From NCBI GenBank assembly GCA_018056375.1, contig JAGPFQ010000001.1, positions 598,137 to 644,853 of the forward strand: a stretch of DNA of 46,717 nt, in the 5' to 3' direction. Position 1 is the first letter of the stretch, and the number at the start of each line of letters is the position of its first letter. Positions 1 to 46,717 of the stretch are shown here, piece by piece. The position numbers and the translations under genes are program-made. Source of the stretch: Candidatus Dojkabacteria bacterium (GTDB taxonomy: Bacteria; Patescibacteriota; Dojkabacteria; SC72). The notes beneath the pieces were generated by a model. The model made no database searches. It worked only from the letters and a program-made list of their open reading frames with translations, and was not told the DNA's origin.

Positions 1-1
1 T

Positions 2-154
2 AAAATAGTTGGTGGTAAAGTTGCAGACAATGTAGAAAGTGGGTATTTCGGGATAGCAGGGAAATGGGTACGAGATGCTGAGAATGCTGGATTGTTAACT
101 CCAGAAAAGTCACAAGAGTTATTACAACTTATTGAAGATAGGAAAAATAGATAG
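2..154 (+). CDS. 3' end of a hypothetical protein (5'-truncated by window edge)
   Basis: Open frame KIVGGKVADNVESGYFGIAGKWVRDAENAGLLTPEKSQELLQLIEDRKNR* ending TAG at 152-154; protein-like composition. Confidence 0.6.
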   Translation, partial: KIVGGKVADNVESGYFGIAGKWVRDAENAGLLTPEKSQELLQLIEDRKNR

Positions 155-354
155 GCTACACCATTGACATCTGGTGTGTTAGTTTAGTTCTAACTTCGTT
201 TACAACATCCCGCCATAAACTATAAAAGTTTAAATTTCTCTGCCCCCATTTATATATTACTTATGGCCATATAGAGACTCGTTTTGTAAACCCAGAACAA
301 TTCAAAAAAATAAGAAGATTAGAAAATGGGGAACCCCATCTCTCGGAAGAAGAA

Positions 355-924
355 ATGTGGTCAGTAGATGGTAGTATCCTCGAAGCAGAAATACCTGATA
401 TTGGATTCATAAAGAAAGAGAGGAACTTACTTGATAGTAAACAAAAACGTCTCGAAAGAAGAAATGTCCGTACAGAAGTAGTAGAAGACTTTTGTGAAGA
501 AGTATCGCAGAACTTCCACCAATTACTAATCGATAGTTGTAACTTGGTGGTTCCAGATGAAATATTAGGATATCTTTTGGAAAGTGGTTTTGCAGACCCA
601 CGTTTCAATCTTGCAACAGGATCCAGCAGAGAGAAGATATTAAAGAGAATGTCTCTTAAACAAAGATTATCACCCAAATCATCTGTTTTAATCTTTAGAC
701 TACCGAAAATTTTAACAACGTATCAACTTAACCAAGAAGAACTGATATTACTTACTGGATTTCAACTTTCTAGTGAAGATTGGTTCTTTTTACATAATTC
801 ACTTAGAAAAATTATCTGGGAGAAAATTGGAAAATATCAGGATGAAGAAAATATGTTTTTTCGTAGATTAAACCCCAAAAAACAACACCACCCTACTGAT
901 TACTACTATGTATGGGAAGTGTAA
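355..924 (+). CDS. Hypothetical protein, paralog of 38737..39414; 5' end possibly frame-disrupted (true start may be ATG 263)
   Basis: 189-aa ORF; C-terminus WEKIGKYQDEENMFFRRLNPKKQHHPTDYYYVWEV aligns by eye with the 38737..39414 product. Frame is open upstream to 226 without an ATG. Confidence 0.7.
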   Translation: MWSVDGSILEAEIPDIGFIKKERNLLDSKQKRLERRNVRTEVVEDFCEEVSQNFHQLLIDSCNLVVPDEILGYLLESGFADPRFNLATGSSREKILKRMSLKQRLSPKSSVLIFRLPKILTTYQLNQEELILLTGFQLSSEDWFFLHNSLRKIIWEKIGKYQDEENMFFRRLNPKKQHHPTDYYYVWEV

Positions 925-1023
925 CAAAGAAAGGTTTAGGATTACAGGTTGCATCCTAAACAATTCATTAACTTTCCCTTTCTACAACTTGTTTTCTTCA
1001 CCCACCTATCCTACAATATCAGT

Positions 1024-1815
1024 ATGAACAAGAACCAAAAGAAAATTGCAATCTTCAAACAACAAAAGATTAGAAGAGTATGGGATGAAGAGAAAGAACT
1101 ATGGTATTTCTCTATCGTTGACATTGTATCAGCACTTGCAGTTAGTAAAGACCCAAGAAAATATTGGAACAAGCTTGCCCAAAGGCTTAGAGAAGAAGGA
1201 AGTGAAGTGGTGACAAATTGTCACCAGTTGAAAATGGAAGCTCCTGATGGAAAGATGAGGCTAACTGATGTTGCTGATACAGAGACACTACTTAGAATTA
1301 TACAATCAATACCTTCTCCTAAAGCTGAACCTCTTAAAATATGGTTAGCTAAAGTTGGATATGAAAGAATTGAAGAGACAGAAGACCCTGAACTAGCTTT
1401 TAACAGAGCTATGAGAACATATCTACAGAAAGGATATTCTAAAGAATGGATTAACCAAAGATTAAAGAGTATTGAAATTAGAAAAGAATTAACTGATGAA
1501 TGGCAAGAGAGAGGTGTAAAGGAAGGTATAGAGTTTGCAATATTAACAGATGAGATTACTAAAGCATGGTCTGATATGACTGTAAGAGATTTTAAGAAGA
1601 AGAAAGGGTTAAAGAAAGAAAGTCTTAGGGATAATATGACTAATTTAGAATTAGTATTGAATATGTTAGCAGAGACATCCACCACAGAGATATCTAAGAG
1701 TAAGAAGCCTAGAAACTTCAAGGAGAATAAAGAAGTTGCAAAAGAAGGAGGTACTGTTGCTAAAAAGGCGAGACTTGAACTAGAGAGTAAGGTTGGAAAG
1801 AAAATGATTGACTAA
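1024..1815 (+). CDS. Bro-N domain protein (phage antirepressor-like, stand-alone)
   Basis: IRRVWDEEKELWYFSIVDIV...YWNKLAQRL...QLKMEAPDGKMRLTDVA...IIQSIPSPKAEP is the typical Bro-N family pattern. Start moved from the track's 949 to ATG 1024, preceded by TTGTTT(989-994)-17nt-TACAAT(1012-1017). Confidence 0.85.
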   Translation: MNKNQKKIAIFKQQKIRRVWDEEKELWYFSIVDIVSALAVSKDPRKYWNKLAQRLREEGSEVVTNCHQLKMEAPDGKMRLTDVADTETLLRIIQSIPSPKAEPLKIWLAKVGYERIEETEDPELAFNRAMRTYLQKGYSKEWINQRLKSIEIRKELTDEWQERGVKEGIEFAILTDEITKAWSDMTVRDFKKKKGLKKESLRDNMTNLELVLNMLAETSTTEISKSKKPRNFKENKEVAKEGGTVAKKARLELESKVGKKMID

Positions 1816-1867
1816 ATATATATATATATAATGTGGCTGTTCAACATAATATTTTACAAAAAGAAAA

Positions 1868-2146
1868 ATGGGTAAATTTAACAAAGAGATGATTTGTACT
1901 GAATGTGGTTACATAGGTAAACCCAAAAAGTGGATGAAAGGAAGCTTCTTTATCGAACTAATACTTTGGTTAGCCTTTCTTGTTCCAGGAATTATTTACA
2001 CAATTTGGAGAGTAACAAATACTGTTGCAATATGTCCTAAGTGCGAAAAAGAAACATTAATTCCAACTGATACTCCTAGAGGTGCTGAGCTAAAGGCTAA
2101 AAGCACACAGTTAACTACTCCAAACAACAATCAACAGCTTTCCTAA
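1868..2146 (+). CDS. Small membrane protein with CxxC - hydrophobic segment - CxxC (LITAF-like zinc-binding architecture)
   Basis: CTEC...FFIELILWLAFLVPGIIYTIW...CPKC. Confidence 0.75.
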   Translation: MGKFNKEMICTECGYIGKPKKWMKGSFFIELILWLAFLVPGIIYTIWRVTNTVAICPKCEKETLIPTDTPRGAELKAKSTQLTTPNNNQQLS

Positions 2147-2216
2147 CAACATCCCCTATCTTCCCCCAAAAATCATTCTTCTTTTCTTTTTTCTCTTTCT
2201 TCTTTGTCTTTTCCAT
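2115..2216 (-). CDS. 33-aa ORF MEKTKKKEKKEKKNDFWGKIGDVVRKAVDCCLE; probable detached C-terminus of the 2218..2664 gene
   Basis: Read manually on the minus strand; ATG starts 1 nt after the TAG of the upstream gene; ends TAG 2115-2117. Not in the ORF track. Confidence 0.65.
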   Translation of the reverse strand: MEKTKKKEKKEKKNDFWGKIGDVVRKAVDCCLE

Positions 2217-2217
2217 A

Positions 2218-2664
2218 CTATGCTTTCTTCACATCTTCTAACTTAATAACACCCATATTCAATGCCCAAAACAAAGAATACAAGTTATATGCCTTCTCAA
2301 ATACTTCTTCTGCTTCCTTCTTCTTTCCTCTACCTAAGCACTTTGTCCCATACTCCATTAATCTGTAACTTGCTGCTAACAAATGCTTAGAAATACACCA
2401 AACCTCTCCATCATACTGTTTAATTATCTTCTTCAAAAGTTCCTTCCTCATCTCTCTAATCTCTGCAAGAAGGTCATAATATGTAGAATCTCCTGTCTTA
2501 CCACCACTAAAGAACAGATGTTCTTCAATTGAGATAAGGTTCATAATTGCAATAGATAAATCCTGATCTGCTGAAAGATCTAACTTCTGATCCTTCTTCA
2601 AAGCATCATACTTCTCAACTAACTCATTAACATCTTGCATTTCAATATCTTTTTTCTTTGACAT
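2218..2664 (-). CDS. Conserved helical hypothetical protein (LSIAIMNLISIEEH...WCISKHLL family), apparently C-terminally split
   Basis: ORF track 150 aa from TTG 2670; ATG at 2664 preferred. Motif recognised from memory as a CPR-common family found next to glutaredoxin and membrane CxxC genes. Confidence 0.8.
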   Translation of the reverse strand: MSKKKDIEMQDVNELVEKYDALKKDQKLDLSADQDLSIAIMNLISIEEHLFFSGGKTGDSTYYDLLAEIREMRKELLKKIIKQYDGEVWCISKHLLAASYRLMEYGTKCLGRGKKKEAEEVFEKAYNLYSLFWALNMGVIKLEDVKKA

Positions 2665-2698
2665 AATCAAAAAACATTATCTTAACTAAATATTCTGC

Positions 2699-3694
2699 TT
2701 AGTATACTATGAAATAGAGAATTATTGTAGTTATTAATAATGAAGCCACAGGAACAACTACTCTTTGATATGGGAAATACACCTTACCTTTGTTCTTTTC
2801 CTTTAGGAAAGTATGTAGTTTGCTACCAAGAAAAAACATAACACTACCTAATACTACCCCTAGTAAAATCTTATCTATTCCAAGTAAAGTATTATTTGGA
2901 ATCCCTATCAAACCAGTAATCTTCATAGGGATTAAAGCAAAGGCATACATTAACAGTAAAGAAGCTAAAACCCAGACCCAACCACTGACTTTCTTAGCAA
3001 ATTTTTTCTTTTGAATCCAATCTGCTAACCACAAGCTACTTGAAATCAAAAGACCTCCAATCCAAACACCTACAATAGTATCATCAATACCCAAAGACCT
3101 AGACAAGCCTACACCAGCACCAACAGCTACTGTACAGAGAGGACATACGGCATTTACAGGTGTTGCAAAAAACAAAGGAAGAAGCAACAAAGAAGCTATA
3201 ACCCCAATCTTCTTTCCTCTTCTACTTTTTACAAAATATCCAAAGATTGGAAGGACTATCAAAAACCCAAGAACTATTAAAATCAACTTCTCTGTATTAG
3301 CCTGACCTTTAGACTTTTCTTTCTGCTCAGTTGGAGCTGGTTCTTCAAGCTCTTCCCCTGAGACAATACCTCTAAGCTTCGACATAATTGGTTCAACCCC
3401 TTGGTAACACTTTCCATCCACATATAACATTGGGATGCTAGGATCAACATTACATTCTTTAACCATACTACTAAAAAGCTCTGTTTTTTCCTTCCTACCA
3501 TCTAGTTCTATCTCTTCAAATGTAACAACCTCTTTAATACCCTCCTCTTCAATCTTTCCTTTAACTATATGACAGTAAGGACAGTTTTCTGACCAGAATA
3601 ATATCATCTGGTTTTTTGCAAAGACACCTCCACCTAAAGAGAAGAGAAGTACAAAAGAAATTAGAAAGAATGTGTTAACAGAACCTTTCCTCAT
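2699..3694 (-). CDS. Exported glutaredoxin/thioredoxin-like (CPYC) domain fused to a polytopic membrane domain with CPLC motif
   Basis: N-terminal signal/TM, FWSENCPYCH, later IPMLYVDGKC, TM, then AVCPLCTVAVGAGVGLSRSLGIDDTIVGVWIGG and about 4 more TM segments. Confidence 0.85.
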   Translation of the reverse strand: MRKGSVNTFFLISFVLLFSLGGGVFAKNQMILFWSENCPYCHIVKGKIEEEGIKEVVTFEEIELDGRKEKTELFSSMVKECNVDPSIPMLYVDGKCYQGVEPIMSKLRGIVSGEELEEPAPTEQKEKSKGQANTEKLILIVLGFLIVLPIFGYFVKSRRGKKIGVIASLLLLPLFFATPVNAVCPLCTVAVGAGVGLSRSLGIDDTIVGVWIGGLLISSSLWLADWIQKKKFAKKVSGWVWVLASLLLMYAFALIPMKITGLIGIPNNTLLGIDKILLGVVLGSVMFFLGSKLHTFLKEKNKGKVYFPYQRVVVPVASLLITTIILYFIVY

Positions 3695-3779
3695 GTTCTT
3701 ACTGTTAAAATTAAAACTGACAAAGCTATTTTACACTGTTTTGTTATAAATTTCTTTAAAATGTTTCTATTATTTTTAA

Positions 3780-3808
3780 TTGACACGAATCAAATACGCT
3801 TGTATATT
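3780..3808 (+). promoter_or_regulatory. sigma70-type promoter of the pilus operon
   Basis: TTGACA (3780-3785), 17-nt spacer, TATATT (3803-3808), upstream of pilin ATG 3843. Confidence 0.65.
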
Positions 3809-3842
3809 GAATATGTATATAATTTAATTAATATTTATTTCT

Positions 3843-4325
3843 ATGAAAGGAAAGAAATATGAGGGTTTCTCTCTTATCGAGATCCTAGTAGTAGTAGCAT
3901 TAATCATTATTCTTGCTGCTATTACAATTATTGCAATCAACCCTGCAAAGAACTTTAGGGATACTCGAAATGCACAGAGAGCTTCTGATGTAAATGCTAT
4001 TCTTAATGCAGTTACACAGTATACTTCTGAGCAGAACAAGAAGCTCAGCGACTTAGGAACCATTGTAAAGTGTGAGGATCCCGACGGGAACGAACAGTCT
4101 ACAAAGATTGGTAAAAGTGCAGAAACAGGTTTTATAGACCTTTCTGCAAAACTTGTAGATGAAGCAGACCTAATTGTCGCAATCCCTGTAGACCCATCAC
4201 AAACAAAGGAAAACAAAGAATCAGGTGATGACACAGGTTATACCATCTGTGAGACTGCAGGAGGGAGAGTCCAAATCGCAGCTCCTATGGCTGAAGAAAC
4301 AGATCCTATTGTCGTAAAAAGATAG
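3843..4325 (+). CDS. pilA: Type IV major pilin
   Basis: Class III signal KKYEG|FSLIEILVVVALIIILAAITIIAINP; first gene of the operon; IPVDP motif. Confidence 0.9.
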   Translation: MKGKKYEGFSLIEILVVVALIIILAAITIIAINPAKNFRDTRNAQRASDVNAILNAVTQYTSEQNKKLSDLGTIVKCEDPDGNEQSTKIGKSAETGFIDLSAKLVDEADLIVAIPVDPSQTKENKESGDDTGYTICETAGGRVQIAAPMAEETDPIVVKR

Positions 4326-4381
4326 TTAGAGAAAGAAATATATAAAGTGAGTATCAGATAGCTCTTAGCTGTCCAAGAGTT

Positions 4382-5776
4382 ATGGTAGAACTATTACAAT
4401 TACTAGATGATGTTCTTAAGAAGAAGATTAATATATCTGACTTCCTTGATGCTCTAGTAGTGGATGCTCTTAAAAGCAGAGCATCTGATATTCACATAGA
4501 ATCCAAGGAGGATGATATTCTTTTAGTAAGATACAGGGTTGATGGAGTATTGAGAGATATAATTTCAATTGGTCCAGAACTAAAAGATACTCTCCTCTTT
4601 ATCATCAAAGTAAGAGCTAAGTTAAGAACAGATGTTCATCTTGCACCACAGGATGGGAAGATTCCTTTTGTTGTTAAAAAAGCCGATATTGATGGTGATA
4701 AAGAGAAGATAAAGAAAGAGGAAGAGAATGATAAAGACCAAGAGAAAGATGATGCAGAAAAACCCATTGAGGAAAAAGAGGAAGAGGAACAAGAGAAGAA
4801 AGTACTAAACAGGTTGGAAGCATTCAAAGCAGAAGAAAAAGACACTTACAATGTTGATGCTAGAGTATCAATACTTCCTGTTTCATACGGTGAAAAAGTT
4901 GTAATTAGATTGTTAACACAAGCGAACCGATCTCACTCTTTAGCTGATCTAGGTTTTGAAGAACATGATTTAGCCGAACTAGAGAAAGCATACACACAAC
5001 CATATGGACTAATATTAATTACAGGACCTACAGGTAGTGGTAAAACCACCACACTCTACTCTATTCTAAAGATATTAAATACTCGGGAGGTCAATATAAC
5101 AACGATTGAAGACCCTGTTGAGTACAGTATCGAAGGTGTTAATCATATCCAAATCAACGTAAAAAGTGATTTAACCTTTGCTACTGGACTTAGATCTATT
5201 TTAAGACAAGATCCAAATGTCATTATGGTCGGCGAGATCAGAGATACAGAAACAGCTAGAATTACTGTTAACTCGGCACTAACAGGTCACTTAGTGCTAT
5301 CTACTCTCCACGCAAACGATTCCGTAAGTGCTGTACCAAGATTGATAGATATGGGTATTGAACCTTTTTTAATCGCATCTACATTAAATATTGTCGTTGC
5401 ACAAAGATTAGCAAGAAAACTCTGTCCAGATTGTAAGAAACCATGCTCTCTAGAAAAAGATAAAGAGATAAAAGAAATGTTAAAGATAAGACCAGATGTA
5501 GCAAAATATATAAAACCAACAGATAAATTCTACAAAGCAGTTGGTTGTGATAAATGTAACAATGTTGGATTAAAAGGAAGAATCGGAATATATGAAGTAC
5601 TAGTAATTAACAAAACTATGAGAGATACAATAATAAAGAATCCTACTATGGACGATATTTTCCAAACAGCAAAGAAATCTGGTTTTAAACTAATGGTAGA
5701 AGATGCTGTAGACAAACTTAAAAAAGGATATATAGATATACCTGAATTACTTAAGGTTATTGCAATTAAAGATTAA
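4382..5776 (+). CDS. pilB: Type IV pilus/T2SS assembly ATPase (PilB/GspE)
   Basis: ASDIHIE, Walker A GPTGSGKTTT, TIEDPVEY, LRQDPNVIMVGEIRD, TGHLVLSTLH, CxxC...CxxC zinc motif. Confidence 0.95.
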   Translation: MVELLQLLDDVLKKKINISDFLDALVVDALKSRASDIHIESKEDDILLVRYRVDGVLRDIISIGPELKDTLLFIIKVRAKLRTDVHLAPQDGKIPFVVKKADIDGDKEKIKKEEENDKDQEKDDAEKPIEEKEEEEQEKKVLNRLEAFKAEEKDTYNVDARVSILPVSYGEKVVIRLLTQANRSHSLADLGFEEHDLAELEKAYTQPYGLILITGPTGSGKTTTLYSILKILNTREVNITTIEDPVEYSIEGVNHIQINVKSDLTFATGLRSILRQDPNVIMVGEIRDTETARITVNSALTGHLVLSTLHANDSVSAVPRLIDMGIEPFLIASTLNIVVAQRLARKLCPDCKKPCSLEKDKEIKEMLKIRPDVAKYIKPTDKFYKAVGCDKCNNVGLKGRIGIYEVLVINKTMRDTIIKNPTMDDIFQTAKKSGFKLMVEDAVDKLKKGYIDIPELLKVIAIKD

Positions 5777-6927
5777 TGGCAGAAGAAGAAAAAATCAAAG
5801 AGGAGAAAATTCAAGAAGAGAAACCTAAAAAAGAAAAACCAAAGAAGGAAGTACCTAGAGAGAAGCTTTTGAAAAAATTACAGGGAGTAAAGGTCTCTGT
5901 GCCAAACCTTTTAGTTTCTATAAAATCTTTAGCTTCATTACTTAAAGCTGGTATACCTTTGTCTGAAACAATGGAAACCATTGCAGGGCAATCAAGTGAT
6001 CAAAATCTTAATGCTGTATACGAGTATATCGCTGGAGAAGTTAGAAAAGGAGTCACATTAGCAGAAGCAATGAAACTTTTCCCCAAGGTCTTTCCAGAAA
6101 CAATTTCATCTGTAGTAGAAGCTGGAGAACAAGGTGGTTCTCTTGAACAAAACCTTATCTTCATTTCCGATACAATTAAGAAAGAATGGGAGATTAATAA
6201 GAAGCTAAAGGGGGCAATTATCTACCCTATTATTATAGTTTCTATGGTTTTTATGGTTTTCCTCGCCATGATATTTATAGTATTCCCAAAGTTAGAAGTT
6301 ATGTTTGCAACTTTTGAAAACATACCTACTTTTACAAAAACGATTTTAAGTGTTGCTAAATATATTCGAACAAATTGGTATTTTATCTTTGGTGGTATTG
6401 GTGTCCTAGTTGTTCTTTTTATCATCTTCTTAAAAACAAAACCTGGTAAAAGATTCAAAGGTTGGCTTGGGATTAACTTCCCTATTCTTAAAAATCTCTT
6501 CATCAACAACATTCTATCCTCTTTCTCAAGAACTCTGAGTGTGTTGCTAGCAAGTGGTATTCCTATAGCTAAATCTATGAAAATTGCAGCAAACACAACA
6601 AGTAACTATATTTATGCAGAAGTGTTAGAAGAAGTATACAAGAGTATAGAAGCTGGTGATTCGCTATCTCTTTCATTAGGCAAGCACCCGAAATATTTTA
6701 ATAAATCTTTCATTAAAATGGTTGAGATAGGAGAAGCTAGTGGGTCACTAGAAGACAATCTTATGTACCTACATGAATATTATGCCGAAGAGGTAGGAGA
6801 GATGAGTGCAAATATCGTTACAGTTGTAGAACCTGTTCTACTCATCTTGGTAGGTCTTATCATCGGAAGCTTAGTAGTAACTATCCTCATGCCTATTTAC
6901 CAATTAATGGGTTCTATCAATGGTTAA
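5776..6927 (+). CDS. pilC: Type IV pilus inner-membrane platform protein (PilC/GspF)
   Basis: Two GspF repeats (LLKAGIPL...AGEQGGSL; LLASGIPI...IGEASGSL) and three TM segments; start overlaps pilB stop (TAATG). Confidence 0.95.
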   Translation: MAEEEKIKEEKIQEEKPKKEKPKKEVPREKLLKKLQGVKVSVPNLLVSIKSLASLLKAGIPLSETMETIAGQSSDQNLNAVYEYIAGEVRKGVTLAEAMKLFPKVFPETISSVVEAGEQGGSLEQNLIFISDTIKKEWEINKKLKGAIIYPIIIVSMVFMVFLAMIFIVFPKLEVMFATFENIPTFTKTILSVAKYIRTNWYFIFGGIGVLVVLFIIFLKTKPGKRFKGWLGINFPILKNLFINNILSSFSRTLSVLLASGIPIAKSMKIAANTTSNYIYAEVLEEVYKSIEAGDSLSLSLGKHPKYFNKSFIKMVEIGEASGSLEDNLMYLHEYYAEEVGEMSANIVTVVEPVLLILVGLIIGSLVVTILMPIYQLMGSING

Positions 6928-7381
6928 AAAGTACAACAAAGCAGAAAAATTAAAGGGGTTCTCTCTTTTAGAAATAATTGTAACTGTAGGTATTCTACTT
7001 TTGTTCTCTGGAATAATATTTCCATTTACAATTACAAAAATCAAAAGAACACAACTACAAAGCTATGCTTCTGAGATAGTTGCTGATATATACTTCCAAC
7101 AACAAGAGGCTAGAAACAGAAATCAACCTACAGGTATATTTCTCGAAAGTGGACAGTACACTCTTTTTACAGGAGAGACTTATGAAACAGCTACAGAAAA
7201 AGACAAGAAAGAGCTCAAAAAAGGAACTTACTTATCATCCATTATGTTAAATGATGGAACTTCTATTCGTTTTGAGGGGAGTTCTTTTAAACCTCTGACA
7301 TACGGGTCTTTCCTTTTAAGTAATGGGAGAAGTAGTGTGAAGATAGAAATAAATAAAGAAGGATTAATAGAATATGAATAG
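6920..7381 (+). CDS. Minor pilin (FimT/GspH-like)
   Basis: KLKG|FSLLEIIVTVGILLLFSGII N-methylation signal. Confidence 0.85.
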   Translation: MVKKYNKAEKLKGFSLLEIIVTVGILLLFSGIIFPFTITKIKRTQLQSYASEIVADIYFQQQEARNRNQPTGIFLESGQYTLFTGETYETATEKDKKELKKGTYLSSIMLNDGTSIRFEGSSFKPLTYGSFLLSNGRSSVKIEINKEGLIEYE

Positions 7382-9317
7382 TATTAGAAAGAAATACAAA
7401 GCTTTTAGTTTAGTTGAATTAATTGTAGCAATTGCTGTCTTTGGCTTGATTTCTTCTTTTTTAGTAGTTCTTGTAGTTGATTCAACAAGAGCATATGAGA
7501 ATATGTATGCAAGGTCTAAAGCTACAAGCCTTGTAAAAGAGATATATTCTACTTTGAAATTACTAAAAACAGATAACTGGTTTGAAGTAACAAAGCATAC
7601 AGGATTAGGACCTAAGCATTTAATATTCGAAGAAGGAGAGTACAAGATAGCTGATGGAGAAAAGGTAGAAGGATTACTAACCTACTTCTTTACTGTAGAT
7701 TTCGCACAAAGAGATAGTGATGGAAATATTGTAGAAGAAGGAGGAAATACAGATGCACATACAAGAGTTGTCTCTGTAAACATTAAATGGAAGGACAGAG
7801 CTAATAAAGAGCATACTTTGAATCCCAAACTCTATCTTAATGACTGGCATGTTAATACTTTCACATTTACATCTATGGAGGACTTCCAACCAGGAGGACA
7901 TACCGACACTACAGCTTCTGAGAGTTTTACTGGTGGAGAATTAAGATTACAATCAGTCTTCTATCCTAACTGGTGCAGACCTGAGAGATCTATGAGTAGT
8001 TATGATATCCCAGGAGAAGCATATGCAAAATCTATATTCGCTGAAGTTGGATATGCATATTTAGGTACTAGAGGTGGAGATGTTGGGGATCCATTTACAA
8101 AATTGATAATTGAAGGTGTAAACCCTACAACACTAACAGTAGAGGGAACATTCCAAGGGTATCGTATTAATGATATCTTTGTAGAGGGAAACTATGCATA
8201 TCTTGCAACATCAGATGATGAAAAAGAGATTGTTATCTTAGATATCTCCTCAGTCCCTTACCAAGAAGTTGGACATGTAAATGCACCAGACCAATGGAAT
8301 AATGATGCTAGGAGTGTGTTTGTAAAAGGTAATGTTGGATATCTAACACAGAGTACATATGTTAGAAGTTTTGATTTATCCTCTAAAACAGGTTCTAGGC
8401 CTATTCTTAATAGCATATCTATCAGTCTTATCCCCTGGATAGCATCAGTCTCACAGATACATGTTAAAGATAACTATCTTTATGCTTCACTAGACTGGGA
8501 CTGGTATGAATTAGCTATTCTTGATGTCAGTAATCCCAGTAAAATGAAGATACTCTCTAGAACAAGTGTAAACAATCAACAAGTATATGATATGTATGTT
8601 TCAGATGATGGAAACAGGGTGTATTTTGGAACAAACTACTCTTCAAGTGAGCATGAGTTTTTCATAATTGACACAAGTGTAAAGAATATTAAATGTCCTA
8701 TTATTGCATCTAGAAAAGTAGATATGACTGTTAGAGGTATATCTGTTGTTGAAGATGGAAATGTTGTTGTATTAGTAGGGACATCAGGTCAAGAGTATCA
8801 AGTATTTTCTATCACTGACGAAACAAATCCTGTAAAGTGTGGAGGTATGAGCATACCTTCTGGTGTCTACGATATCCAATCTGTCCTAGATCCACAAGGG
8901 AATGCTTTCTCGTACATCTTAACCGGTGATAAACATCAAGAATTTACAATAATCAGGGGAGGTCCCGGAGGTGGAGATGAAGATACAGGTAATGGTTTTG
9001 TACCAACGGGAAGTTATATCTCCGCAATTCAAGATTCTAAGACCTCAAATTCCACATACTACACCTTAAGTATTCAAACAAATATTCCTGAAGGAACACA
9101 GATGGGTATTCAGATAAGGATTGGTGATAGTCCTACTATGCAAGGTGTATCATGGAAAGGTCCAGATGGAACAAACGGAACATACTACTCCACAAGCGGT
9201 ACATACTCCCTACCACCAGGAACTAAAGGAAGATATTTCCAATACAAAGTAGACTTTACAGGTGACACTGTTAACTCACCTATGCTTGAAGAATTAATTA
9301 TTAGCTATGAGAAATAA
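7374..9317 (+). CDS. Large pilin with LVIVD-type beta-propeller and C-terminal beta domain
   Basis: KYKA|FSLVELIVAIA signal; repeats such as DIFVEGNYAYLATSDDEKEIVILDIS and QIHVKDNYLYASLDWDWYELAILDVSNP. Confidence 0.85.
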   Translation: MNSIRKKYKAFSLVELIVAIAVFGLISSFLVVLVVDSTRAYENMYARSKATSLVKEIYSTLKLLKTDNWFEVTKHTGLGPKHLIFEEGEYKIADGEKVEGLLTYFFTVDFAQRDSDGNIVEEGGNTDAHTRVVSVNIKWKDRANKEHTLNPKLYLNDWHVNTFTFTSMEDFQPGGHTDTTASESFTGGELRLQSVFYPNWCRPERSMSSYDIPGEAYAKSIFAEVGYAYLGTRGGDVGDPFTKLIIEGVNPTTLTVEGTFQGYRINDIFVEGNYAYLATSDDEKEIVILDISSVPYQEVGHVNAPDQWNNDARSVFVKGNVGYLTQSTYVRSFDLSSKTGSRPILNSISISLIPWIASVSQIHVKDNYLYASLDWDWYELAILDVSNPSKMKILSRTSVNNQQVYDMYVSDDGNRVYFGTNYSSSEHEFFIIDTSVKNIKCPIIASRKVDMTVRGISVVEDGNVVVLVGTSGQEYQVFSITDETNPVKCGGMSIPSGVYDIQSVLDPQGNAFSYILTGDKHQEFTIIRGGPGGGDEDTGNGFVPTGSYISAIQDSKTSNSTYYTLSIQTNIPEGTQMGIQIRIGDSPTMQGVSWKGPDGTNGTYYSTSGTYSLPPGTKGRYFQYKVDFTGDTVNSPMLEELIISYEK

Positions 9318-9792
9318 AAAGAAGAACAAATTAAAAGGACTTACATTACTGGAGACACTACTCTATGTAGCTCTCTTCTCTATGATTCTCTTTGTAATTA
9401 TAAACTTCATGCTTGGTACACAAGAAGCAACTAGAAGAAATATGCAAAGAAGCTCTGTTCATCAATCAGCACAGTTTGTTAAACAACACTTAGATTATTC
9501 TTTTCAGAAGGTTATACAAGTAAGTGAAGGAGGTAGTATTTTTAATAATGACAATGGAAAGCTAACTTTAATTTTCTCAGACACAAGTAAATCATATACT
9601 ATTTCAAACAATAGAATATATTTTAATGATATTGCTATCACACCAAAAAATATATCTGCAACAAAATTACATTTTGAACCCATATATAGTAAGAAGGGTG
9701 TAGTCATGGCAATTAAAGTGTCGACAAAACTAGTAACTAAAAAAGACCCAAAGATATTTGAAGAGATAACTTACCTTGCTGTTATTAGATAG
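9307..9792 (+). CDS. Minor pilin (PilW/GspJ-like)
   Basis: KLKG|LTLLETLLYVALFSMIL signal. Confidence 0.85.
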   Translation: MRNKKKNKLKGLTLLETLLYVALFSMILFVIINFMLGTQEATRRNMQRSSVHQSAQFVKQHLDYSFQKVIQVSEGGSIFNNDNGKLTLIFSDTSKSYTISNNRIYFNDIAITPKNISATKLHFEPIYSKKGVVMAIKVSTKLVTKKDPKIFEEITYLAVIR

Positions 9793-9795
9793 AAA

Positions 9796-10200
9796 ATGAA
9801 GAAAAGAGATAATAAACAACTCAAGAAAAATGGGTATATAGCCCTAACAACAGTTTTAGTAATCATACCCCTACTCCTTGCAACAGGGATAGACTTAGCA
9901 TACAGAAGTATAACGAATGCCATTGTCAGTAAATTGGAATTCGATCACAATATGTTAGAGGTAAACGCAGAGTCTTGTTTAGAAGAAAGTGTTAGAAAGA
10001 TAAAATTTAATATTTTGTTTGAAGGAACACTGATAGTAGAACAAACAACATGGACTTGTAACTCTGTTATAACAAACAAACCAGGAGTAAGTGGTGTGAA
10101 GATAATAAATATACAGGCAAGTGATGAAAATGAAAATGTAGTACTACTTAATAAAGAATTAAATACAAATACAGACCCATTTGAAATCTCAAATATTTAA
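9796..10200 (+). CDS. Minor pilin lacking Glu5 (PilX/GspK-like)
   Basis: KKNG|YIALTTVLVII; last pilin of the series, no E5. Confidence 0.8.
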   Translation: MKKRDNKQLKKNGYIALTTVLVIIPLLLATGIDLAYRSITNAIVSKLEFDHNMLEVNAESCLEESVRKIKFNILFEGTLIVEQTTWTCNSVITNKPGVSGVKIINIQASDENENVVLLNKELNTNTDPFEISNI

Positions 10201-10768
10201 AAAACAGTTAAAGAAGGTTGATATTATTTTCATAGTTTGTTTTCTCCTTAGTGTTATATCTGTACCTATTTTTCTTTTTTTAAAGTCTAGTAATCTAAAG
10301 GAAATTCTTTTTTCAACTCTGTTATCAACCCTACTATTTGGAGCTCTGTGGTATCTTGCATATTATGATTACAAGAAGATGGAAGTTCAGCCTACTCTTT
10401 CTCTTGCTTTGATAATAGTTTTAGGGATTGTTAATATTTTAGCTTTCTTCTTTTGGAAGGATACAGAGTTTGGATATAATAATTTGTTGGGAGGTATTAC
10501 TCTTGGTGTTATTTTTCAACTGATTGTTCTACTTACAAAAGAGAGAGGTTTAGGACAGGGAGATGTGAGAATTGCAATTATATCTGGATTGTTAGTTGGT
10601 TTTGATGGTTTAATTCCTTGGTTGTATATTACAATATTTTCTTCTTTGCTATATGGAATTATTATTGCTATTAAGAGAAGAAAGTTTAGAGGTTTAAAAA
10701 TACCGTTTGTACCTTTTATGGTGTTTGGGGTTGTTCTCCAAAGAATTGTCCATTTATTCTGTGTTTAA
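10181..10768 (+). CDS. pilD: Prepilin peptidase (A24)
   Basis: Polytopic; first catalytic Asp in AYYDYKK, second in GLGQGDVR; C-terminal IPFVPF; no N-terminal zinc domain. Confidence 0.9.
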   Translation: MKSQIFKKQLKKVDIIFIVCFLLSVISVPIFLFLKSSNLKEILFSTLLSTLLFGALWYLAYYDYKKMEVQPTLSLALIIVLGIVNILAFFFWKDTEFGYNNLLGGITLGVIFQLIVLLTKERGLGQGDVRIAIISGLLVGFDGLIPWLYITIFSSLLYGIIIAIKRRKFRGLKIPFVPFMVFGVVLQRIVHLFCV

Positions 10769-11321
10769 AACGTTTTTTATCTTCACGAGTAAGTTTGTAA
10801 TTCCTCCAGTCCTCTTTAGGTGTGAATCTTTCTATATTTTCCCCTGTCTTCATTGCTCTTTCAAATAAATCCTTATCTTCTGATGATAATTCACGAACAA
10901 AGTGCTCATGAAATAGATACCATTTGAAATAATTTATACCCCAATCAAAATCTTTGTTTTCCTCAGCACCCACTACATCTGTTCCAAATTTCTTTGTTTG
11001 ATATTCACAATAAGTTACTGCATGTAAAACCTCGAACATTGCTTTTTTATAGACCTCTGGTTTGTCTTTATAATAGTTATAATTAAAGAAGATAGCAGTG
11101 CCTAATATTTCGTATCTAGTTATCTGATAATATAGCTCTATCTGACTTAATTCCTTTATTTTCTCCGGATCTTTTATTAATGGTCCAGGATCTATACCTA
11201 GAGGTCCTTTAGGTAAGTCTTCTGAAGGTTCGATATCTTTAGAAACTTTTGTTTTTTTGTCTAAATCTGAGGTGTTTGTTTCTGTAGTAGATCCGTCTAC
11301 ATCAGGAATACTGTCTGTCAT
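10716..11321 (-). CDS. Hypothetical protein; single copy of a domain shared with the C-terminus of 11386..12576
   Basis: 201-aa ORF; own extended -10 (TGtTATACT) upstream; similarity to neighbour seen by eye. Confidence 0.75.
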   Translation of the reverse strand: MTDSIPDVDGSTTETNTSDLDKKTKVSKDIEPSEDLPKGPLGIDPGPLIKDPEKIKELSQIELYYQITRYEILGTAIFFNYNYYKDKPEVYKKAMFEVLHAVTYCEYQTKKFGTDVVGAEENKDFDWGINYFKWYLFHEHFVRELSSEDKDLFERAMKTGENIERFTPKEDWRNYKLTREDKKRFKHRINGQFFGEQPQTP

Positions 11322-11385
11322 AGTTTTACACTAAAAGTTATTGTTATGATATTTTAGTATAACAAGATGAGAGATGGATGTATAA

Positions 11386-12576
11386 TTATCGTAATCTTTT
11401 TACTCTTTCACCGTCACCATCTTCTATTACATACTTTTTCCAAGCATCTTTGTTAGGTAAAAATTCTTTAATATCCTTCTCATGTCCATCCTTTAATGCT
11501 CTCATAAGTAACTCTACCTCCAGAGCATTCCCTAAACTTTTCTCTACTTCTTTATATCTCCAATCAAGGAATTTTCCATGAAAACCAAACCACGGTGCAA
11601 ACACTTCCCCAAAAAATTCTGCATGTGAAAGATTAGAATCTTCATCTAAACGCCTTTTTAACTCATGTTGTATTAAAAATTTTCCAGCTGTAAGATACTT
11701 CTCAGTTAGTACCGCAGCTATTGTATCCACTATTCCTATATGCGTCCCTACTGCATTACCAACAAGCATACACCATAAAGATCTATTTATTACATACATT
11801 AGAGAAAATGATTCAAAATCACTTAACTTCTGAATCTCTACTGGATTTTTTATAAATCCTAATTCCTTGTTACTCTGAGGTTTGTCTAATGTTTCAGGGT
11901 TCTCTAATAGTTCTGGATAGATTTCGTACAGTACTCTATAACTCCTCCATGAGACACTAAGACTTTTTAGTACCTTCTTTCTTTTACTCCGATCTAGTTC
12001 GCCGAACTCAACATAAGCTTTGTACCTCTCACTACGCTTTGTTAAACTATCAAATAACATATGAATTCTATTCTCTGGAAATATACCTACAACATCTTCA
12101 AGAGAATCTTCAGTAGCTTCAAACTTCTGCATTAGTTCTGGGCATAAAACACTCAATACTCTACGAACTTCATCTTTAACTCGAGGGTCATCTGCTGTGT
12201 CATATATATCACTATCATCATCTAATTCTTTTAATTCTTCTAAAACTTCCCTAGCAACTTCAAGTCTTTCTATTGGGAAATTACTGTTAAGTTCTACAAC
12301 AACACCTTGTAAATATCCCCATACAGTAGCATTCTTAAGATTCTCTGCTAGTTCAGGATACCATCCCCTATTCATTATTTCTCGTATTGCTGGGTGTATA
12401 CTGTCTATAGCCTCTTGTTCTAAATTTTCAATAAAGATTTCAGGTTCAGTTATTAAACCTGGATATAATTCTTCTAATGTTACCTGGAAATCTAGAGCCA
12501 AACTCTCAGAATCTCCTGTTTCAGAATACATCGATTGGGTCTCTTCAGGTAAGCTCTCTGGAGAATTTGATGACAT
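11386..12576 (-). CDS. Hypothetical protein; helical N-terminal region plus domain shared with 10716..11321
   Basis: 396-aa ORF, acidic N-terminus, TGcTATACT upstream. Confidence 0.8.
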   Translation of the reverse strand: MSSNSPESLPEETQSMYSETGDSESLALDFQVTLEELYPGLITEPEIFIENLEQEAIDSIHPAIREIMNRGWYPELAENLKNATVWGYLQGVVVELNSNFPIERLEVAREVLEELKELDDDSDIYDTADDPRVKDEVRRVLSVLCPELMQKFEATEDSLEDVVGIFPENRIHMLFDSLTKRSERYKAYVEFGELDRSKRKKVLKSLSVSWRSYRVLYEIYPELLENPETLDKPQSNKELGFIKNPVEIQKLSDFESFSLMYVINRSLWCMLVGNAVGTHIGIVDTIAAVLTEKYLTAGKFLIQHELKRRLDEDSNLSHAEFFGEVFAPWFGFHGKFLDWRYKEVEKSLGNALEVELLMRALKDGHEKDIKEFLPNKDAWKKYVIEDGDGERVKRLR

Positions 12577-12648
12577 AGTTGTACACTAAAAAATTATAGT
12601 GGGGAGTGATTAAGTATAGCAAAAGTAGGAAGAGAAAACTATGTATAT

Positions 12649-13386
12649 TTAATAAAAATCATAAAACTGTTCTATCTCACACCTAGGATATAGTTCTTTC
12701 ATTTCAAAAAGATCATTTAAATCTTCCATGTTCTTCGCCTTAGATAAATTTTCTAAAAAGATTGTATACTTCTCTTCTTTAATCTCCCATTCAGAATTGA
12801 TAAATTGACCCCAAATAACAAGAATTTTTGTTTTAGGATCTCTAGTTCTCATATCTTTAAGATATTCTTTTGGAAACAACCTCTTATACTCCTCCCTGTT
12901 ATACAACCAACTACCACCTTCTACATATTTAGCCTTGGGATATTTCTTTCTAATTTCCTCAAACATCTCTTTTAACTCAGCTAATCTTTTAGGTTTTTCA
13001 CTTAAGGATAATGGACCATTCTTACTCTTACCATCATTAAGAAAATGTATCTTTACAACACCTTCTCCATTCCCATCTTCTACATACTTGTATCCAAAAC
13101 AACCAAACCATTTTTTCTTTTTATCTGGATCTTGATAGTTTTGTATATGTAATTCATATGCTACATCTACCATGTTCTCTCCTTTTTCATATCTATCTAT
13201 TAGTTCTTTCCAATGTTTAGATTCTGGATCAAAATCCCATGAGTAGTTACCTATGAGGAAGAATATTGGTGTATACCTTTTAATAGATTCAATTATATCT
13301 ATACCCTCTATTTCACCTCTTTTAGAGGCGTATTCTATAATCATATGGAAGAGTTTTTTAGGATAGAGTTCTTTTTTAGGTTGCAT
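12649..13386 (-). CDS. Conserved hypothetical protein (GGSWLYN...RLFP motif)
   Basis: 245-aa ORF; TGaTATAAT 5 nt before the ATG. Confidence 0.8.
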   Translation of the reverse strand: MQPKKELYPKKLFHMIIEYASKRGEIEGIDIIESIKRYTPIFFLIGNYSWDFDPESKHWKELIDRYEKGENMVDVAYELHIQNYQDPDKKKKWFGCFGYKYVEDGNGEGVVKIHFLNDGKSKNGPLSLSEKPKRLAELKEMFEEIRKKYPKAKYVEGGSWLYNREEYKRLFPKEYLKDMRTRDPKTKILVIWGQFINSEWEIKEEKYTIFLENLSKAKNMEDLNDLFEMKELYPRCEIEQFYDFY

Positions 13387-13471
13387 AGTAAATTATATCA
13401 TTACATAATTACTAGATATAAATAAAGAGATTTAAGGTATAATTAACAAGAATAACATTATTAACAAACCT

Positions 13472-14083
13472 ATGATTAAAGCTATTGTATTTGACCTTGA
13501 TGGTGTATTTTTTGAAAATGGTACAGAAACTTTTATAGCCTCCTTACAAGAAAAATACCAATTAGAAGAAGATGAAATAAAGGAGGTATATTTTAGAAGT
13601 CAACAAATGGCAGACTACAAACAAGGGAAGATTCTCGGTGATGAGTATTGGAATTGGGCAATAGAAACTTGGAATATACCTACTACTAAAGAAGAAATTG
13701 TAAAGCTTTTAATTGATAGTTATTCTGTAAAAGATCAAACAAAACTATATGTTGAAGATTTAAGAAACAGAGGTTTTAAAACAGCTATATGTACAAACAA
13801 CTTTCCAGAAAGACTAAATGGATTAAAAGAAAGATTTTCTTTAAATAAATATTTTGATGCAATAGTAGCTTCTTTTGAAGTTGGTATAACAAAACCATCA
13901 CCAGAAATATTTGAAGAACTATCTAGACAACTTGATTGTAAACCAGAAGAAATAATAATGAGTGATGATAAGGAAGATAATGTTTTAGCATTAAAACAGT
14001 TAGGATTTAATGTAATTGGATATACAGATTGGGAGACATTTGTATCTGAGGTGGAAGGTATAATAGAAGAAAGTTCAAGATAG
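13472..14083 (+). CDS. HAD-family phosphatase (YihX-like)
   Basis: Motif I VFDLDGV, motif II CTNN, motif III KPSPEIF, motif IV MSDD. Confidence 0.9.
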   Translation: MIKAIVFDLDGVFFENGTETFIASLQEKYQLEEDEIKEVYFRSQQMADYKQGKILGDEYWNWAIETWNIPTTKEEIVKLLIDSYSVKDQTKLYVEDLRNRGFKTAICTNNFPERLNGLKERFSLNKYFDAIVASFEVGITKPSPEIFEELSRQLDCKPEEIIMSDDKEDNVLALKQLGFNVIGYTDWETFVSEVEGIIEESSR

Positions 14084-14090
14084 TTATCAA

Positions 14091-14609
14091 CTAGTAAATA
14101 ACTATCTTCCTATGTCTATGCAACTCTCCATTGACAACTTCATCATAGAAATTTGTTTCCTTGAATTTGGAACACCTACCTGTAATACCATCAGGACAAA
14201 CATAAAGATTCTTCTCTTTTTCTATACAAGAATCCGGAATGAATCCCTTATACTCACAATTTCCTTTACATTCATCTGAGTTTTTACAAGAGTTTCCACT
14301 ATCAGAGTACGGAATACGGCAATCAAAAACATATCCATACATACCTGACAGTTTAGAATCAAGTAGTCCTAAATCTTCCGTGCATTTATCACTGTAATGA
14401 TTCTTCAAAATCTTTATAACAAAACTGTTTGTTTCTAAATGAAGATGATGACAATACCAACCCTCACTATCACTAGAAGAATCACACTCTTTAACAAAAA
14501 AAGCTAAACAGAGAAAAATACAACAGTTAAAAACAAAGATTAGTAATAATGAAAGAATGGCTGTTTTCAACCCTTTTCTACGATTATTCTGTTTATTAAC
14601 CTTATTCAT
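14091..14609 (-). CDS. Membrane-anchored/exported Cys-rich protein
   Basis: Basic N-terminus, TM, then many Cys (CKNSDECKGNC, CPDGITGRCS). Promoter TTGACA(14642-14647)-17-TAGGAT(14619-14624). Confidence 0.8.
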   Translation of the reverse strand: MNKVNKQNNRRKGLKTAILSLLLIFVFNCCIFLCLAFFVKECDSSSDSEGWYCHHLHLETNSFVIKILKNHYSDKCTEDLGLLDSKLSGMYGYVFDCRIPYSDSGNSCKNSDECKGNCEYKGFIPDSCIEKEKNLYVCPDGITGRCSKFKETNFYDEVVNGELHRHRKIVIY

Positions 14610-14672
14610 TATTAATAAATCCTAACAAGGTTATTTTTATCTGTCAAGATTAATGGAGAAATATTCCTTACC

Positions 14673-15094
14673 TGGTGGAGACGATGGGAATTGAACCCAT
14701 GTCCAAAAGTATCATCTAGTACCATATACAAACATATCTAATCTTGTTTAGTAAGATATACCTAAAAGACTAGACAAAAAGTATATCTCCTCAGTTATAT
14801 ATCTCAATCAACTACCCTACTGACCTGATAGAAGATCGTACCCTAATAACGACTGTCTTAGATTCCTCATTAGGGAAAAGAATAAAAGACACTAACCAAA
14901 ATCAATTAGTTAGACTGATGCAAAATTGTATGCATAGGCTGGAGCTGCAAATGCTGCTCTTAGTCCTGCGCTTACTTTATCTGCAAAAGCGACGATTTTG
15001 TTTTTTACACTTATCTTGTGTGTTAAGAATAACGAACTCAACAAACGGTTTGTGATAACTAGAATCAAGCTTCTGTCGATAGCCTGACGTCCCC
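14673..15094 (-). ncRNA. ssrA: tmRNA (transfer-messenger RNA)
   Basis: 5' GGGGACG...TCGAC; 3' T-arm GGGTTCAATTCCC and CGTCTCCACCA; acceptor stem with G3:U70; internal tag ORF 15008..14910 after AUAAGU. Confidence 0.95.
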
Positions 15095-15116
15095 ATATTG
15101 GTAAAGAACTACTTAA

Positions 15117-15632
15117 TTATACCATTTTTGAGGGGTTTTTTCTACTTAATGCTGTAAGAATTCTGTTTAAGAGCATAGCATACTCTTCTTCACTAACCTT
15201 ACAATCAGAGTTTGCAGAATAATTCTTAGATTTCCTGACTTCTTCGTAAGTTTTAAGCTCACCAATCTCTATTCCTAGATCTCTCCTAAAATGTTTAGAA
15301 TCTATTCTATCTTTCAAAATCATATTTGCACTTTCAAGTGCTTCATCTAAATTACCTCCCATTTTTTCTATATATTTAAGAGTATCTATATGAGAAAAAA
15401 TTATAAAAGTAGTAACTATTTCTGCATGATCTAAATCTTCTGTTTCAATGCCAAAGGTATTAAGATATTCTGTCTTTTGATCATCATACTTTGAACTAAA
15501 ACTTGTAACTCCTTCTCCCTTATAGTTCAAATTTTCGACTGACAACTCTACTCTCCTAATATCCTCTTCCGTTATCTCAGTTTTGAAGATTGCTTCTTCT
15601 TCATATGAACCATCTTCCTTAAATATTTCCAT
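15117..15632 (-). CDS. Hypothetical protein
   Basis: 171-aa acidic ORF with TGgTATAAT upstream; no recognised motif. Confidence 0.7.
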   Translation of the reverse strand: MEIFKEDGSYEEEAIFKTEITEEDIRRVELSVENLNYKGEGVTSFSSKYDDQKTEYLNTFGIETEDLDHAEIVTTFIIFSHIDTLKYIEKMGGNLDEALESANMILKDRIDSKHFRRDLGIEIGELKTYEEVRKSKNYSANSDCKVSEEEYAMLLNRILTALSRKNPSKMV

Positions 15633-15701
15633 TATTATAAATATAATAAATTAGTACTCTATTATACCATTTCTAGGAGGTTTTTACTACTGTAAATGAT
15701 G

Positions 15702-16484
15702 CTACTTAACAAGTTTCGTATTAGTATTTGCTATCATATTAAAATAGTTTATCACTATATCAGGATCTGTAATATTCTCTACTACCCATATCTTCCTTCC
15801 TTCTTCATTTGACTTTACTTTAGGAATATTTTTATACCTACTCTCCATCAATTTGTCAACAACAACATACTCAGAACCTACAAAATATGGAAGTTTAAAA
15901 GACCAAGAAAGGATATTCTTTCTTAATTCTACTACTCTACCATCAGCCTTTGTTTGCTCACTTATATCTGTACCAAGCACCTCAGAACGAATACCCCAAG
16001 TACCTATACCTACATATCCTAGATATGTTAGTAAACATTCATAAAGAGCAAGAGCATGCTCAGGAGATTTGATACTACGTGGTATATCTACCAACCAATC
16101 ACTTTCAAGCTCACTATTCTTTTCTCCTTCACGAGCAAATATACGCAGTTGTAATCTCGTATCAGGATTTGGTATCACATTTAAACATGTTAAAGAATTA
16201 GTACCATCAGGATACTGTCTCCATTCATCTTGCCCTTGATACCCATTAGGAAAATATTTATCTTTAACCAGTTCGATAGCAAAACGACATTCTTCAAGGC
16301 TTTCTATAGGTACTCCTAACCCTTTAGATAATTTATTAGTCAGAGCAGATTCATGTCTTTGACCCCAAGTTATCCAATAGATGTTGTCTCCTTTAGATGT
16401 TCTCTGAGCAATATTAGGAATATCGACATCCAACATGATTCCTGGATCTTTCATATCTATAATATCATGTTTCTCTATGTCCAT
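15702..16484 (-). CDS. Hypothetical protein
   Basis: 260-aa ORF; TGtTATAAT 9 nt before ATG; no recognised motif. Confidence 0.75.
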   Translation of the reverse strand: MDIEKHDIIDMKDPGIMLDVDIPNIAQRTSKGDNIYWITWGQRHESALTNKLSKGLGVPIESLEECRFAIELVKDKYFPNGYQGQDEWRQYPDGTNSLTCLNVIPNPDTRLQLRIFAREGEKNSELESDWLVDIPRSIKSPEHALALYECLLTYLGYVGIGTWGIRSEVLGTDISEQTKADGRVVELRKNILSWSFKLPYFVGSEYVVVDKLMESRYKNIPKVKSNEEGRKIWVVENITDPDIVINYFNMIANTNTKLVK

Positions 16485-16576
16485 CAGTAGTATATTATAA
16501 CATTTAATATAGGCTTACAGCAAGAAAGAAATTTTAATAAAATCTCAACCAAAACTTATGATAGAATGGAAAAGCT

Positions 16577-17353
16577 ATGAAATTACTAACTCAAAATATA
16601 TACTGTGTAACTACATGGGATTCTAAAAAAGACACTCTCCTAAAAGCATACAAAGAGATTAATCCAGATATTCTTTGTTTGCAAGAATTAATATGTGGAA
16701 AAACTAATAGTTCTGAAGAAGTTAATGATATTGAAAAGATACTAAATACTACTGGTTACTTCACAGATACATTTGAATATATGCCTAATCAGGGAATCTT
16801 TGTTAAAAACAAAGATATTGATGTTATTCAAAAATTTAGACTTAACCATTCCAACTTATACAAAGATGGAACACTTGATAGTCATCCTAGATTATTAATA
16901 GCAACATTGTTAAGTATTGAAAGAAAAGAACTTCTAGTTGTTACTCTACATTTATCAAAATTTAAACATTTTAGATACCAAAACTGGGAAGAGGTGATGT
17001 TTTGGTTAAAGAAATCTGGATTAATAAAGAAAAATATTCTCGTAGTAGGAGATTTTAATTCGTATGATAAAGATGATGTTCATAAAACTGTAGAGAAGAG
17101 CGGTTTTAAGAATGCTTGGGAAGAAGTGAATAAAGAAAAATGTATTAGTTACAACTCTTCTGAATGGTGGAGTAAAAATTATCCTAATCACCCTGTTAGT
17201 AAGATGGCTCATGAGAGAAAAATATCATGGGATGATAATTGTATAGACTTCATATTTTACAAGGGTAATATTAAGATAAATTCTGTTGAACTATTAGATT
17301 TAGTTCCTGAAGGTACAGATCATAGAGGTTTGATATTGGATTTTAGTCTTTAA
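16577..17353 (+). CDS. Endonuclease/exonuclease/phosphatase (EEP) family protein
   Basis: LLTQNI, PDILCLQE, LHL, VVGDFNS, IDFIFY, TDH motifs. Confidence 0.9.
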   Translation: MKLLTQNIYCVTTWDSKKDTLLKAYKEINPDILCLQELICGKTNSSEEVNDIEKILNTTGYFTDTFEYMPNQGIFVKNKDIDVIQKFRLNHSNLYKDGTLDSHPRLLIATLLSIERKELLVVTLHLSKFKHFRYQNWEEVMFWLKKSGLIKKNILVVGDFNSYDKDDVHKTVEKSGFKNAWEEVNKEKCISYNSSEWWSKNYPNHPVSKMAHERKISWDDNCIDFIFYKGNIKINSVELLDLVPEGTDHRGLILDFSL

Positions 17354-18050
17354 TATATCTCCAATGCCAAGGTTCATACATAGTTCCAAGCTCATTATCC
17401 TTAGGAAATGATTCTTTAAAACCGTATTTCTCAGCATTCTTTACAAGCCATTTGTATTCCTTAGTATCTTCAAAATATCTATCATCGTGTTCTTGAGGAA
17501 CACCATCCTCTGTAATGAAATCTATAGCTACATTATCAGCAACACAATGCTCACTATATCCAGGCATAGCAACTCTTTCTAATGTTTTTCCAATATCAAA
17601 TTCATACATATTAAGATACCAAACAAGAAGGAAAAGTTGATATGCAGGAGAACGATAGCCTGAAGCTATTAATAATTTCTTACCAATATCTTTAAACATA
17701 GCTTTGTTCATCTTTTCATATGCCTTGTATACCTTACTAGGTAAATACCTTTCCCCTATCTCATGATATCCTTTCTCTTCAGTATCAGTCTCATATCTTT
17801 GCCCTTTTATCTCTACTAAATCTTTAGGAACATCTTGTATACCTAGATATTCACCCTTAATACCATAGTCATGTGGATCTATTGTTAAAAGTTTCTTTAG
17901 AAAAGCAATCTCTTTTTTATTAAGAAAACTGTAAACTGTATCTAAATCTGCTATTGAGAACTTTTCTTTTTCTGTTTCTGTAATCTTTTTAAGAAGAGAT
18001 TTAGTTAATTCTTTTTCCTTTTCTGTTATTGTAAATGGTTTTTGTTTCAT
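17343..18050 (-). CDS. D-Ala-D-Ala carboxypeptidase, M15B/VanY family
   Basis: ASGYRS, PGYSEH...AIDF, YEPWHWRY. Confidence 0.9.
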   Translation of the reverse strand: MKQKPFTITEKEKELTKSLLKKITETEKEKFSIADLDTVYSFLNKKEIAFLKKLLTIDPHDYGIKGEYLGIQDVPKDLVEIKGQRYETDTEEKGYHEIGERYLPSKVYKAYEKMNKAMFKDIGKKLLIASGYRSPAYQLFLLVWYLNMYEFDIGKTLERVAMPGYSEHCVADNVAIDFITEDGVPQEHDDRYFEDTKEYKWLVKNAEKYGFKESFPKDNELGTMYEPWHWRYIKD

Positions 18051-18055
18051 TTTAC

Positions 18056-19081
18056 TTACTTATCCTTTGTTAATCTTTTTGTTTCCTCTAACAACAAATC
18101 AAAATCCGACCTATACAACTTATCCTGTATTGGTCTAAATTTTTCATACTCCATCTCTGCTTTTATTTTGGCTTGTTTCTGAGATATCTTTCCTTTGTCT
18201 GTAAGAATTGGGTAGTTTGCTAATTCTAGAAAATCGTTTAGTAGAATACTCCAATCTTTCATATTCATAACAATATGTCTTTCTGCCCTATCCTCAGCTA
18301 AATCTAAATATGTATTTACAACTCTAATTAAAGCTTTCAAATGTTCTTCGTTTAGATAGTTCTTAGCAACAGTTACATCTCTTTTTAATATTTTTCTGTT
18401 TTTCTCTTTTCCTCCCCATGTCTTAAGTCCCATATTTACCTTCTTAGCATCTGCTTCTGTATATATTATCTCTGCAGCTGTTTTCCCTGTAATTGCCCAA
18501 TGGAATTTGTTCTGAACAGTAGCAAAAAACTCTTTTGTAAATGTTGATTTACTATCATAATCTGCAGAAAGTGCAAAAATGTCTGTAACCTTTTGATACA
18601 ACCTTCTCTCACTTGCTCTAATCTCACGAATCCTCTCCAACAACTCATCAAAGTAGTCTTTACCAAACCCTTTCATCTGTTTTAATCTGTCATCATCTAA
18701 AACAAAACCTTTGATTGTAAATTCTTTAAGAATATCAGTTGCCCAAATTCTAAAACTTGTAGCTCTAGTAGAATTCACCCTATATCCAACTGCTATTATT
18801 GCTTCAAGAGAATAGAAGGTGGATTCATACCATCTACCGCGCTTTTTCATATGTGCAAATTTTGCACATATGCTTTTTTCATCTAACTCTCCTTCTGTAA
18901 ATATATTTTTCAAATGTTTAGAGATTACAGACCTTTCTACTTCAAACAATGTAGCCATTAGTTTCTGTGTTAGCCACAGATTATCATTATGAAAGAAGAC
19001 ATCTATATTTACATTACCATCATCGGTTTGAAATATGACAAAGTTTTCTAATTTCTCTATTTTTTCTGCTTTCTTAATCAT
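18056..19081 (-). CDS. RhuM family protein
   Basis: WLTQKLMATLF...AIIAVGYRVNS.RAT.FR.WAT, KGFVLDDDRLK, DYFDELLERIREIRASERR, TVQNKFHWAITG. Confidence 0.9.
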   Translation of the reverse strand: MIKKAEKIEKLENFVIFQTDDGNVNIDVFFHNDNLWLTQKLMATLFEVERSVISKHLKNIFTEGELDEKSICAKFAHMKKRGRWYESTFYSLEAIIAVGYRVNSTRATSFRIWATDILKEFTIKGFVLDDDRLKQMKGFGKDYFDELLERIREIRASERRLYQKVTDIFALSADYDSKSTFTKEFFATVQNKFHWAITGKTAAEIIYTEADAKKVNMGLKTWGGKEKNRKILKRDVTVAKNYLNEEHLKALIRVVNTYLDLAEDRAERHIVMNMKDWSILLNDFLELANYPILTDKGKISQKQAKIKAEMEYEKFRPIQDKLYRSDFDLLLEETKRLTKDK

Positions 19082-19213
19082 ATATATATTTTAGAAGATA
19101 TGTTTTAAGAAAACAAGTCGTAGAAAGGTTTTTAATGAAGTTGTAAATACTTGTAGAGAAGATATTTATGATTTCTCACAATACTCATCAAGAAATCTTT
19201 TTTAAAGATATAG

Positions 19214-22200
19214 TTATACATCAAGCAAGAGACCACTAACTTCCATCTTTCGTTCTCCCGAAATTCTCGCAAAATCATGAAACTCAACGTATTGATCACC
19301 TGTTGCAGATTCTGTGATACTCACTGTAACTGTTTCTGCTTGTCCTGACATGTTGTTCTTATTGAAACTTTCTAACAACACTTTTGCTGAAGTTCCAACT
19401 GATGACATAGCAGCACCAGAAATAAACACTCCTAATTTAATATTTGGAAATTGTTGCTTGATAATCTTTTGTTTCTTAAGAATAGTTTTAATATGGTTCT
19501 CTAGTATTTTGCGAGATCTCGTGCCATACACTCTATCAAAAACAAAAGCTATACTGTTAGAACCATCAACCTTGTCTATAGGTACTACAAAAACTATTTG
19601 ATCTGAGATACTTCTTTCTTTTCTAGAACCTTCCTGAGTGAAAAGGAAAAACTTATTAGAATCTCCAAATGTTAGATTGGTGTCGTTGTTAATACCATCT
19701 GTCATACAAGATAAGCACTCACGAATGTTTTTTATTACCACATTTAAATTATTGGTAGCAACACTAGTGATAACTTGTTCTTTGTCTCTTCTGTTTACAT
19801 TAACTTTTATCTCGTTTAATTTGTTTTTTAACTGCTCGTTGTCTGTAACTTCAATAACATTATCTATTTGACTGTTAATTTTCTGTTGTACTTCGTTATA
19901 TTTTTCTTCTAACTTAATTACTTGTTCACGTATTTTAGAAAGATATGTATCGACAATCTCTTTCTCTTCAGGTTTAAGTTTATCTTCCTTTTTAACAACT
20001 AAATTTTCTAGATGATCTATATCTTGAGATAGAGCTATAGCACCAGAAGTCTGTGTAAAGTCCTCACCTAACTTGTTGAAGATTTCAATAACTGCAGATT
20101 CTGGTTGAAGCAAACTCTCAAGTACTTCAATATCCCCCTCAACCCCTTTTACAGTTTCCGCTAAACTGATAACAGCTGAAAAAGGTTTTAGTTCTTTTTG
20201 AAAAACTCTGTTTAATTCTTCTGGTGTTTTTTGAATGTTGTTCTCTTCCATAATTCGAAAGACCTCTTCCCGTATTCTCTCTTCTTCTATTGTAAGAGAT
20301 TCTCTTAGAGGTTTGTTGTTCATCTGCATCCATATCTTGCTGACAATACTGCCAAACGACTTTTTCTTTCCTCCTTCTTTGTCCTCTACATTTCTTTCCA
20401 TATACCCTTGCAACAACTTTATTCGTTCTCTATCCAAAGGAGTTGGATACAGATCCTCATCAGTTAATTCTTCCAAATTCTTAATAATATTGGTTAGTTT
20501 TTGATCAACCGTTGTAATGTTTGCTAATTCCATATTAGATACCTCTGTTTGTAGTAATTGCATAAACAAAGGTATTTCCTCTGGTTGAATGCCAAGGTTT
20601 TCTGCTGTTAAAGGATTTAGCTTCTTCCTCTCCTGAAGTACAGTCTTAATATATGCACTATTCTCTGGAATTAGATACTCATGAGGATTAATATCTTTCC
20701 CCTCTCTAAAATCACCCCATTTATCATTAACCATCATAGCTAGATAGAAACCTAAAATCTTTTCTTTGTCAGGAGTTTTATTTCTCATGGTAGATAAATA
20801 CATTGCAACATTCGAAAAAGATTGTATATGTTCAGGAGTTATCCGTTCTGAAATTTTAATAATTCCAAAGCGTTCTTTAACCAAACCTCTTATTTCCGTT
20901 AACAACCTTTGTCTCTCTTCTTCAAAAGTGACTTCTCCTGATTTAAACATTTCAGTAAAATTACGTATATCAGTACGCATACCCATTAATACTTCTTTGC
21001 TATATATCTTTTCATCTCCATTTCCTCGTTTTTCTTCAATAGCCAACTTTGCCCTATGAAGTGGATATATATTACTAACAAAACCTTCTAATTCAGAAGG
21101 AGAAAATTCTTTAAAGAGAGTTAGATTATCTGAAAAGATACTTGGTGCTACATCTATAATATCACGCGAAATATTGTAAAAGTCTGTCCTCTCGTTATTA
21201 GACCATTTTTCATTATTAAACCTTTGTTCTATTTCTAATAAGCCTTGAGCTATTTCAACCTTTGTTCTATCTACTGTTGTCTCTTTAGAAAATGCATTGT
21301 TAACACTTACTATTAAAGAATTTAAAGAAGTTACTTGGCTTAAAGGACCTGCTCCTTCACAATAGTGAATAAATTCGGAAGTTAGAAGTAAAGAGAAAGG
21401 AATATCTTCTAGTCTACCTGTTTCTAAACCAGACTCCAAGTAAGTCAACCACTGTTCTTTTAATCCATTCAGAGCTGTATCTCGAACTTTAGGATCTTCA
21501 AAAACTTCTTTTATCTTTTTAGTTGCAGTATCTGAAAATTTGGGTAAGTAATAGTCGTCAAAATCTGCCCTAGTAAAAGCCATTAATAGTGAATGCCAAA
21601 CCATCTCTTTTAGTTCGTCTACTTCTTTGTTTTCTAGAATGTTATTAATATTGATTAAGTGTTGCTTGACTAATAATGGTAAAACTCGTTTAAACTCGCC
21701 TTTATTACTGGACCTAGATATGTTTATCTCTCTTCCTATATTTATATCTTCTTTTTGTTCTATTGAAAACTGATGTCTTTGAATCATGTGTTGGGATAAT
21801 AACAGTCCTTCGTTGGTTTTAAGAAAGAATTTTGGATAACGAAGAACATCTTGAAATTCTTGGGTTTTTATACCATCGGAACCGAAAAGTACTGGTAATT
21901 CTAATGCACGCTCTTGAGTTATATCTTTGTTGTTAACTAAATTAGCTATTTTTCCAAGCAGGACTTTTTCTTCGTAATACGTCACAAACAAGCTTTTAAA
22001 GAACTCCACTCCTTTATCAGTCTGAAGAAATAACTCAGGAAACTGTAACAACACTTTGTTGCTTTGAGATTCTACTATATCTTTGCTAAGCTTTTCGTGT
22101 AGTTTTAGGGCAAAATCCGGAGAAACTTTCTCTTCCCCTACTAATTTGTAAAGGCCTGTTAAAAATGTTTGATTCGAAAAATTAGCAGACAAATCCTTAA

Positions 22201-24466
22201 GGAAGATAACACTTTCTTCTCCCTTAAAATAAGAACAAAAGGAAGAACAAAGATCATAATTTTCACTCAAAGAAGGGACTGCTTTGTAAGCACTTAACAG
22301 AACAAGTAAATCTGAGGACGATATTGCCAAATCTGCTGACTTATTTAAAACACTATCAGATGTTAGATATTTTATAGCATTAATATCTGTCTTGTTCTCT
22401 AAAATAAGATTAGCAATAGTAGAAAATCTTCTTATTACCTCAAGTTTCTGCGGATCAACAGAACCACTTTGCTCTGCAGACAGTAAAGCCAAATGCTCTC
22501 TGAGATTAACACAAAATTCTGAGGCAAACTCGTTCTTAGAAAGATTGTCTTTCATATCGGAGTCATTAATATCAAATACTGAGTCTTTTAATCCAGGTTC
22601 ATCTATCATATTGCTAGGAATATCGTTGAGAAAAGTTATAGCTTGTGCTATAGAATTTTGTTCTTGTTCATTTATTATCCCTCTTTTAGCCAAAACATTA
22701 ACAACAGAAACTTCCTGTTTCAGGAAATGAACAGCACGTTGCCTATCATCTCCACTAACATTTTCATCTTCAATAACTTCTAATAACAAATCGTTCGCAG
22801 CACTCCTAATATACGAAGTAGTCAAAGAACCTACACCACTTTCTAGCAACTCTCTTGCTGGCTTTAAAGATGGGTAAACTCCTTCAGCAACATCTAAAAG
22901 CTGTCCCCAGTTAGGTTTTTGTTTCAATAAGTCGAGAGTGAATCTTATTTCTCCTCTTACATAATAGACTCCTTCACCTGTAGCGAGTAGAACTAAACTT
23001 TTAATAGCGTCAGGGGTAGGATAGTAATAAAATAATTTTATATAATCATTTGTATCACCGTATCTCTTGGAATTCTTTATAACTGCTTCATAAACCTCAC
23101 TATCTTTTTGATGAATATAATCTCCAAAAAGACTATTTGCTGTTTTTGAAAATTTTATAGCATTCCACAACATAATTTCTGAAGGTTCTAATGATTTTGT
23201 TCTTTTTGCATACTTTTCAAACATCTCATTATTGTATATATCCGTTTGTAACAACAAATTAACTCTTTCTTTCATAGGAAGTAGTTCAGCAAGAGCCATA
23301 TCAGTAACAAAGCTAGACATTATCTGTTCATTACTCGTTCTTAAAATACCATATAGATTGTGCTGCAAATTTATATCACTTATAAGTTCTGCAAAATTGG
23401 ACAAAGACTCTTCTGGAACGTACAAGTCCTTTCCGTATATTTCAGAATCACTTCTATTATGAAGAAAACTTCTTAAAGATCTATAAAAATCGTTCTTGTT
23501 TTGTTCCGAAACTTCTTTTTCAACTGCTACTTTTTCTGTACAGGGAACAATAACTTCCTCAATATAAGCATCTATTATTTCTCCTGGTATTGTACCATCC
23601 TGTAACATATCTTCTCCTAACTTCTCATACTCAGACACTACTGTATCTATCCTTCTTTTAACCTCACTATATAATAACTTATTTCTCATCTCTTTTATTT
23701 CTGGCACACTATTGAGAAGCCCTCCTTCTATGTTTTTCTTCTCTTTAAGAACAGCAGTTACATTTGAGTACTCGAAATTCAATTCCTCCTCTTTTTTTGC
23801 TAACCTCTTCTTTTCAGATACTGCTTTGATTCTTTGCCATAAACCTTTTACTTCCTCTAATTTCTCTTTTTTGTTAGAAATTTCACTAATCATACTCAAC
23901 AGATTATCTTGCTCTACCTTAGTCTTATTATATTCCTCTTCATTCTGTCCCCTTGCCCTTTCTATTGCCTTAAGTAATGTTCCACTCTTTAACATATATT
24001 CCATTGGGGTAATATCCATATTGTTTTCTAATTCCTTAATCTGAGCAACAACCTCTTCTACTGTAATATCAGAACGAGGTTCAGGAGCTTCCATCTCACT
24101 TACATCTAAAAAGTTTTTTATCTCTTCAACATTCTTACGAATGGTTTCCTTCCTCTCTTTAACTTTAGACAAGAAAGGTTCTATCTCTGTTTCTGTTACA
24201 GAAGCATCTTGTTGAAGATTATCAAGTTCTTCTACCAAAGAATCTGTTTCTGTTTTTAATTCATCTACCTCACTACTAAACCTATCTACTGGCTCGTTCA
24301 ACTGTTCACCTACCAATGTTGTTACTTCTTCTGAAACGGTAAGAGCTTCATTTAAAGCATCCTCTCCTCTCTCAGCCACTATAACAGTATCCTTAGATAC
24401 TTCCAAAACTTCTGGGGTTTGCTCTCCTGTTTCTCCTTGTGTTCCCTTATCAGAGTTGTCAATCAT
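19214..24466 (-). CDS. Giant hypothetical protein (1750 aa): coiled-coil/helical body with alpha/beta C-terminal domain
   Basis: Uninterrupted 5.25-kb ORF; no signal peptide or TM seen. Confidence 0.9.
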   Translation of the reverse strand: MIDNSDKGTQGETGEQTPEVLEVSKDTVIVAERGEDALNEALTVSEEVTTLVGEQLNEPVDRFSSEVDELKTETDSLVEELDNLQQDASVTETEIEPFLSKVKERKETIRKNVEEIKNFLDVSEMEAPEPRSDITVEEVVAQIKELENNMDITPMEYMLKSGTLLKAIERARGQNEEEYNKTKVEQDNLLSMISEISNKKEKLEEVKGLWQRIKAVSEKKRLAKKEEELNFEYSNVTAVLKEKKNIEGGLLNSVPEIKEMRNKLLYSEVKRRIDTVVSEYEKLGEDMLQDGTIPGEIIDAYIEEVIVPCTEKVAVEKEVSEQNKNDFYRSLRSFLHNRSDSEIYGKDLYVPEESLSNFAELISDINLQHNLYGILRTSNEQIMSSFVTDMALAELLPMKERVNLLLQTDIYNNEMFEKYAKRTKSLEPSEIMLWNAIKFSKTANSLFGDYIHQKDSEVYEAVIKNSKRYGDTNDYIKLFYYYPTPDAIKSLVLLATGEGVYYVRGEIRFTLDLLKQKPNWGQLLDVAEGVYPSLKPARELLESGVGSLTTSYIRSAANDLLLEVIEDENVSGDDRQRAVHFLKQEVSVVNVLAKRGIINEQEQNSIAQAITFLNDIPSNMIDEPGLKDSVFDINDSDMKDNLSKNEFASEFCVNLREHLALLSAEQSGSVDPQKLEVIRRFSTIANLILENKTDINAIKYLTSDSVLNKSADLAISSSDLLVLLSAYKAVPSLSENYDLCSSFCSYFKGEESVIFLKDLSANFSNQTFLTGLYKLVGEEKVSPDFALKLHEKLSKDIVESQSNKVLLQFPELFLQTDKGVEFFKSLFVTYYEEKVLLGKIANLVNNKDITQERALELPVLFGSDGIKTQEFQDVLRYPKFFLKTNEGLLLSQHMIQRHQFSIEQKEDINIGREINISRSSNKGEFKRVLPLLVKQHLININNILENKEVDELKEMVWHSLLMAFTRADFDDYYLPKFSDTATKKIKEVFEDPKVRDTALNGLKEQWLTYLESGLETGRLEDIPFSLLLTSEFIHYCEGAGPLSQVTSLNSLIVSVNNAFSKETTVDRTKVEIAQGLLEIEQRFNNEKWSNNERTDFYNISRDIIDVAPSIFSDNLTLFKEFSPSELEGFVSNIYPLHRAKLAIEEKRGNGDEKIYSKEVLMGMRTDIRNFTEMFKSGEVTFEEERQRLLTEIRGLVKERFGIIKISERITPEHIQSFSNVAMYLSTMRNKTPDKEKILGFYLAMMVNDKWGDFREGKDINPHEYLIPENSAYIKTVLQERKKLNPLTAENLGIQPEEIPLFMQLLQTEVSNMELANITTVDQKLTNIIKNLEELTDEDLYPTPLDRERIKLLQGYMERNVEDKEGGKKKSFGSIVSKIWMQMNNKPLRESLTIEEERIREEVFRIMEENNIQKTPEELNRVFQKELKPFSAVISLAETVKGVEGDIEVLESLLQPESAVIEIFNKLGEDFTQTSGAIALSQDIDHLENLVVKKEDKLKPEEKEIVDTYLSKIREQVIKLEEKYNEVQQKINSQIDNVIEVTDNEQLKNKLNEIKVNVNRRDKEQVITSVATNNLNVVIKNIRECLSCMTDGINNDTNLTFGDSNKFFLFTQEGSRKERSISDQIVFVVPIDKVDGSNSIAFVFDRVYGTRSRKILENHIKTILKKQKIIKQQFPNIKLGVFISGAAMSSVGTSAKVLLESFNKNNMSGQAETVTVSITESATGDQYVEFHDFARISGERKMEVSGLLLDV

Positions 24467-24585
24467 TGTTTTAACCTAAGCTTGAGTTTATCTATCTCTC
24501 TACTATCCTTTATCTCTATTAATCTAGCTCTAATCTCTTTAAGCCTTTTTAATATTCTCTTTATTTCTTCTCTATAATCTACCAT
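24463..24585 (-). CDS. 40-aa basic coiled-coil uORF MVDYREEIKRILKRLKEIRARLIEIKDSREIDKLKLRLKQ
   Basis: Manual translation; stop overlaps the giant gene's start (ATGA); TGtTATATT (-10 at 24592-24597) lies 6 nt before its ATG. Confidence 0.65.
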   Translation of the reverse strand: MVDYREEIKRILKRLKEIRARLIEIKDSREIDKLKLRLKQ

Positions 24586-24659
24586 AGTAATAATATAACA
24601 GAAAACAAAAGATATAGAAAGTTGTTAACAAAACGCATTTTATAACAAGAAACTGTACA

Positions 24660-25397
24660 TTATTTTCTCCTCGCATACTCCCACATACCAATACTTGTAG
24701 CTACTGAAAGATTCAATGAATCAATCTCATCTGAATGAGGTATGTATATGCTTTCTCCCTTTCTCTTCTCCATTGTTTTGTAACTCTCATCTAACCCCCT
24801 ACCCTCATTACCTTGTATAAAAGAGAAAGGTTCTTTAAATTCTACTTCAAGGATATTCTTCGCCCCATCTAACATAAAAGGATACAGATTATGATCCTTG
24901 TAAACCTCCGTATACTCATTAATTGTATTAAAATATCTAAAATGAATTCTAAACAGTGCCCCCATTGTAGATCTAACAACCATAGGGTCAAAGATATCAA
25001 CACCTGGTTTAATTATTGCAAGATTCTTAAACCCAAAACCAACCATAGTTCTAATAATCGTACCTAAATTACCAGTATTACTAGGATTAACTAAAACAAT
25101 ATGATTCTTTTCACCCTCTAACTCCTCTTCATACTTTTCAAACACCCCAACCACAAAAGTATTCTCCTTGTATGCAATCCTATCAATTAACTTATCATTC
25201 TCTTCAAAAGGAATATTCTCTCTCTTACAAATATCTAATATTTCAGAAACACCATCACTCTTTAAACCTTCTTTCTTAACTAAAACCTTTAAAACCTTTT
25301 CTTTTTGGAATTTCAATAAATCTAATACAGGATACGCTCCAAAAGCATATGAAAAATCAAATTTCTTTTGATATCTTTTTAATTTTGGTAGTTGCAT
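24660..25397 (-). CDS. TrmH/SpoU family RNA methyltransferase
   Basis: NPSNTGNLGTIIRT, QGNEGRGL, IDSLNLSVATSI. Confidence 0.9.
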   Translation of the reverse strand: MQLPKLKRYQKKFDFSYAFGAYPVLDLLKFQKEKVLKVLVKKEGLKSDGVSEILDICKRENIPFEENDKLIDRIAYKENTFVVGVFEKYEEELEGEKNHIVLVNPSNTGNLGTIIRTMVGFGFKNLAIIKPGVDIFDPMVVRSTMGALFRIHFRYFNTINEYTEVYKDHNLYPFMLDGAKNILEVEFKEPFSFIQGNEGRGLDESYKTMEKRKGESIYIPHSDEIDSLNLSVATSIGMWEYARRK

Positions 25398-25398
25398 A

Positions 25399-25809
25399 TT
25401 ACTTTTTACCTTTCTTACCTATTATCTCATTTCTAAGTTCATTTGCATAACCAAAAAGAAGAGAGATATATGCAAACATTTGAGTAAAAATACCGTGTAT
25501 GGAATTGTTTGTAGTGAAATGGAATATTGCTATTAATGAAAGAAGAAGTCCAAATATATTCCAATATGTGAAGTCATTAAATATCCATGATTTTGTAAAT
25601 GGTTTATTATCTTTTTTAAGAAATATTCCCAAAAAGGCTGAGAATATTAGAAGAAGAGATGGAAGGAATATGCTTGAATATGTTATTTCTTTAGGAAAAA
25701 TTTCTTTTAAATCTAATATTTTAGGAAGAAAAAGGAACAATACAACAGATATTGTTAGTACAGAGATTTGTATTATCCAATGAGTTTTATCTATTTTTTG
25801 TTTTTTCAT
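25399..25809 (-). CDS. Small polytopic membrane protein
   Basis: About 4 hydrophobic segments; GGAGG SD-like motif and TATAAT upstream. Confidence 0.75.
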   Translation of the reverse strand: MKKQKIDKTHWIIQISVLTISVVLFLFLPKILDLKEIFPKEITYSSIFLPSLLLIFSAFLGIFLKKDNKPFTKSWIFNDFTYWNIFGLLLSLIAIFHFTTNNSIHGIFTQMFAYISLLFGYANELRNEIIGKKGKK

Positions 25810-25861
25810 CTATTCCTCCCCCTCTTTGATTATATTCTCTTTCTGATATTTTTAACAACAT

Positions 25862-25895
25862 TTGACATTTAGCACTCACCATGTTAAAGTGCTAA
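25862..25895 (+). promoter_or_regulatory. sigma70 promoter overlapped by a CIRCE (HrcA) operator
   Basis: TTGACA 25862-25867, TAAAGT 25885-25890 (17-nt spacer); TTAGCACTC-N9-AAGTGCTAA at 25869-25895 (1 mismatch to consensus). Confidence 0.9.
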
Positions 25896-25960
25896 TAGAT
25901 AACCAAGAGAATTCTTTCGAATTTTCTTTATCAATTATTTAACTTTATTCTACAAAACAT

Positions 25961-26419
25961 ATGAAAGATGTAAAAAGAAAAGATGGTACACAGTTACCAA
26001 TTAGCACATATACTCCTGTAAGAAGCATTTTTGATGATTTCTTTGGAATGCCTTCTTTAATGGATGAGTTCTTTGCAAGACCTTCAATTCCAAGATATCC
26101 AAATATCTCTGCTGATATATGGGAGGAAGATGACAATTTCTTTGTAAAGATGGCCCTTCCAGGTGTGAAGAAAGAAGAAATTGATATTGAGGTAGAAGCT
26201 GATTATGTAAGAATTAAAGGTGGTCAGAAGAAAGAAGAGAAGGACGATACCAACAAAAAGTATTACTTCAAGAGTCTTGAAACACAGTTTGAGCAGACAT
26301 TTAATCTTCCAACTGCTGTTGATTCAAGTAAGGTAGAAGCATCCTTTAAGGATGGAATATTGGAGGTAAAGCTTCCAAAAGCAGAGGAATACAAACCTAA
26401 GAAGATTAGTATTAAATAG
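25961..26419 (+). CDS. Small heat-shock protein (Hsp20/alpha-crystallin)
   Basis: ADIWEEDDNFFVKMALPGVKKEEIDI...FNLPTAVD...ASFKDGILEVKLPK. Confidence 0.95.
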   Translation: MKDVKRKDGTQLPISTYTPVRSIFDDFFGMPSLMDEFFARPSIPRYPNISADIWEEDDNFFVKMALPGVKKEEIDIEVEADYVRIKGGQKKEEKDDTNKKYYFKSLETQFEQTFNLPTAVDSSKVEASFKDGILEVKLPKAEEYKPKKISIK

Positions 26420-26439
26420 GTTTGTGTTTATATGTGAAG

Positions 26440-26468
26440 ACAAGGGGGAGAAATCCTCCTTGTTTTTT
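26440..26468 (+). terminator. Rho-independent terminator of hsp20 (possibly also serving convergent hisS)
   Basis: ACAAGGGGGA-GAAA-TCCTCCTTGT stem-loop followed by T-run. Confidence 0.8.
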
Positions 26469-27759
26469 ATAAAATGTTTTTTGGTAAATCAGTCCAACTT
26501 ACTACTTTTTCCTCTCGTTTAGCAAGGTTCTTTAATCTAAATTCTCGTGATTTAATCTCTTCGTCTCCAATACAAATAATATATGGAATATTTTGCTTCT
26601 CGGCTGTTTTAATCTGTGCTTGAATTCTTCTATTTGTATAGTCTACTGCAACATTAACACCTTCTTTTCGAAGATAACTTGCTACCTCATCAGCAAATCT
26701 TAAAAATTTAGAATCAAAACAACAAATGTAAAGTTGTGTTGTAGACTGAACTTCTGGAAGTAAATTATATGTTTCCATATAGTCTGCAATAGTAACGTCT
26801 CCCATACCAAAACCTACTCCAGGAACTTTTTCAACACCAAAGATAGCAACTAAATCGTCATACCTTCCACCACCAAACAAAGAACGACTATTTATTGGAT
26901 TAGTATCAAAAACTTCAAACACCATTGCAGTATAATAGTCAAAACCTCGCATTAGTGATGGGTCAAAGATATAGTTTTTTATACCTTTCTCTTCTAGAAG
27001 TTTTTGTAGCATTTCCAAATCTTTAACACCTTCATTATTAGAAAGTTCTTTATCGATATCTGCAAGTTTTTTACAAGCAAGGAAGCTTATTAAATCTTTA
27101 ACACGAGTACCTAAAAGTTCCCCTGCTTGAGAAATGAAATCTTCCTCACTAATTTTGTTTTTTCTGTCGATTAATTTTGATAGTTGATAACCTTCATCTT
27201 CATTTAGACCAAAATATTCATGGACTAAATAGTTCATTAGCTTTCTACTGTTAAGGCGTATTACAAAGTTTTCATCTTTTGCTCCAAAAGCTTTCATGAC
27301 ATCATAAGCGACTGCAATAATCTCTGCATCTGCTTCAATACTCTCCATACCAAATATATCAACATTAAGTTGCCAGTGTTCTCGTAATCTCCCTCGTTGA
27401 GGTCTTTCATAACGAAAAAGGTTTGGAATAGAATACCAACGCAATGGGAAAGCTAACTCATTCCTTTTTCTTGCAATCATACGAGCTACTGTTGGTGTCA
27501 TCTCGGGTCTAATTGTTAAATCTCTTCCACCGCGATCAACAAAAGAATATGTTTGTTCGTTAACAATTTCTGATCCTGTTTTTGCATGATAAATAGCTGT
27601 TTCTTCTAGAACGGATGCATCATATTCTACATAACCAAACTTTTCTGCAACATTACGCATTGTAGAAAATATATATTTTTGTAATACCATATTTTCTGGA
27701 TAAAAATCTCTTGTTCCGCGATACGGTTCTGTATTAAGTTTTTGAGTAGTGTTTTTCAT
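26467..27759 (-). CDS. hisS: Histidyl-tRNA synthetase
   Basis: YRGTRDF, LTIRPEMT, FRYERPQRGRLREHWQ, RGFDYYT, GGGRYDDL, GFGMG. Confidence 0.97.
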   Translation of the reverse strand: MKNTTQKLNTEPYRGTRDFYPENMVLQKYIFSTMRNVAEKFGYVEYDASVLEETAIYHAKTGSEIVNEQTYSFVDRGGRDLTIRPEMTPTVARMIARKRNELAFPLRWYSIPNLFRYERPQRGRLREHWQLNVDIFGMESIEADAEIIAVAYDVMKAFGAKDENFVIRLNSRKLMNYLVHEYFGLNEDEGYQLSKLIDRKNKISEEDFISQAGELLGTRVKDLISFLACKKLADIDKELSNNEGVKDLEMLQKLLEEKGIKNYIFDPSLMRGFDYYTAMVFEVFDTNPINSRSLFGGGRYDDLVAIFGVEKVPGVGFGMGDVTIADYMETYNLLPEVQSTTQLYICCFDSKFLRFADEVASYLRKEGVNVAVDYTNRRIQAQIKTAEKQNIPYIICIGDEEIKSREFRLKNLAKREEKVVSWTDLPKNIL

Positions 27760-27823
27760 TGTTTATTGCTCGTATTTTATAATTATTCTTATAAAGAATC
27801 AAATAATAATCTACTAAGATAAC

Positions 27824-27913
27824 TGGCGGAGAGAGAGGGATTCGAACCCCCGGTATGAAAAATCATACAAAGCTTTTCGAGAGCTTCCCTTTCAACCACT
27901 CAGGCATCTCTCC
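27824..27913 (-). tRNA. tRNA-Ser(CGA)
   Basis: 90 nt, long variable arm, anticodon arm AAGCT-CTCGAAA-AGCTT, encoded CCA. Confidence 0.95.
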
Positions 27914-27929
27914 ATACCTAATTATACCA

Positions 27930-29831
27930 TTAGATAAGGGTTTTTTGTTGATAATGTCTCTTTATAAGATCTTTAGCTATTTCAATAAATTCTTCTTTCC
28001 CTATATTTGACAACGGATTTTCCATTTTATCTTCAATATAATGGTCATGAAAACCAAGTAGCTCATCTTTATCTGCATTATCCGTATTAAGAAATAACAT
28101 ATCACCTTCTCTATTCCTTTTGTCTTCTATTGAGGTCTTCTCTAAACCTATGCCATTTATTCTCAAAAATTTCTCTACGGCTTGTGTTGCATCTCCATCA
28201 TAATAAACAATGTGTTTTGGTCTCATTTCTGGCATTTCACTAAACCTTTTTTCCCAAAACTCTCTTGCCGTGATTGGCTCCTTAGCCAATATATATGGCT
28301 TTGTAACTTTTTCAAAATCTATCAATGCATAATCGACCGTATACTTGTCAAGATTATTCATTATTAAGTATGCAGAATTGCTTACAAAAGATTCTGGAAT
28401 ACCTGCAACAGACAACTCTCTCTTTAATTTTTCTAATAATTTATTTCTCCTTTCTTCTCTTTCTTCATAGTTTGTTATTTCTTGAATCCTTACACATTCT
28501 GTATATATTTCATTATCAGGGTTATCTTTTAAATTTTTATAAAAATCACCAAAAGTTCTGATTAATTCCTGATCTTTTAAGATAACTCTTCTTTCATTCC
28601 CTTGCCCATCATATACAATTTCAGAGGTATATTTTGAACCTGTTTCTGGATCCACAAGTGTTGAATCCGGAAGAAAGACTATTCCTGCATTTATGTTAAT
28701 ACCCGATGAAACAGAATCTCCTGGCCATACATAAACATCATTCCACTTCTTCTCCGCTGGTGTACGAGTCAAACTTTGTGAACCATGAAATGCAAAATTG
28801 TATTGAGAAACTATTGTATCTGTTGGGAAAATAAAAAAAACATCATTATTTTCTTCCGCACCATAATAATCAGCTCCTACCTCTTCTGACATAAAATGAA
28901 CAGCCGTTGAATCGTGATAAGAATCATAAGAAAAATATTTCAAATTTGCCAAATCGGTTTCTTCATCACTTTCAAAGAAATTCATACTTTGTAAGTATCG
29001 TTGAATATCTTCTTCGTTTCTCTCCCTAACTCCTGCTACTACCATAGGTGCCTTTATCAAGAAATTGTCTTTAATTATACTCATAAAACCGTTATGAAAG
29101 TCATATATTCCAGCTGAATGATCAATCATTTCATAATGGTCTCTAAAACCTTGCCTTACAACATGACTAAGAAATTCGGGATTAAGCTTTTTCCATAAAC
29201 GAATATATTCATCCATACTTAGCTGTTCTAATACTTCTGGCTTTAAAAGTTCTCTTTTTTCATCTTTACTCAATTCTATATATTCAAATTTTCTATAATA
29301 ACTTTCTAACAAATCTTCAGGCTTAAGAATTTGAGAAATCTGTTCATTTAAGGTTTTAATCTCTTCATCGCTTAATATCTTTTCTCTTTTCAAAAGACTT
29401 TCGTTTGTAATATTTTCATATTTTAATTTTGTTTCCAGTTCTTCTAGTTTTTTATCAGGAAGATGTAAAATCTTAAGAAGTTTATTAGTTAAAGAGTTAA
29501 TCCTTTCCTGTTTTAAACTCTCTAGCTCTCTAATTTTTTCTAAACTTCGTCCTGTTATTAAGTCTATCCTTTCTAAAGTTTCTTGTTTTTGCTGTTCTAA
29601 TTCTCGCCTATTTTCTTCATTTACATTTATTTGCTTATACAACTCATTTACTCCTTCTGGATCTACTGTTTGGGCAACTCTTTTTGTATCTATAAGATCT
29701 TTTAGCTCCTGAAGTTTTTGTGCCGTTTCATCTGTTTGAATATTTGTTTGGTTCGTATTGTTATCTCCATCCTTTTCTAACTTATTACTTTCAGGAATTT
29801 CTTCTTGAGTATAATCATAGCCAATGTCCAT
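27930..29831 (-). CDS. Hypothetical protein (633 aa): coiled-coil N-terminus and globular C-terminal domain
   Basis: Long ORF with motifs FLSHVVRQGFRDH, TAVHF, YYGAEENNDVFFIFP. Confidence 0.85.
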   Translation of the reverse strand: MDIGYDYTQEEIPESNKLEKDGDNNTNQTNIQTDETAQKLQELKDLIDTKRVAQTVDPEGVNELYKQINVNEENRRELEQQKQETLERIDLITGRSLEKIRELESLKQERINSLTNKLLKILHLPDKKLEELETKLKYENITNESLLKREKILSDEEIKTLNEQISQILKPEDLLESYYRKFEYIELSKDEKRELLKPEVLEQLSMDEYIRLWKKLNPEFLSHVVRQGFRDHYEMIDHSAGIYDFHNGFMSIIKDNFLIKAPMVVAGVRERNEEDIQRYLQSMNFFESDEETDLANLKYFSYDSYHDSTAVHFMSEEVGADYYGAEENNDVFFIFPTDTIVSQYNFAFHGSQSLTRTPAEKKWNDVYVWPGDSVSSGININAGIVFLPDSTLVDPETGSKYTSEIVYDGQGNERRVILKDQELIRTFGDFYKNLKDNPDNEIYTECVRIQEITNYEEREERRNKLLEKLKRELSVAGIPESFVSNSAYLIMNNLDKYTVDYALIDFEKVTKPYILAKEPITAREFWEKRFSEMPEMRPKHIVYYDGDATQAVEKFLRINGIGLEKTSIEDKRNREGDMLFLNTDNADKDELLGFHDHYIEDKMENPLSNIGKEEFIEIAKDLIKRHYQQKTLI

Positions 29832-29876
29832 ATATGTATGATAAACAAAATTTTAAAAACACTTTTTCAATAACAA

Positions 29877-30566
29877 CTAAACCTTCTCTAAAGGAATATA
29901 CTTACCATAATTAATTTCTTCTACCTTATCCTGCTTTTTAATATCCTGATAGAGAAGATGTTCTTGTAATATCACAAAAATAGCATCTTTATCTTTCTTT
30001 CCAACAAGCATTATCAAAACTCTAGGAAATTTTAACTTAGTATTAACTACTAATGTGTAATACTCCTCTTTCTCTGCGAAAAAGAAACTATCTAACATAT
30101 ACCATTCATACAACTTATTTGTAGTATCTATACCTCTTTTTGTTATCTTATGATTTGCAATAAGTGGTTTTGTTGTTCCTGCTGCATAAAGAACAAAAAG
30201 TACAGAGATAATCGCTGCTATTAAAAAATATTTTCCTAAAATTGCAAGTAGTACTATAAAAGCTAGAGAAAGAACAAGGATAATCTTAAAACCTTTACTA
30301 TTAAGCTTGATTTGATATCTCTCAGGAGCTTCCCACTCAAATAGTTTAATATTTTGAACAACCTCTTTCTTCTGTACAGGATCCTCCTCTATCTTCATTT
30401 CTCCTTCGATAATCTTCCTCCTCCTCTTATCTTTCTGCTCCTCTATAGCTCTTTTTTTCTCTTCTTGAATCTTCTCTTCTTTCTCTCTTAAAGACTTCTC
30501 TTCACTAATTAAGTCTACGAACTTTTTTAATGTATCTTTTTCTTTCATATAATAATCATACAACAA
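29877..30566 (-). CDS. Conserved membrane protein (TM hairpin plus PH-like C-terminal domain, DUF5673-like)
   Basis: Charged N-terminus, LFEWEAPER, two TMs, HKITKRGID...YEW; alternative start ATG 30548. Confidence 0.75.
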   Translation of the reverse strand: MLYDYYMKEKDTLKKFVDLISEEKSLREKEEKIQEEKKRAIEEQKDKRRRKIIEGEMKIEEDPVQKKEVVQNIKLFEWEAPERYQIKLNSKGFKIILVLSLAFIVLLAILGKYFLIAAIISVLFVLYAAGTTKPLIANHKITKRGIDTTNKLYEWYMLDSFFFAEKEEYYTLVVNTKLKFPRVLIMLVGKKDKDAIFVILQEHLLYQDIKKQDKVEEINYGKYIPLEKV

Positions 30567-30924
30567 AAATTAAAAACAAAACAATTATTAATATTCCAAA
30601 CCCCCATAAGAAGTTAAGTATTTGGAAAATATGTAGTAAAAATACAATTAAAAGTCCAAATGTAATACTCCCACTCATTTTTAAACTATATACAATCCTT
30701 TTTCTATGTGATATTTCCTTCCTAGTGATTTTAAAAATCAAATACAAAAGTAAGGTAAAGAAACTAAAAAGAAATATCATAGAGAGAAGTGTAAAGACAG
30801 AGAAGTTTATCCAACTAACTTCTCCACTACTTAATCTTGGAAGAAAATTTGGGTTAGTTAGTAAATAATACAAGAAACTTGCAGAGAAAAGTGATGTAAG
30901 TATTGTAGTTAAAAAGAATTTCAT
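30556..30924 (-). CDS. Small membrane protein
   Basis: 122 aa, about 4 TMs; overlaps the downstream start. Confidence 0.75.
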   Translation of the reverse strand: MKFFLTTILTSLFSASFLYYLLTNPNFLPRLSSGEVSWINFSVFTLLSMIFLFSFFTLLLYLIFKITRKEISHRKRIVYSLKMSGSITFGLLIVFLLHIFQILNFLWGFGILIIVLFLIFVV

Positions 30925-31002
30925 ATATTTTCCTTCTCTAGGTTTTTAGATAAACAGAACTCTTCTTTAGTATTAGATAATTAAATTAAGTTCTGTAAAA
31001 AT

Positions 31003-31686
31003 ATGAATATTTTAATTATAGAAAATTCTTACACTTTAGGACAGATTATGTCAAAAACATTAGATTCTTATGGATATAAAGTGAGTATAGATAATGATAG
31101 TTTTACAAATAAAAAGTTTGTTAAAAGAAAATTATTTGAATTTGTTATTTTAAATACAAATTTAGGAGATAAGAAGAGTTTTGAAATATTAGATTTTATA
31201 ATTCAAAATAGTTCTGAAACAAAGATTTTAGGTGTTTGTAATAAAGGAAGTTGGACTGAGAAAGTTTCTTTTCTTAATCATGGTGGAGATGATGTTTTAA
31301 CATATCCTTTTCCTATGCAAGAACTATTAGCAAGAATACAATCTTTAACTAGAAGACCTAAAAGCTATATAGATCAAAATATCTCTTTAGGTGATTTGAC
31401 TTTAGATTTAAATACTAAAAGTATATATAGAGGTAATCAGGAAATAGAGGTAAGAAATAAAGAGTATGACCTTTTTGAATATTTAGTTAGAAATAAGGAA
31501 AGACCAATATCAAGATGTGAATTATTAGACCACGTTTGGGATTTTAGAGATTATGTTGGTTCTAACACGATTGATGTTCACGTAAATAGATTAAGAGAAA
31601 AATTAGAGGATAAAGATATCATAGAAACAGTACATGGTGTTGGTTATGTAGTTAAAGATAGAGATACTGAAACTAAAGCATCATAG
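31003..31686 (+). CDS. OmpR-family response regulator with degenerate (pseudo-)receiver domain
   Basis: Winged-helix C-terminus (KEYDLFEYL, LLDHVWD, NTIDVHVNRLREKL, IETVHGVGY); receiver Asp replaced by Asn51, Lys by Tyr101. Confidence 0.9.
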   Translation: MNILIIENSYTLGQIMSKTLDSYGYKVSIDNDSFTNKKFVKRKLFEFVILNTNLGDKKSFEILDFIIQNSSETKILGVCNKGSWTEKVSFLNHGGDDVLTYPFPMQELLARIQSLTRRPKSYIDQNISLGDLTLDLNTKSIYRGNQEIEVRNKEYDLFEYLVRNKERPISRCELLDHVWDFRDYVGSNTIDVHVNRLREKLEDKDIIETVHGVGYVVKDRDTETKAS

Positions 31687-32797
31687 GCATAACTAGATGT
31701 ACAAACTCTTTATCTCCTTCTATCTTAAACACACCTGGTTTTACAGGATCTGTACATTCAAAAGATATCTCATCAGCATCTATATGATTTAAGATATCTG
31801 CAAGTAATCTTGCACTAAATGCAATCTTAAGATTCTCACCTTCTATATTTCCTTCAAATACACTCTGGTTTTTTCCTAAATCGCTCTGTACTGCAGATAA
31901 TGTTATTTTCCCATCTTTAGAATTAATATCTAAAATCATTTTGTTTCCTAAAACAGATCTAGCAATAATGTTTACAATCTTAAGAGAATTTAAGAAATCA
32001 TCTCTCTTAATAACACATTTTGTTGTAAAACCAGTTGGGATAATCTGTTTGTATTCTGGAAATTCACCATCAATTAATCTTGAAATAAGGTCAACATCGG
32101 CTAATCTAAATAATACCTGATTCTTATCTTCCAACAGATAAACATTAACCCATTCTTCATCAGTATCTAATTCAGAAATAATATAGGTAAGTTCTTGGAA
32201 AGCTCTAACAGGTACTAAGAAACTCTTCTTTTCTCCACTCTTTTCAACTTTAAAACTCTGTTTAGATAGTCTTAAACCATCTGTTGCTACAAATGAAACG
32301 GTATCATCATCAACTTCAACTTTAACACCTGTTAATACTGGTTTAATATCATCACTAGCAGCTGCAAAAGCAACTCTACTAACAGCTTGTACAATATCTA
32401 TTTTCCTTATTCTAACAAAAAACTTATCCTTATCATCAACACTTGGTATATTAGGAAAATCATCAGATGGCATAGTATTAAAACTAGCATTATTATTTGA
32501 AGTTGAAATATTAAAATTCTGTTTGTTTACTTCAATATCAACCTTTTCCTCTGGAATAGAGTTTACAAACTCTGATAACTGTTTAGCTGGTACTGTAATT
32601 TTCCCATCTTCTTGGATATCTGCTCCTATCCAAGTACTAATACTTAATTCTAAATCTGTCGTTTTTAATTTGAGTTTACCTTTATCACTTTCAAAATAGA
32701 TATTGCTAAGAATAGGTAAACCTGGTTTAGATGTAACTATTCTGCTTACAATATTTAGATATTTTGAAAAAGTATCTTGATTACATGAGAACTTCAT
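31673..32797 (-). CDS. dnaN: DNA polymerase III beta sliding clamp
   Basis: LKLKTTDLEL, VATDGLRLS, SRLIDGEFPEY, terminal LVMPM. Confidence 0.97.
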   Translation of the reverse strand: MKFSCNQDTFSKYLNIVSRIVTSKPGLPILSNIYFESDKGKLKLKTTDLELSISTWIGADIQEDGKITVPAKQLSEFVNSIPEEKVDIEVNKQNFNISTSNNNASFNTMPSDDFPNIPSVDDKDKFFVRIRKIDIVQAVSRVAFAAASDDIKPVLTGVKVEVDDDTVSFVATDGLRLSKQSFKVEKSGEKKSFLVPVRAFQELTYIISELDTDEEWVNVYLLEDKNQVLFRLADVDLISRLIDGEFPEYKQIIPTGFTTKCVIKRDDFLNSLKIVNIIARSVLGNKMILDINSKDGKITLSAVQSDLGKNQSVFEGNIEGENLKIAFSARLLADILNHIDADEISFECTDPVKPGVFKIEGDKEFVHLVMPMML

Positions 32798-33251
32798 ATT
32801 TATTAAAGAAATAATGTTAATTTAATAAGGCAGTAATAGTTTCTAGTATATATCTATATTATACATAAAATCTTCCACATTTGTAGCCTTCTATATATTT
32901 TTTATATTTAAAATAAGTAATAGATGTAGTAGAGAGTATGGATATGTAGATAACTCATTCTAATTCTTTTAAAAACATCTTTCTTATATTCTTTTTAATA
33001 TTAAATATCTTTGTGTATTACTTCTATTCTAGAAAAGTTATAAGTGTGTAAAAATGATTTACTAACAAGGGGATAGATTGTGGATGAAAATTTAGTATAA
33101 CTTTGGATAACAAGCTATTTTATGTGGAGAAACAGATAAGTAGAAAACCTTAGTACTAAAGCACTTCTACACAGACATAACATTTCTTTGATAGTAAAAA
33201 TGTAGAGTTATCCTTAACTAATATTTATGATACCCACAGAGTTATCCACAA
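32798..33251. other. Replication origin oriC (dnaA-dnaN intergenic)
   Basis: Perfect DnaA box TTATCCACA 33242-33250; near-consensus boxes at 32871, 32937, 32945, 33045, 33079, 33102, 33123, 33165; AT-rich tracts. Confidence 0.9.
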
Positions 33252-34679
33252 TTAACTCCTTATAATATGCAAACAACTATCTAATTTTTCTCTAAAAATA
33301 GCATCCTCCTGCTCTTTCTTCTCTATTTTCTCATATGCATGGATAACTGTAGTATGATCTTTTCTGTTAACTTCTCTAGCAACTCTCTCAAGAGGAAGTT
33401 CTAACTCTTTTCGTAGAATATACATAACAACCTGTCTACATTGTGCAACATATGCAGTTCTCCTATTCCCTTTAATCTCTGAAGGTTTAACATCAAAAAC
33501 TTCTGATACTGCTGATATAACTTTTGCTGGTGTTATCTTCTTTCTCTTAGAATCTAAATCTATTTGTAACATTTTAGCTATATCTTCCTCTGTTGGTTTT
33601 AAACCAAGTTTGTAAAGAGAAACTACTTTTGTAAGAGCACCTTCTAACTGTCTAATATCACTTTCAATATTCTTTGCTATTAATTCTAAATACTCTTCAG
33701 GGATTTTTGCATCTTTCTCTTCTAAGTTTTGTTTTAAGATAGCTAATCTTGTTTCATAATCAGGAGGTTGAATATCTGCAACCATTCCACCCATAAATCT
33801 TGTTCTTAATCTATCTGTAATATTTTTAATCTCTTGTGGAGACCTATCAGAAGCTAAAACAATCTGTTTATTTGTTTGATAGAGAGCATTAAATGTATGG
33901 AAAAGCTCTTCCTGTGTTCTTGGAAATTCTTCAACAAACTGTACATCATCAATAATTAAAAGATCTACAGTCCTATACTTGTTCCTAAAATCTTCATTTC
34001 TTTTTGTTTTAATAGAATCAACCATTTCATTAAGAAATTGTTCAATGGGTATATATACAACTTTTTTAGTAGGGTCATTCTTCAATACTTCATTACCAAT
34101 AGCTTGCATCAAATGAGTTTTTCCTAAACCTGAGTTACCATAGAAGAAGACAGGATTGTAAGCATTCCCTAAGTCTTTTACAACAGCTTCTGCTACAGCT
34201 TCGGCTAGTTCATTACTTTTTCCTACAACGAAGTTTGAAAAAAGATATTTAGGATTTAGATGTGCTTCTGCAGTTTTTTTCTCTAAAGTCTCTTGCTCTT
34301 TCTTAGATTCTGAGAAAAGGTCCATGGTTTTGTTTTCTGTAGGGTCATGATATTCATATCCACCCTTCTCTCCTACTTTTCTTTGAACATTTATCTCAAT
34401 TTCATAATTAGCACCGGTAACTTTCTTTAATGCTTGTCTTAAAGAAGCTTTGTAATCTCTTAATATTTTCTCTTTCTTGAATTCTGAATCACAGGCAAAT
34501 TGCACAATACCGTTTCCAATATTTTCAATATATACATCATTGAACAGACTTAAAAACACTCTATTACCAAGCATTAATTTGAGATGTTCTTTGGTCATTT
34601 TCCATACTTCGTCAGTATTAACATCTTCTTGTATTTGTTGAATATTTTTGAAGTATCCTTTAAAGTCTGCCTTGTTCAT
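33252..34679 (-). CDS. dnaA: Chromosomal replication initiator DnaA
   Basis: YNPVFFYGNSGLGKTHL, LLIIDDVQF, LRTRF, domain IV RKDHTTVIHA. Confidence 0.98.
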   Translation of the reverse strand: MNKADFKGYFKNIQQIQEDVNTDEVWKMTKEHLKLMLGNRVFLSLFNDVYIENIGNGIVQFACDSEFKKEKILRDYKASLRQALKKVTGANYEIEINVQRKVGEKGGYEYHDPTENKTMDLFSESKKEQETLEKKTAEAHLNPKYLFSNFVVGKSNELAEAVAEAVVKDLGNAYNPVFFYGNSGLGKTHLMQAIGNEVLKNDPTKKVVYIPIEQFLNEMVDSIKTKRNEDFRNKYRTVDLLIIDDVQFVEEFPRTQEELFHTFNALYQTNKQIVLASDRSPQEIKNITDRLRTRFMGGMVADIQPPDYETRLAILKQNLEEKDAKIPEEYLELIAKNIESDIRQLEGALTKVVSLYKLGLKPTEEDIAKMLQIDLDSKRKKITPAKVISAVSEVFDVKPSEIKGNRRTAYVAQCRQVVMYILRKELELPLERVAREVNRKDHTTVIHAYEKIEKKEQEDAIFREKLDSCLHIIRS

Positions 34680-34777
34680 ACCAAGTATTTTTTAATAATA
34701 TTAAGAGACAGTTTGCTTGGAGGGCAGTCTACGGTCGATTGGGACTCTGTTGAACATTATATTCAATTTCTAAAAAA

Positions 34778-34786
34778 TGTGGATAT
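34778..34786. promoter_or_regulatory. DnaA box upstream of dnaA (possible autoregulation)
   Basis: TGTGGATAT, 1 mismatch to TGTGGATAA. Confidence 0.5.
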
Positions 34787-34946
34787 CTTTTACAAGATAT
34801 TTTAAAAAGTATTACTAGTACAAGATTTTTAAAAGTGAGTTTTAGCTCTAGTAATTCTAGAGAGGAAAAGTCTTTTTGAAAACAGATTTGCTAAATACTT
34901 TTAGTTACTATATAATCAGCAAGATTTCAGATAGTCAGTTCAAAAT

Positions 34947-35129
34947 ATGAAAAGAACATATCAACCAAATAACAAGAGAAGAATAAAAAAGCTCGGATTT
35001 ATGGCTAGAAACAAAACCGTTGGTGGTAAAAATGTTTTGAAAAGTAGAAGAGCTAAAGGAAGAAAGAGCTTAAGTGTCAGTGAGGAGTACAAACTACTCA
35101 GAAAAAAACAAACAAAAAATATTAGATAG
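34947..35129 (+). CDS. rpmH: 50S ribosomal protein L34 (C-terminally extended)
   Basis: MKRTYQPN...GFMAR..T.GG..VL..RRAKGRK.LSV; canonical position. Confidence 0.95.
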
Positions 35130-35134
35130 AAGAT

Positions 35135-35497
35135 ATGCTACCTAAAAAACATAGGTTGTCAGCAAAAGAATTTCCTTTGCTATACAAGAATGGCTTTAAG
35201 TCCAAAGGTGAATATGGAATGTTAGTTTGTTTAGGAAATAATACCTCTTCTACTCTTTTTGGTTTTGTTGTTAGTAAAAAGATAGGGAATTCTGTTAAAA
35301 GACACAGGATGACTAGATTACTTAGAGCTATCTCTATGGAATTAGTTAAAGAAAGAAACTTAGAAGGCTTCAGTTTTCAGTATGTAGCATTTAAGTTCTG
35401 TAATGATTACAAGACTTTAAAAGAAGAATTTACAAAACAGTTAGATAATTGTTTAAAAAATCAACAGGGTGAAAAAAATAATATTGTTTCTAATTAG
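35135..35497 (+). CDS. rnpA: RNase P protein
   Basis: [31 protein letters not shown]. Confidence 0.93.
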
Positions 35498-35708
35498 AAT
35501 TTATCAAAAAACATTATCACTGGATCATGGGAAAATGGGGGAACTTGTTCCTGGTGTGAGAATTTGTAAATTTAATCCCTCTTGTTCAGCATATAGTTAC
35601 GAAGCTATTGAGAAATACGGTGTTTTAAAAGGAGGTTTAATGTCTGTATGGAGAATTCTAAGATGTAACCCTTTCACTAAACCAGGTACTTACGATCCTG
35701 TTCCGTAG
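35469..35708 (+). CDS. yidD: Membrane protein insertion efficiency factor YidD
   Basis: [31 protein letters not shown]...YDPVP; GTG start. Confidence 0.93.
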
Positions 35709-35712
35709 TAAT

Positions 35713-35741
35713 TTGCAAAGACTTTTAAGGGTTGATATAAT
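35713..35741 (+). promoter_or_regulatory. sigma70-type promoter between yidD and yidC
   Basis: TTGCAA (35713-35718), 17 nt, TATAAT (35736-35741). Confidence 0.65.
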
Positions 35742-35754
35742 AGAAATATCATGA

Positions 35755-35803
35755 GGGAGGGAAGGTTGTAGATTAAATGCTACAAGCAACACTCCCATTT
35801 TTT
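35755..35803 (+). terminator. Long hairpin plus U-tract (terminator or body of a small RNA)
   Basis: GGGAG/CTCCC outer stem, 6x6 internal loop, TTGTAG/CTACAA inner stem, then TTTTTT. Confidence 0.6.
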
Positions 35804-35907
35804 ATGCTGTTTTTATTAATTAAAGGCGTGTTTTTTACTTTTTCCTTAAATTTTGTACAAATTTATGTTATAGTCCACCAAGTATTTAATACTATCTTTT
35901 AATACAT

Positions 35908-36783
35908 ATGTTCGGTTGGATTTGGCAAAATGTTTTTTACAATCCCGTACTTAACCTCTCAATGGTTCTTTATCATCTCTTGGGAGACAACTTAGGTTGG
36001 GTAATTATTGTTCTAGCAATCTTCTTTAGGTTGTTACTTCTTCCTCTTGTAAAAAAACAGAATGAAATGTCAAGGAAGATGACAGCTTTAAAACCACAAT
36101 TAGATGCTCTACAAAAGAAATATGGAAATAATCAAGAGAAGCTGGCTCAAGAACAAATGAAACTATACAAGAAGGTTGGATACAATCCTTTTGGTTGTTT
36201 TGCTACAATCCTTCCTCAATTTTTCATTCTAATTTTACTAAGCAATGTTATTAGAAACATTGGTGCTGATAATCTTACCGGAATATACCCATTTGTTCAT
36301 AACTGGATATCAGGAGGTAAAGAAATTGTTGTGAATATGGGTTTTTGGGGGATGGATTTGACAAAAATGTTTACACAGATAACACCTAAGTTTGGTAAAG
36401 AAGGATTAGGATATCTTGTTCTTGCTATTGTTGTTGGTCTATCTCAATTTGCAGCATCAAAGATTACAATGGTGATGCAACAAAACATAACAGGACAAGA
36501 TGCGAAAAAGAAGAAAGAGGTAAAAAAGAAGAAGATGACAAAGGATGAAGAAACAATACAAAAGGTACAAGATGGTTTATCCCAATCTACAGCATATATT
36601 TTACCTGCTATGACAGTGATTTTAGCAATCCGTATGCCAGCATATTTAAGTATTTACTGGATAGCACAATCTCTTGCTTTGGTTTTGCAATATATGATTT
36701 TGGATTGGGATAAATCAAAAGAAGGTGTTCAAAACTTCTTTACTCAACTCAAAAAGAAAAAAGATCTCAAACCAGAGAAGTAG
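35908..36783 (+). CDS. yidC: Membrane protein insertase YidC (short form)
   Basis: LGWVIIVLAIFFRLLLLPL, LKPQLDALQKKY, QEQMKLYKKVGYNPFGC, PAYLSIYW. Confidence 0.95.
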   Translation: MFGWIWQNVFYNPVLNLSMVLYHLLGDNLGWVIIVLAIFFRLLLLPLVKKQNEMSRKMTALKPQLDALQKKYGNNQEKLAQEQMKLYKKVGYNPFGCFATILPQFFILILLSNVIRNIGADNLTGIYPFVHNWISGGKEIVVNMGFWGMDLTKMFTQITPKFGKEGLGYLVLAIVVGLSQFAASKITMVMQQNITGQDAKKKKEVKKKKMTKDEETIQKVQDGLSQSTAYILPAMTVILAIRMPAYLSIYWIAQSLALVLQYMILDWDKSKEGVQNFFTQLKKKKDLKPEK

Positions 36784-36832
36784 CATATCTGTTTCTGCCC
36801 TTACTAAGAAATTAATTTTAAAATAATTTTTT

Positions 36833-37309
36833 ATGAAAGAGAAAGATTTACTTAAAATTGTTGAAGGAGAAGTAGAGACACTATGCTCTTTACTAGGGGT
36901 CGATAGCGAAAGAAATTTTGTAGTCGAGGATGGAGAAGAAGGTATGAGATATATAAAGATTTCATTTGAAGGAGAGGATTTGGGATATATGATTGGTAAT
37001 AAAGGAAGACATTTAGATTCTCTTCAATTTATTCTTCAAATTATCCTTGGTAGAAAACTAGAGGGTGTAGATTTTAGAGTTTTTGTAGATGTAGGTGGTT
37101 ACAGAAAAGAGAAAGATGAGAAAATTGTACAAATGGCTTTAGAGAAAGCAGATAATGTTAGGATTTTAGGAGAAGCAGTAGAGCTTCCACCAATGAAACC
37201 ATCAGATAGGAGAATTGTTCATCTTGCACTTATGAAGTTTAAAGATATTACAACAGAGAGTGAGGGAGAAGGTAAAGATAGAAGGATTGTTATTAAGCCA
37301 GTTAAGTAA
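36833..37309 (+). CDS. jag: Jag/KhpB RNA-binding protein (KH plus R3H, no Jag_N)
   Basis: GYMIGNKGRHLDSLQ, DVGGYRK, LPPMKPSDRRIVH, TESEGEGKDRRIVI. Confidence 0.92.
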   Translation: MKEKDLLKIVEGEVETLCSLLGVDSERNFVVEDGEEGMRYIKISFEGEDLGYMIGNKGRHLDSLQFILQIILGRKLEGVDFRVFVDVGGYRKEKDEKIVQMALEKADNVRILGEAVELPPMKPSDRRIVHLALMKFKDITTESEGEGKDRRIVIKPVK

Positions 37310-37321
37310 ATAATTGATTAG

Positions 37322-38728
37322 ATGAAATTAAAGAAACTTTCTAAAAAAGATGTTTTAACAATATCTTTGTTTTTAGTAGTTTTTCTTTTAACAATACCAT
37401 TCGCTAAAGAATCTATAGGCAGAATTCTTATTATTGAAATTTCCATTCTAATATATCTAACAATATTTCTTTTTTATAGAAGCACATTTCTTTCTTTTGT
37501 ATTTTTACTATTTCTAGTACTACCATTCAATATTACATATCAGATACCTATACCTGTAGAGCAAAGTATGTCTAACGGTTTGATAGTTAATTACTTAATT
37601 CCTACGATATCAATACTAGATTTAGTTGTGGGAATATTTTTAGCATTAGTGTTTTTACAAGAAGGTTTTACTTTCTTTAAGAAAGTATTTTACAAATACA
37701 AATTAGGTTTGATTGTATTTTTCGTTTTTCTTCTAATTCAAAACATTTTTCTACAAAACCCATTAAGTATTTTGAACAGTGTAAGACTATTCTCGTATCT
37801 TTTAGCATTCATTTTGATATTAGAAAAAATACCTATAAAAAAGAAAACAATTTCTCCTACTCTGTTTTCGGCACCCCTCTTAGTTTCTGTGCTAGTCCAA
37901 GGAATTATCGGTTTAAAACAATTTTTAAGAGGAGTGTCTTTAGGTTGGGATTTTCTAGGAGAATCCCAAGTTTCAACTACAATGCTTGGCTCTAGTTTTA
38001 TTAGTTTAAACTCAGGGTCTTTTCTTAGAGCTTACGGTACATTTCCACATCCTAATGTTTTAGGAGGTTTTTTTCTTTTAACTTTTTTTACTTCACTTTT
38101 TCTTTTTAAGATATCAACAGGTAAAGAGAAAACTTTACCGATTATTACAATGATTCTCTCTGTATGTTTTTCCTTTTTAACATTTTCAAGAACAGTTATA
38201 GTTCTCTTTCTTTTAGTACTGTTTGTAATATTAATTAAAATAATCTTTGTTAAGAAAAAGATTAATGGTTTTTTACCTATGATTTTGTTTGAGAGATTTT
38301 TTCAAGGATTTAAAGAGATAGATAGTAGTTTAGTTGATAGAAGAAATCTAATTAAATCCGGATATCTAGTGTTTAAAGAAAACTTTCTTTTGGGTACAGG
38401 GTTAGGTAATTTTGTTAGAGAGATGGGTGTGAATGCACCTAAGACTGTAAAGGGAATGTCTTTGATGCAACCTGTACATAATGTTTTTTTGCTTTTACTA
38501 TGTGAATTAGGAGTATTTGGTTTTTTATCTTTTCTGTTTTTAATATTTGATATTTTAAGGAAGAATATTAAGAGAGTAACTCTTTTTGGGATATTAATCT
38601 GTTTGGTTATTATTACTATTAGTTTAGTAGATCACTATTTTGTTTCTTTACCACAAGGTTTGATGATGTTACTGATTATGCTCTCTCTTATTATCTTTGA
38701 GTCAAAAACAAACAGATTACTTAGGTGA
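37322..38728 (+). CDS. O-antigen ligase-like / Wzy_C oligosaccharyltransferase family membrane protein
   Basis: Many TMs; RAYGTFPHPN, TFSR, GTGLGNF, PVHNVFLLLLCELG. Confidence 0.85.
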   Translation: MKLKKLSKKDVLTISLFLVVFLLTIPFAKESIGRILIIEISILIYLTIFLFYRSTFLSFVFLLFLVLPFNITYQIPIPVEQSMSNGLIVNYLIPTISILDLVVGIFLALVFLQEGFTFFKKVFYKYKLGLIVFFVFLLIQNIFLQNPLSILNSVRLFSYLLAFILILEKIPIKKKTISPTLFSAPLLVSVLVQGIIGLKQFLRGVSLGWDFLGESQVSTTMLGSSFISLNSGSFLRAYGTFPHPNVLGGFFLLTFFTSLFLFKISTGKEKTLPIITMILSVCFSFLTFSRTVIVLFLLVLFVILIKIIFVKKKINGFLPMILFERFFQGFKEIDSSLVDRRNLIKSGYLVFKENFLLGTGLGNFVREMGVNAPKTVKGMSLMQPVHNVFLLLLCELGVFGFLSFLFLIFDILRKNIKRVTLFGILICLVIITISLVDHYFVSLPQGLMMLLIMLSLIIFESKTNRLLR

Positions 38729-38736
38729 GTATTATT

Positions 38737-39414
38737 CTATTCGTTACCCTCTGTTTCTACACTCTCCACTTCCCATATGTAATAATAATTGTTAGGTGAG
38801 TGTTGCCCTATATCATTAATTCTGTAAAAGTTTAAACCAATCTCATTTTCGTAATAACCTTGGTTTTCCCAGACAACAGGCATCAATTCTCTGTAAAAGT
38901 GACCCCATTCAATTGCTGTATCTTGAATATCTACAGAATTGTCCCCCCATGAATCAGCTCCCCCTTTCCACCAGAATTGTGCTAAAGGTTTTGGTAGCTG
39001 GAAAACAAGTAGCAGGTTCTCCTTTTTTATATAGCTGTCGAAGAAGTTGAATCCTGTTAGGATATCTTTTGATGCTTCTGCATCTGCTATTAGAAAAGAA
39101 GGAAGATTAAAATTCTTTTCTTCTATGTAATGTTTTATAGAAGCAGGAATTTCTCTTCGGTTGTTACTGTATTCATTGAGTAAAAATAAAAAAGTGTTTT
39201 CAAATTCTGTTGTAAGTTCAGTACAGAAGCTTTTTGTTTTCTCAAGACAATCTTGTTTCTTTTCACTTGTCTGACTGTTTTCTATCAAAATCTTGATATT
39301 TTGTGGTGTTTTTCTCTCTTCTCTGTTTTCGTTAAGGTCTAAAATATCTTCTATATTTCTTGTTCCCTCTTGTTCCATAATCTTTGTAAGTTGTGAATGT
39401 TGTACAAATCTCAT
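38737..39414 (-). CDS. Hypothetical protein, paralog of 355..924
   Basis: 225-aa ORF (alternative start 39378); C-terminus WENQGYYENEIGLNFYRINDIGQHSPNNYYYIWEV. Confidence 0.75.
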   Translation of the reverse strand: MRFVQHSQLTKIMEQEGTRNIEDILDLNENREERKTPQNIKILIENSQTSEKKQDCLEKTKSFCTELTTEFENTFLFLLNEYSNNRREIPASIKHYIEEKNFNLPSFLIADAEASKDILTGFNFFDSYIKKENLLLVFQLPKPLAQFWWKGGADSWGDNSVDIQDTAIEWGHFYRELMPVVWENQGYYENEIGLNFYRINDIGQHSPNNYYYIWEVESVETEGNE

Positions 39415-39438
39415 TTTAAAATCTTTATTAATAACTCG

Positions 39439-39528
39439 TGGCGGAGAGAGTGGGATTCGAACCCACGGTATGATTACTCATACGAACGCTTTCCAAGCGT
39501 TTCCTTTCGACCACTCAGGCATCTCTCC
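39439..39528 (-). tRNA. tRNA-Ser(GGA)
   Basis: 90 nt, long variable arm, AACGC-TTGGAAA-GCGTT, encoded CCA. Confidence 0.95.
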
Positions 39529-39662
39529 AATGTGAGCATTCTACCAAATATTATTGATTTCATCTAGAATCAGGAATATTTATACAACCAAAGGTGTGAT
39601 TGTATTTTAAATAGCCCTTAGAAGAGCCCACAACACCATTTTAAGAGACGAAAACAATAAAG

Positions 39663-39739
39663 TGGCGTACCTGGCAGGAATCGAACCTACAACCTACTGC
39701 TTAGAAGGCAGTTGCTCTATCCGGTTGAGCTACAGGTAC
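39663..39739 (-). tRNA. tRNA-Arg(TCT)
   Basis: 77 nt, ACTGC-CTTCTAA-GCAGT, T-loop TTCGATT, encoded CCA. Confidence 0.95.
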
Positions 39740-39783
39740 ATTACGGTGGTATTTTACCAAAAAATATACGAAAGAGGAAGATA

Positions 39784-41532
39784 CTAGTGTACTTTAGTGA
39801 ATTCTATACTGATTCCACCTTGTCTTGTTGGAAAATATTTCAATCTTTTAGGGAAATTCTTTGGTTCAAAGACAACCTCTGTTTCTTTCTCAGAAAATAT
39901 AAAACCCTCTAAAACTTTTAATCCTTCTTCCCACTTTTTACCTTTCAAAGCATTTACAACACTTTCCTTCTCAACCATTGGTTGAACAATACCTTTTGCA
40001 ACTAACTTAACCTTTGTGCTCTTTGGAGTGCTCTCTACAACATTAACCTCTGTTTCCATATCATCACTTAAAGTTAAAGTCAGGTCGCTTTCTGTTTCAA
40101 AGAGATTTTTAGCTTCTGCTTCCTTTGCTAGAAGTTCTGCTATCTTCTTTTCAAAACCTTCTTTCATGTAGAAGGTTGCAGTACTTTTGATCTTTATATC
40201 CAAAGTGACATCAGTAGCTTCTTCTCCTACTTTAACACTTGTTTTTATACTGTCTTTTTCAATCTCACTTTTGATAGAATCATCTATTATTTGCCAAGAT
40301 CCACCTGACTTATCTTTTAATTCCTGCTCTCCTTCATCAAATGAAATCTTTTTTAACTCTTCTACAGCAGTGTTAACATCTCCAGCTGTGAGGACTGTGT
40401 ATTCTTCTTTCAAACCGCCTGTGAAAGGTTGTGTAGAATTCCCCGTAAGGTCTGTTGGAGCATAGTTTTGTACAGAGAAGGAGGTTGTTTTTAAGTTGTA
40501 TTCTTCACCAATATCGTTAGCGATAACTGAGACACTTTTAACCTGTTCTGCACAGGATAGGGTTATACTCTCTTCTGTCCTAAAAATCTTTCCAGCATCA
40601 GACGTTAAAGTATGACCTGCTGGTAAAGTGACAGACTGGGAGCAATCCTCTGTGTTGAGATAGAAGATAGAAACAGTTCCTTTAGCTTTTTCACCCTTGT
40701 ATGCTTTACCTGTAGCTCTAACATTTGAAGACCTCTCTTTTTCTACACTTTCTGTTTTTATTGGAATTTTGTCTGCTTCGAAATCTATTTCTTTAATATT
40801 TTCATCCCCTGTTAATACTTTTTCAACAGTTGCTTCTTTTGATTCAAGGTAAATTCGAATCCTAACAAAAGGAGCTGTTTTGTAGTATATGAAGAGAATG
40901 AGAAATGCTATTAAGAAAAGCCCTACTCCACCAATGAAAAAGAATTTCTTGTTTCTTTGCCACCACTCTTGTTTTCCTTCCTGTTTTAAAGTTATACCCT
41001 TCTCCTTTTTCTTACTCATATCTTTTTCTCTGTCGATAGAACTAAAGTCTTTTATAGAAAAGTCTGGTTTTTCTTCAGGAGTAGCCTCTTCATTCTCCTC
41101 AAAGGTTTGAGGTATGTCTTCATCTATCATAATTAAACCTTTTCCTTGTTCCTCATTTTCTTTTGAGGTTCTTTCTTTTTCCTCTACTTTTACTGGTTTT
41201 TCTTTTGTTAGTCTTTCAGTTCTTTTTTCAATTTCTCTCTCCCAAATATCTTCAGTGGGTAAAGCAGTAGTCTCTATTGCTGTAATACCAGCTAAATTAG
41301 CATTTCTTACTCCTGTTGGATTTTTAATAATTTGAGCTATTAAATATTTTTCCTGTTCATCGGCTGTTTCTAGGATGACTTTTAGATTTATTGGGCTAAT
41401 CAGTAGATCGGAATCTTCTGCAAATGTTAATACTATTTTGTTGTTTTTTGATTCTATTATGCTTGTTACAATATCTGTAAGTTCATCTTCCTTACTTACT
41501 ACTACTTTTGTAATTCTTTTGTTATCTTCCAT
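39784..41532 (-). CDS. Bitopic membrane protein with baseplate J/gp47-like extracellular region
   Basis: Cytoplasmic N-domain, acidic linker, one TM (FFFIGGVGLFLIAFLILFIYY), then KAKGTVSIF...TLPAGHTL...F.T...VSVIANDIGEEYNL. Confidence 0.75.
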   Translation of the reverse strand: MEDNKRITKVVVSKEDELTDIVTSIIESKNNKIVLTFAEDSDLLISPINLKVILETADEQEKYLIAQIIKNPTGVRNANLAGITAIETTALPTEDIWEREIEKRTERLTKEKPVKVEEKERTSKENEEQGKGLIMIDEDIPQTFEENEEATPEEKPDFSIKDFSSIDREKDMSKKKEKGITLKQEGKQEWWQRNKKFFFIGGVGLFLIAFLILFIYYKTAPFVRIRIYLESKEATVEKVLTGDENIKEIDFEADKIPIKTESVEKERSSNVRATGKAYKGEKAKGTVSIFYLNTEDCSQSVTLPAGHTLTSDAGKIFRTEESITLSCAEQVKSVSVIANDIGEEYNLKTTSFSVQNYAPTDLTGNSTQPFTGGLKEEYTVLTAGDVNTAVEELKKISFDEGEQELKDKSGGSWQIIDDSIKSEIEKDSIKTSVKVGEEATDVTLDIKIKSTATFYMKEGFEKKIAELLAKEAEAKNLFETESDLTLTLSDDMETEVNVVESTPKSTKVKLVAKGIVQPMVEKESVVNALKGKKWEEGLKVLEGFIFSEKETEVVFEPKNFPKRLKYFPTRQGGISIEFTKVH

Positions 41533-42766
41533 TTGTTACATCCTCCTTTTTAATATCATATACAAATTTTGCTAAAGAAGCAGGTGTAATGTCAAACACA
41601 TTTCTTAAATCTTTGCTAGTATCTGTAATGTTTTCAAGCTTCTCTGGTGTAAAGAACTCAATTTTAGGAACAACTGCAAAGGGTAGAGTTTTTTTCCAGG
41701 GGAATTCAAGCATAACTTCTTTAATTTCAGGTAAAAGGGAACCTCCTCCACACAGATATATTTGAGGAGGAAAAGAGGATATCCCCTGACATGTTTCTAG
41801 CGCGGTTTTTACTGTTCTCATCCAAAGTCTTCCTACGGGATATACAATTTTTTGTACTTCTCTAGACAAGTCTTTGTTTAATTCTTTCTTTGCATATTTT
41901 ATCTTTCTTTGTTCAGCTATTCTGTATTCTAAGTTTAGAATCTTTGCTAGTTCTTTTGTAAATGTTCTACCTCCAAAAGCAAACATTTTTGTTTCTACAA
42001 CATTACCTTTTTCAACCACAGCAATATCTGTTGTTCCTCCACCTATATCCATAAAAATGGCAGAGAAATCTCTATTAGATGATCCTGTAAATGCCCTTGC
42101 TACTGCGAATGGTTGAGATACTATTCCAATGACATTTAGTTCTAGATTAGAAGCAACTTTTCTTAAAGACTCAACATATGTTTTTGGTGCAAAAGAAGCA
42201 TAGTAATGAAGTTTTACATCTTTTCCTTTGTATCCAACAAGTGAATCTACAGGCATTCCTCCTATTTCAACACCAGTTTTTGTTAGATGTAAGAACTCAA
42301 TATCTTCATTGACCAACCCTATTCTTTGTCCTAAATCTTCTTTACCGTGAGCCTCTATTTTAGCTTCTATTTGTCCAATTATTTTATCTTCTTCTCTTTG
42401 TGTTACCTCTTTTTCATAGTTTTCATCTCTTTGATAGTTTACTGAGATGGATACACCTTGGATATATTCACCCGCTATCCCCATTACAATATGTTTTGGG
42501 TATTCTTCTTCGTCTAATCTATCTGTAAGGGAGGTCATAGTTAATCTGCAGTTTGTTAACACTGTGTCTAGGTTTGTAATGATGCCACTTCTCATCGCAT
42601 GTTGTTGTTGCTCAATTCTGGAAACTGTCTCGATATTAACTCCTAATTTGTCTATATTAAACAGAACTCCTTTTAGTTGTTCTGTCCCGATATCTAAGGC
42701 AACAATGTTGTCTTTTGTATTTAGTTTGTTTCTAGAGTTGTTTGTAAAAAAAGGCAGGTTAAACAT
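41522..42766 (-). CDS. FtsA-like actin-fold ATPase
   Basis: VALDIGT, FMDIGGGTTD, GGRTFT, LCGGGSLL; 1C-type insertion; not linked to ftsZ in this window. Confidence 0.85.
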   Translation of the reverse strand: MFNLPFFTNNSRNKLNTKDNIVALDIGTEQLKGVLFNIDKLGVNIETVSRIEQQQHAMRSGIITNLDTVLTNCRLTMTSLTDRLDEEEYPKHIVMGIAGEYIQGVSISVNYQRDENYEKEVTQREEDKIIGQIEAKIEAHGKEDLGQRIGLVNEDIEFLHLTKTGVEIGGMPVDSLVGYKGKDVKLHYYASFAPKTYVESLRKVASNLELNVIGIVSQPFAVARAFTGSSNRDFSAIFMDIGGGTTDIAVVEKGNVVETKMFAFGGRTFTKELAKILNLEYRIAEQRKIKYAKKELNKDLSREVQKIVYPVGRLWMRTVKTALETCQGISSFPPQIYLCGGGSLLPEIKEVMLEFPWKKTLPFAVVPKIEFFTPEKLENITDTSKDLRNVFDITPASLAKFVYDIKKEDVTNGR

Positions 42767-42825
42767 ATATGGATTAGTATAGCATATTTTGGAAGAAACA
42801 AATAAATTGGGTGATAATATTAGTG

Positions 42826-44544
42826 TTAAATGACAGCTACTGTAATAATAGGCTCTCTTTCAGTCTTTTTGTATATTAATTTACCAACATCTTTTTCTAC
42901 CATATTCTTTAGACTCTCCCAATCGTTTTTCTTCTTAGTACCTTTTTGTACATACTGTTTCTTCCCTTGTGTTTCCAACCAGCCTCTGTGAGTATCAAAA
43001 ACGACGTTAGTAATTTCTTTTAGTAACTCTTGTGAATGTTTGAAGTAGATAAAGCCTCTGGAGAGATATCGGGGTTTACCAAGAATTTTGTTTGTTTTTG
43101 CACTTAGGTTGAGGATGATGAAAAACATTCCGTATTCAGAAAGTTGTTTTCTATCTTTAAGTACCATGTCTCCAATATCTCCTACACCTAACCCATCTAT
43201 CATAATCGGCTTGGATTCTACTTTCTTTCCTCTTTTCCAATATTTTCCATTGTATTCCCACATCTGTCCATCGTCAGTTAAGAAGATGTTGTTAGGATTG
43301 AAACCTAGTTTTTCTAACTGTAGTTTATTGAAATATCTAAAGGTTAGAGAGCCGTGTATAGGCATTATGTTTCTAGGTTTAATGAACTCAACCATAGCTC
43401 TTATATCATCTTGATTCCCATGTCCTGTGGAATGGATTTTCATGTCTATACTGTCTTTTATCAAATCTGCCCCTAATGCTATTAATCGGTCTGTCATTCT
43501 CTCTATATTTGATATATTTTCTGGGATTTCCGAAGAGGACATAATTACTAGATCTCCCTTTTTGATTTTAATTCTAGGATGTTCGTTTAAAGAAACCCTG
43601 TTTAGTACCGCAAACCTCTCTCCTTGGCTTCCTGTACAGAGGATTAAAAGTTTTTCATCTAGGTATTTGTTTATATCTTTTTCTTTAATGAACAAGTCAT
43701 CTTCTACCCTGATGTATCTTCTCTCCCTTGCAATCTTGATTGATTGATCAAGACTTCTTCCTGCAAGTAGAACCTTTCTGTCGGTCTTTTTTGCTATTTC
43801 TATTAGCGAGTAGAGTCTTGTAATTAACGAAGAGAAAGCAGAAACAATTACTCTCCCCTTGTGTTTCGATATTATCTCTTCCAAGTTTTTTGAAACCTCA
43901 CTTTCCGAAGGAGCTTTACCAGGAACTGTTGCATTAGTGCTTTCTATTAATGCTAAATCCACTCTTCCTCTTAACTCTTTTAGTTTTTCGTAGTCTGATT
44001 GTGGTTCGTTTGCAGGTTTTGTATCAAATTTGAAATCTCCAGAGAAGAAAACATTTCCTTTTGGAGATTCTATGAAGATTGAGAAGGAGTCAGGAATACT
44101 GTGATTTATACCGATGAAGGTTGCTTTGAAATACTTACCAATCCTGATTTTTGATTTCCTGTCAACACCGACAATCTTAACTTTTTTCTCGATCTTGTAT
44201 TCTTTCATTTTCTCCTCTATGAGTGCTTTTGCAAAGCCACCTGCATAGATTGGAGGGTAGTCTAGTTCTGGTAAAATCCATCTTAGAGCCCCTATATGAT
44301 CTAAGTGCCCGTGTGTTATGAGGATAGCTTTAATATTCTTTTTTTGTTTTTTAAGATATGAGACATTAGGAATTAGATAGTCTATGCCGTACATCTCTTG
44401 TCCTGGGAAGGAATATCCAGCATCTATCATTACAATCTCATCTTTGTATTGGACAAAATTACAATTCCTACCAATTTCAGTTGTTCCTGATAATGTGCAT
44501 AGCTTTAGCAAATCCTGACCTCTTGAGTGATTTTTTCTTTTCAT
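42826..44544 (-). CDS. rnj: Ribonuclease J
   Basis: ITHGHLDHIG, NHSIPD, SGDFK, CTGSQGE, IHSTGHG, PIHG. Confidence 0.96.
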   Translation of the reverse strand: MKRKNHSRGQDLLKLCTLSGTTEIGRNCNFVQYKDEIVMIDAGYSFPGQEMYGIDYLIPNVSYLKKQKKNIKAILITHGHLDHIGALRWILPELDYPPIYAGGFAKALIEEKMKEYKIEKKVKIVGVDRKSKIRIGKYFKATFIGINHSIPDSFSIFIESPKGNVFFSGDFKFDTKPANEPQSDYEKLKELRGRVDLALIESTNATVPGKAPSESEVSKNLEEIISKHKGRVIVSAFSSLITRLYSLIEIAKKTDRKVLLAGRSLDQSIKIARERRYIRVEDDLFIKEKDINKYLDEKLLILCTGSQGERFAVLNRVSLNEHPRIKIKKGDLVIMSSSEIPENISNIERMTDRLIALGADLIKDSIDMKIHSTGHGNQDDIRAMVEFIKPRNIMPIHGSLTFRYFNKLQLEKLGFNPNNIFLTDDGQMWEYNGKYWKRGKKVESKPIMIDGLGVGDIGDMVLKDRKQLSEYGMFFIILNLSAKTNKILGKPRYLSRGFIYFKHSQELLKEITNVVFDTHRGWLETQGKKQYVQKGTKKKNDWESLKNMVEKDVGKLIYKKTEREPIITVAVI

Positions 44545-44775
44545 ATCTCGGGTATTATATCATGTTCTTCAAGGTGAGGTATGATGCACATGAACATTGC
44601 AGAATTGTTTCAGAATCCATGTAAGGAAAATGGTGGTATAAAGGTGCTTTTTGCAAGTTCGTTTCATGAGAGACTGTTTTTGGCTGAAGAACAAGCTTTT
44701 TATAGTTTCGTGAGAGATAGCTGTTGTTTTTAGGTTGTTTTGTACTATAAACAATTTTCTTGATATAATCCGATT

Positions 44776-46717
44776 ATGCAAAAAGAAATATCTAAAACAT
44801 TTGATTCGAATAAGTGCGAACCAGAAATATATCAGCTTTGGGAGAAATCTGGACTTTCAAATCCGGATGTTATGAGGGAATATTTAGAGAAAGAAGGTTG
44901 TAAGGTTGAATCTCCTTTTACAATTACACTTCCTCCACCTAATGCCAATGGTACGCCCCATTTAGGTCATATGTGTGGCTATGCTTTCCATGATGTTATT
45001 GGTAGATATAACAGAATGACTGGTCATCCAACACTTCTACTACCAGGAAAAGACCATGCTGGAATTCAAACGGAAGTAGTATTTACAAAACTCTTACAGT
45101 CAAGGGGGATAGATAAGCAAGAGATGGGAAGAGAGGAGTTTTACAAACAGTGCTATGAATTCTGTATTGCGAATATGAAAGAAGCTAGGGAATATGAACA
45201 GAGAATTGGTCTTTCTGCAGACTTTTCAAGAGAGATTTTCACATTGGATGAGAGATTAACAAAGATAGTGTACGGAACTTTTTACAAGATGTACGAAGAT
45301 GGTTTGGTGTATAGAGATAAAAGAATTATTAATCAGTGTCCAAGTTGCAAGACTGCTTTGGCTGATATTGATACAGAACATGAGGAAAGAAGAGGTGTTT
45401 TTGCATATATAATCTATCCTTTTGTTGATGGGGAGGATAAAAAGTTGGCAAAAGAAAAACTCGGAGTAGAAGGCATTACAATTGCAACAACAAGACCTGA
45501 AACAATGTTGGGAGATACTGCTGTAGCTGTAAACCCAAATGATGGGAGATACAAGGAATTTATCGGTAAAAAAGTTCTTCTTCCGATTGCAAATAGAGAA
45601 ATTCCAGTGATTGCAGAGGAAGAAACAGATATTGAGACAGGAACAGGTGCATTGAAGATAACGCCAGCTCATTCTCCAATAGACTTTGAGGTAGGGAAGA
45701 AACACGATTTGTCAATAGTGAATGTAATTGATGAAGATGCAAAGATGACAGGTGATATTCCAGAGAGGTTTAAGGGGATGGGAACAATTGATTGTTCTAA
45801 AGCTTTGGTAAAGGAGCTAGATGAAATGGGTCTTCTTGTTAAAATTGAGAATATTAAGCATGAGGTAACAATTTGTGAGAGGTGTAAAACAGCTATCGAA
45901 CCTATTATCTCCAACCAATGGTATGTAAATGTTGAATCTTTAGCAGAAAAAGCTTTAGAAGCTCTTAAAAATGGAGATATTAAGGTTGTACCTTCTGGGC
46001 AGCAAAAAGCCTTGGAATATTTTTACGGAAATATTCAACCTTGGTGTATTTCAAGGCAGTTGTGGTGGGGGCAAAGAATTCCTGTTTGGTATAGCGGTGG
46101 TAAGAAAATGTTTGATTGGCTTAATGAAAACAAAGGTAAGAGTGTTCAGGATTTTGAAAAAGAATTTAATACAAAAGCCACAGGAAGAGGAGAGATATTC
46201 TTAGGTGAAAATATGCCGGAGTCACAAAATGGTGAAATTTGGGAACAGGAAACAGATGTTTTTGATACTTGGTTTAGTTCTGGTCAATGGCCATACACCA
46301 CTCTTGGTGGTCCAGATGGTGAAGATTTCAAGAAATACTACCCAACACAGATGATGATTCATGGGAGAGATATTCTCTTTTGGTGGACAGCTAGAATGTT
46401 AATGTTTGGTCTTTACAGAACGGATCAGGTTCCATATTCTTTGGCTTTGTTAACAGGGATAATACTTGCACCTGATGGTTCTAAAATGTCTAAATCTAAA
46501 GGAAACGGCGTTGAACCTAGTGAAGTTTTTGAAAAATATGGTGCGGATGCTTTGAGAATGTGGTACTACTCTGATGCACTACCAGGGTCAAATTCTCCAC
46601 TGAGAGAGGAGAAGATCAAAGGAAACAGGAATTTTGTTACAAAGATTTGGAATGCAAGTAGATTTATCTTAATGAATATTAATGATTCTGAGGTTGAAGC
46701 AATTGCTAATGCTAAAG
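44776..46717 (+). CDS. valS: Valyl-tRNA synthetase (3'-truncated by window edge; absent from ORF track)
   Basis: Manual translation from ATG 44776: PPPNANGTPHLGH, DHAGIQTE, TTRPETMLGDTAVAV, GTGALKITPAH, WCISRQLWWGQRIP, DTWFSSGQWP, KMSKSKGN. Confidence 0.95.
   Translation, partial: MQKEISKTFDSNKCEPEIYQLWEKSGLSNPDVMREYLEKEGCKVESPFTITLPPPNANGTPHLGHMCGYAFHDVIGRYNRMTGHPTLLLPGKDHAGIQTEVVFTKLLQSRGIDKQEMGREEFYKQCYEFCIANMKEAREYEQRIGLSADFSREIFTLDERLTKIVYGTFYKMYEDGLVYRDKRIINQCPSCKTALADIDTEHEERRGVFAYIIYPFVDGEDKKLAKEKLGVEGITIATTRPETMLGDTAVAVNPNDGRYKEFIGKKVLLPIANREIPVIAEEETDIETGTGALKITPAHSPIDFEVGKKHDLSIVNVIDEDAKMTGDIPERFKGMGTIDCSKALVKELDEMGLLVKIENIKHEVTICERCKTAIEPIISNQWYVNVESLAEKALEALKNGDIKVVPSGQQKALEYFYGNIQPWCISRQLWWGQRIPVWYSGGKKMFDWLNENKGKSVQDFEKEFNTKATGRGEIFLGENMPESQNGEIWEQETDVFDTWFSSGQWPYTTLGGPDGEDFKKYYPTQMMIHGRDILFWWTARMLMFGLYRTDQVPYSLALLTGIILAPDGSKMSKSKGNGVEPSEVFEKYGADALRMWYYSDALPGSNSPLREEKIKGNRNFVTKIWNASRFILMNINDSEVEAIANAK

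Follow-up and report, generated by a model that had tools for sequence, protein, structure and literature searches.

A reading frame that seems to go on beyond its own stop codon can be explained in several ways, and the locus described here raises the question of which of them applies. The window, i.e., the whole stretch of 46,717 nt of Candidatus Dojkabacteria DNA that was analyzed, carries on its minus strand a gene (hereafter the body gene) followed at once by a short reading frame in another register (hereafter the tail gene), with the sequence ...GTG AAG AAA GCA TAG T ATG GAA AAG ACA... around the junction. The original prediction weighed four possibilities: recoding by a programmed +1 frameshift at a slow UAG, division of the gene into two coupled peptides, a single base inserted recently, or a fault in the assembly. 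The coordinates and sequence that it gave for both ORFs proved right when the minus strand was read again and compared with the ORF list (Table 1). The body gene encodes a helical-bundle protein corresponding approximately to residues 1–145 of intact homologs of about 176 aa, contains the invariant motifs IEEH and WCISKH, and its 148-aa product has also been predicted by gene callers on other contigs. The tail microprotein consists of a polybasic N-terminus followed by an amphipathic helix and a vicinal Cys-Cys pair. Within its gene, positions 2173–2210 form a low-complexity stretch of Lys codons.

Table 1. Features of the split locus and its surroundings, in positions of the window.
Feature	Position	Strand	Description
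Body gene	2218..2664	-	148 aa; ATG 2664..2662, stop TAG 2220..2218; ORF list 2218..2670/2664
Stop-start junction TAG-T-ATG	2214..2220	-	Spacer T at 2217, ATG 2216..2214; tail frame +1 with respect to body
Tail gene	2115..2216	-	33-codon ORF MEKTKKKEKKEKKNDFWGKIGDVVRKAVDCCLE, C-terminal end ...DFWGKIGDVVRKAVDCCLE
Grx/CPxC membrane partner gene	2699..3694	-	331 aa; upstream of body gene
92-aa zinc-ribbon/TM ORF	1868..2146	+	Convergent with tail gene; context, outside the split gene

The conceptually fused sequence was searched against a collection of 5.8 billion protein clusters and retrieved more than 8000 relatives that fall into two length classes. The closest ones (80–92% identity) are all 146–154 aa long and belong to Candidatus Dojkabacteria wherever a name is given, while relatives at 64–69% identity are 171–191 aa long, with 96% of the fused query covered. 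The long, fused homologs end in ...KKGF[ML]GKLGxLVKKAIDCC[IL]E, and the original prediction was right that intact members of the family end with ...LGELVKKVIDCCIE, since the 171–191-aa proteins carry the DCCxE end. Tail residues 13–33 align to the final 21 columns of the profile built from fused homologs (hhalign, probability 97%, E 7.8e-11, identity 67%), a sequence match to the fused-family C-terminus that is far beyond chance. The gene is present in a single copy in the genome, without an intact paralog, and one ORF alone has a DCCxE terminus.

Neither Pfam nor NCBIfam assigned the body, the tail or the fused sequence to a family, a sequence-profile search of the PDB gave no significant match, and a literature search returned nothing specific on this protein family or on genes split in Patescibacteria. 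A deep profile search collected 614 clusters of the family at 50% identity, some of them tandem-doubled: in P0122, P0124, and P0125 (343–354 aa) the body domain is duplicated in tandem within one polypeptide, and WCISKH and the DCCIE tail are retained in the second copy only. The 338-aa P0274, which fell into the sequence cluster of the tail, is a PheS enzyme and was set aside as a clustering artefact.

An error in sequencing or assembly could have broken an intact gene, as could a 1-nt insertion of very recent date, leaving a pseudogene in the making, and one extra base would indeed give the +1 shift seen. The same 148-aa plus 33-aa layout recurs, however, on at least 23 independent contigs, on which the identical 33-aa peptide is predicted as a gene from different samples and assemblers; on all 8 contigs shown the tail starts 2 nt past the last base of the 148-aa gene (e.g., 3553–3999 followed by 4001–4102), and both products are found in the NCBI, JGI, ENA, and Logan protein sets. 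Two independently assembled MAGs (L001 and L002), 99% identical in the body protein, show the same layout with TAA in place of TAG. A 2252-nt contig from an RNA-labelled run spans positions 2213–2695 gap-free, with no indel at the junction, and the corresponding junction from a related species, AAAGGAGACC TAG T ATG GGT AAG, is present in a metatranscriptome contig, contigs from such runs being assembled contigs in which DNA carry-over is possible. Logan contigs of four DNA runs (segment 2211–2700) end short of the junction. While this recurrence speaks against an assembly error, a recent insertion is contradicted by a split that is common to 26 species across several GTDB families, with saturated synonymous divergence, and in which the tail has its own ATG and is under purifying selection. 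Error and recent insertion, both among the options originally listed, can therefore practically be dismissed.

Discrimination between recoding and a separate gene required the comparison of many junctions. Loci were taken from species-representative genomes (80) and from the class to which the window belongs (30), and the resulting 110 were classified by script: 71 were fused, 26 represented distinct split species, and 3 ran off the contig end. The tail was retained directly downstream of the body gene in all 26 complete loci of the split clade, and in each of them it had an ATG of its own; its length was mostly 25–39 aa across the split species. All other elements of the junction were variable. 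With respect to the body, the tail lies in frame +1 in 13 split loci, +2 in 8–9 and 0 in 4, and the distance from the stop codon to the tail ATG ranges from a 29-nt overlap (-29) to a 19-nt spacer (+19), including the classic ATGA (-4) and TAATG (-1) overlaps. The body stop codon may be TAA, TAG, or TGA, and the codon preceding it is not conserved (GCA, GTA, ACC, AAA, TCT, GCT, and others).

A programmed +1 ribosomal frameshift at GCA-UAG-U would produce a fused 181-aa protein to which the CC tail is attached conditionally, as the original prediction had envisaged among its options. The window and 6 of the 24 other split relatives do have the tail in exactly +1, one base past the stop (TAR-N-ATG layout, 7 of 25 split species), and this arrangement loosely resembles stop-codon-stimulated +1 sites such as that of prfB. 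In prfB (RF2) the slippery site is CUU-UGA-C, an SD lies three bases upstream, and the offset is conserved across bacteria. The two cases have in common an in-frame stop beyond which the homologous protein continues in the +1 frame, but in the present family both site and offset vary and the downstream piece begins with an ATG of its own, an invariant element for which a frameshift would have no need. Moreover, the GCA codon of the window would shift onto CAU, where no re-pairing is possible. No stimulatory RNA structure was predicted at the junction (minimum free energy -3.9 kcal/mol over 100 nt), and no SD-like motif lies within 20 nt upstream of the tail ATG in the window; the latter is uninformative as to whether the tail is a gene, because 29 of the 35 window ORFs of at least 150 aa likewise have no such motif within 20 nt upstream of their first ATG. 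SD pairing is probably of minor importance for the start of translation in this organism. As the shift site and the offset are not conserved, and the start codon is the sole conserved element, a programmed frameshift is disfavored and has to be considered very unlikely, although a small amount of fused product may arise through rare frameshifting. Stop-codon readthrough was ruled out, most tail offsets being different from 0, and so was transcriptional slippage, as no homopolymer occurs at or before the stop.

A maximum-likelihood tree was calculated from the body domains, with the tails removed. In it the split forms constitute one clade (support 100/99) that requires one state change and was recovered in 100% of bootstrap trees, and that covers the GTDB families f1 (genera g1 and g7), f4, f12, f13, and f19 of the class. 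Outgroup orthologs encode body and tail as one polypeptide in the same order (the 71 fused loci and dozens of 171–191-aa proteins). Over the last 20 codons of the tail in 25 species, variability at codon positions 1/2/3 was 0.27/0.13/0.53 and dN/dS about 0.2, while in the body the corresponding values were 0.20/0.10/0.51 and about 0.06, with dS saturated. Judging from these values, both pieces are under purifying selection. A single clade, selection on both pieces and the loss of the tail in 0 of 26 complete loci together indicate a single old fission after which both pieces have been kept. The locus thus very probably reflects a gene fission of ancient date that became fixed in a single clade centred on Dojkabacteria and left a body gene and a tail gene with its own start, and the apparent frameshift is another instance of a known phenomenon, an ordinary and evolutionarily maintained gene fission. 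The gene is patchy in the class (30 of 200 sampled genomes), and in the family of the window it occurs, among the genera listed, in g1 and g7 only; this patchy distribution points to a module that has been lost repeatedly or has spread laterally.

According to the fission scenario, an ancestral protein of about 176 aa would have comprised a helical-bundle body, a linker of about 26 residues and a terminal amphipathic helix with a DCC[IL]E end. A cut within the linker would have left a 148-aa body ending at TAG and, on the same mRNA, a separate 33-codon tail gene with its own ATG one base past the body stop. Translation of the tail would most likely need ribosomes that finish the body ORF, either by termination-reinitiation or by unmasking of the start, and this coupling would provide roughly matched amounts of two polypeptides acting together like the fused protein. 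Neither a promoter-like site nor a terminator was found between the two ORFs. The spacing falls between -4 and +3 nt in 15 of 25 split loci (+1 nt in the window), which is the stop-start range with the most efficient translational coupling (Brown and Wade, 2025; PMC12548453), and therefore suggests that the two genes are translationally coupled. Tightly spaced gene pairs are reported often to encode subunits of one complex (PMC12548453; see also Huber et al., 2023, as cited within that paper on coupled and split genes). We infer that the tail peptide is translated and that its translation is coupled to that of the body, in line with the option of two coupled peptides in the original prediction, for which the comparative data provide support. 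The resulting peptide would bind the body or the membrane partner. With 10 of 25 loci outside the optimal spacing, coupling cannot be universal, and where the spacer measures 12–19 nt or the overlap is longer, direct initiation must play a greater part.

Compared with coupled adjacent genes in general, the pair has the co-directional ORFs, the spacing and, in relatives, the ATGA and TAATG overlaps that are expected, and its two products go back to a single functional unit, which they presumably re-form. It differs in the unusually small size of the downstream product (25–39 aa in most species) and in that Shine-Dalgarno motifs are largely absent in this lineage.

Body and tail could also be real but uncoupled genes, the tail being translated independently and having a separate role, for instance as a membrane-active or regulatory microprotein. 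Besides the 10 loci with unfavorable spacing, such a role would be compatible with the changed character of the tail after the split, i.e., its invariant Trp and an N-terminal part with 54% rather than 22% Lys/Arg, and with the N-terminal extensions of 53–133 aa in some lineages. Yet all 26 complete loci still have the tail immediately 3' of the body gene, the Grx/CPxC partner adjoins in 35 of 36, the CC-bearing helix has stayed near the fused consensus, and three body columns changed along with the split. The preserved adjacency, the helix consensus and the co-changed body columns fit a continued joint function of the two products, and independence of the tail appears improbable.

The position of the cut and the residues that accompany it were considered in the light of structural models. 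AF2 models had a mean pLDDT of 59.8 and then of 72.2 (fused homolog, 96-sequence alignment). In the latter the helical core was confident (pLDDT 77–94) and was followed by a segment of about 26 residues without regular structure, whose linker blocks had a pLDDT of about 48–55 (below 50 at residues 152–157), while the terminal helix was of low confidence (about 55). In this model the cut point falls within the segment without regular structure. A Foldseek search against the PDB matched nothing beyond generic or de novo helical bundles (best E 0.6, TM below 0.3), and no function is derivable from the fold.

Once the fission had occurred, the linker remnant would have turned into the polybasic N-terminus of the tail, and the tail would have gained its invariant Trp. 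Lys and Arg account for 54% of the linker remnant in split forms and for 22% of the linkers in fused forms, where they are balanced by 23% Asp/Glu; all 22 split forms have Trp at position 3 of the tail core, as against Met, Ala, or Leu in fused forms; and three body columns separate split from fused proteins (S32A, F50L, and V105Y), all of these being single-event correlations that carry no statistical weight. The residue changes coinciding with the split would fit an adaptation to a non-covalent partnership, and V105Y is a speculative candidate for the contact on the side of the body.

In some lineages the tail ORF is extended at its N-terminus, reaching 133 aa in L095 (genome G009, family f12) and 65, 53, and 58 aa in L025, L097, and L110, respectively. 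The extended tails have new N-terminal sequence ahead of the conserved FWxKxG...DCCxE end, and the detached arm has thus been re-attached to other sequence.

The gene upstream of the body gene offers a hint at function. Its 331-aa product begins with a signal/anchor helix and, as deduced from hydropathy and CxxC positions, comprises an exported glutaredoxin domain with CPYC at residues 38–41 and a polytopic membrane domain with CPLC at residues 184–187; its stop codon lies 34 nt before the body ATG. It matches Pfam Glutaredoxin (E 4.5e-6), NCBIfam Grx models and, weakly, DUF1129, and has no Pfam or NCBIfam match to the DsbD/CcdA family. A homolog of the partner is found directly upstream in 35 of 36 split loci and 65 of 71 fused loci. 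Most genomes with a fused tail have separate genes for a thioredoxin-like CPHC protein (about 113–133 aa) and a CPVC-membrane protein (about 162–174 aa), followed by the body-tail gene, while the split clade has a single Grx-membrane gene (326–365 aa) followed by body and tail. An intermediate architecture, with Grx and membrane domains fused and body-tail unsplit, occurs in family f10 of the same class (L106–L109). On the evidence of domain content and gene order, the same four modules are partitioned differently, as [Trx][membrane][body-tail] or as [Grx-membrane][body][tail]. Many of the contigs that carry the module (L010–L080) are titled 'uncultured Gammaproteobacteria', 'Bdellovibrionales', 'Babeliales', or 'Acutalibacteraceae', and such titles are probably due to mislabelled or chimeric bins.

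The body-tail family is an uncharacterized helical protein family of Patescibacteria, as fold and sequence searches of the PDB gave nothing significant, and because of its motifs and synteny it probably takes part with the partner in a relay of thiol redox equivalents or of a thiophilic metal. Vicinal-cysteine or Cys-Sec shuttle arms are found at the C-terminus of mercuric reductase (MerA) and of mammalian thioredoxin reductase. The likeness lies in an adjacent thiol pair on a flexible C-terminal arm beside a larger domain, but those enzymes have the arm joined covalently in every case, while here it would be a free peptide. The logic of the CcdA/DsbD relay, from cytoplasmic thiols to a membrane CxxC and on to an exported CxxC, is also similar; no sequence or fold relationship to MerA, thioredoxin reductase, or CcdA/DsbD was detected in the Pfam, NCBIfam, PDB, and Foldseek searches.

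These parallels allow a more specific reading, speculative and rather doubtful at present, in which the tail would be a free-standing polybasic Cys-Cys shuttle peptide. It would then be the smallest subunit of a transmembrane relay, undescribed so far in Patescibacteria, for thiols or a thiophilic metal. If this reading were true, the split would show that a vicinal-cysteine arm does not have to be joined covalently to its helical body; docking sites for the arm, in trans, could be the body and the CPLC domain at its cytoplasmic face, the Lys-rich N-terminus and the invariant Trp would keep the tail at the membrane surface, and the units of the relay would be the exported Grx plus membrane CPxC, the body, and the arm.

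Beyond the shuttle reading, the long maintenance of the Cys-Cys arm as a separate peptide indicates that the arm is an autonomous functional unit, able to work untethered. The body-tail family is among the most conserved uncharacterized proteins of Patescibacteria and stands almost always beside a glutaredoxin/CPxC membrane partner, and in the split clade the two pieces occur naturally apart, so that binding and redox or metal transfer in trans can be tested on them. For annotation, the tail gene of 25–39 codons is a selected part of the module across the Dojkabacteria clade and should be annotated as a gene; it is not a frameshifted pseudogene, and the two frames should not be joined as a "repair." From the methodological point of view, a +1 tail right past a stop codon mimics recoding, and the constancy of the offset versus that of the start codon decides between the two cheaply.

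Two neighbors of the module deserve mention. The convergent plus-strand ORF has two CxxC zinc-ribbon-like motifs on either side of a hydrophobic helix and a weak match to Pmp3; its 3' end covers the final 32 nt of the tail gene, including the DCCLE codons, and this overlap is also predicted by gene callers on other contigs. On the other side, a type IV pilus cluster adjoins the module (3843–6927, plus strand), with a prepilin bearing the N-methylation motif, a T2SSE/PilB-like ATPase with a long acidic/basic insert, and a T2SSF platform protein, and the cluster is syntenic on several independent contigs.

Follow-up and report, generated by a model that had tools for sequence, protein, structure and literature searches.

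CPR bacteria and DPANN archaea have minimal genomes and no respiratory chain, and are generally taken not to make quinones; the question arises how they fold or protect the cysteine-containing proteins of their surfaces (host-attachment pili, for example). Three adjacent genes on the minus strand of a 46,717-nucleotide stretch of DNA from a Candidatus Dojkabacteria bacterium (the whole of which we call the window, and along which all positions are counted) pose that question for a particular locus: do the cysteine motifs that they encode make up a relay that passes thiols and disulfides across the membrane? A first-pass annotation, made from the DNA letters, had proposed a thiol relay or metal-handling operon with one CxxC pair outside the cell, a second in the membrane and a Cys-Cys pair inside.

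An exported glutaredoxin-like domain fused to a membrane domain

Gene 1 (positions 2699..3694, minus strand) is an ORF for a 331-aa fusion protein, in which a signal peptide (aa 1-26) is followed by an exported glutaredoxin (Grx)-like domain, a linker TM helix and a polytopic domain that we call MEMB. After the Grx-like domain and before the CPLC motif of MEMB come one TM helix, the basic loop KSRRGKK and another TM helix. The AF2 model of the protein has a mean pLDDT of 86.7, and 93 homologues were found. The ORF, Pfam and Foldseek agree on the architecture given in the first-pass annotation, namely an exported, Grx-like CPYC domain joined to a polytopic CPLC domain.

The Grx-like domain (3359..3613, minus strand; aa ~28-112) was delimited by Pfam, the homologue alignment and Foldseek. 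The Pfam Glutaredoxin profile (PF00462) matches aa 31-96 with 27.2 bits against a cut-off of 22.9 (E = 4.5e-6), and Foldseek returns Grx2, Grx3 and GrxA with a probability of 1.0 and target TM-scores of 0.5-0.69. With a profile match above the cut-off and a Trx-type beta-alpha fold, the domain belongs to the glutaredoxin/thioredoxin fold, and it has both a CxxC at a helix N-terminus and a cis-Pro loop. The active-site motif, CPYC (C38-C41; 3572..3583, minus strand), begins helix 39-50 of the AF2 model; the cis-Pro loop, I87-P88, precedes strand 89-92 and is conserved, as is a second pair of cysteines, C81 and C96. In nearly all aligned homologues the active site reads CP[YH]C, with CKYC and CPEC as rare variants; both of the stand-alone Grx-like proteins that were read have CPHC. 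By profile, the domain is not a classical glutathione-dependent glutaredoxin: the NCBIfam Grx models reach 24-30 bits where 84-130 are required. It is also exported and carries the extra Cys pair. The fusion, which the first-pass annotation had offered as support for functional coupling, is present in gene 1, but it is not a general feature. Elsewhere, the Grx-like domain is a separate, membrane-anchored gene product of 115-180 aa encoded directly upstream of MEMB (~60 of 120 other loci); the joined form is peculiar to the window's lineage, with one further fusion in a MAG.

Alignments place MEMB at aa 163-331 (2699..3208, minus strand) and divide it into an entry TM helix, a CPxC helix and four more TM helices. 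Its sole conserved cysteines are those of the CPLC motif (C184-C187; 3134..3145, minus strand), which lies at the N-terminal end of a Gly/Ala-rich helix, 16 residues long, in the AF2 model. The CPxC is invariant in 80/80 sequences; the invariant positions among these homologues are A182, C184, P185, C187, A190, V191, G194, G202, D204, D205, W211, G213, D274 and K275. A positive-inside analysis gave K+R counts of 4.2/4.4/5.2 for the inside loops of MEMB vs. 0.95/1.9 for the outside loops. These counts predict that the outer face carries the CPxC helix along with the motifs GIDD, G(H)PxN and GIDK, and the inner face FPYQK; the Grx-like domain is placed outside because the signal peptide precedes it. 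As the first-pass annotation had supposed, MEMB is not a characterised family: searches of Pfam, NCBIfam and PDB sequences were empty, and a Foldseek search of the PDB gave nothing beyond the Grx part of gene 1. Matches to RseC_MucC in 9/41 stand-alone MEMB proteins were all sub-threshold (best E = 0.002) and are taken as a product of the Gly/Cys-rich stretch of MEMB; a kinship with RseC_MucC was rejected.

A conserved helical partner protein

Gene 2 (2218..2670, minus strand) is an ORF of 150 aa, with the ATG at 2664 as its more probable start codon; its stop codon is the TAG at 2220-2218, after VKKA. It encodes the core of a protein that we call HELI, which is cytoplasmic, soluble and all-helical, with no signal peptide. 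The conserved motifs are DLSxDxDLS, MNLISIEEH and GEvWCiSKHLLAASxRLxEVGTK, the last of which holds W91-C92 (2395..2400, minus strand) with the single conserved cysteine of the core. In the numbering of the gene-2 homologues, W93, C94, C181, C182 and E184 are each at least 90% conserved. The conservation of the cysteine motifs, on which the first-pass annotation had staked its case, therefore holds for the invariant CPxC of MEMB (80 homologues) and, at 90% or more, for the WC and CCxE of HELI, and goes beyond what chance would give.

The AF2 model of a full-length HELI relative (pLDDT 81.8) is a bundle of 4-5 helices, and HELI has a conserved polar stripe, E-x2-C-x3-H-x6-R-x2-E. Inteins occur in two independent HELI clusters, and both are inserted exactly between the W and the C, which marks this site as functionally central; because identity across phyla is 65-80% and inteins target the protein, we take the function of HELI as a whole to be central as well. 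It has no Pfam or NCBIfam family and no PDB-sequence or Foldseek fold match, and no cofactor site is recognisable in it. Neither is it an Erv/ALR or Ero1 sulfhydryl oxidase by Pfam, PDB sequence or Foldseek, and its core has one conserved cysteine. A rubrerythrin/ferritin-like di-iron protein was also considered and rejected: the best sulerythrin/rubrerythrin matches in Foldseek had E values of 0.58-1.2 and TM-scores of 0.23-0.32, and the conserved motifs are EEH and E-x6-H, the ExxH pairs being absent.

A single natural MEMB-HELI fusion (P0067) was set aside as evidence on topology. It is one sequence on one contig, it contradicts the positive-inside analysis, by which MEMB ends on the outer side, and it probably reflects a lost stop codon.

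The Cys-Cys mini-ORF

The first-pass description of gene 2 as a soluble helical protein with a WC motif is borne out; the terminal CC that was assigned to it, however, lies on a separate ORF in another frame. This is gene 3 (2115..2216, minus strand), which encodes 33 aa (MEKTKKKEKKEKKNDFWGKIGDVVRKAVDCCLE) with the CC at nt 2129-2124. The peptide consists of a Lys-rich head, an amphipathic helix and a C-terminal D-C-C-L-E, and it has no signal peptide. Judged by its sequence, gene 3 is the detached C-terminal tail of HELI: in other phyla the tail is the in-frame C-terminus of a HELI protein of 175-190 aa, where the CCxE is strictly C-terminal and sits on a long, variable linker. The tail ORF is an ATG-started cistron of its own in eight lineages of the same class, with lengths of 29-54 aa (133 aa in one). 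Its offsets from the gene-2 stop in these lineages are -26, -8, 2, 2, 4, 4, 21 and 24 nt, and all three relative frames are represented. Eight separate ATGs at eight offsets in three frames rule out that the tail arose by a programmed frameshift, read-through or other recoding, or from a mistake in sequencing or assembly. We know of no precedent for a free redox-arm peptide of 33 aa that is encoded by its own gene.

With the absence of a signal peptide from HELI and its tail, and the positive-inside analysis of MEMB, the layout proposed at the outset (CxxC outside, CxxC in the membrane and CC inside) agrees with the data.

The operon is covered by RNA-seq contigs of biogas and digester origin, to which DNA carry-over in the libraries may contribute; the source organism inhabits anaerobic digesters. 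Transcription of the mini-ORF is supported by one RNA contig (run X25) that extends into gene 3. Divergent from the module, an ORF at 3843..4325 (plus strand) encodes a type IV pilin-like protein with a G|FSLIE prepilin signal and exactly two cysteines; a homologous locus has N_methyl and T2SSE genes at this position.

Linkage and spread of the module

The survey of co-occurrence that the first-pass annotation had called for bears out the link between the two proteins. Among 401 Patescibacteria genomes, MEMB and HELI were both present, and always adjacent, in 47 (p = 1.5e-47 by a Fisher test that treats genomes as independent of phylogeny). Three genomes had MEMB only and ten HELI only, i.e., HELI accompanied MEMB in 47/50 cases. 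In a separate set, the pair was found in 75 of the best 80 loci. The gene order GRXL (the Grx-like protein), MEMB, HELI recurs in many candidate phyla; the archaeal carrier is one MAG named Pacearchaeota at NCBI. Overall, the module occurs in ~12% of the sampled Patescibacteria and in at least 579 species-level genomes.

Thiol-redox partners and disulfide systems of the carriers

In five HELI-only loci, HELI directly adjoins a divergent membrane protein of the DsbD_TM/CcdA superfamily that has two cysteines (one of the five scores above the Pfam cut-off), and four of these loci also encode an exported, thioredoxin-like CPHC/CSHC protein. That HELI pairs with a CcdA-like protein where MEMB is absent implies that MEMB and a thiol transporter of a known type can take each other's place as the membrane station. 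In some homologues HELI is fused to an N-terminal thioredoxin; in others a Grx is inserted between core and tail. Throughout the module, the conserved cysteines occur only as CxxC pairs, as CC pairs or as single activated residues.

DsbB or VKOR is found in only about half of the sampled Patescibacteria. Neither was detected in the window's genome or in the 12 genomes of its genus that were searched, and DsbD_TM/CcdA was found neither in the window's genome (tblastn) nor in five genomes of the genus (Pfam DsbD_TM). The window's genome does encode thioredoxin and thioredoxin reductase. Across the sample, DsbB or VKOR accompanies 12/47 module carriers vs. 182/341 other genomes (OR 0.30, p = 5e-4, uncorrected for phylogeny). 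The CcdA family is present in 18/47 carriers vs. 56/100 others (p = 0.05), a difference that loses significance when the window's clade is left out. In one Woesebacteria locus with the module, genes for DsbA and DsbB lie no more than 8 kb away. Finally, exported or anchored proteins of the window's genome have even numbers of cysteines in 43 cases and odd numbers in 31, vs. 143 and 228 for cytoplasmic proteins (OR 2.2, p = 0.003).

Comparison with known thiol-transfer systems

The first-pass annotation had likened the module to DsbD/CcdA and VKOR-Trx relays in logic while finding that its motifs fit neither, and profile searches concur. DsbD_TM/CcdA (PF02683) matched neither gene 1 nor any of 41 stand-alone MEMB proteins at E values up to 5. 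For VKOR (PF07884), two of the 41 gave sub-threshold matches (E = 0.019; 15.5 vs. 27.5 bits) with the CPxC outside the matched region, and a Foldseek search of the PDB with gene 1 gave no match at E <= 0.001, the best 50 matches resting on the Grx-like domain. DsbB (PF02600) gave no match, and MEMB has one conserved Cys pair. Likewise, no MerT or HMA match was found in gene 1, gene 2 or their homologues, so that by profile the module is not of the MerT/MerP/HMA type.

As in DsbD/CcdA, each of three compartments holds one element of the module: a thiol protein in the cytoplasm, a single Cys pair within a membrane protein, and a CxxC protein of the Trx fold outside; and in some genomes HELI itself is paired with a divergent CcdA-superfamily protein. 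MEMB, however, matches DsbD_TM in neither sequence nor fold; its cysteines form one CPxC on one short helix, whereas those of CcdA are on two TM helices; and a helical bundle with a CC tail takes the place that thioredoxin has in the cytoplasm. To DsbA-DsbB, VKOR-Trx and the recently reported MauE-MauD pathway (bioRxiv 10.64898/2026.03.05.709764), the module is alike in that an exported Trx-fold protein with CP[HY]C is (in the module, would be) recycled by a small helical membrane protein whose CxxC/CxC lies on the outer side. In cyanobacteria and actinobacteria, the VKOR-Trx fusions also join the Trx-fold domain through an extra TM helix, and module carriers tend to be devoid of both DsbB and VKOR. 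In contrast to DsbB, VKOR and MauE, MEMB has no second (shuttle) Cys pair and no detectable homology to them, and the module has an obligatory cytoplasmic partner. No sign of a quinone site emerged, and CPR bacteria are generally considered unable to make quinones.

In several known proteins, a C-terminal arm that ends in a Cys pair, redox-active or, in MerA, metal-binding, carries equivalents from a buried site to a partner outside or the other way. The HELI tail resembles the CGC tail of Erv2p, the pair of class I ribonucleotide reductase, the GCUG/SCCS tail of high-Mr thioredoxin reductase and the CC of MerA in being a C-terminal Cys pair on a mobile arm, and Erv2p also has a four-helix-bundle core. 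Unlike these proteins, to which it has no homology, HELI has a single core cysteine in place of a CxxC plus flavin, and in the window's lineage the arm is detached, as a 33-aa peptide with its own gene.

A proposed relay and the alternatives

Set beside the parts observed here, with their conservation, strict linkage, sidedness and association with thiol-redox partners, the reading that we find likely is a trans-membrane thiol-disulfide relay, running in one direction or the other. The order of disulfide exchange and its direction are what we infer. In the proposed scheme, the exported Grx-like domain would swap thiols and disulfides through its CPYC with cysteines of envelope proteins; the two-Cys pilin may be one such substrate, a suggestion drawn by inference only. 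The CPLC pair of the 5-TM MEMB, placed on its outer side or dipping into the membrane domain at the N-terminus of the short Gly-rich helix, would recycle the Grx-like domain and would in turn exchange with the vicinal Cys-Cys that ends the amphipathic helix, tethered to the cytoplasmic protein in most phyla and free as the 33-aa peptide in the window's lineage. This tail would then dock on the polar stripe of HELI and exchange with the single core cysteine. Counting against any such relay, the one Cys pair of MEMB lies towards the outer side, away from the cytoplasmic CC tail.

Given a relay, we lean slightly towards inward over outward electron flow. A tenable reading, to which we give a little less than an even chance, is that disulfides outside the cell are formed or kept up by the module, which so stands in for the DsbB/VKOR absent from the genus. 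We lean towards it because the exported domain has CP[HY]C with I/V before the cis-Pro (the pattern of DsbA and Grx rather than of CcmG, ResA or DsbC), because the genus has no DsbB/VKOR and carriers are depleted in them, and because even cysteine counts are favoured among exported proteins. The twelve carriers that also have DsbB or VKOR count against a stand-in. In a more specific and rather doubtful form of this reading, HELI would be a new cytoplasmic disulfide generator: its activated core cysteine, within the Cys-His-Glu/Arg stripe, would be oxidised by an unrecognised cofactor or small oxidant, and the disulfide would pass to the CC tail, the CPxC of MEMB and the surface Grx/DsbA-like domain. 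A generator needs an oxidant or cofactor, and both the lack of a recognisable cofactor site in HELI and an anaerobic digester habitat with no obvious electron sink weigh against the oxidising direction in either form. The same four stations may instead run as in DsbD/CcdA, from thioredoxin and its reductase through the HELI core and tail and the MEMB CPxC to the exported Grx-like domain, which, once reduced, could repair sulfenylated or mis-bonded surface cysteines or feed surface reductases; this we rate as possible but not probable. An all-thiol chain needs no cofactor and suits both a HELI with no cofactor motif and the anaerobic habitat; thioredoxin and thioredoxin reductase, present in the window's genome, could feed it; HELI is fused or adjacent to cytoplasmic Trx/Grx domains; and CPYC also occurs in DsbG, a DsbD-dependent reductase. 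The exchange of MEMB for a CcdA-superfamily protein in HELI-only loci favours outward flow as well, since every characterised CcdA/DsbD system, to our knowledge, carries electrons outwards. Yet CPHC predominates in the exported partner, I/V precedes the cis-Pro where Thr is typical of DsbD/CcdA clients, and DsbB/VKOR are rarer, not commoner, among the carriers (the depletion in CcdA being weak). An exceptionally conserved adaptor is hard to account for if thioredoxin is the source, and no oxidative system is present in the genus to produce errors in need of correction.

Two further explanations dispense with thiol relay altogether or confine it to the membrane pair. The first-pass annotation had pointed to C-terminal vicinal Cys pairs in metal and metalloid carriers, and such pairs are indeed known in MerA and ArsD. 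Transfer of Cu(I), As(III), Hg(II) or the like across the membrane by a MerP-MerT-MerA-tail logic, with HELI as metallochaperone or sink, would fit an invariant E/H/C stripe that could ligate metal, and an ArsR-family regulator directly adjoins the module in 6/45 loci, accompanied in 3-4 of the six by a Thioredoxin_3 protein and an ArsP_1 permease. ArsR-family regulators, however, sense redox too, and metal genes are absent near most loci. Neither MEMB, HELI nor the tail matches MerT, HMA or ArsD; instead of an HMA fold, the exported partner has a Trx fold with CP[HY]C and a cis-Pro loop; what replaces MEMB in the partner swap is a thiol transporter, in company with thioredoxins; and for a resistance determinant, 65-80% identity across phyla would be out of the ordinary. 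On balance the evidence points to thiol chemistry, and we regard metal transfer as improbable. It appears more improbable still that HELI acts in the cytoplasm as an enzyme or a regulator, with Cys-His-Glu as its active site, and is merely co-regulated with a self-sufficient pair of Grx-like domain and MEMB that perhaps uses scavenged quinone. The outward CPxC and the lack of inner cysteines in MEMB speak for this, as do the enzyme-like conservation of HELI and the faint VKOR-like matches in 2/41 MEMB proteins (E = 0.02). But the membrane partners of HELI, each with two cysteines, are of two unrelated kinds, a pattern not easily explained unless something is handed over physically or chemically; MEMB has the conserved cytoplasmic FPYQK motif; and a strictly C-terminal CCxE on a long, variable linker resembles a shuttle arm.

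Implications

The module comprises two protein families for which we found neither annotation nor structure, and we found no description of it in the literature on disulfide systems of Patescibacteria/CPR bacteria or on Trx/Grx of Dojkabacteria. If the relay that we favour is real, MEMB would be a new fold of membrane thiol transporter and HELI a new class of cytoplasmic partner for the Dsb field, and the window's lineage would offer a rare case of a tiny, gene-encoded peptide serving as a redox shuttle. If, in addition, HELI generates the disulfides, the module would constitute a route to extracytoplasmic disulfides independent of DsbB, VKOR and MauE, one that would operate without quinones in ultra-small symbionts and with the mini-peptide as its mobile redox carrier.

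Operon organization and surroundings

Three consecutive cistrons occupy the minus strand. Gene 1 (3694 to 2699) is an ORF of 331 aa. After a 28-nt gap it is followed by gene 2 (2670 to 2218; 150 aa), which encodes a helical-bundle protein that we call HELI and more likely starts at the ATG at 2664. Gene 3 (2216 to 2115) is a mini-ORF of 33 aa with the sequence MEKTKKKEKKEKKNDFWGKIGDVVRKAVDCCLE; it begins 1 base past the TAG of gene 2. The first-pass annotation had ascribed both a WC motif and a terminal CC pair to gene 2. The WC motif is indeed present there, but the CC pair is encoded by the mini-ORF, in another frame and beyond the stop codon.

The genome carrying the window comprises 812 kb (34% G+C), and the named close homologues of genes 1 and 2 belong to Candidatus Dojkabacteria. 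Metagenomes of anaerobic digesters, wastewater and biogas plants contain DNA identical to the window. The operon is covered by RNA-seq contigs of like origin, one of which (2,252 nt) extends from the upstream spacer through genes 1 and 2 into the start of gene 3, and zero-difference metatranscriptome pieces map onto the operon as well; DNA carry-over is possible for all of these.

The mini-ORF and a convergent 92-aa ORF (1868-2146, plus strand) share 32 nt at their 3' ends; the latter has a TM segment between two CxxC zinc-ribbon knuckles and weak matches to Pmp3 and zinc ribbons. A gene located just downstream of the operon (949-1815, plus strand) codes for 288 aa that include a Bro-N domain (E 7e-9), of the sort usually seen in phage antirepressor-like proteins. 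Gene 1 is divergent from a type IV pilus cluster (3843-9317, plus strand), whose products include a two-Cys major pilin-like protein, a PilB-like ATPase, a PilC-like platform protein and two more prepilin-like proteins (one of 647 aa). T2SSE and N_methyl genes are kept at the equivalent position in homologous Dojkabacteria loci.

Gene 1 fuses a glutaredoxin-like domain to a membrane domain

Residues 1-26 of gene 1 form a signal peptide, and residues ~28-112 a glutaredoxin-like domain (Pfam Glutaredoxin, 27.2 bits vs. a cut-off of 22.9) with a CPYC motif, a cis-Pro loop and a second conserved Cys pair. Foldseek matched this domain to glutaredoxins at a probability of 1.0; the NCBIfam glutaredoxin equivalogs scored far under their cut-offs. 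Next come two TM helices separated by a basic loop (KSRRGKK), and then the invariant motif A-x-C-P-x-C-T-V-A-V-G-A-G. This motif starts the polytopic domain that we term MEMB, which consists of a short Gly-rich helix plus another four TM helices. AF2 modelled gene 1 with a mean pLDDT of 86.7. Across 80 homologues, C184, P185, C187, G194, G202, D204, D205, W211, G213, D274 and K275 are invariant.

No match to MEMB came from Pfam, NCBIfam or the PDB, whether by sequence or by fold; only faint, sub-threshold similarities to RseC_MucC (9 of 41 proteins) and VKOR (2 of 41) surfaced. The mean number of Lys and Arg residues is 4.2 at its N-terminus, 4.4 in loop B and 5.2 in loop D, with 0.95 and 1.9 in the loops bearing GIDD and GHPxN-GIDK. 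From these counts, the positive-inside rule predicts an outward-facing CPxC helix, with the other invariant polar motifs on the same side, and a cytoplasmic location for the conserved FPYQK. The Pacearchaeota MEMB (P0047; L009 4001-4738; 245 aa) has an internal duplication, from WIGGL to GNPLNTLCFC, that adds extra cysteines.

HELI and its detached tail

Searches of Pfam, NCBIfam and PDB sequences, and of folds with Foldseek, returned no match for HELI. The family is large: of 8,000 word-search candidates that were scored, 7,988 reached E <= 0.001, clustering at 50% identity gives 486 clusters, and members occur in at least 579 of 185,579 species-level genomes. Within Dojkabacteria, HELI identities are 72-92%, vs. 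40-58% for gene 1; with the Pacearchaeota protein as the reference, identities to its best 80 relatives in other species genomes are 65-82%. This degree of conservation is unusual.

Outside the window's lineage, HELI is a protein of 175-190 aa in which a variable low-complexity linker joins the helical core to an amphipathic helix, and (D/N)-C-C-x-E forms the exact C-terminus. For one full-length relative, AF2 returned a 4-5-helix bundle (pLDDT 81.8) with a low-confidence tail. In the HELI alignment, numbered after the full-length relative P0218, the (near-)invariant positions are D33, E51, E52, H53, R77, E91, W93, C94, K97, H98, R105, E108, C181, C182 and E184. Helix 3 presents one 3-4 stripe made up of E91, C94, H98, A101, R105, E108 and K112, adjoined by a hydrophobic stripe (W93, L100, M104, M107). 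We read the former as a polar groove surrounding the only Cys of the core, and plausibly as a docking site for the Lys-rich tail helix. Tandem-duplicated HELI proteins (P0219-P0221; ~345 aa) have lost the WC cysteine in the first copy and keep WC and the CC tail in the second only; P0243 is apparently a truncated version.

Members of the window's class always encode the tail in an ORF of its own, which starts with ATG, measures 29-54 aa (133 aa in one lineage) and is offset from the gene-2 stop by -26, -8, 2, 2, 4, 4, 21 or 24 nt. Since the tail always has its own ORF, at such varied offsets, the split between core and tail is real and ancient. The split implies, in turn, that the tail can act in trans. 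In another family of the class, the 133-aa tail gene (L041 3448-3849) has an extra N-terminal domain of ~100 aa before its end, ...FWSKLGKMVKEAVDCCIE.

Linkage and distribution

Among 401 evenly drawn Patescibacteria genomes, MEMB occurred in 50, HELI in 57 and both in 47 (Fisher p 1.5e-47, kinship ignored); in all 47, the two were adjacent. At the best 80 HELI loci in species genomes, MEMB lies directly upstream of HELI in 75, and a gene for a membrane-anchored Grx-like CPHC protein lies upstream of MEMB in ~48. The Grx-MEMB fusion is restricted to the window's lineage, except for one other MAG (L131). The module's distribution is patchy even inside the window's family, which suggests that it is accessory and horizontally mobile.

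A 4-Mb 'delta proteobacterium' MAG that encodes BamA (genome G418) has a MEMB-HELI pair (L127 1957-3040) on a contig of 2.19 Mb. The pair is ~70% identical to CPR versions and has no Grx-like gene; it may have arrived recently by horizontal transfer or reflect chimeric assembly. The CPR-type trio also occurs in six species-representative MAGs of 0.7-1.1 Mb that are titled Gammaproteobacteria or Bdellovibrionales (L063, L064, L073, L097, L099, L102) and have no Omp85/BamA; these taxonomic assignments are probably erroneous. Second, more divergent MEMB copies (G036:C13, G104:C6, G341:C1) lie 1-4 kb from DsbD_TM-containing fusion proteins, as does the MEMB-HELI locus itself in G225:C33 (open frames of 367-580 aa across the set).

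Evidence for thiol-disulfide chemistry

In 5 of 10 HELI-only genomes, HELI directly adjoins a 6-TM protein of one family with the motifs NPC...FPC(T/S)GGP. Four of these five loci also encode an exported thioredoxin-like CPHC/CSHC protein, and one a VKOR. One of the five 6-TM proteins passed the Pfam DsbD_TM cut-off, and the others matched DsbD_TM or SfLAP under the cut-off, or neither; they are therefore divergent CcdA-superfamily proteins. Because this CcdA-like protein adjoins HELI where MEMB is missing, HELI partners two unrelated two-Cys membrane proteins in identical gene order. At L032 (3168-4151), also in a HELI-only genome, HELI adjoins a membrane protein of 327 aa that carries a VACCAHH motif within a TM segment and has no DsbD_TM or MerT profile match; it may be a third partner type.

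HELI is also found fused to an N-terminal thioredoxin domain; separately, there are versions in which an inserted glutaredoxin parts the core from the tail. In two clusters (P0271, P0304), a LAGLIDADG-containing intein lies exactly between the conserved W and C. Genes near the module at other loci include those for thioredoxin, thioredoxin reductase, DsbA and DsbB, and those for ArsR, Thioredoxin_3, ArsP_1 and DsbD_TM proteins.

The first-pass annotation had also entertained metal handling. A hand-over of metal or metalloid following Mer or ArsD logic would suit the E/H/C stripe of HELI and the ArsR-family neighbours at 6 of 45 loci; however, MerT, HMA and ArsD matches are all absent and the partners have the Trx fold, and we regard this reading as improbable. 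That HELI is merely co-regulated with an autonomous outer oxidoreductase pair seems more improbable still. A relay across the cytoplasmic membrane, linking the exported CPYC, the MEMB CPxC, the CC tail and the HELI core Cys in either direction, is the likely function.

Direction of the proposed relay

Several observations count for oxidation. The exported partner has CP[HY]C with I/V before the cis-Pro, which is the pattern of DsbA and Grx, not that of CcmG, ResA or DsbC. DsbB, VKOR and DsbD_TM/CcdA are absent from the window's genome (CcdA by tblastn), in which Trx and TrxR are present; DsbB and VKOR are absent from the 12 genus genomes searched, and CcdA from five (Pfam DsbD_TM). Even vs. 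odd Cys counts in this genome are 43:31 for exported or anchored proteins and 143:228 for cytoplasmic ones (OR 2.2, p 0.003); an even-Cys excess is the classic signature of structural disulfides, and this bias, too, is counted for oxidation, as is the two-Cys type IV pilin gene transcribed divergently from the same spacer.

With phylogeny ignored throughout, DsbB or VKOR was found in 12 of 47 carriers vs. 182 of 341 other genomes (OR 0.30, p 5e-4; minus the window's clade, OR 0.37, p 0.007), a depletion that likewise counts for oxidation. Depletion of the CcdA family was weaker (18/47 vs. 56/100, p 0.05) and not significant minus the window's clade (p 0.26). A reducing relay would accord with the involvement of CcdA in the partner swap, the Trx domains fused to HELI, the lack of a recognisable cofactor in HELI and the anaerobic habitat. 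Because the statistics ignore phylogeny, our confidence in a relay of either direction stops at likely, with an oxidising direction slightly favoured over a reducing one and neither by itself more likely than not.

Relation to known systems

The module shares its logic with DsbD/CcdA relays and with the DsbA-DsbB or VKOR-Trx pairs, and the HELI tail resembles the Cys pairs carried on a mobile C-terminus by Erv2p, class I RNR, large thioredoxin reductases and MerA. When membership was tested, MEMB fell outside the DsbD/CcdA, DsbB and VKOR families, and the module outside the tail-bearing families compared. A 2026 preprint added MauE as a further DsbB-like family (10.64898/2026.03.05.709764), an addition which indicates that gaps remain in the disulfide field; by Pfam, MEMB is not MauE. 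The first-pass interpretation, a candidate trans-membrane thiol relay or metal-handling operon, stands, with the placement of CC on a separate mini-ORF as its one anatomical correction, and the module is real, conserved and uncharacterised.

Follow-up and report, generated by a model that had tools for sequence, protein, structure and literature searches.

Leaderless short open reading frames (ORFs) are known as the first genes of operons in mycobacteria (Shell et al. 2015, PMC4633059; Canestrari et al. 2020, bioRxiv 10.1101/834739), where they can control expression of the main gene of the operon. A second well-described arrangement is the 4-nt overlap between co-directional genes, which gives tight coupling by termination-reinitiation and is enriched among the subunits of complexes (Huber et al. 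2019, PMC6728339; 2023, PMC10666635). In a third, represented by the GNAT toxin/RHH antitoxin pairs TacAT, AtaRT and KacAT, a small upstream gene overlaps a gene whose product has a GNAT fold. The rules of translation initiation are barely documented for the Patescibacteria, an uncultured phylum, and our literature search found nothing specific on leaderless translation in the CPR/Patescibacteria.

The locus described here lies on the minus strand of a 46,717-nt stretch of DNA (the window) from an uncultured Patescibacteria (CPR) bacterium, and consists of a 40-codon small ORF (sORF) followed by a gene for a 1750-aa protein (the giant; Table 1). Like the mycobacterial leaderless sORFs, it has a short unannotated ORF at the predicted 5' end of a transcript, without a Shine-Dalgarno (SD) sequence and with the main gene directly after it. 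It differs in its patescibacterial host, in that the transcription start site (TSS) is here a prediction, and in the coiled-coil-like heptad pattern of the encoded peptide; nor does it contain a polycysteine or sensor-codon run, or leave room for an attenuator. With termination-reinitiation pairs (ATGA/TGATG) it shares the co-directional 4-nt ATGA overlap and a downstream gene that lacks an SD sequence, although the upstream gene is of only 40 codons, the downstream gene of 1750, and the coupling is predicted from sequence. The sORF is probably a genuine, lineage-specific small gene that shares a two-gene operon with the giant and opens it as a leaderless first cistron; the giant would be translated by termination-reinitiation. 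A preliminary description of this DNA had proposed such a leader, and its interpretation is partly supported by the analysis below.

Table 1. Features of the sORF–giant locus, in window coordinates
Feature	Position	Strand	Basis
SpoU-family RNA methyltransferase gene, upstream and outside the unit	24660..25397	-	Pfam PF00588, E 8.7e-29
Non-coding spacer, 74 nt, from the SpoU stop to the sORF; holds the promoter	24586..24659	-	sequence
Extended -10 promoter box TGTTATATT (TGn + TATATT)	24592..24600	-	sequence
sORF, 40 codons (ATG 24585-24583, TGA 24465-24463); putative leaderless first cistron; basic heptad-repeat peptide, MVDYREEIKRILKRLKEIRARLIEIKDSREIDKLKLRLKQ	24463..24585	-	ORF and codon usage
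ATGA stop/start overlap of sORF and giant (giant ATG 24466-24464); putative termination-reinitiation junction	24463..24466	-	sequence
Giant gene, 1750 aa, Patescibacteria-wide family	19214..24466	-	homology searches
Acidic N-terminal region of the giant, residues 1-135	24062..24466	-	residue counts
C-terminal alpha/beta domain of the giant, GNAT-like fold (weak)	19217..19822	-	AlphaFold and Foldseek

The start of the sORF follows a pattern seen elsewhere in the same genome. Just six bases (ATTACT) separate the box TGTTATATT from the sORF ATG, as the preliminary description had stated, and the overlap of the TGA with the ATG of the giant is likewise present as described. The box had also been called the only promoter-like one; it is the sole TGn-extended box of the spacer, but a second -10-like hexamer, TAAAAT, lies 51 nt upstream. 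SD motifs precede just 2 of the 43 genes in the window. Six long genes instead carry TGnTAnnnT 5-9 nt before their ATG, an arrangement that the sORF shares with its spacing of six; the gene starting at 13386 on the minus strand, for example, reads TGATATAAT-TTACT-ATG, as against TGTTATATT-ATTACT-ATG for the sORF. The window contains 10 strong matches to TGnTAnnnT-N5-9-ATG, of which six are at the starts of long genes, one at the sORF and three at ORFs of at most 7 codons. Judged against the long genes of its own genome, the sORF thus has the promoter spacing of a leaderless start, and no SD motif. The ATG of the giant is preceded neither by an SD motif nor by a strong -10 box.

These features suggest how the unit might be expressed. 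RNA polymerase would start from the extended -10 box, with the TSS at, or within 1-2 bases of, the A of the sORF ATG, producing a leaderless mRNA. Ribosomes would load at the 5'-terminal AUG, translate the 40 codons, terminate at the UGA of the AUGA and then reinitiate at the AUG of the giant, which would have neither an SD site nor a leaderless promoter of its own. The leaderless-type start and the putatively coupled ATGA junction are well supported by the sequence comparisons. The architecture matches the way in which operons are built in this genome and in its relatives, and is most likely an ordinary design for the organism.

The coding properties of the sORF are those of a gene. Its codon-usage log-odds score is 0.29 per codon, higher than that of each of 173 spurious ORFs (-0.104 +/- 0.148) and close to that of 39-codon windows from real genes (0.253 +/- 0.137, n=322); the other five frames across the region score between -0.40 and -1.07. 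Dinucleotide shuffling of the 193-nt spacer yields an ATG ORF of 40 codons or more in 0.5% of cases, and random sequences with the composition of the window contain one in 5%, giving a chance probability of about 0.005-0.05 for an ORF of this length. Although the sORF was said to be missed by the ORF track, the 40-aa gene was called by gene callers in each of the three Logan assemblies with an intact copy; in two further contigs it is truncated by the contig end. Five independent assemblies and four additional runs all show the same sORF–giant junction. The features of an attenuator or regulatory leader are absent: the sORF overlaps the gene, the 5' region has no RNA structure above that of shuffles (z=+0.29, +0.35) and no Rfam match, and no terminator-like hairpin or site is found in the 74-nt spacer.

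The predicted product is a basic helical peptide with a heptad repeat. It contains 14 K/R and 8 D/E (net charge +6), and 9 of its 12 heptad a/d positions are occupied as expected of such a repeat (permutation p=0.012). It had been described as strongly amphipathic and basic; the basic character and the heptad pattern hold, but the helical hydrophobic moment of the whole peptide is not above that of shuffles (p=0.64). The N-terminus of the giant is acidic, as had been reported, with 37 D/E against 13 K/R in residues 1-135. The peptide is a strict orphan. It finds none but itself in 5.8 billion proteins and again in 1.84 billion representative proteins, jackhmmer recovers no relative in 2.08 Mb around 164 giant loci, no relative lies upstream of 88 giant orthologues, and searches of Pfam, NCBIfam and PADLOC give no match, including to RHH or other DNA-binding domains. 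An origin as a paralogue or internal duplication was considered and rejected: tblastn and blastn against the window found the sORF alone, with a best other match at E=0.86 and a match to the giant's own coiled coil at E=5.

The giant itself belongs to a family of 1400-2900-aa proteins that is widespread across the Patescibacteria. It has no Pfam, NCBIfam, PADLOC or PDB sequence match. Its N-terminal 300 residues share homology with the N-termini of giants from Microgenomates, and its start, MIDNSDKG, aligns with the homologue starts MDENKD, MDETKE and MPENTE. The search for similar small ORFs before its orthologues, proposed in the preliminary description, gave a mixed result: there is no sequence homologue of the peptide anywhere, but unrelated small charged ORFs abut 9 of 81 giants (11%) compared with 5 of 265 control long ORFs (2%; Fisher p=0.001). 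Most giant orthologues have no upstream small gene, and the closest relatives of this giant (36-47% identity) are without any such ORF. Where the small ORF is absent, a strong -10 box lies 4-10 nt (mode 6) before the giant ATG in 18 of 76 orthologues, as compared with 2.9% of internal ATGs; where one abuts the giant, 0 of 12 have a -10 box at the giant ATG, and several of the small ORFs bear the box themselves (loci L068, L089 and L098). The -10 box thus shifts from the giant to the small ORF when one is present, which offers a testable handle on expression of the giant and possibly on its binding partners.

At least three mutually unrelated small-ORF families, together with singletons, hold this position in other lineages. 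Members of one family from Parcubacteria (A3; 52-63 aa, 41 clusters) lie upstream of giant orthologues, and when four members were looked up by the small protein alone, three were directly upstream of an ORF of 1360-1718 aa. Being conserved as a protein and travelling with large ORFs, A3 indicates that at least some of these small ORFs encode constrained proteins. Like the window sORF, A3 members abut the start of a giant, are of similar size, helical and K/E-rich, and in some cases have a leaderless-type promoter. There is, however, no detectable sequence relationship between them and the window peptide (hhalign probability 0.7%; a 4-sequence HMM and jackhmmer did not retrieve it), and the giant of the window has an N-terminus of the Microgenomates-type class. 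A second family (A5) comprises giant-associated small proteins of 87-105 aa from Microgenomates.

Since 4-nt overlaps favour subunits that are made together, the most likely role of the peptide in trans would be to bind the giant as a small partner or to take part in its assembly, perhaps by docking on its acidic N-terminal region. For charge complementarity between small ORFs and giant N-termini, inspection by eye of 12 loci showed no clear trend. A broader proposal, which we put forward tentatively and regard as doubtful, is that the giant, a helical protein with a GNAT-like tail, may in many lineages need a small, fast-evolving helical protein, encoded by the first cistron of the same leaderless mRNA and so produced just ahead of it, that docks co-translationally on its N-terminal module. 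The window peptide, A3 and A5 would then be lineage-specific forms of a single functional class of adaptors or assembly chaperones that cannot be recognised by sequence. The other role suggested earlier, that of a secretion partner, has nothing in its favour.

A small first cistron could also act purely in cis, its translation capturing ribosomes at the leaderless 5' end and delivering them to the AUG of the giant, with a functionless peptide that is then degraded. The orphan status of the peptide fits this view, as does the sharing of one position by unrelated small-ORF families, which would follow if translation as such were all that counted, and no sORF-bearing giant has a -10 box or SD sequence of its own. 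Against it, both the codon score, which equals the average for real genes, and the heptad repeat look like the results of selection, and the conservation of A3 as a protein points to constraint on at least some of these small ORFs. Moreover, the giant appears to be directly leaderless in many relatives, so that a delivery ORF is not needed. We consider a role in cis alone to be unlikely.

Less probable again is that the sORF arose by chance within a read-through transcript or a 5' UTR rich in purines and is not usefully translated, the giant initiating by itself in an A-rich, unstructured leader without an SD sequence. Initiation independent of SD motifs must be common in this genome because so few of its genes have them. 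The leader is indeed unstructured, the sORF is not conserved beyond the species, and the promoter is variable: the -10 box is polymorphic (SNP at 24595), TAAATT being found in all other sampled strains, so that the TATATT of the window is a minority allele and the box of most strains is only a 4/6 match. As there is no terminator after the SpoU operon, read-through transcripts with an internal sORF are possible. A chance ORF would nevertheless have to combine this length and a codon score above all the spurious ORFs with precise leaderless spacing and a perfect ATGA overlap, at a position where small charged ORFs are enriched in orthologues.

The preliminary description had also raised the option of an antitoxin, and a small upstream gene does overlap a gene whose C-terminal domain has fold matches to GNAT proteins only. 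The AlphaFold model of this domain has a pLDDT of 82, and its best 50 Foldseek matches in the PDB are all GNAT proteins, among them the toxins TacT, AtaT, KacT and GmvT. The peptide might then serve as the antitoxin or immunity peptide of a GNAT-type toxin domain, as in TacAT or AtaRT. The matches are weak, however (E 0.007-0.07), and generic to GNAT enzymes; the GNAT-like fold is confined to the last ~200 residues, and a fold search with the whole C-terminal half of the giant found nothing significant. TacAT, AtaRT and KacAT also differ in size and in conservation pattern: their toxins are stand-alone proteins of ~160-180 aa, whereas the giant belongs to a widespread family of very large proteins rather than being a mobile toxin of ~170 aa, most of its orthologues have no small upstream gene, and the peptide lacks a DNA-binding domain (RHH or otherwise) as well as any database match. 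The pair is not conserved, and we reject this reading as very improbable. That the sORF is a frameshifted N-terminus of the giant (by sequencing error, pseudogenisation or programmed frameshifting) or a structured RNA element can be dismissed, for although the two frames abut, the junction is the same in nine other data sets and lacks an X XXY YYZ slippery heptamer, the start of the giant aligns with those of its homologues, and the region has no Rfam match and a fold z-score of +0.29.

A genuine first cistron, if translated, would offer a clean case, in the Patescibacteria, of a 5.2-kb gene gated by a leaderless mini-cistron via an ATGA overlap. By itself a single orphan peptide is of moderate interest. 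A more useful lead is the wider pattern, in which small charged ORFs are enriched sixfold before the giant family. Where annotation pipelines apply length cut-offs, the first genes of operons like this one will be overlooked.

Some further observations concern variation at the locus. Three tiny RNA-seq runs, all from the same study, do not contain it. Both SNPs among the strain data (24595 and 24613) fall in the 74-nt spacer, and the sORF and the adjoining 866 nt of the giant are invariant. The patch shared by the peptide and A5 (hhalign probability 0.2%) is just 11 residues long (LKRLKEIRARL and LPRLKEIYSEL). Relatives that carry a SpoU gene of ~88% identity are present in several metagenomes, but the search yielded neither a giant nor an sORF of intermediate divergence. 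The SpoU stop codon is the exact point at which synteny with these relatives breaks and their sequence begins to diverge, with loose ends at 24661.

The sORF, a 40-codon small ORF opening directly ahead of the 1750-aa giant gene, is probably real and translated as a coupled first cistron. On its sequence features, the pair is best read as an ordinary-looking, previously unannotated two-gene operon. The whole feature lies on the minus strand, with a SpoU-family methyltransferase gene as its upstream neighbour. A preliminary description had proposed a leaderless coiled-coil uORF coupled to the giant; its coordinates, peptide, ATGA overlap and 6-nt spacing between box and ATG all proved correct when re-read from the sequence. 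The sORF peptide contains 14 K/R and 8 D/E residues, while residues 1–135 of the giant contain 13 K/R versus 37 D/E.

Features of the sORF locus and comparable start sites (window positions)
Feature	Position or extent	Strand	Content	Basis
SpoU-family methyltransferase gene	25397..24660	-	PF00588	E 8.7e-29
Spacer, SpoU stop to sORF	74 nt	-	AT-rich	
Putative extended -10 box and start	24600..24583	-	TGTTATATT-ATTACT-ATG	sequence
sORF product	40 codons from ATG	-	MVDYREEIKRILKRLKEIRARLIEIKDSREIDKLKLRLKQ	translation
sORF TGA	24465..24463	-	overlaps giant ATG	
Giant ATG	24466..24464	-	1750 codons; ATGA junction with sORF stop	
Giant terminal domain	19217-19822	-	alpha/beta, last 202 residues	model
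Long-gene starts with TGn-extended -10 box	13386-, 44776+, 16484-, 16577+, 42766-, 44544-			window scan

Start signals in the window suggest that this Patescibacterium translates its genes largely in leaderless or coupled fashion. A GGAG-type Shine-Dalgarno motif is found in only 2 of 43 genes (25809- and 41532-), and TGn-extended -10 boxes 5–9 nt before the ATG appear to mark many first cistrons. In six long genes the distance from the end of the box to the ATG is 5, 6 or 9 nt; the start at 13386(-), TGATATAAT-TTACT-ATG, is a near copy of that of the sORF. Strong sites, defined as TGn boxes with at least 5/6 match to TATAAT 5–9 nt before an ATG, number ten in the window: six at long-gene starts, one at the sORF and three at frames of at most 7 codons. 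Since six of the ten stand at long-gene starts, leaderless or near-leaderless first cistrons seem routine in the organism, and it is their apparent signature that the sORF bears. The same scan of window genes found neither a TGn-extended box nor a Shine-Dalgarno motif at the giant ATG. Stop/start overlaps also occur often in other parts of the window (5776, 6920, 7374, 9307 and 41532 among others), so an ATGA junction is what operon-internal genes here normally show. No structure was detected in the 5'-terminal 186 nt of the putative transcript (z=+0.29) or at the sORF/giant junction (z=+0.35), and an Rfam search of the sORF 5' region returned no family match.

Transcription would start at about the A of the sORF ATG, and the 40 codons would be translated in leaderless mode. 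The ribosome would then stop at the UGA inside AUGA and reinitiate on the giant. Leaderless short ORFs as first cistrons are established (PMC4633059, bioRxiv 10.1101/834739), as is termination-reinitiation at 4-nt overlaps (PMC6728339, PMC10666635).

Searches of the giant against Pfam, NCBIfam, PADLOC and PDB sequences gave no match. Its homologues span Patescibacteria, with 24 protein clusters, 79 genome loci (Microgenomates, Parcubacteria, Saccharibacteria, Gracilibacteria, Peribacteria, Berkelbacteria) and 80 metagenome loci; from these come 88 different giants whose 5' end is intact, and the closest are only 36–47% identical to the window giant. Homologue N-termini (MDENKD, MDETKE, MPENTE) resemble its MIDNSDKG, and the sORF was therefore rejected as a displaced giant N-terminus. 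For the sORF peptide no relative turned up, whether among 5.8 billion proteins, in 1.84 billion representatives scanned exhaustively with HMMER, or in six-frame translations covering 2.08 Mb around giants. Congeners in several metagenomes carry a SpoU 3' end about 88% identical to the window and diverge exactly at the SpoU stop (24661), so that the giant operon is not syntenic with SpoU in them; no orthologue of intermediate divergence was found for a conservation test. In one congener variant a new gene (MERENLFE...) opens in a TAATG overlap at the SpoU stop.

The position of the sORF is not unique, although its peptide is an orphan. Small charged ORFs (40–110 aa with a charged fraction of 30% or more, whose ends fall between -30 and +25 nt of the start) abut 9 of 81 giants versus 5 of 265 other long ORFs from the giant loci (odds ratio 6.5, Fisher p=0.001), the control starts being taken from ORFs and not from curated genes. 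They comprise the A3 family (52–63 aa, Parcubacteria; loci L011, L032, L110/111, L029, L068, L037, L143 and L160), the A5 family (87–105 aa; L089/090, L098 and L104) and singletons at L075 and in the window, these groups being mutually unrelated by hhalign. A5 is a helical family abutting giant orthologues in Microgenomates; A3 proteins are helical and unannotated, forming 41 clusters in a large protein collection (P0028-P0068), all ‘hypothetical’. Four A3 members were located through the small protein alone. Two adjoin giant orthologues (7 nt ahead of the one, 14 nt inside the other); one lies 4 nt before a 1360-aa protein with a giant-like acidic N-terminus and no detectable giant homology; and one precedes a 559-aa protein that shares N-terminal homology with A3-partnered giants. 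At least some small ORFs are therefore conserved proteins travelling with an N-terminal module of large proteins. A3 also lies immediately ahead of a second, unrelated family, ~1360 aa long and acidic at the N-terminus (L170 and, at L160, the second large ORF). In L029 (2404-2576) the A3 ORF and the giant stand apart by a 172-nt spacer which, amid AT-rich sequence, contains a GC-rich hairpin (GAAGACCCCCGGGGTTGGGGCATCTTAACCCCGGGGGTC).

Where present, the small ORF appears to take over the leaderless position from the giant. A strong -10 box stands 4–10 nt before the giant's own ATG in 18/76 giants lacking a small ORF (exactly 6 nt in 12), against a background of 2.9% at internal in-frame ATGs, and in 0/12 giants with one. 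The TGn box instead stands 6 nt before the small ORF in L068, L089 and L098 (TGnTAnnnT in the latter two); in L104 the small-ORF ATG follows a plain TATACT box at 9 nt.

If the sORF is a translated, coupled first cistron, a trans role for its peptide as a partner of the giant is somewhat favoured. Its gene-like codon usage, its heptad pattern (a/d positions hydrophobic in 9/12; permutation p=0.012), the conserved analogues before other giants and the fact that overlapping gene pairs are known to be enriched for complex subunits argue for such a role; that the peptide is an orphan and its analogues are unrelated to one another argues against it. The global helical moment of the peptide is not significant, because the register slips past residue 25 and hydrophobics occupy flanking positions. 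A purely cis device, loading ribosomes for the giant, is unlikely.

A chance ORF is less likely still. Among dinucleotide shuffles of the 193 nt from SpoU stop to giant ATG, 0.5% contain an ATG ORF of 40 codons or more, as do 5% of random sequences of window composition. A codon log-odds score, trained on 42 long window genes versus their five alternative frames, gives the sORF 0.29 per codon. True 39-codon gene windows score 0.253 +/- 0.137 (n=322), and 173 spurious ORFs (30–90 codons, out of frame, overlapping genes) -0.104 +/- 0.148, none reaching 0.29; the remaining five frames of the sORF stretch score -0.40 to -1.07. Gene callers annotate the 40-aa gene in all three independent Logan assemblies containing the whole sORF, which is cut by the contig end in two further Logan contigs. 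That the peptide is an antitoxin, as had also been suggested, is very improbable.

An artefact is scarcely credible. The locus recurs at >= 99.9% identity in five Logan contigs and in contigs of eight other metagenomes, which come from several studies of wastewater, activated sludge and digesters; the same arrangement in these rules out assembly error. Neither the sORF nor the giant's first 866 nt varies across them, in a sample with no power to detect selection. Within 23600..24660 (~1.1 kb) strains differ only at 24613 and 24595, both in the promoter spacer. At 24595, TATATT becomes TAAATT; the window carries the rarer allele, TATATT, and every other sample has TAAATT, which keeps T1, A2 and T6 of the hexamer plus TGn.

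The AlphaFold model of giant residues 960-1750 (pLDDT 84) is mainly helical with a terminal alpha/beta domain, and as a whole has no significant PDB neighbour; nor does the helical conserved C-terminal half without that domain have a structural neighbour. Modelled alone (pLDDT 82), the terminal domain has GNAT-fold proteins as all its top 50 PDB matches, albeit weak ones (E 0.007-0.07, probability up to 0.99, TM 0.3-0.5), which hints at a GNAT-like domain at fold level, not a demonstrated acetyltransferase. Its invariant residues are R/C/L, NNDT, D..YG and Y.E. In several lineages (L002, L007, L048, L057 and L065), tRNA-like sequences and not a protein gene lie directly upstream of the giant ATG.
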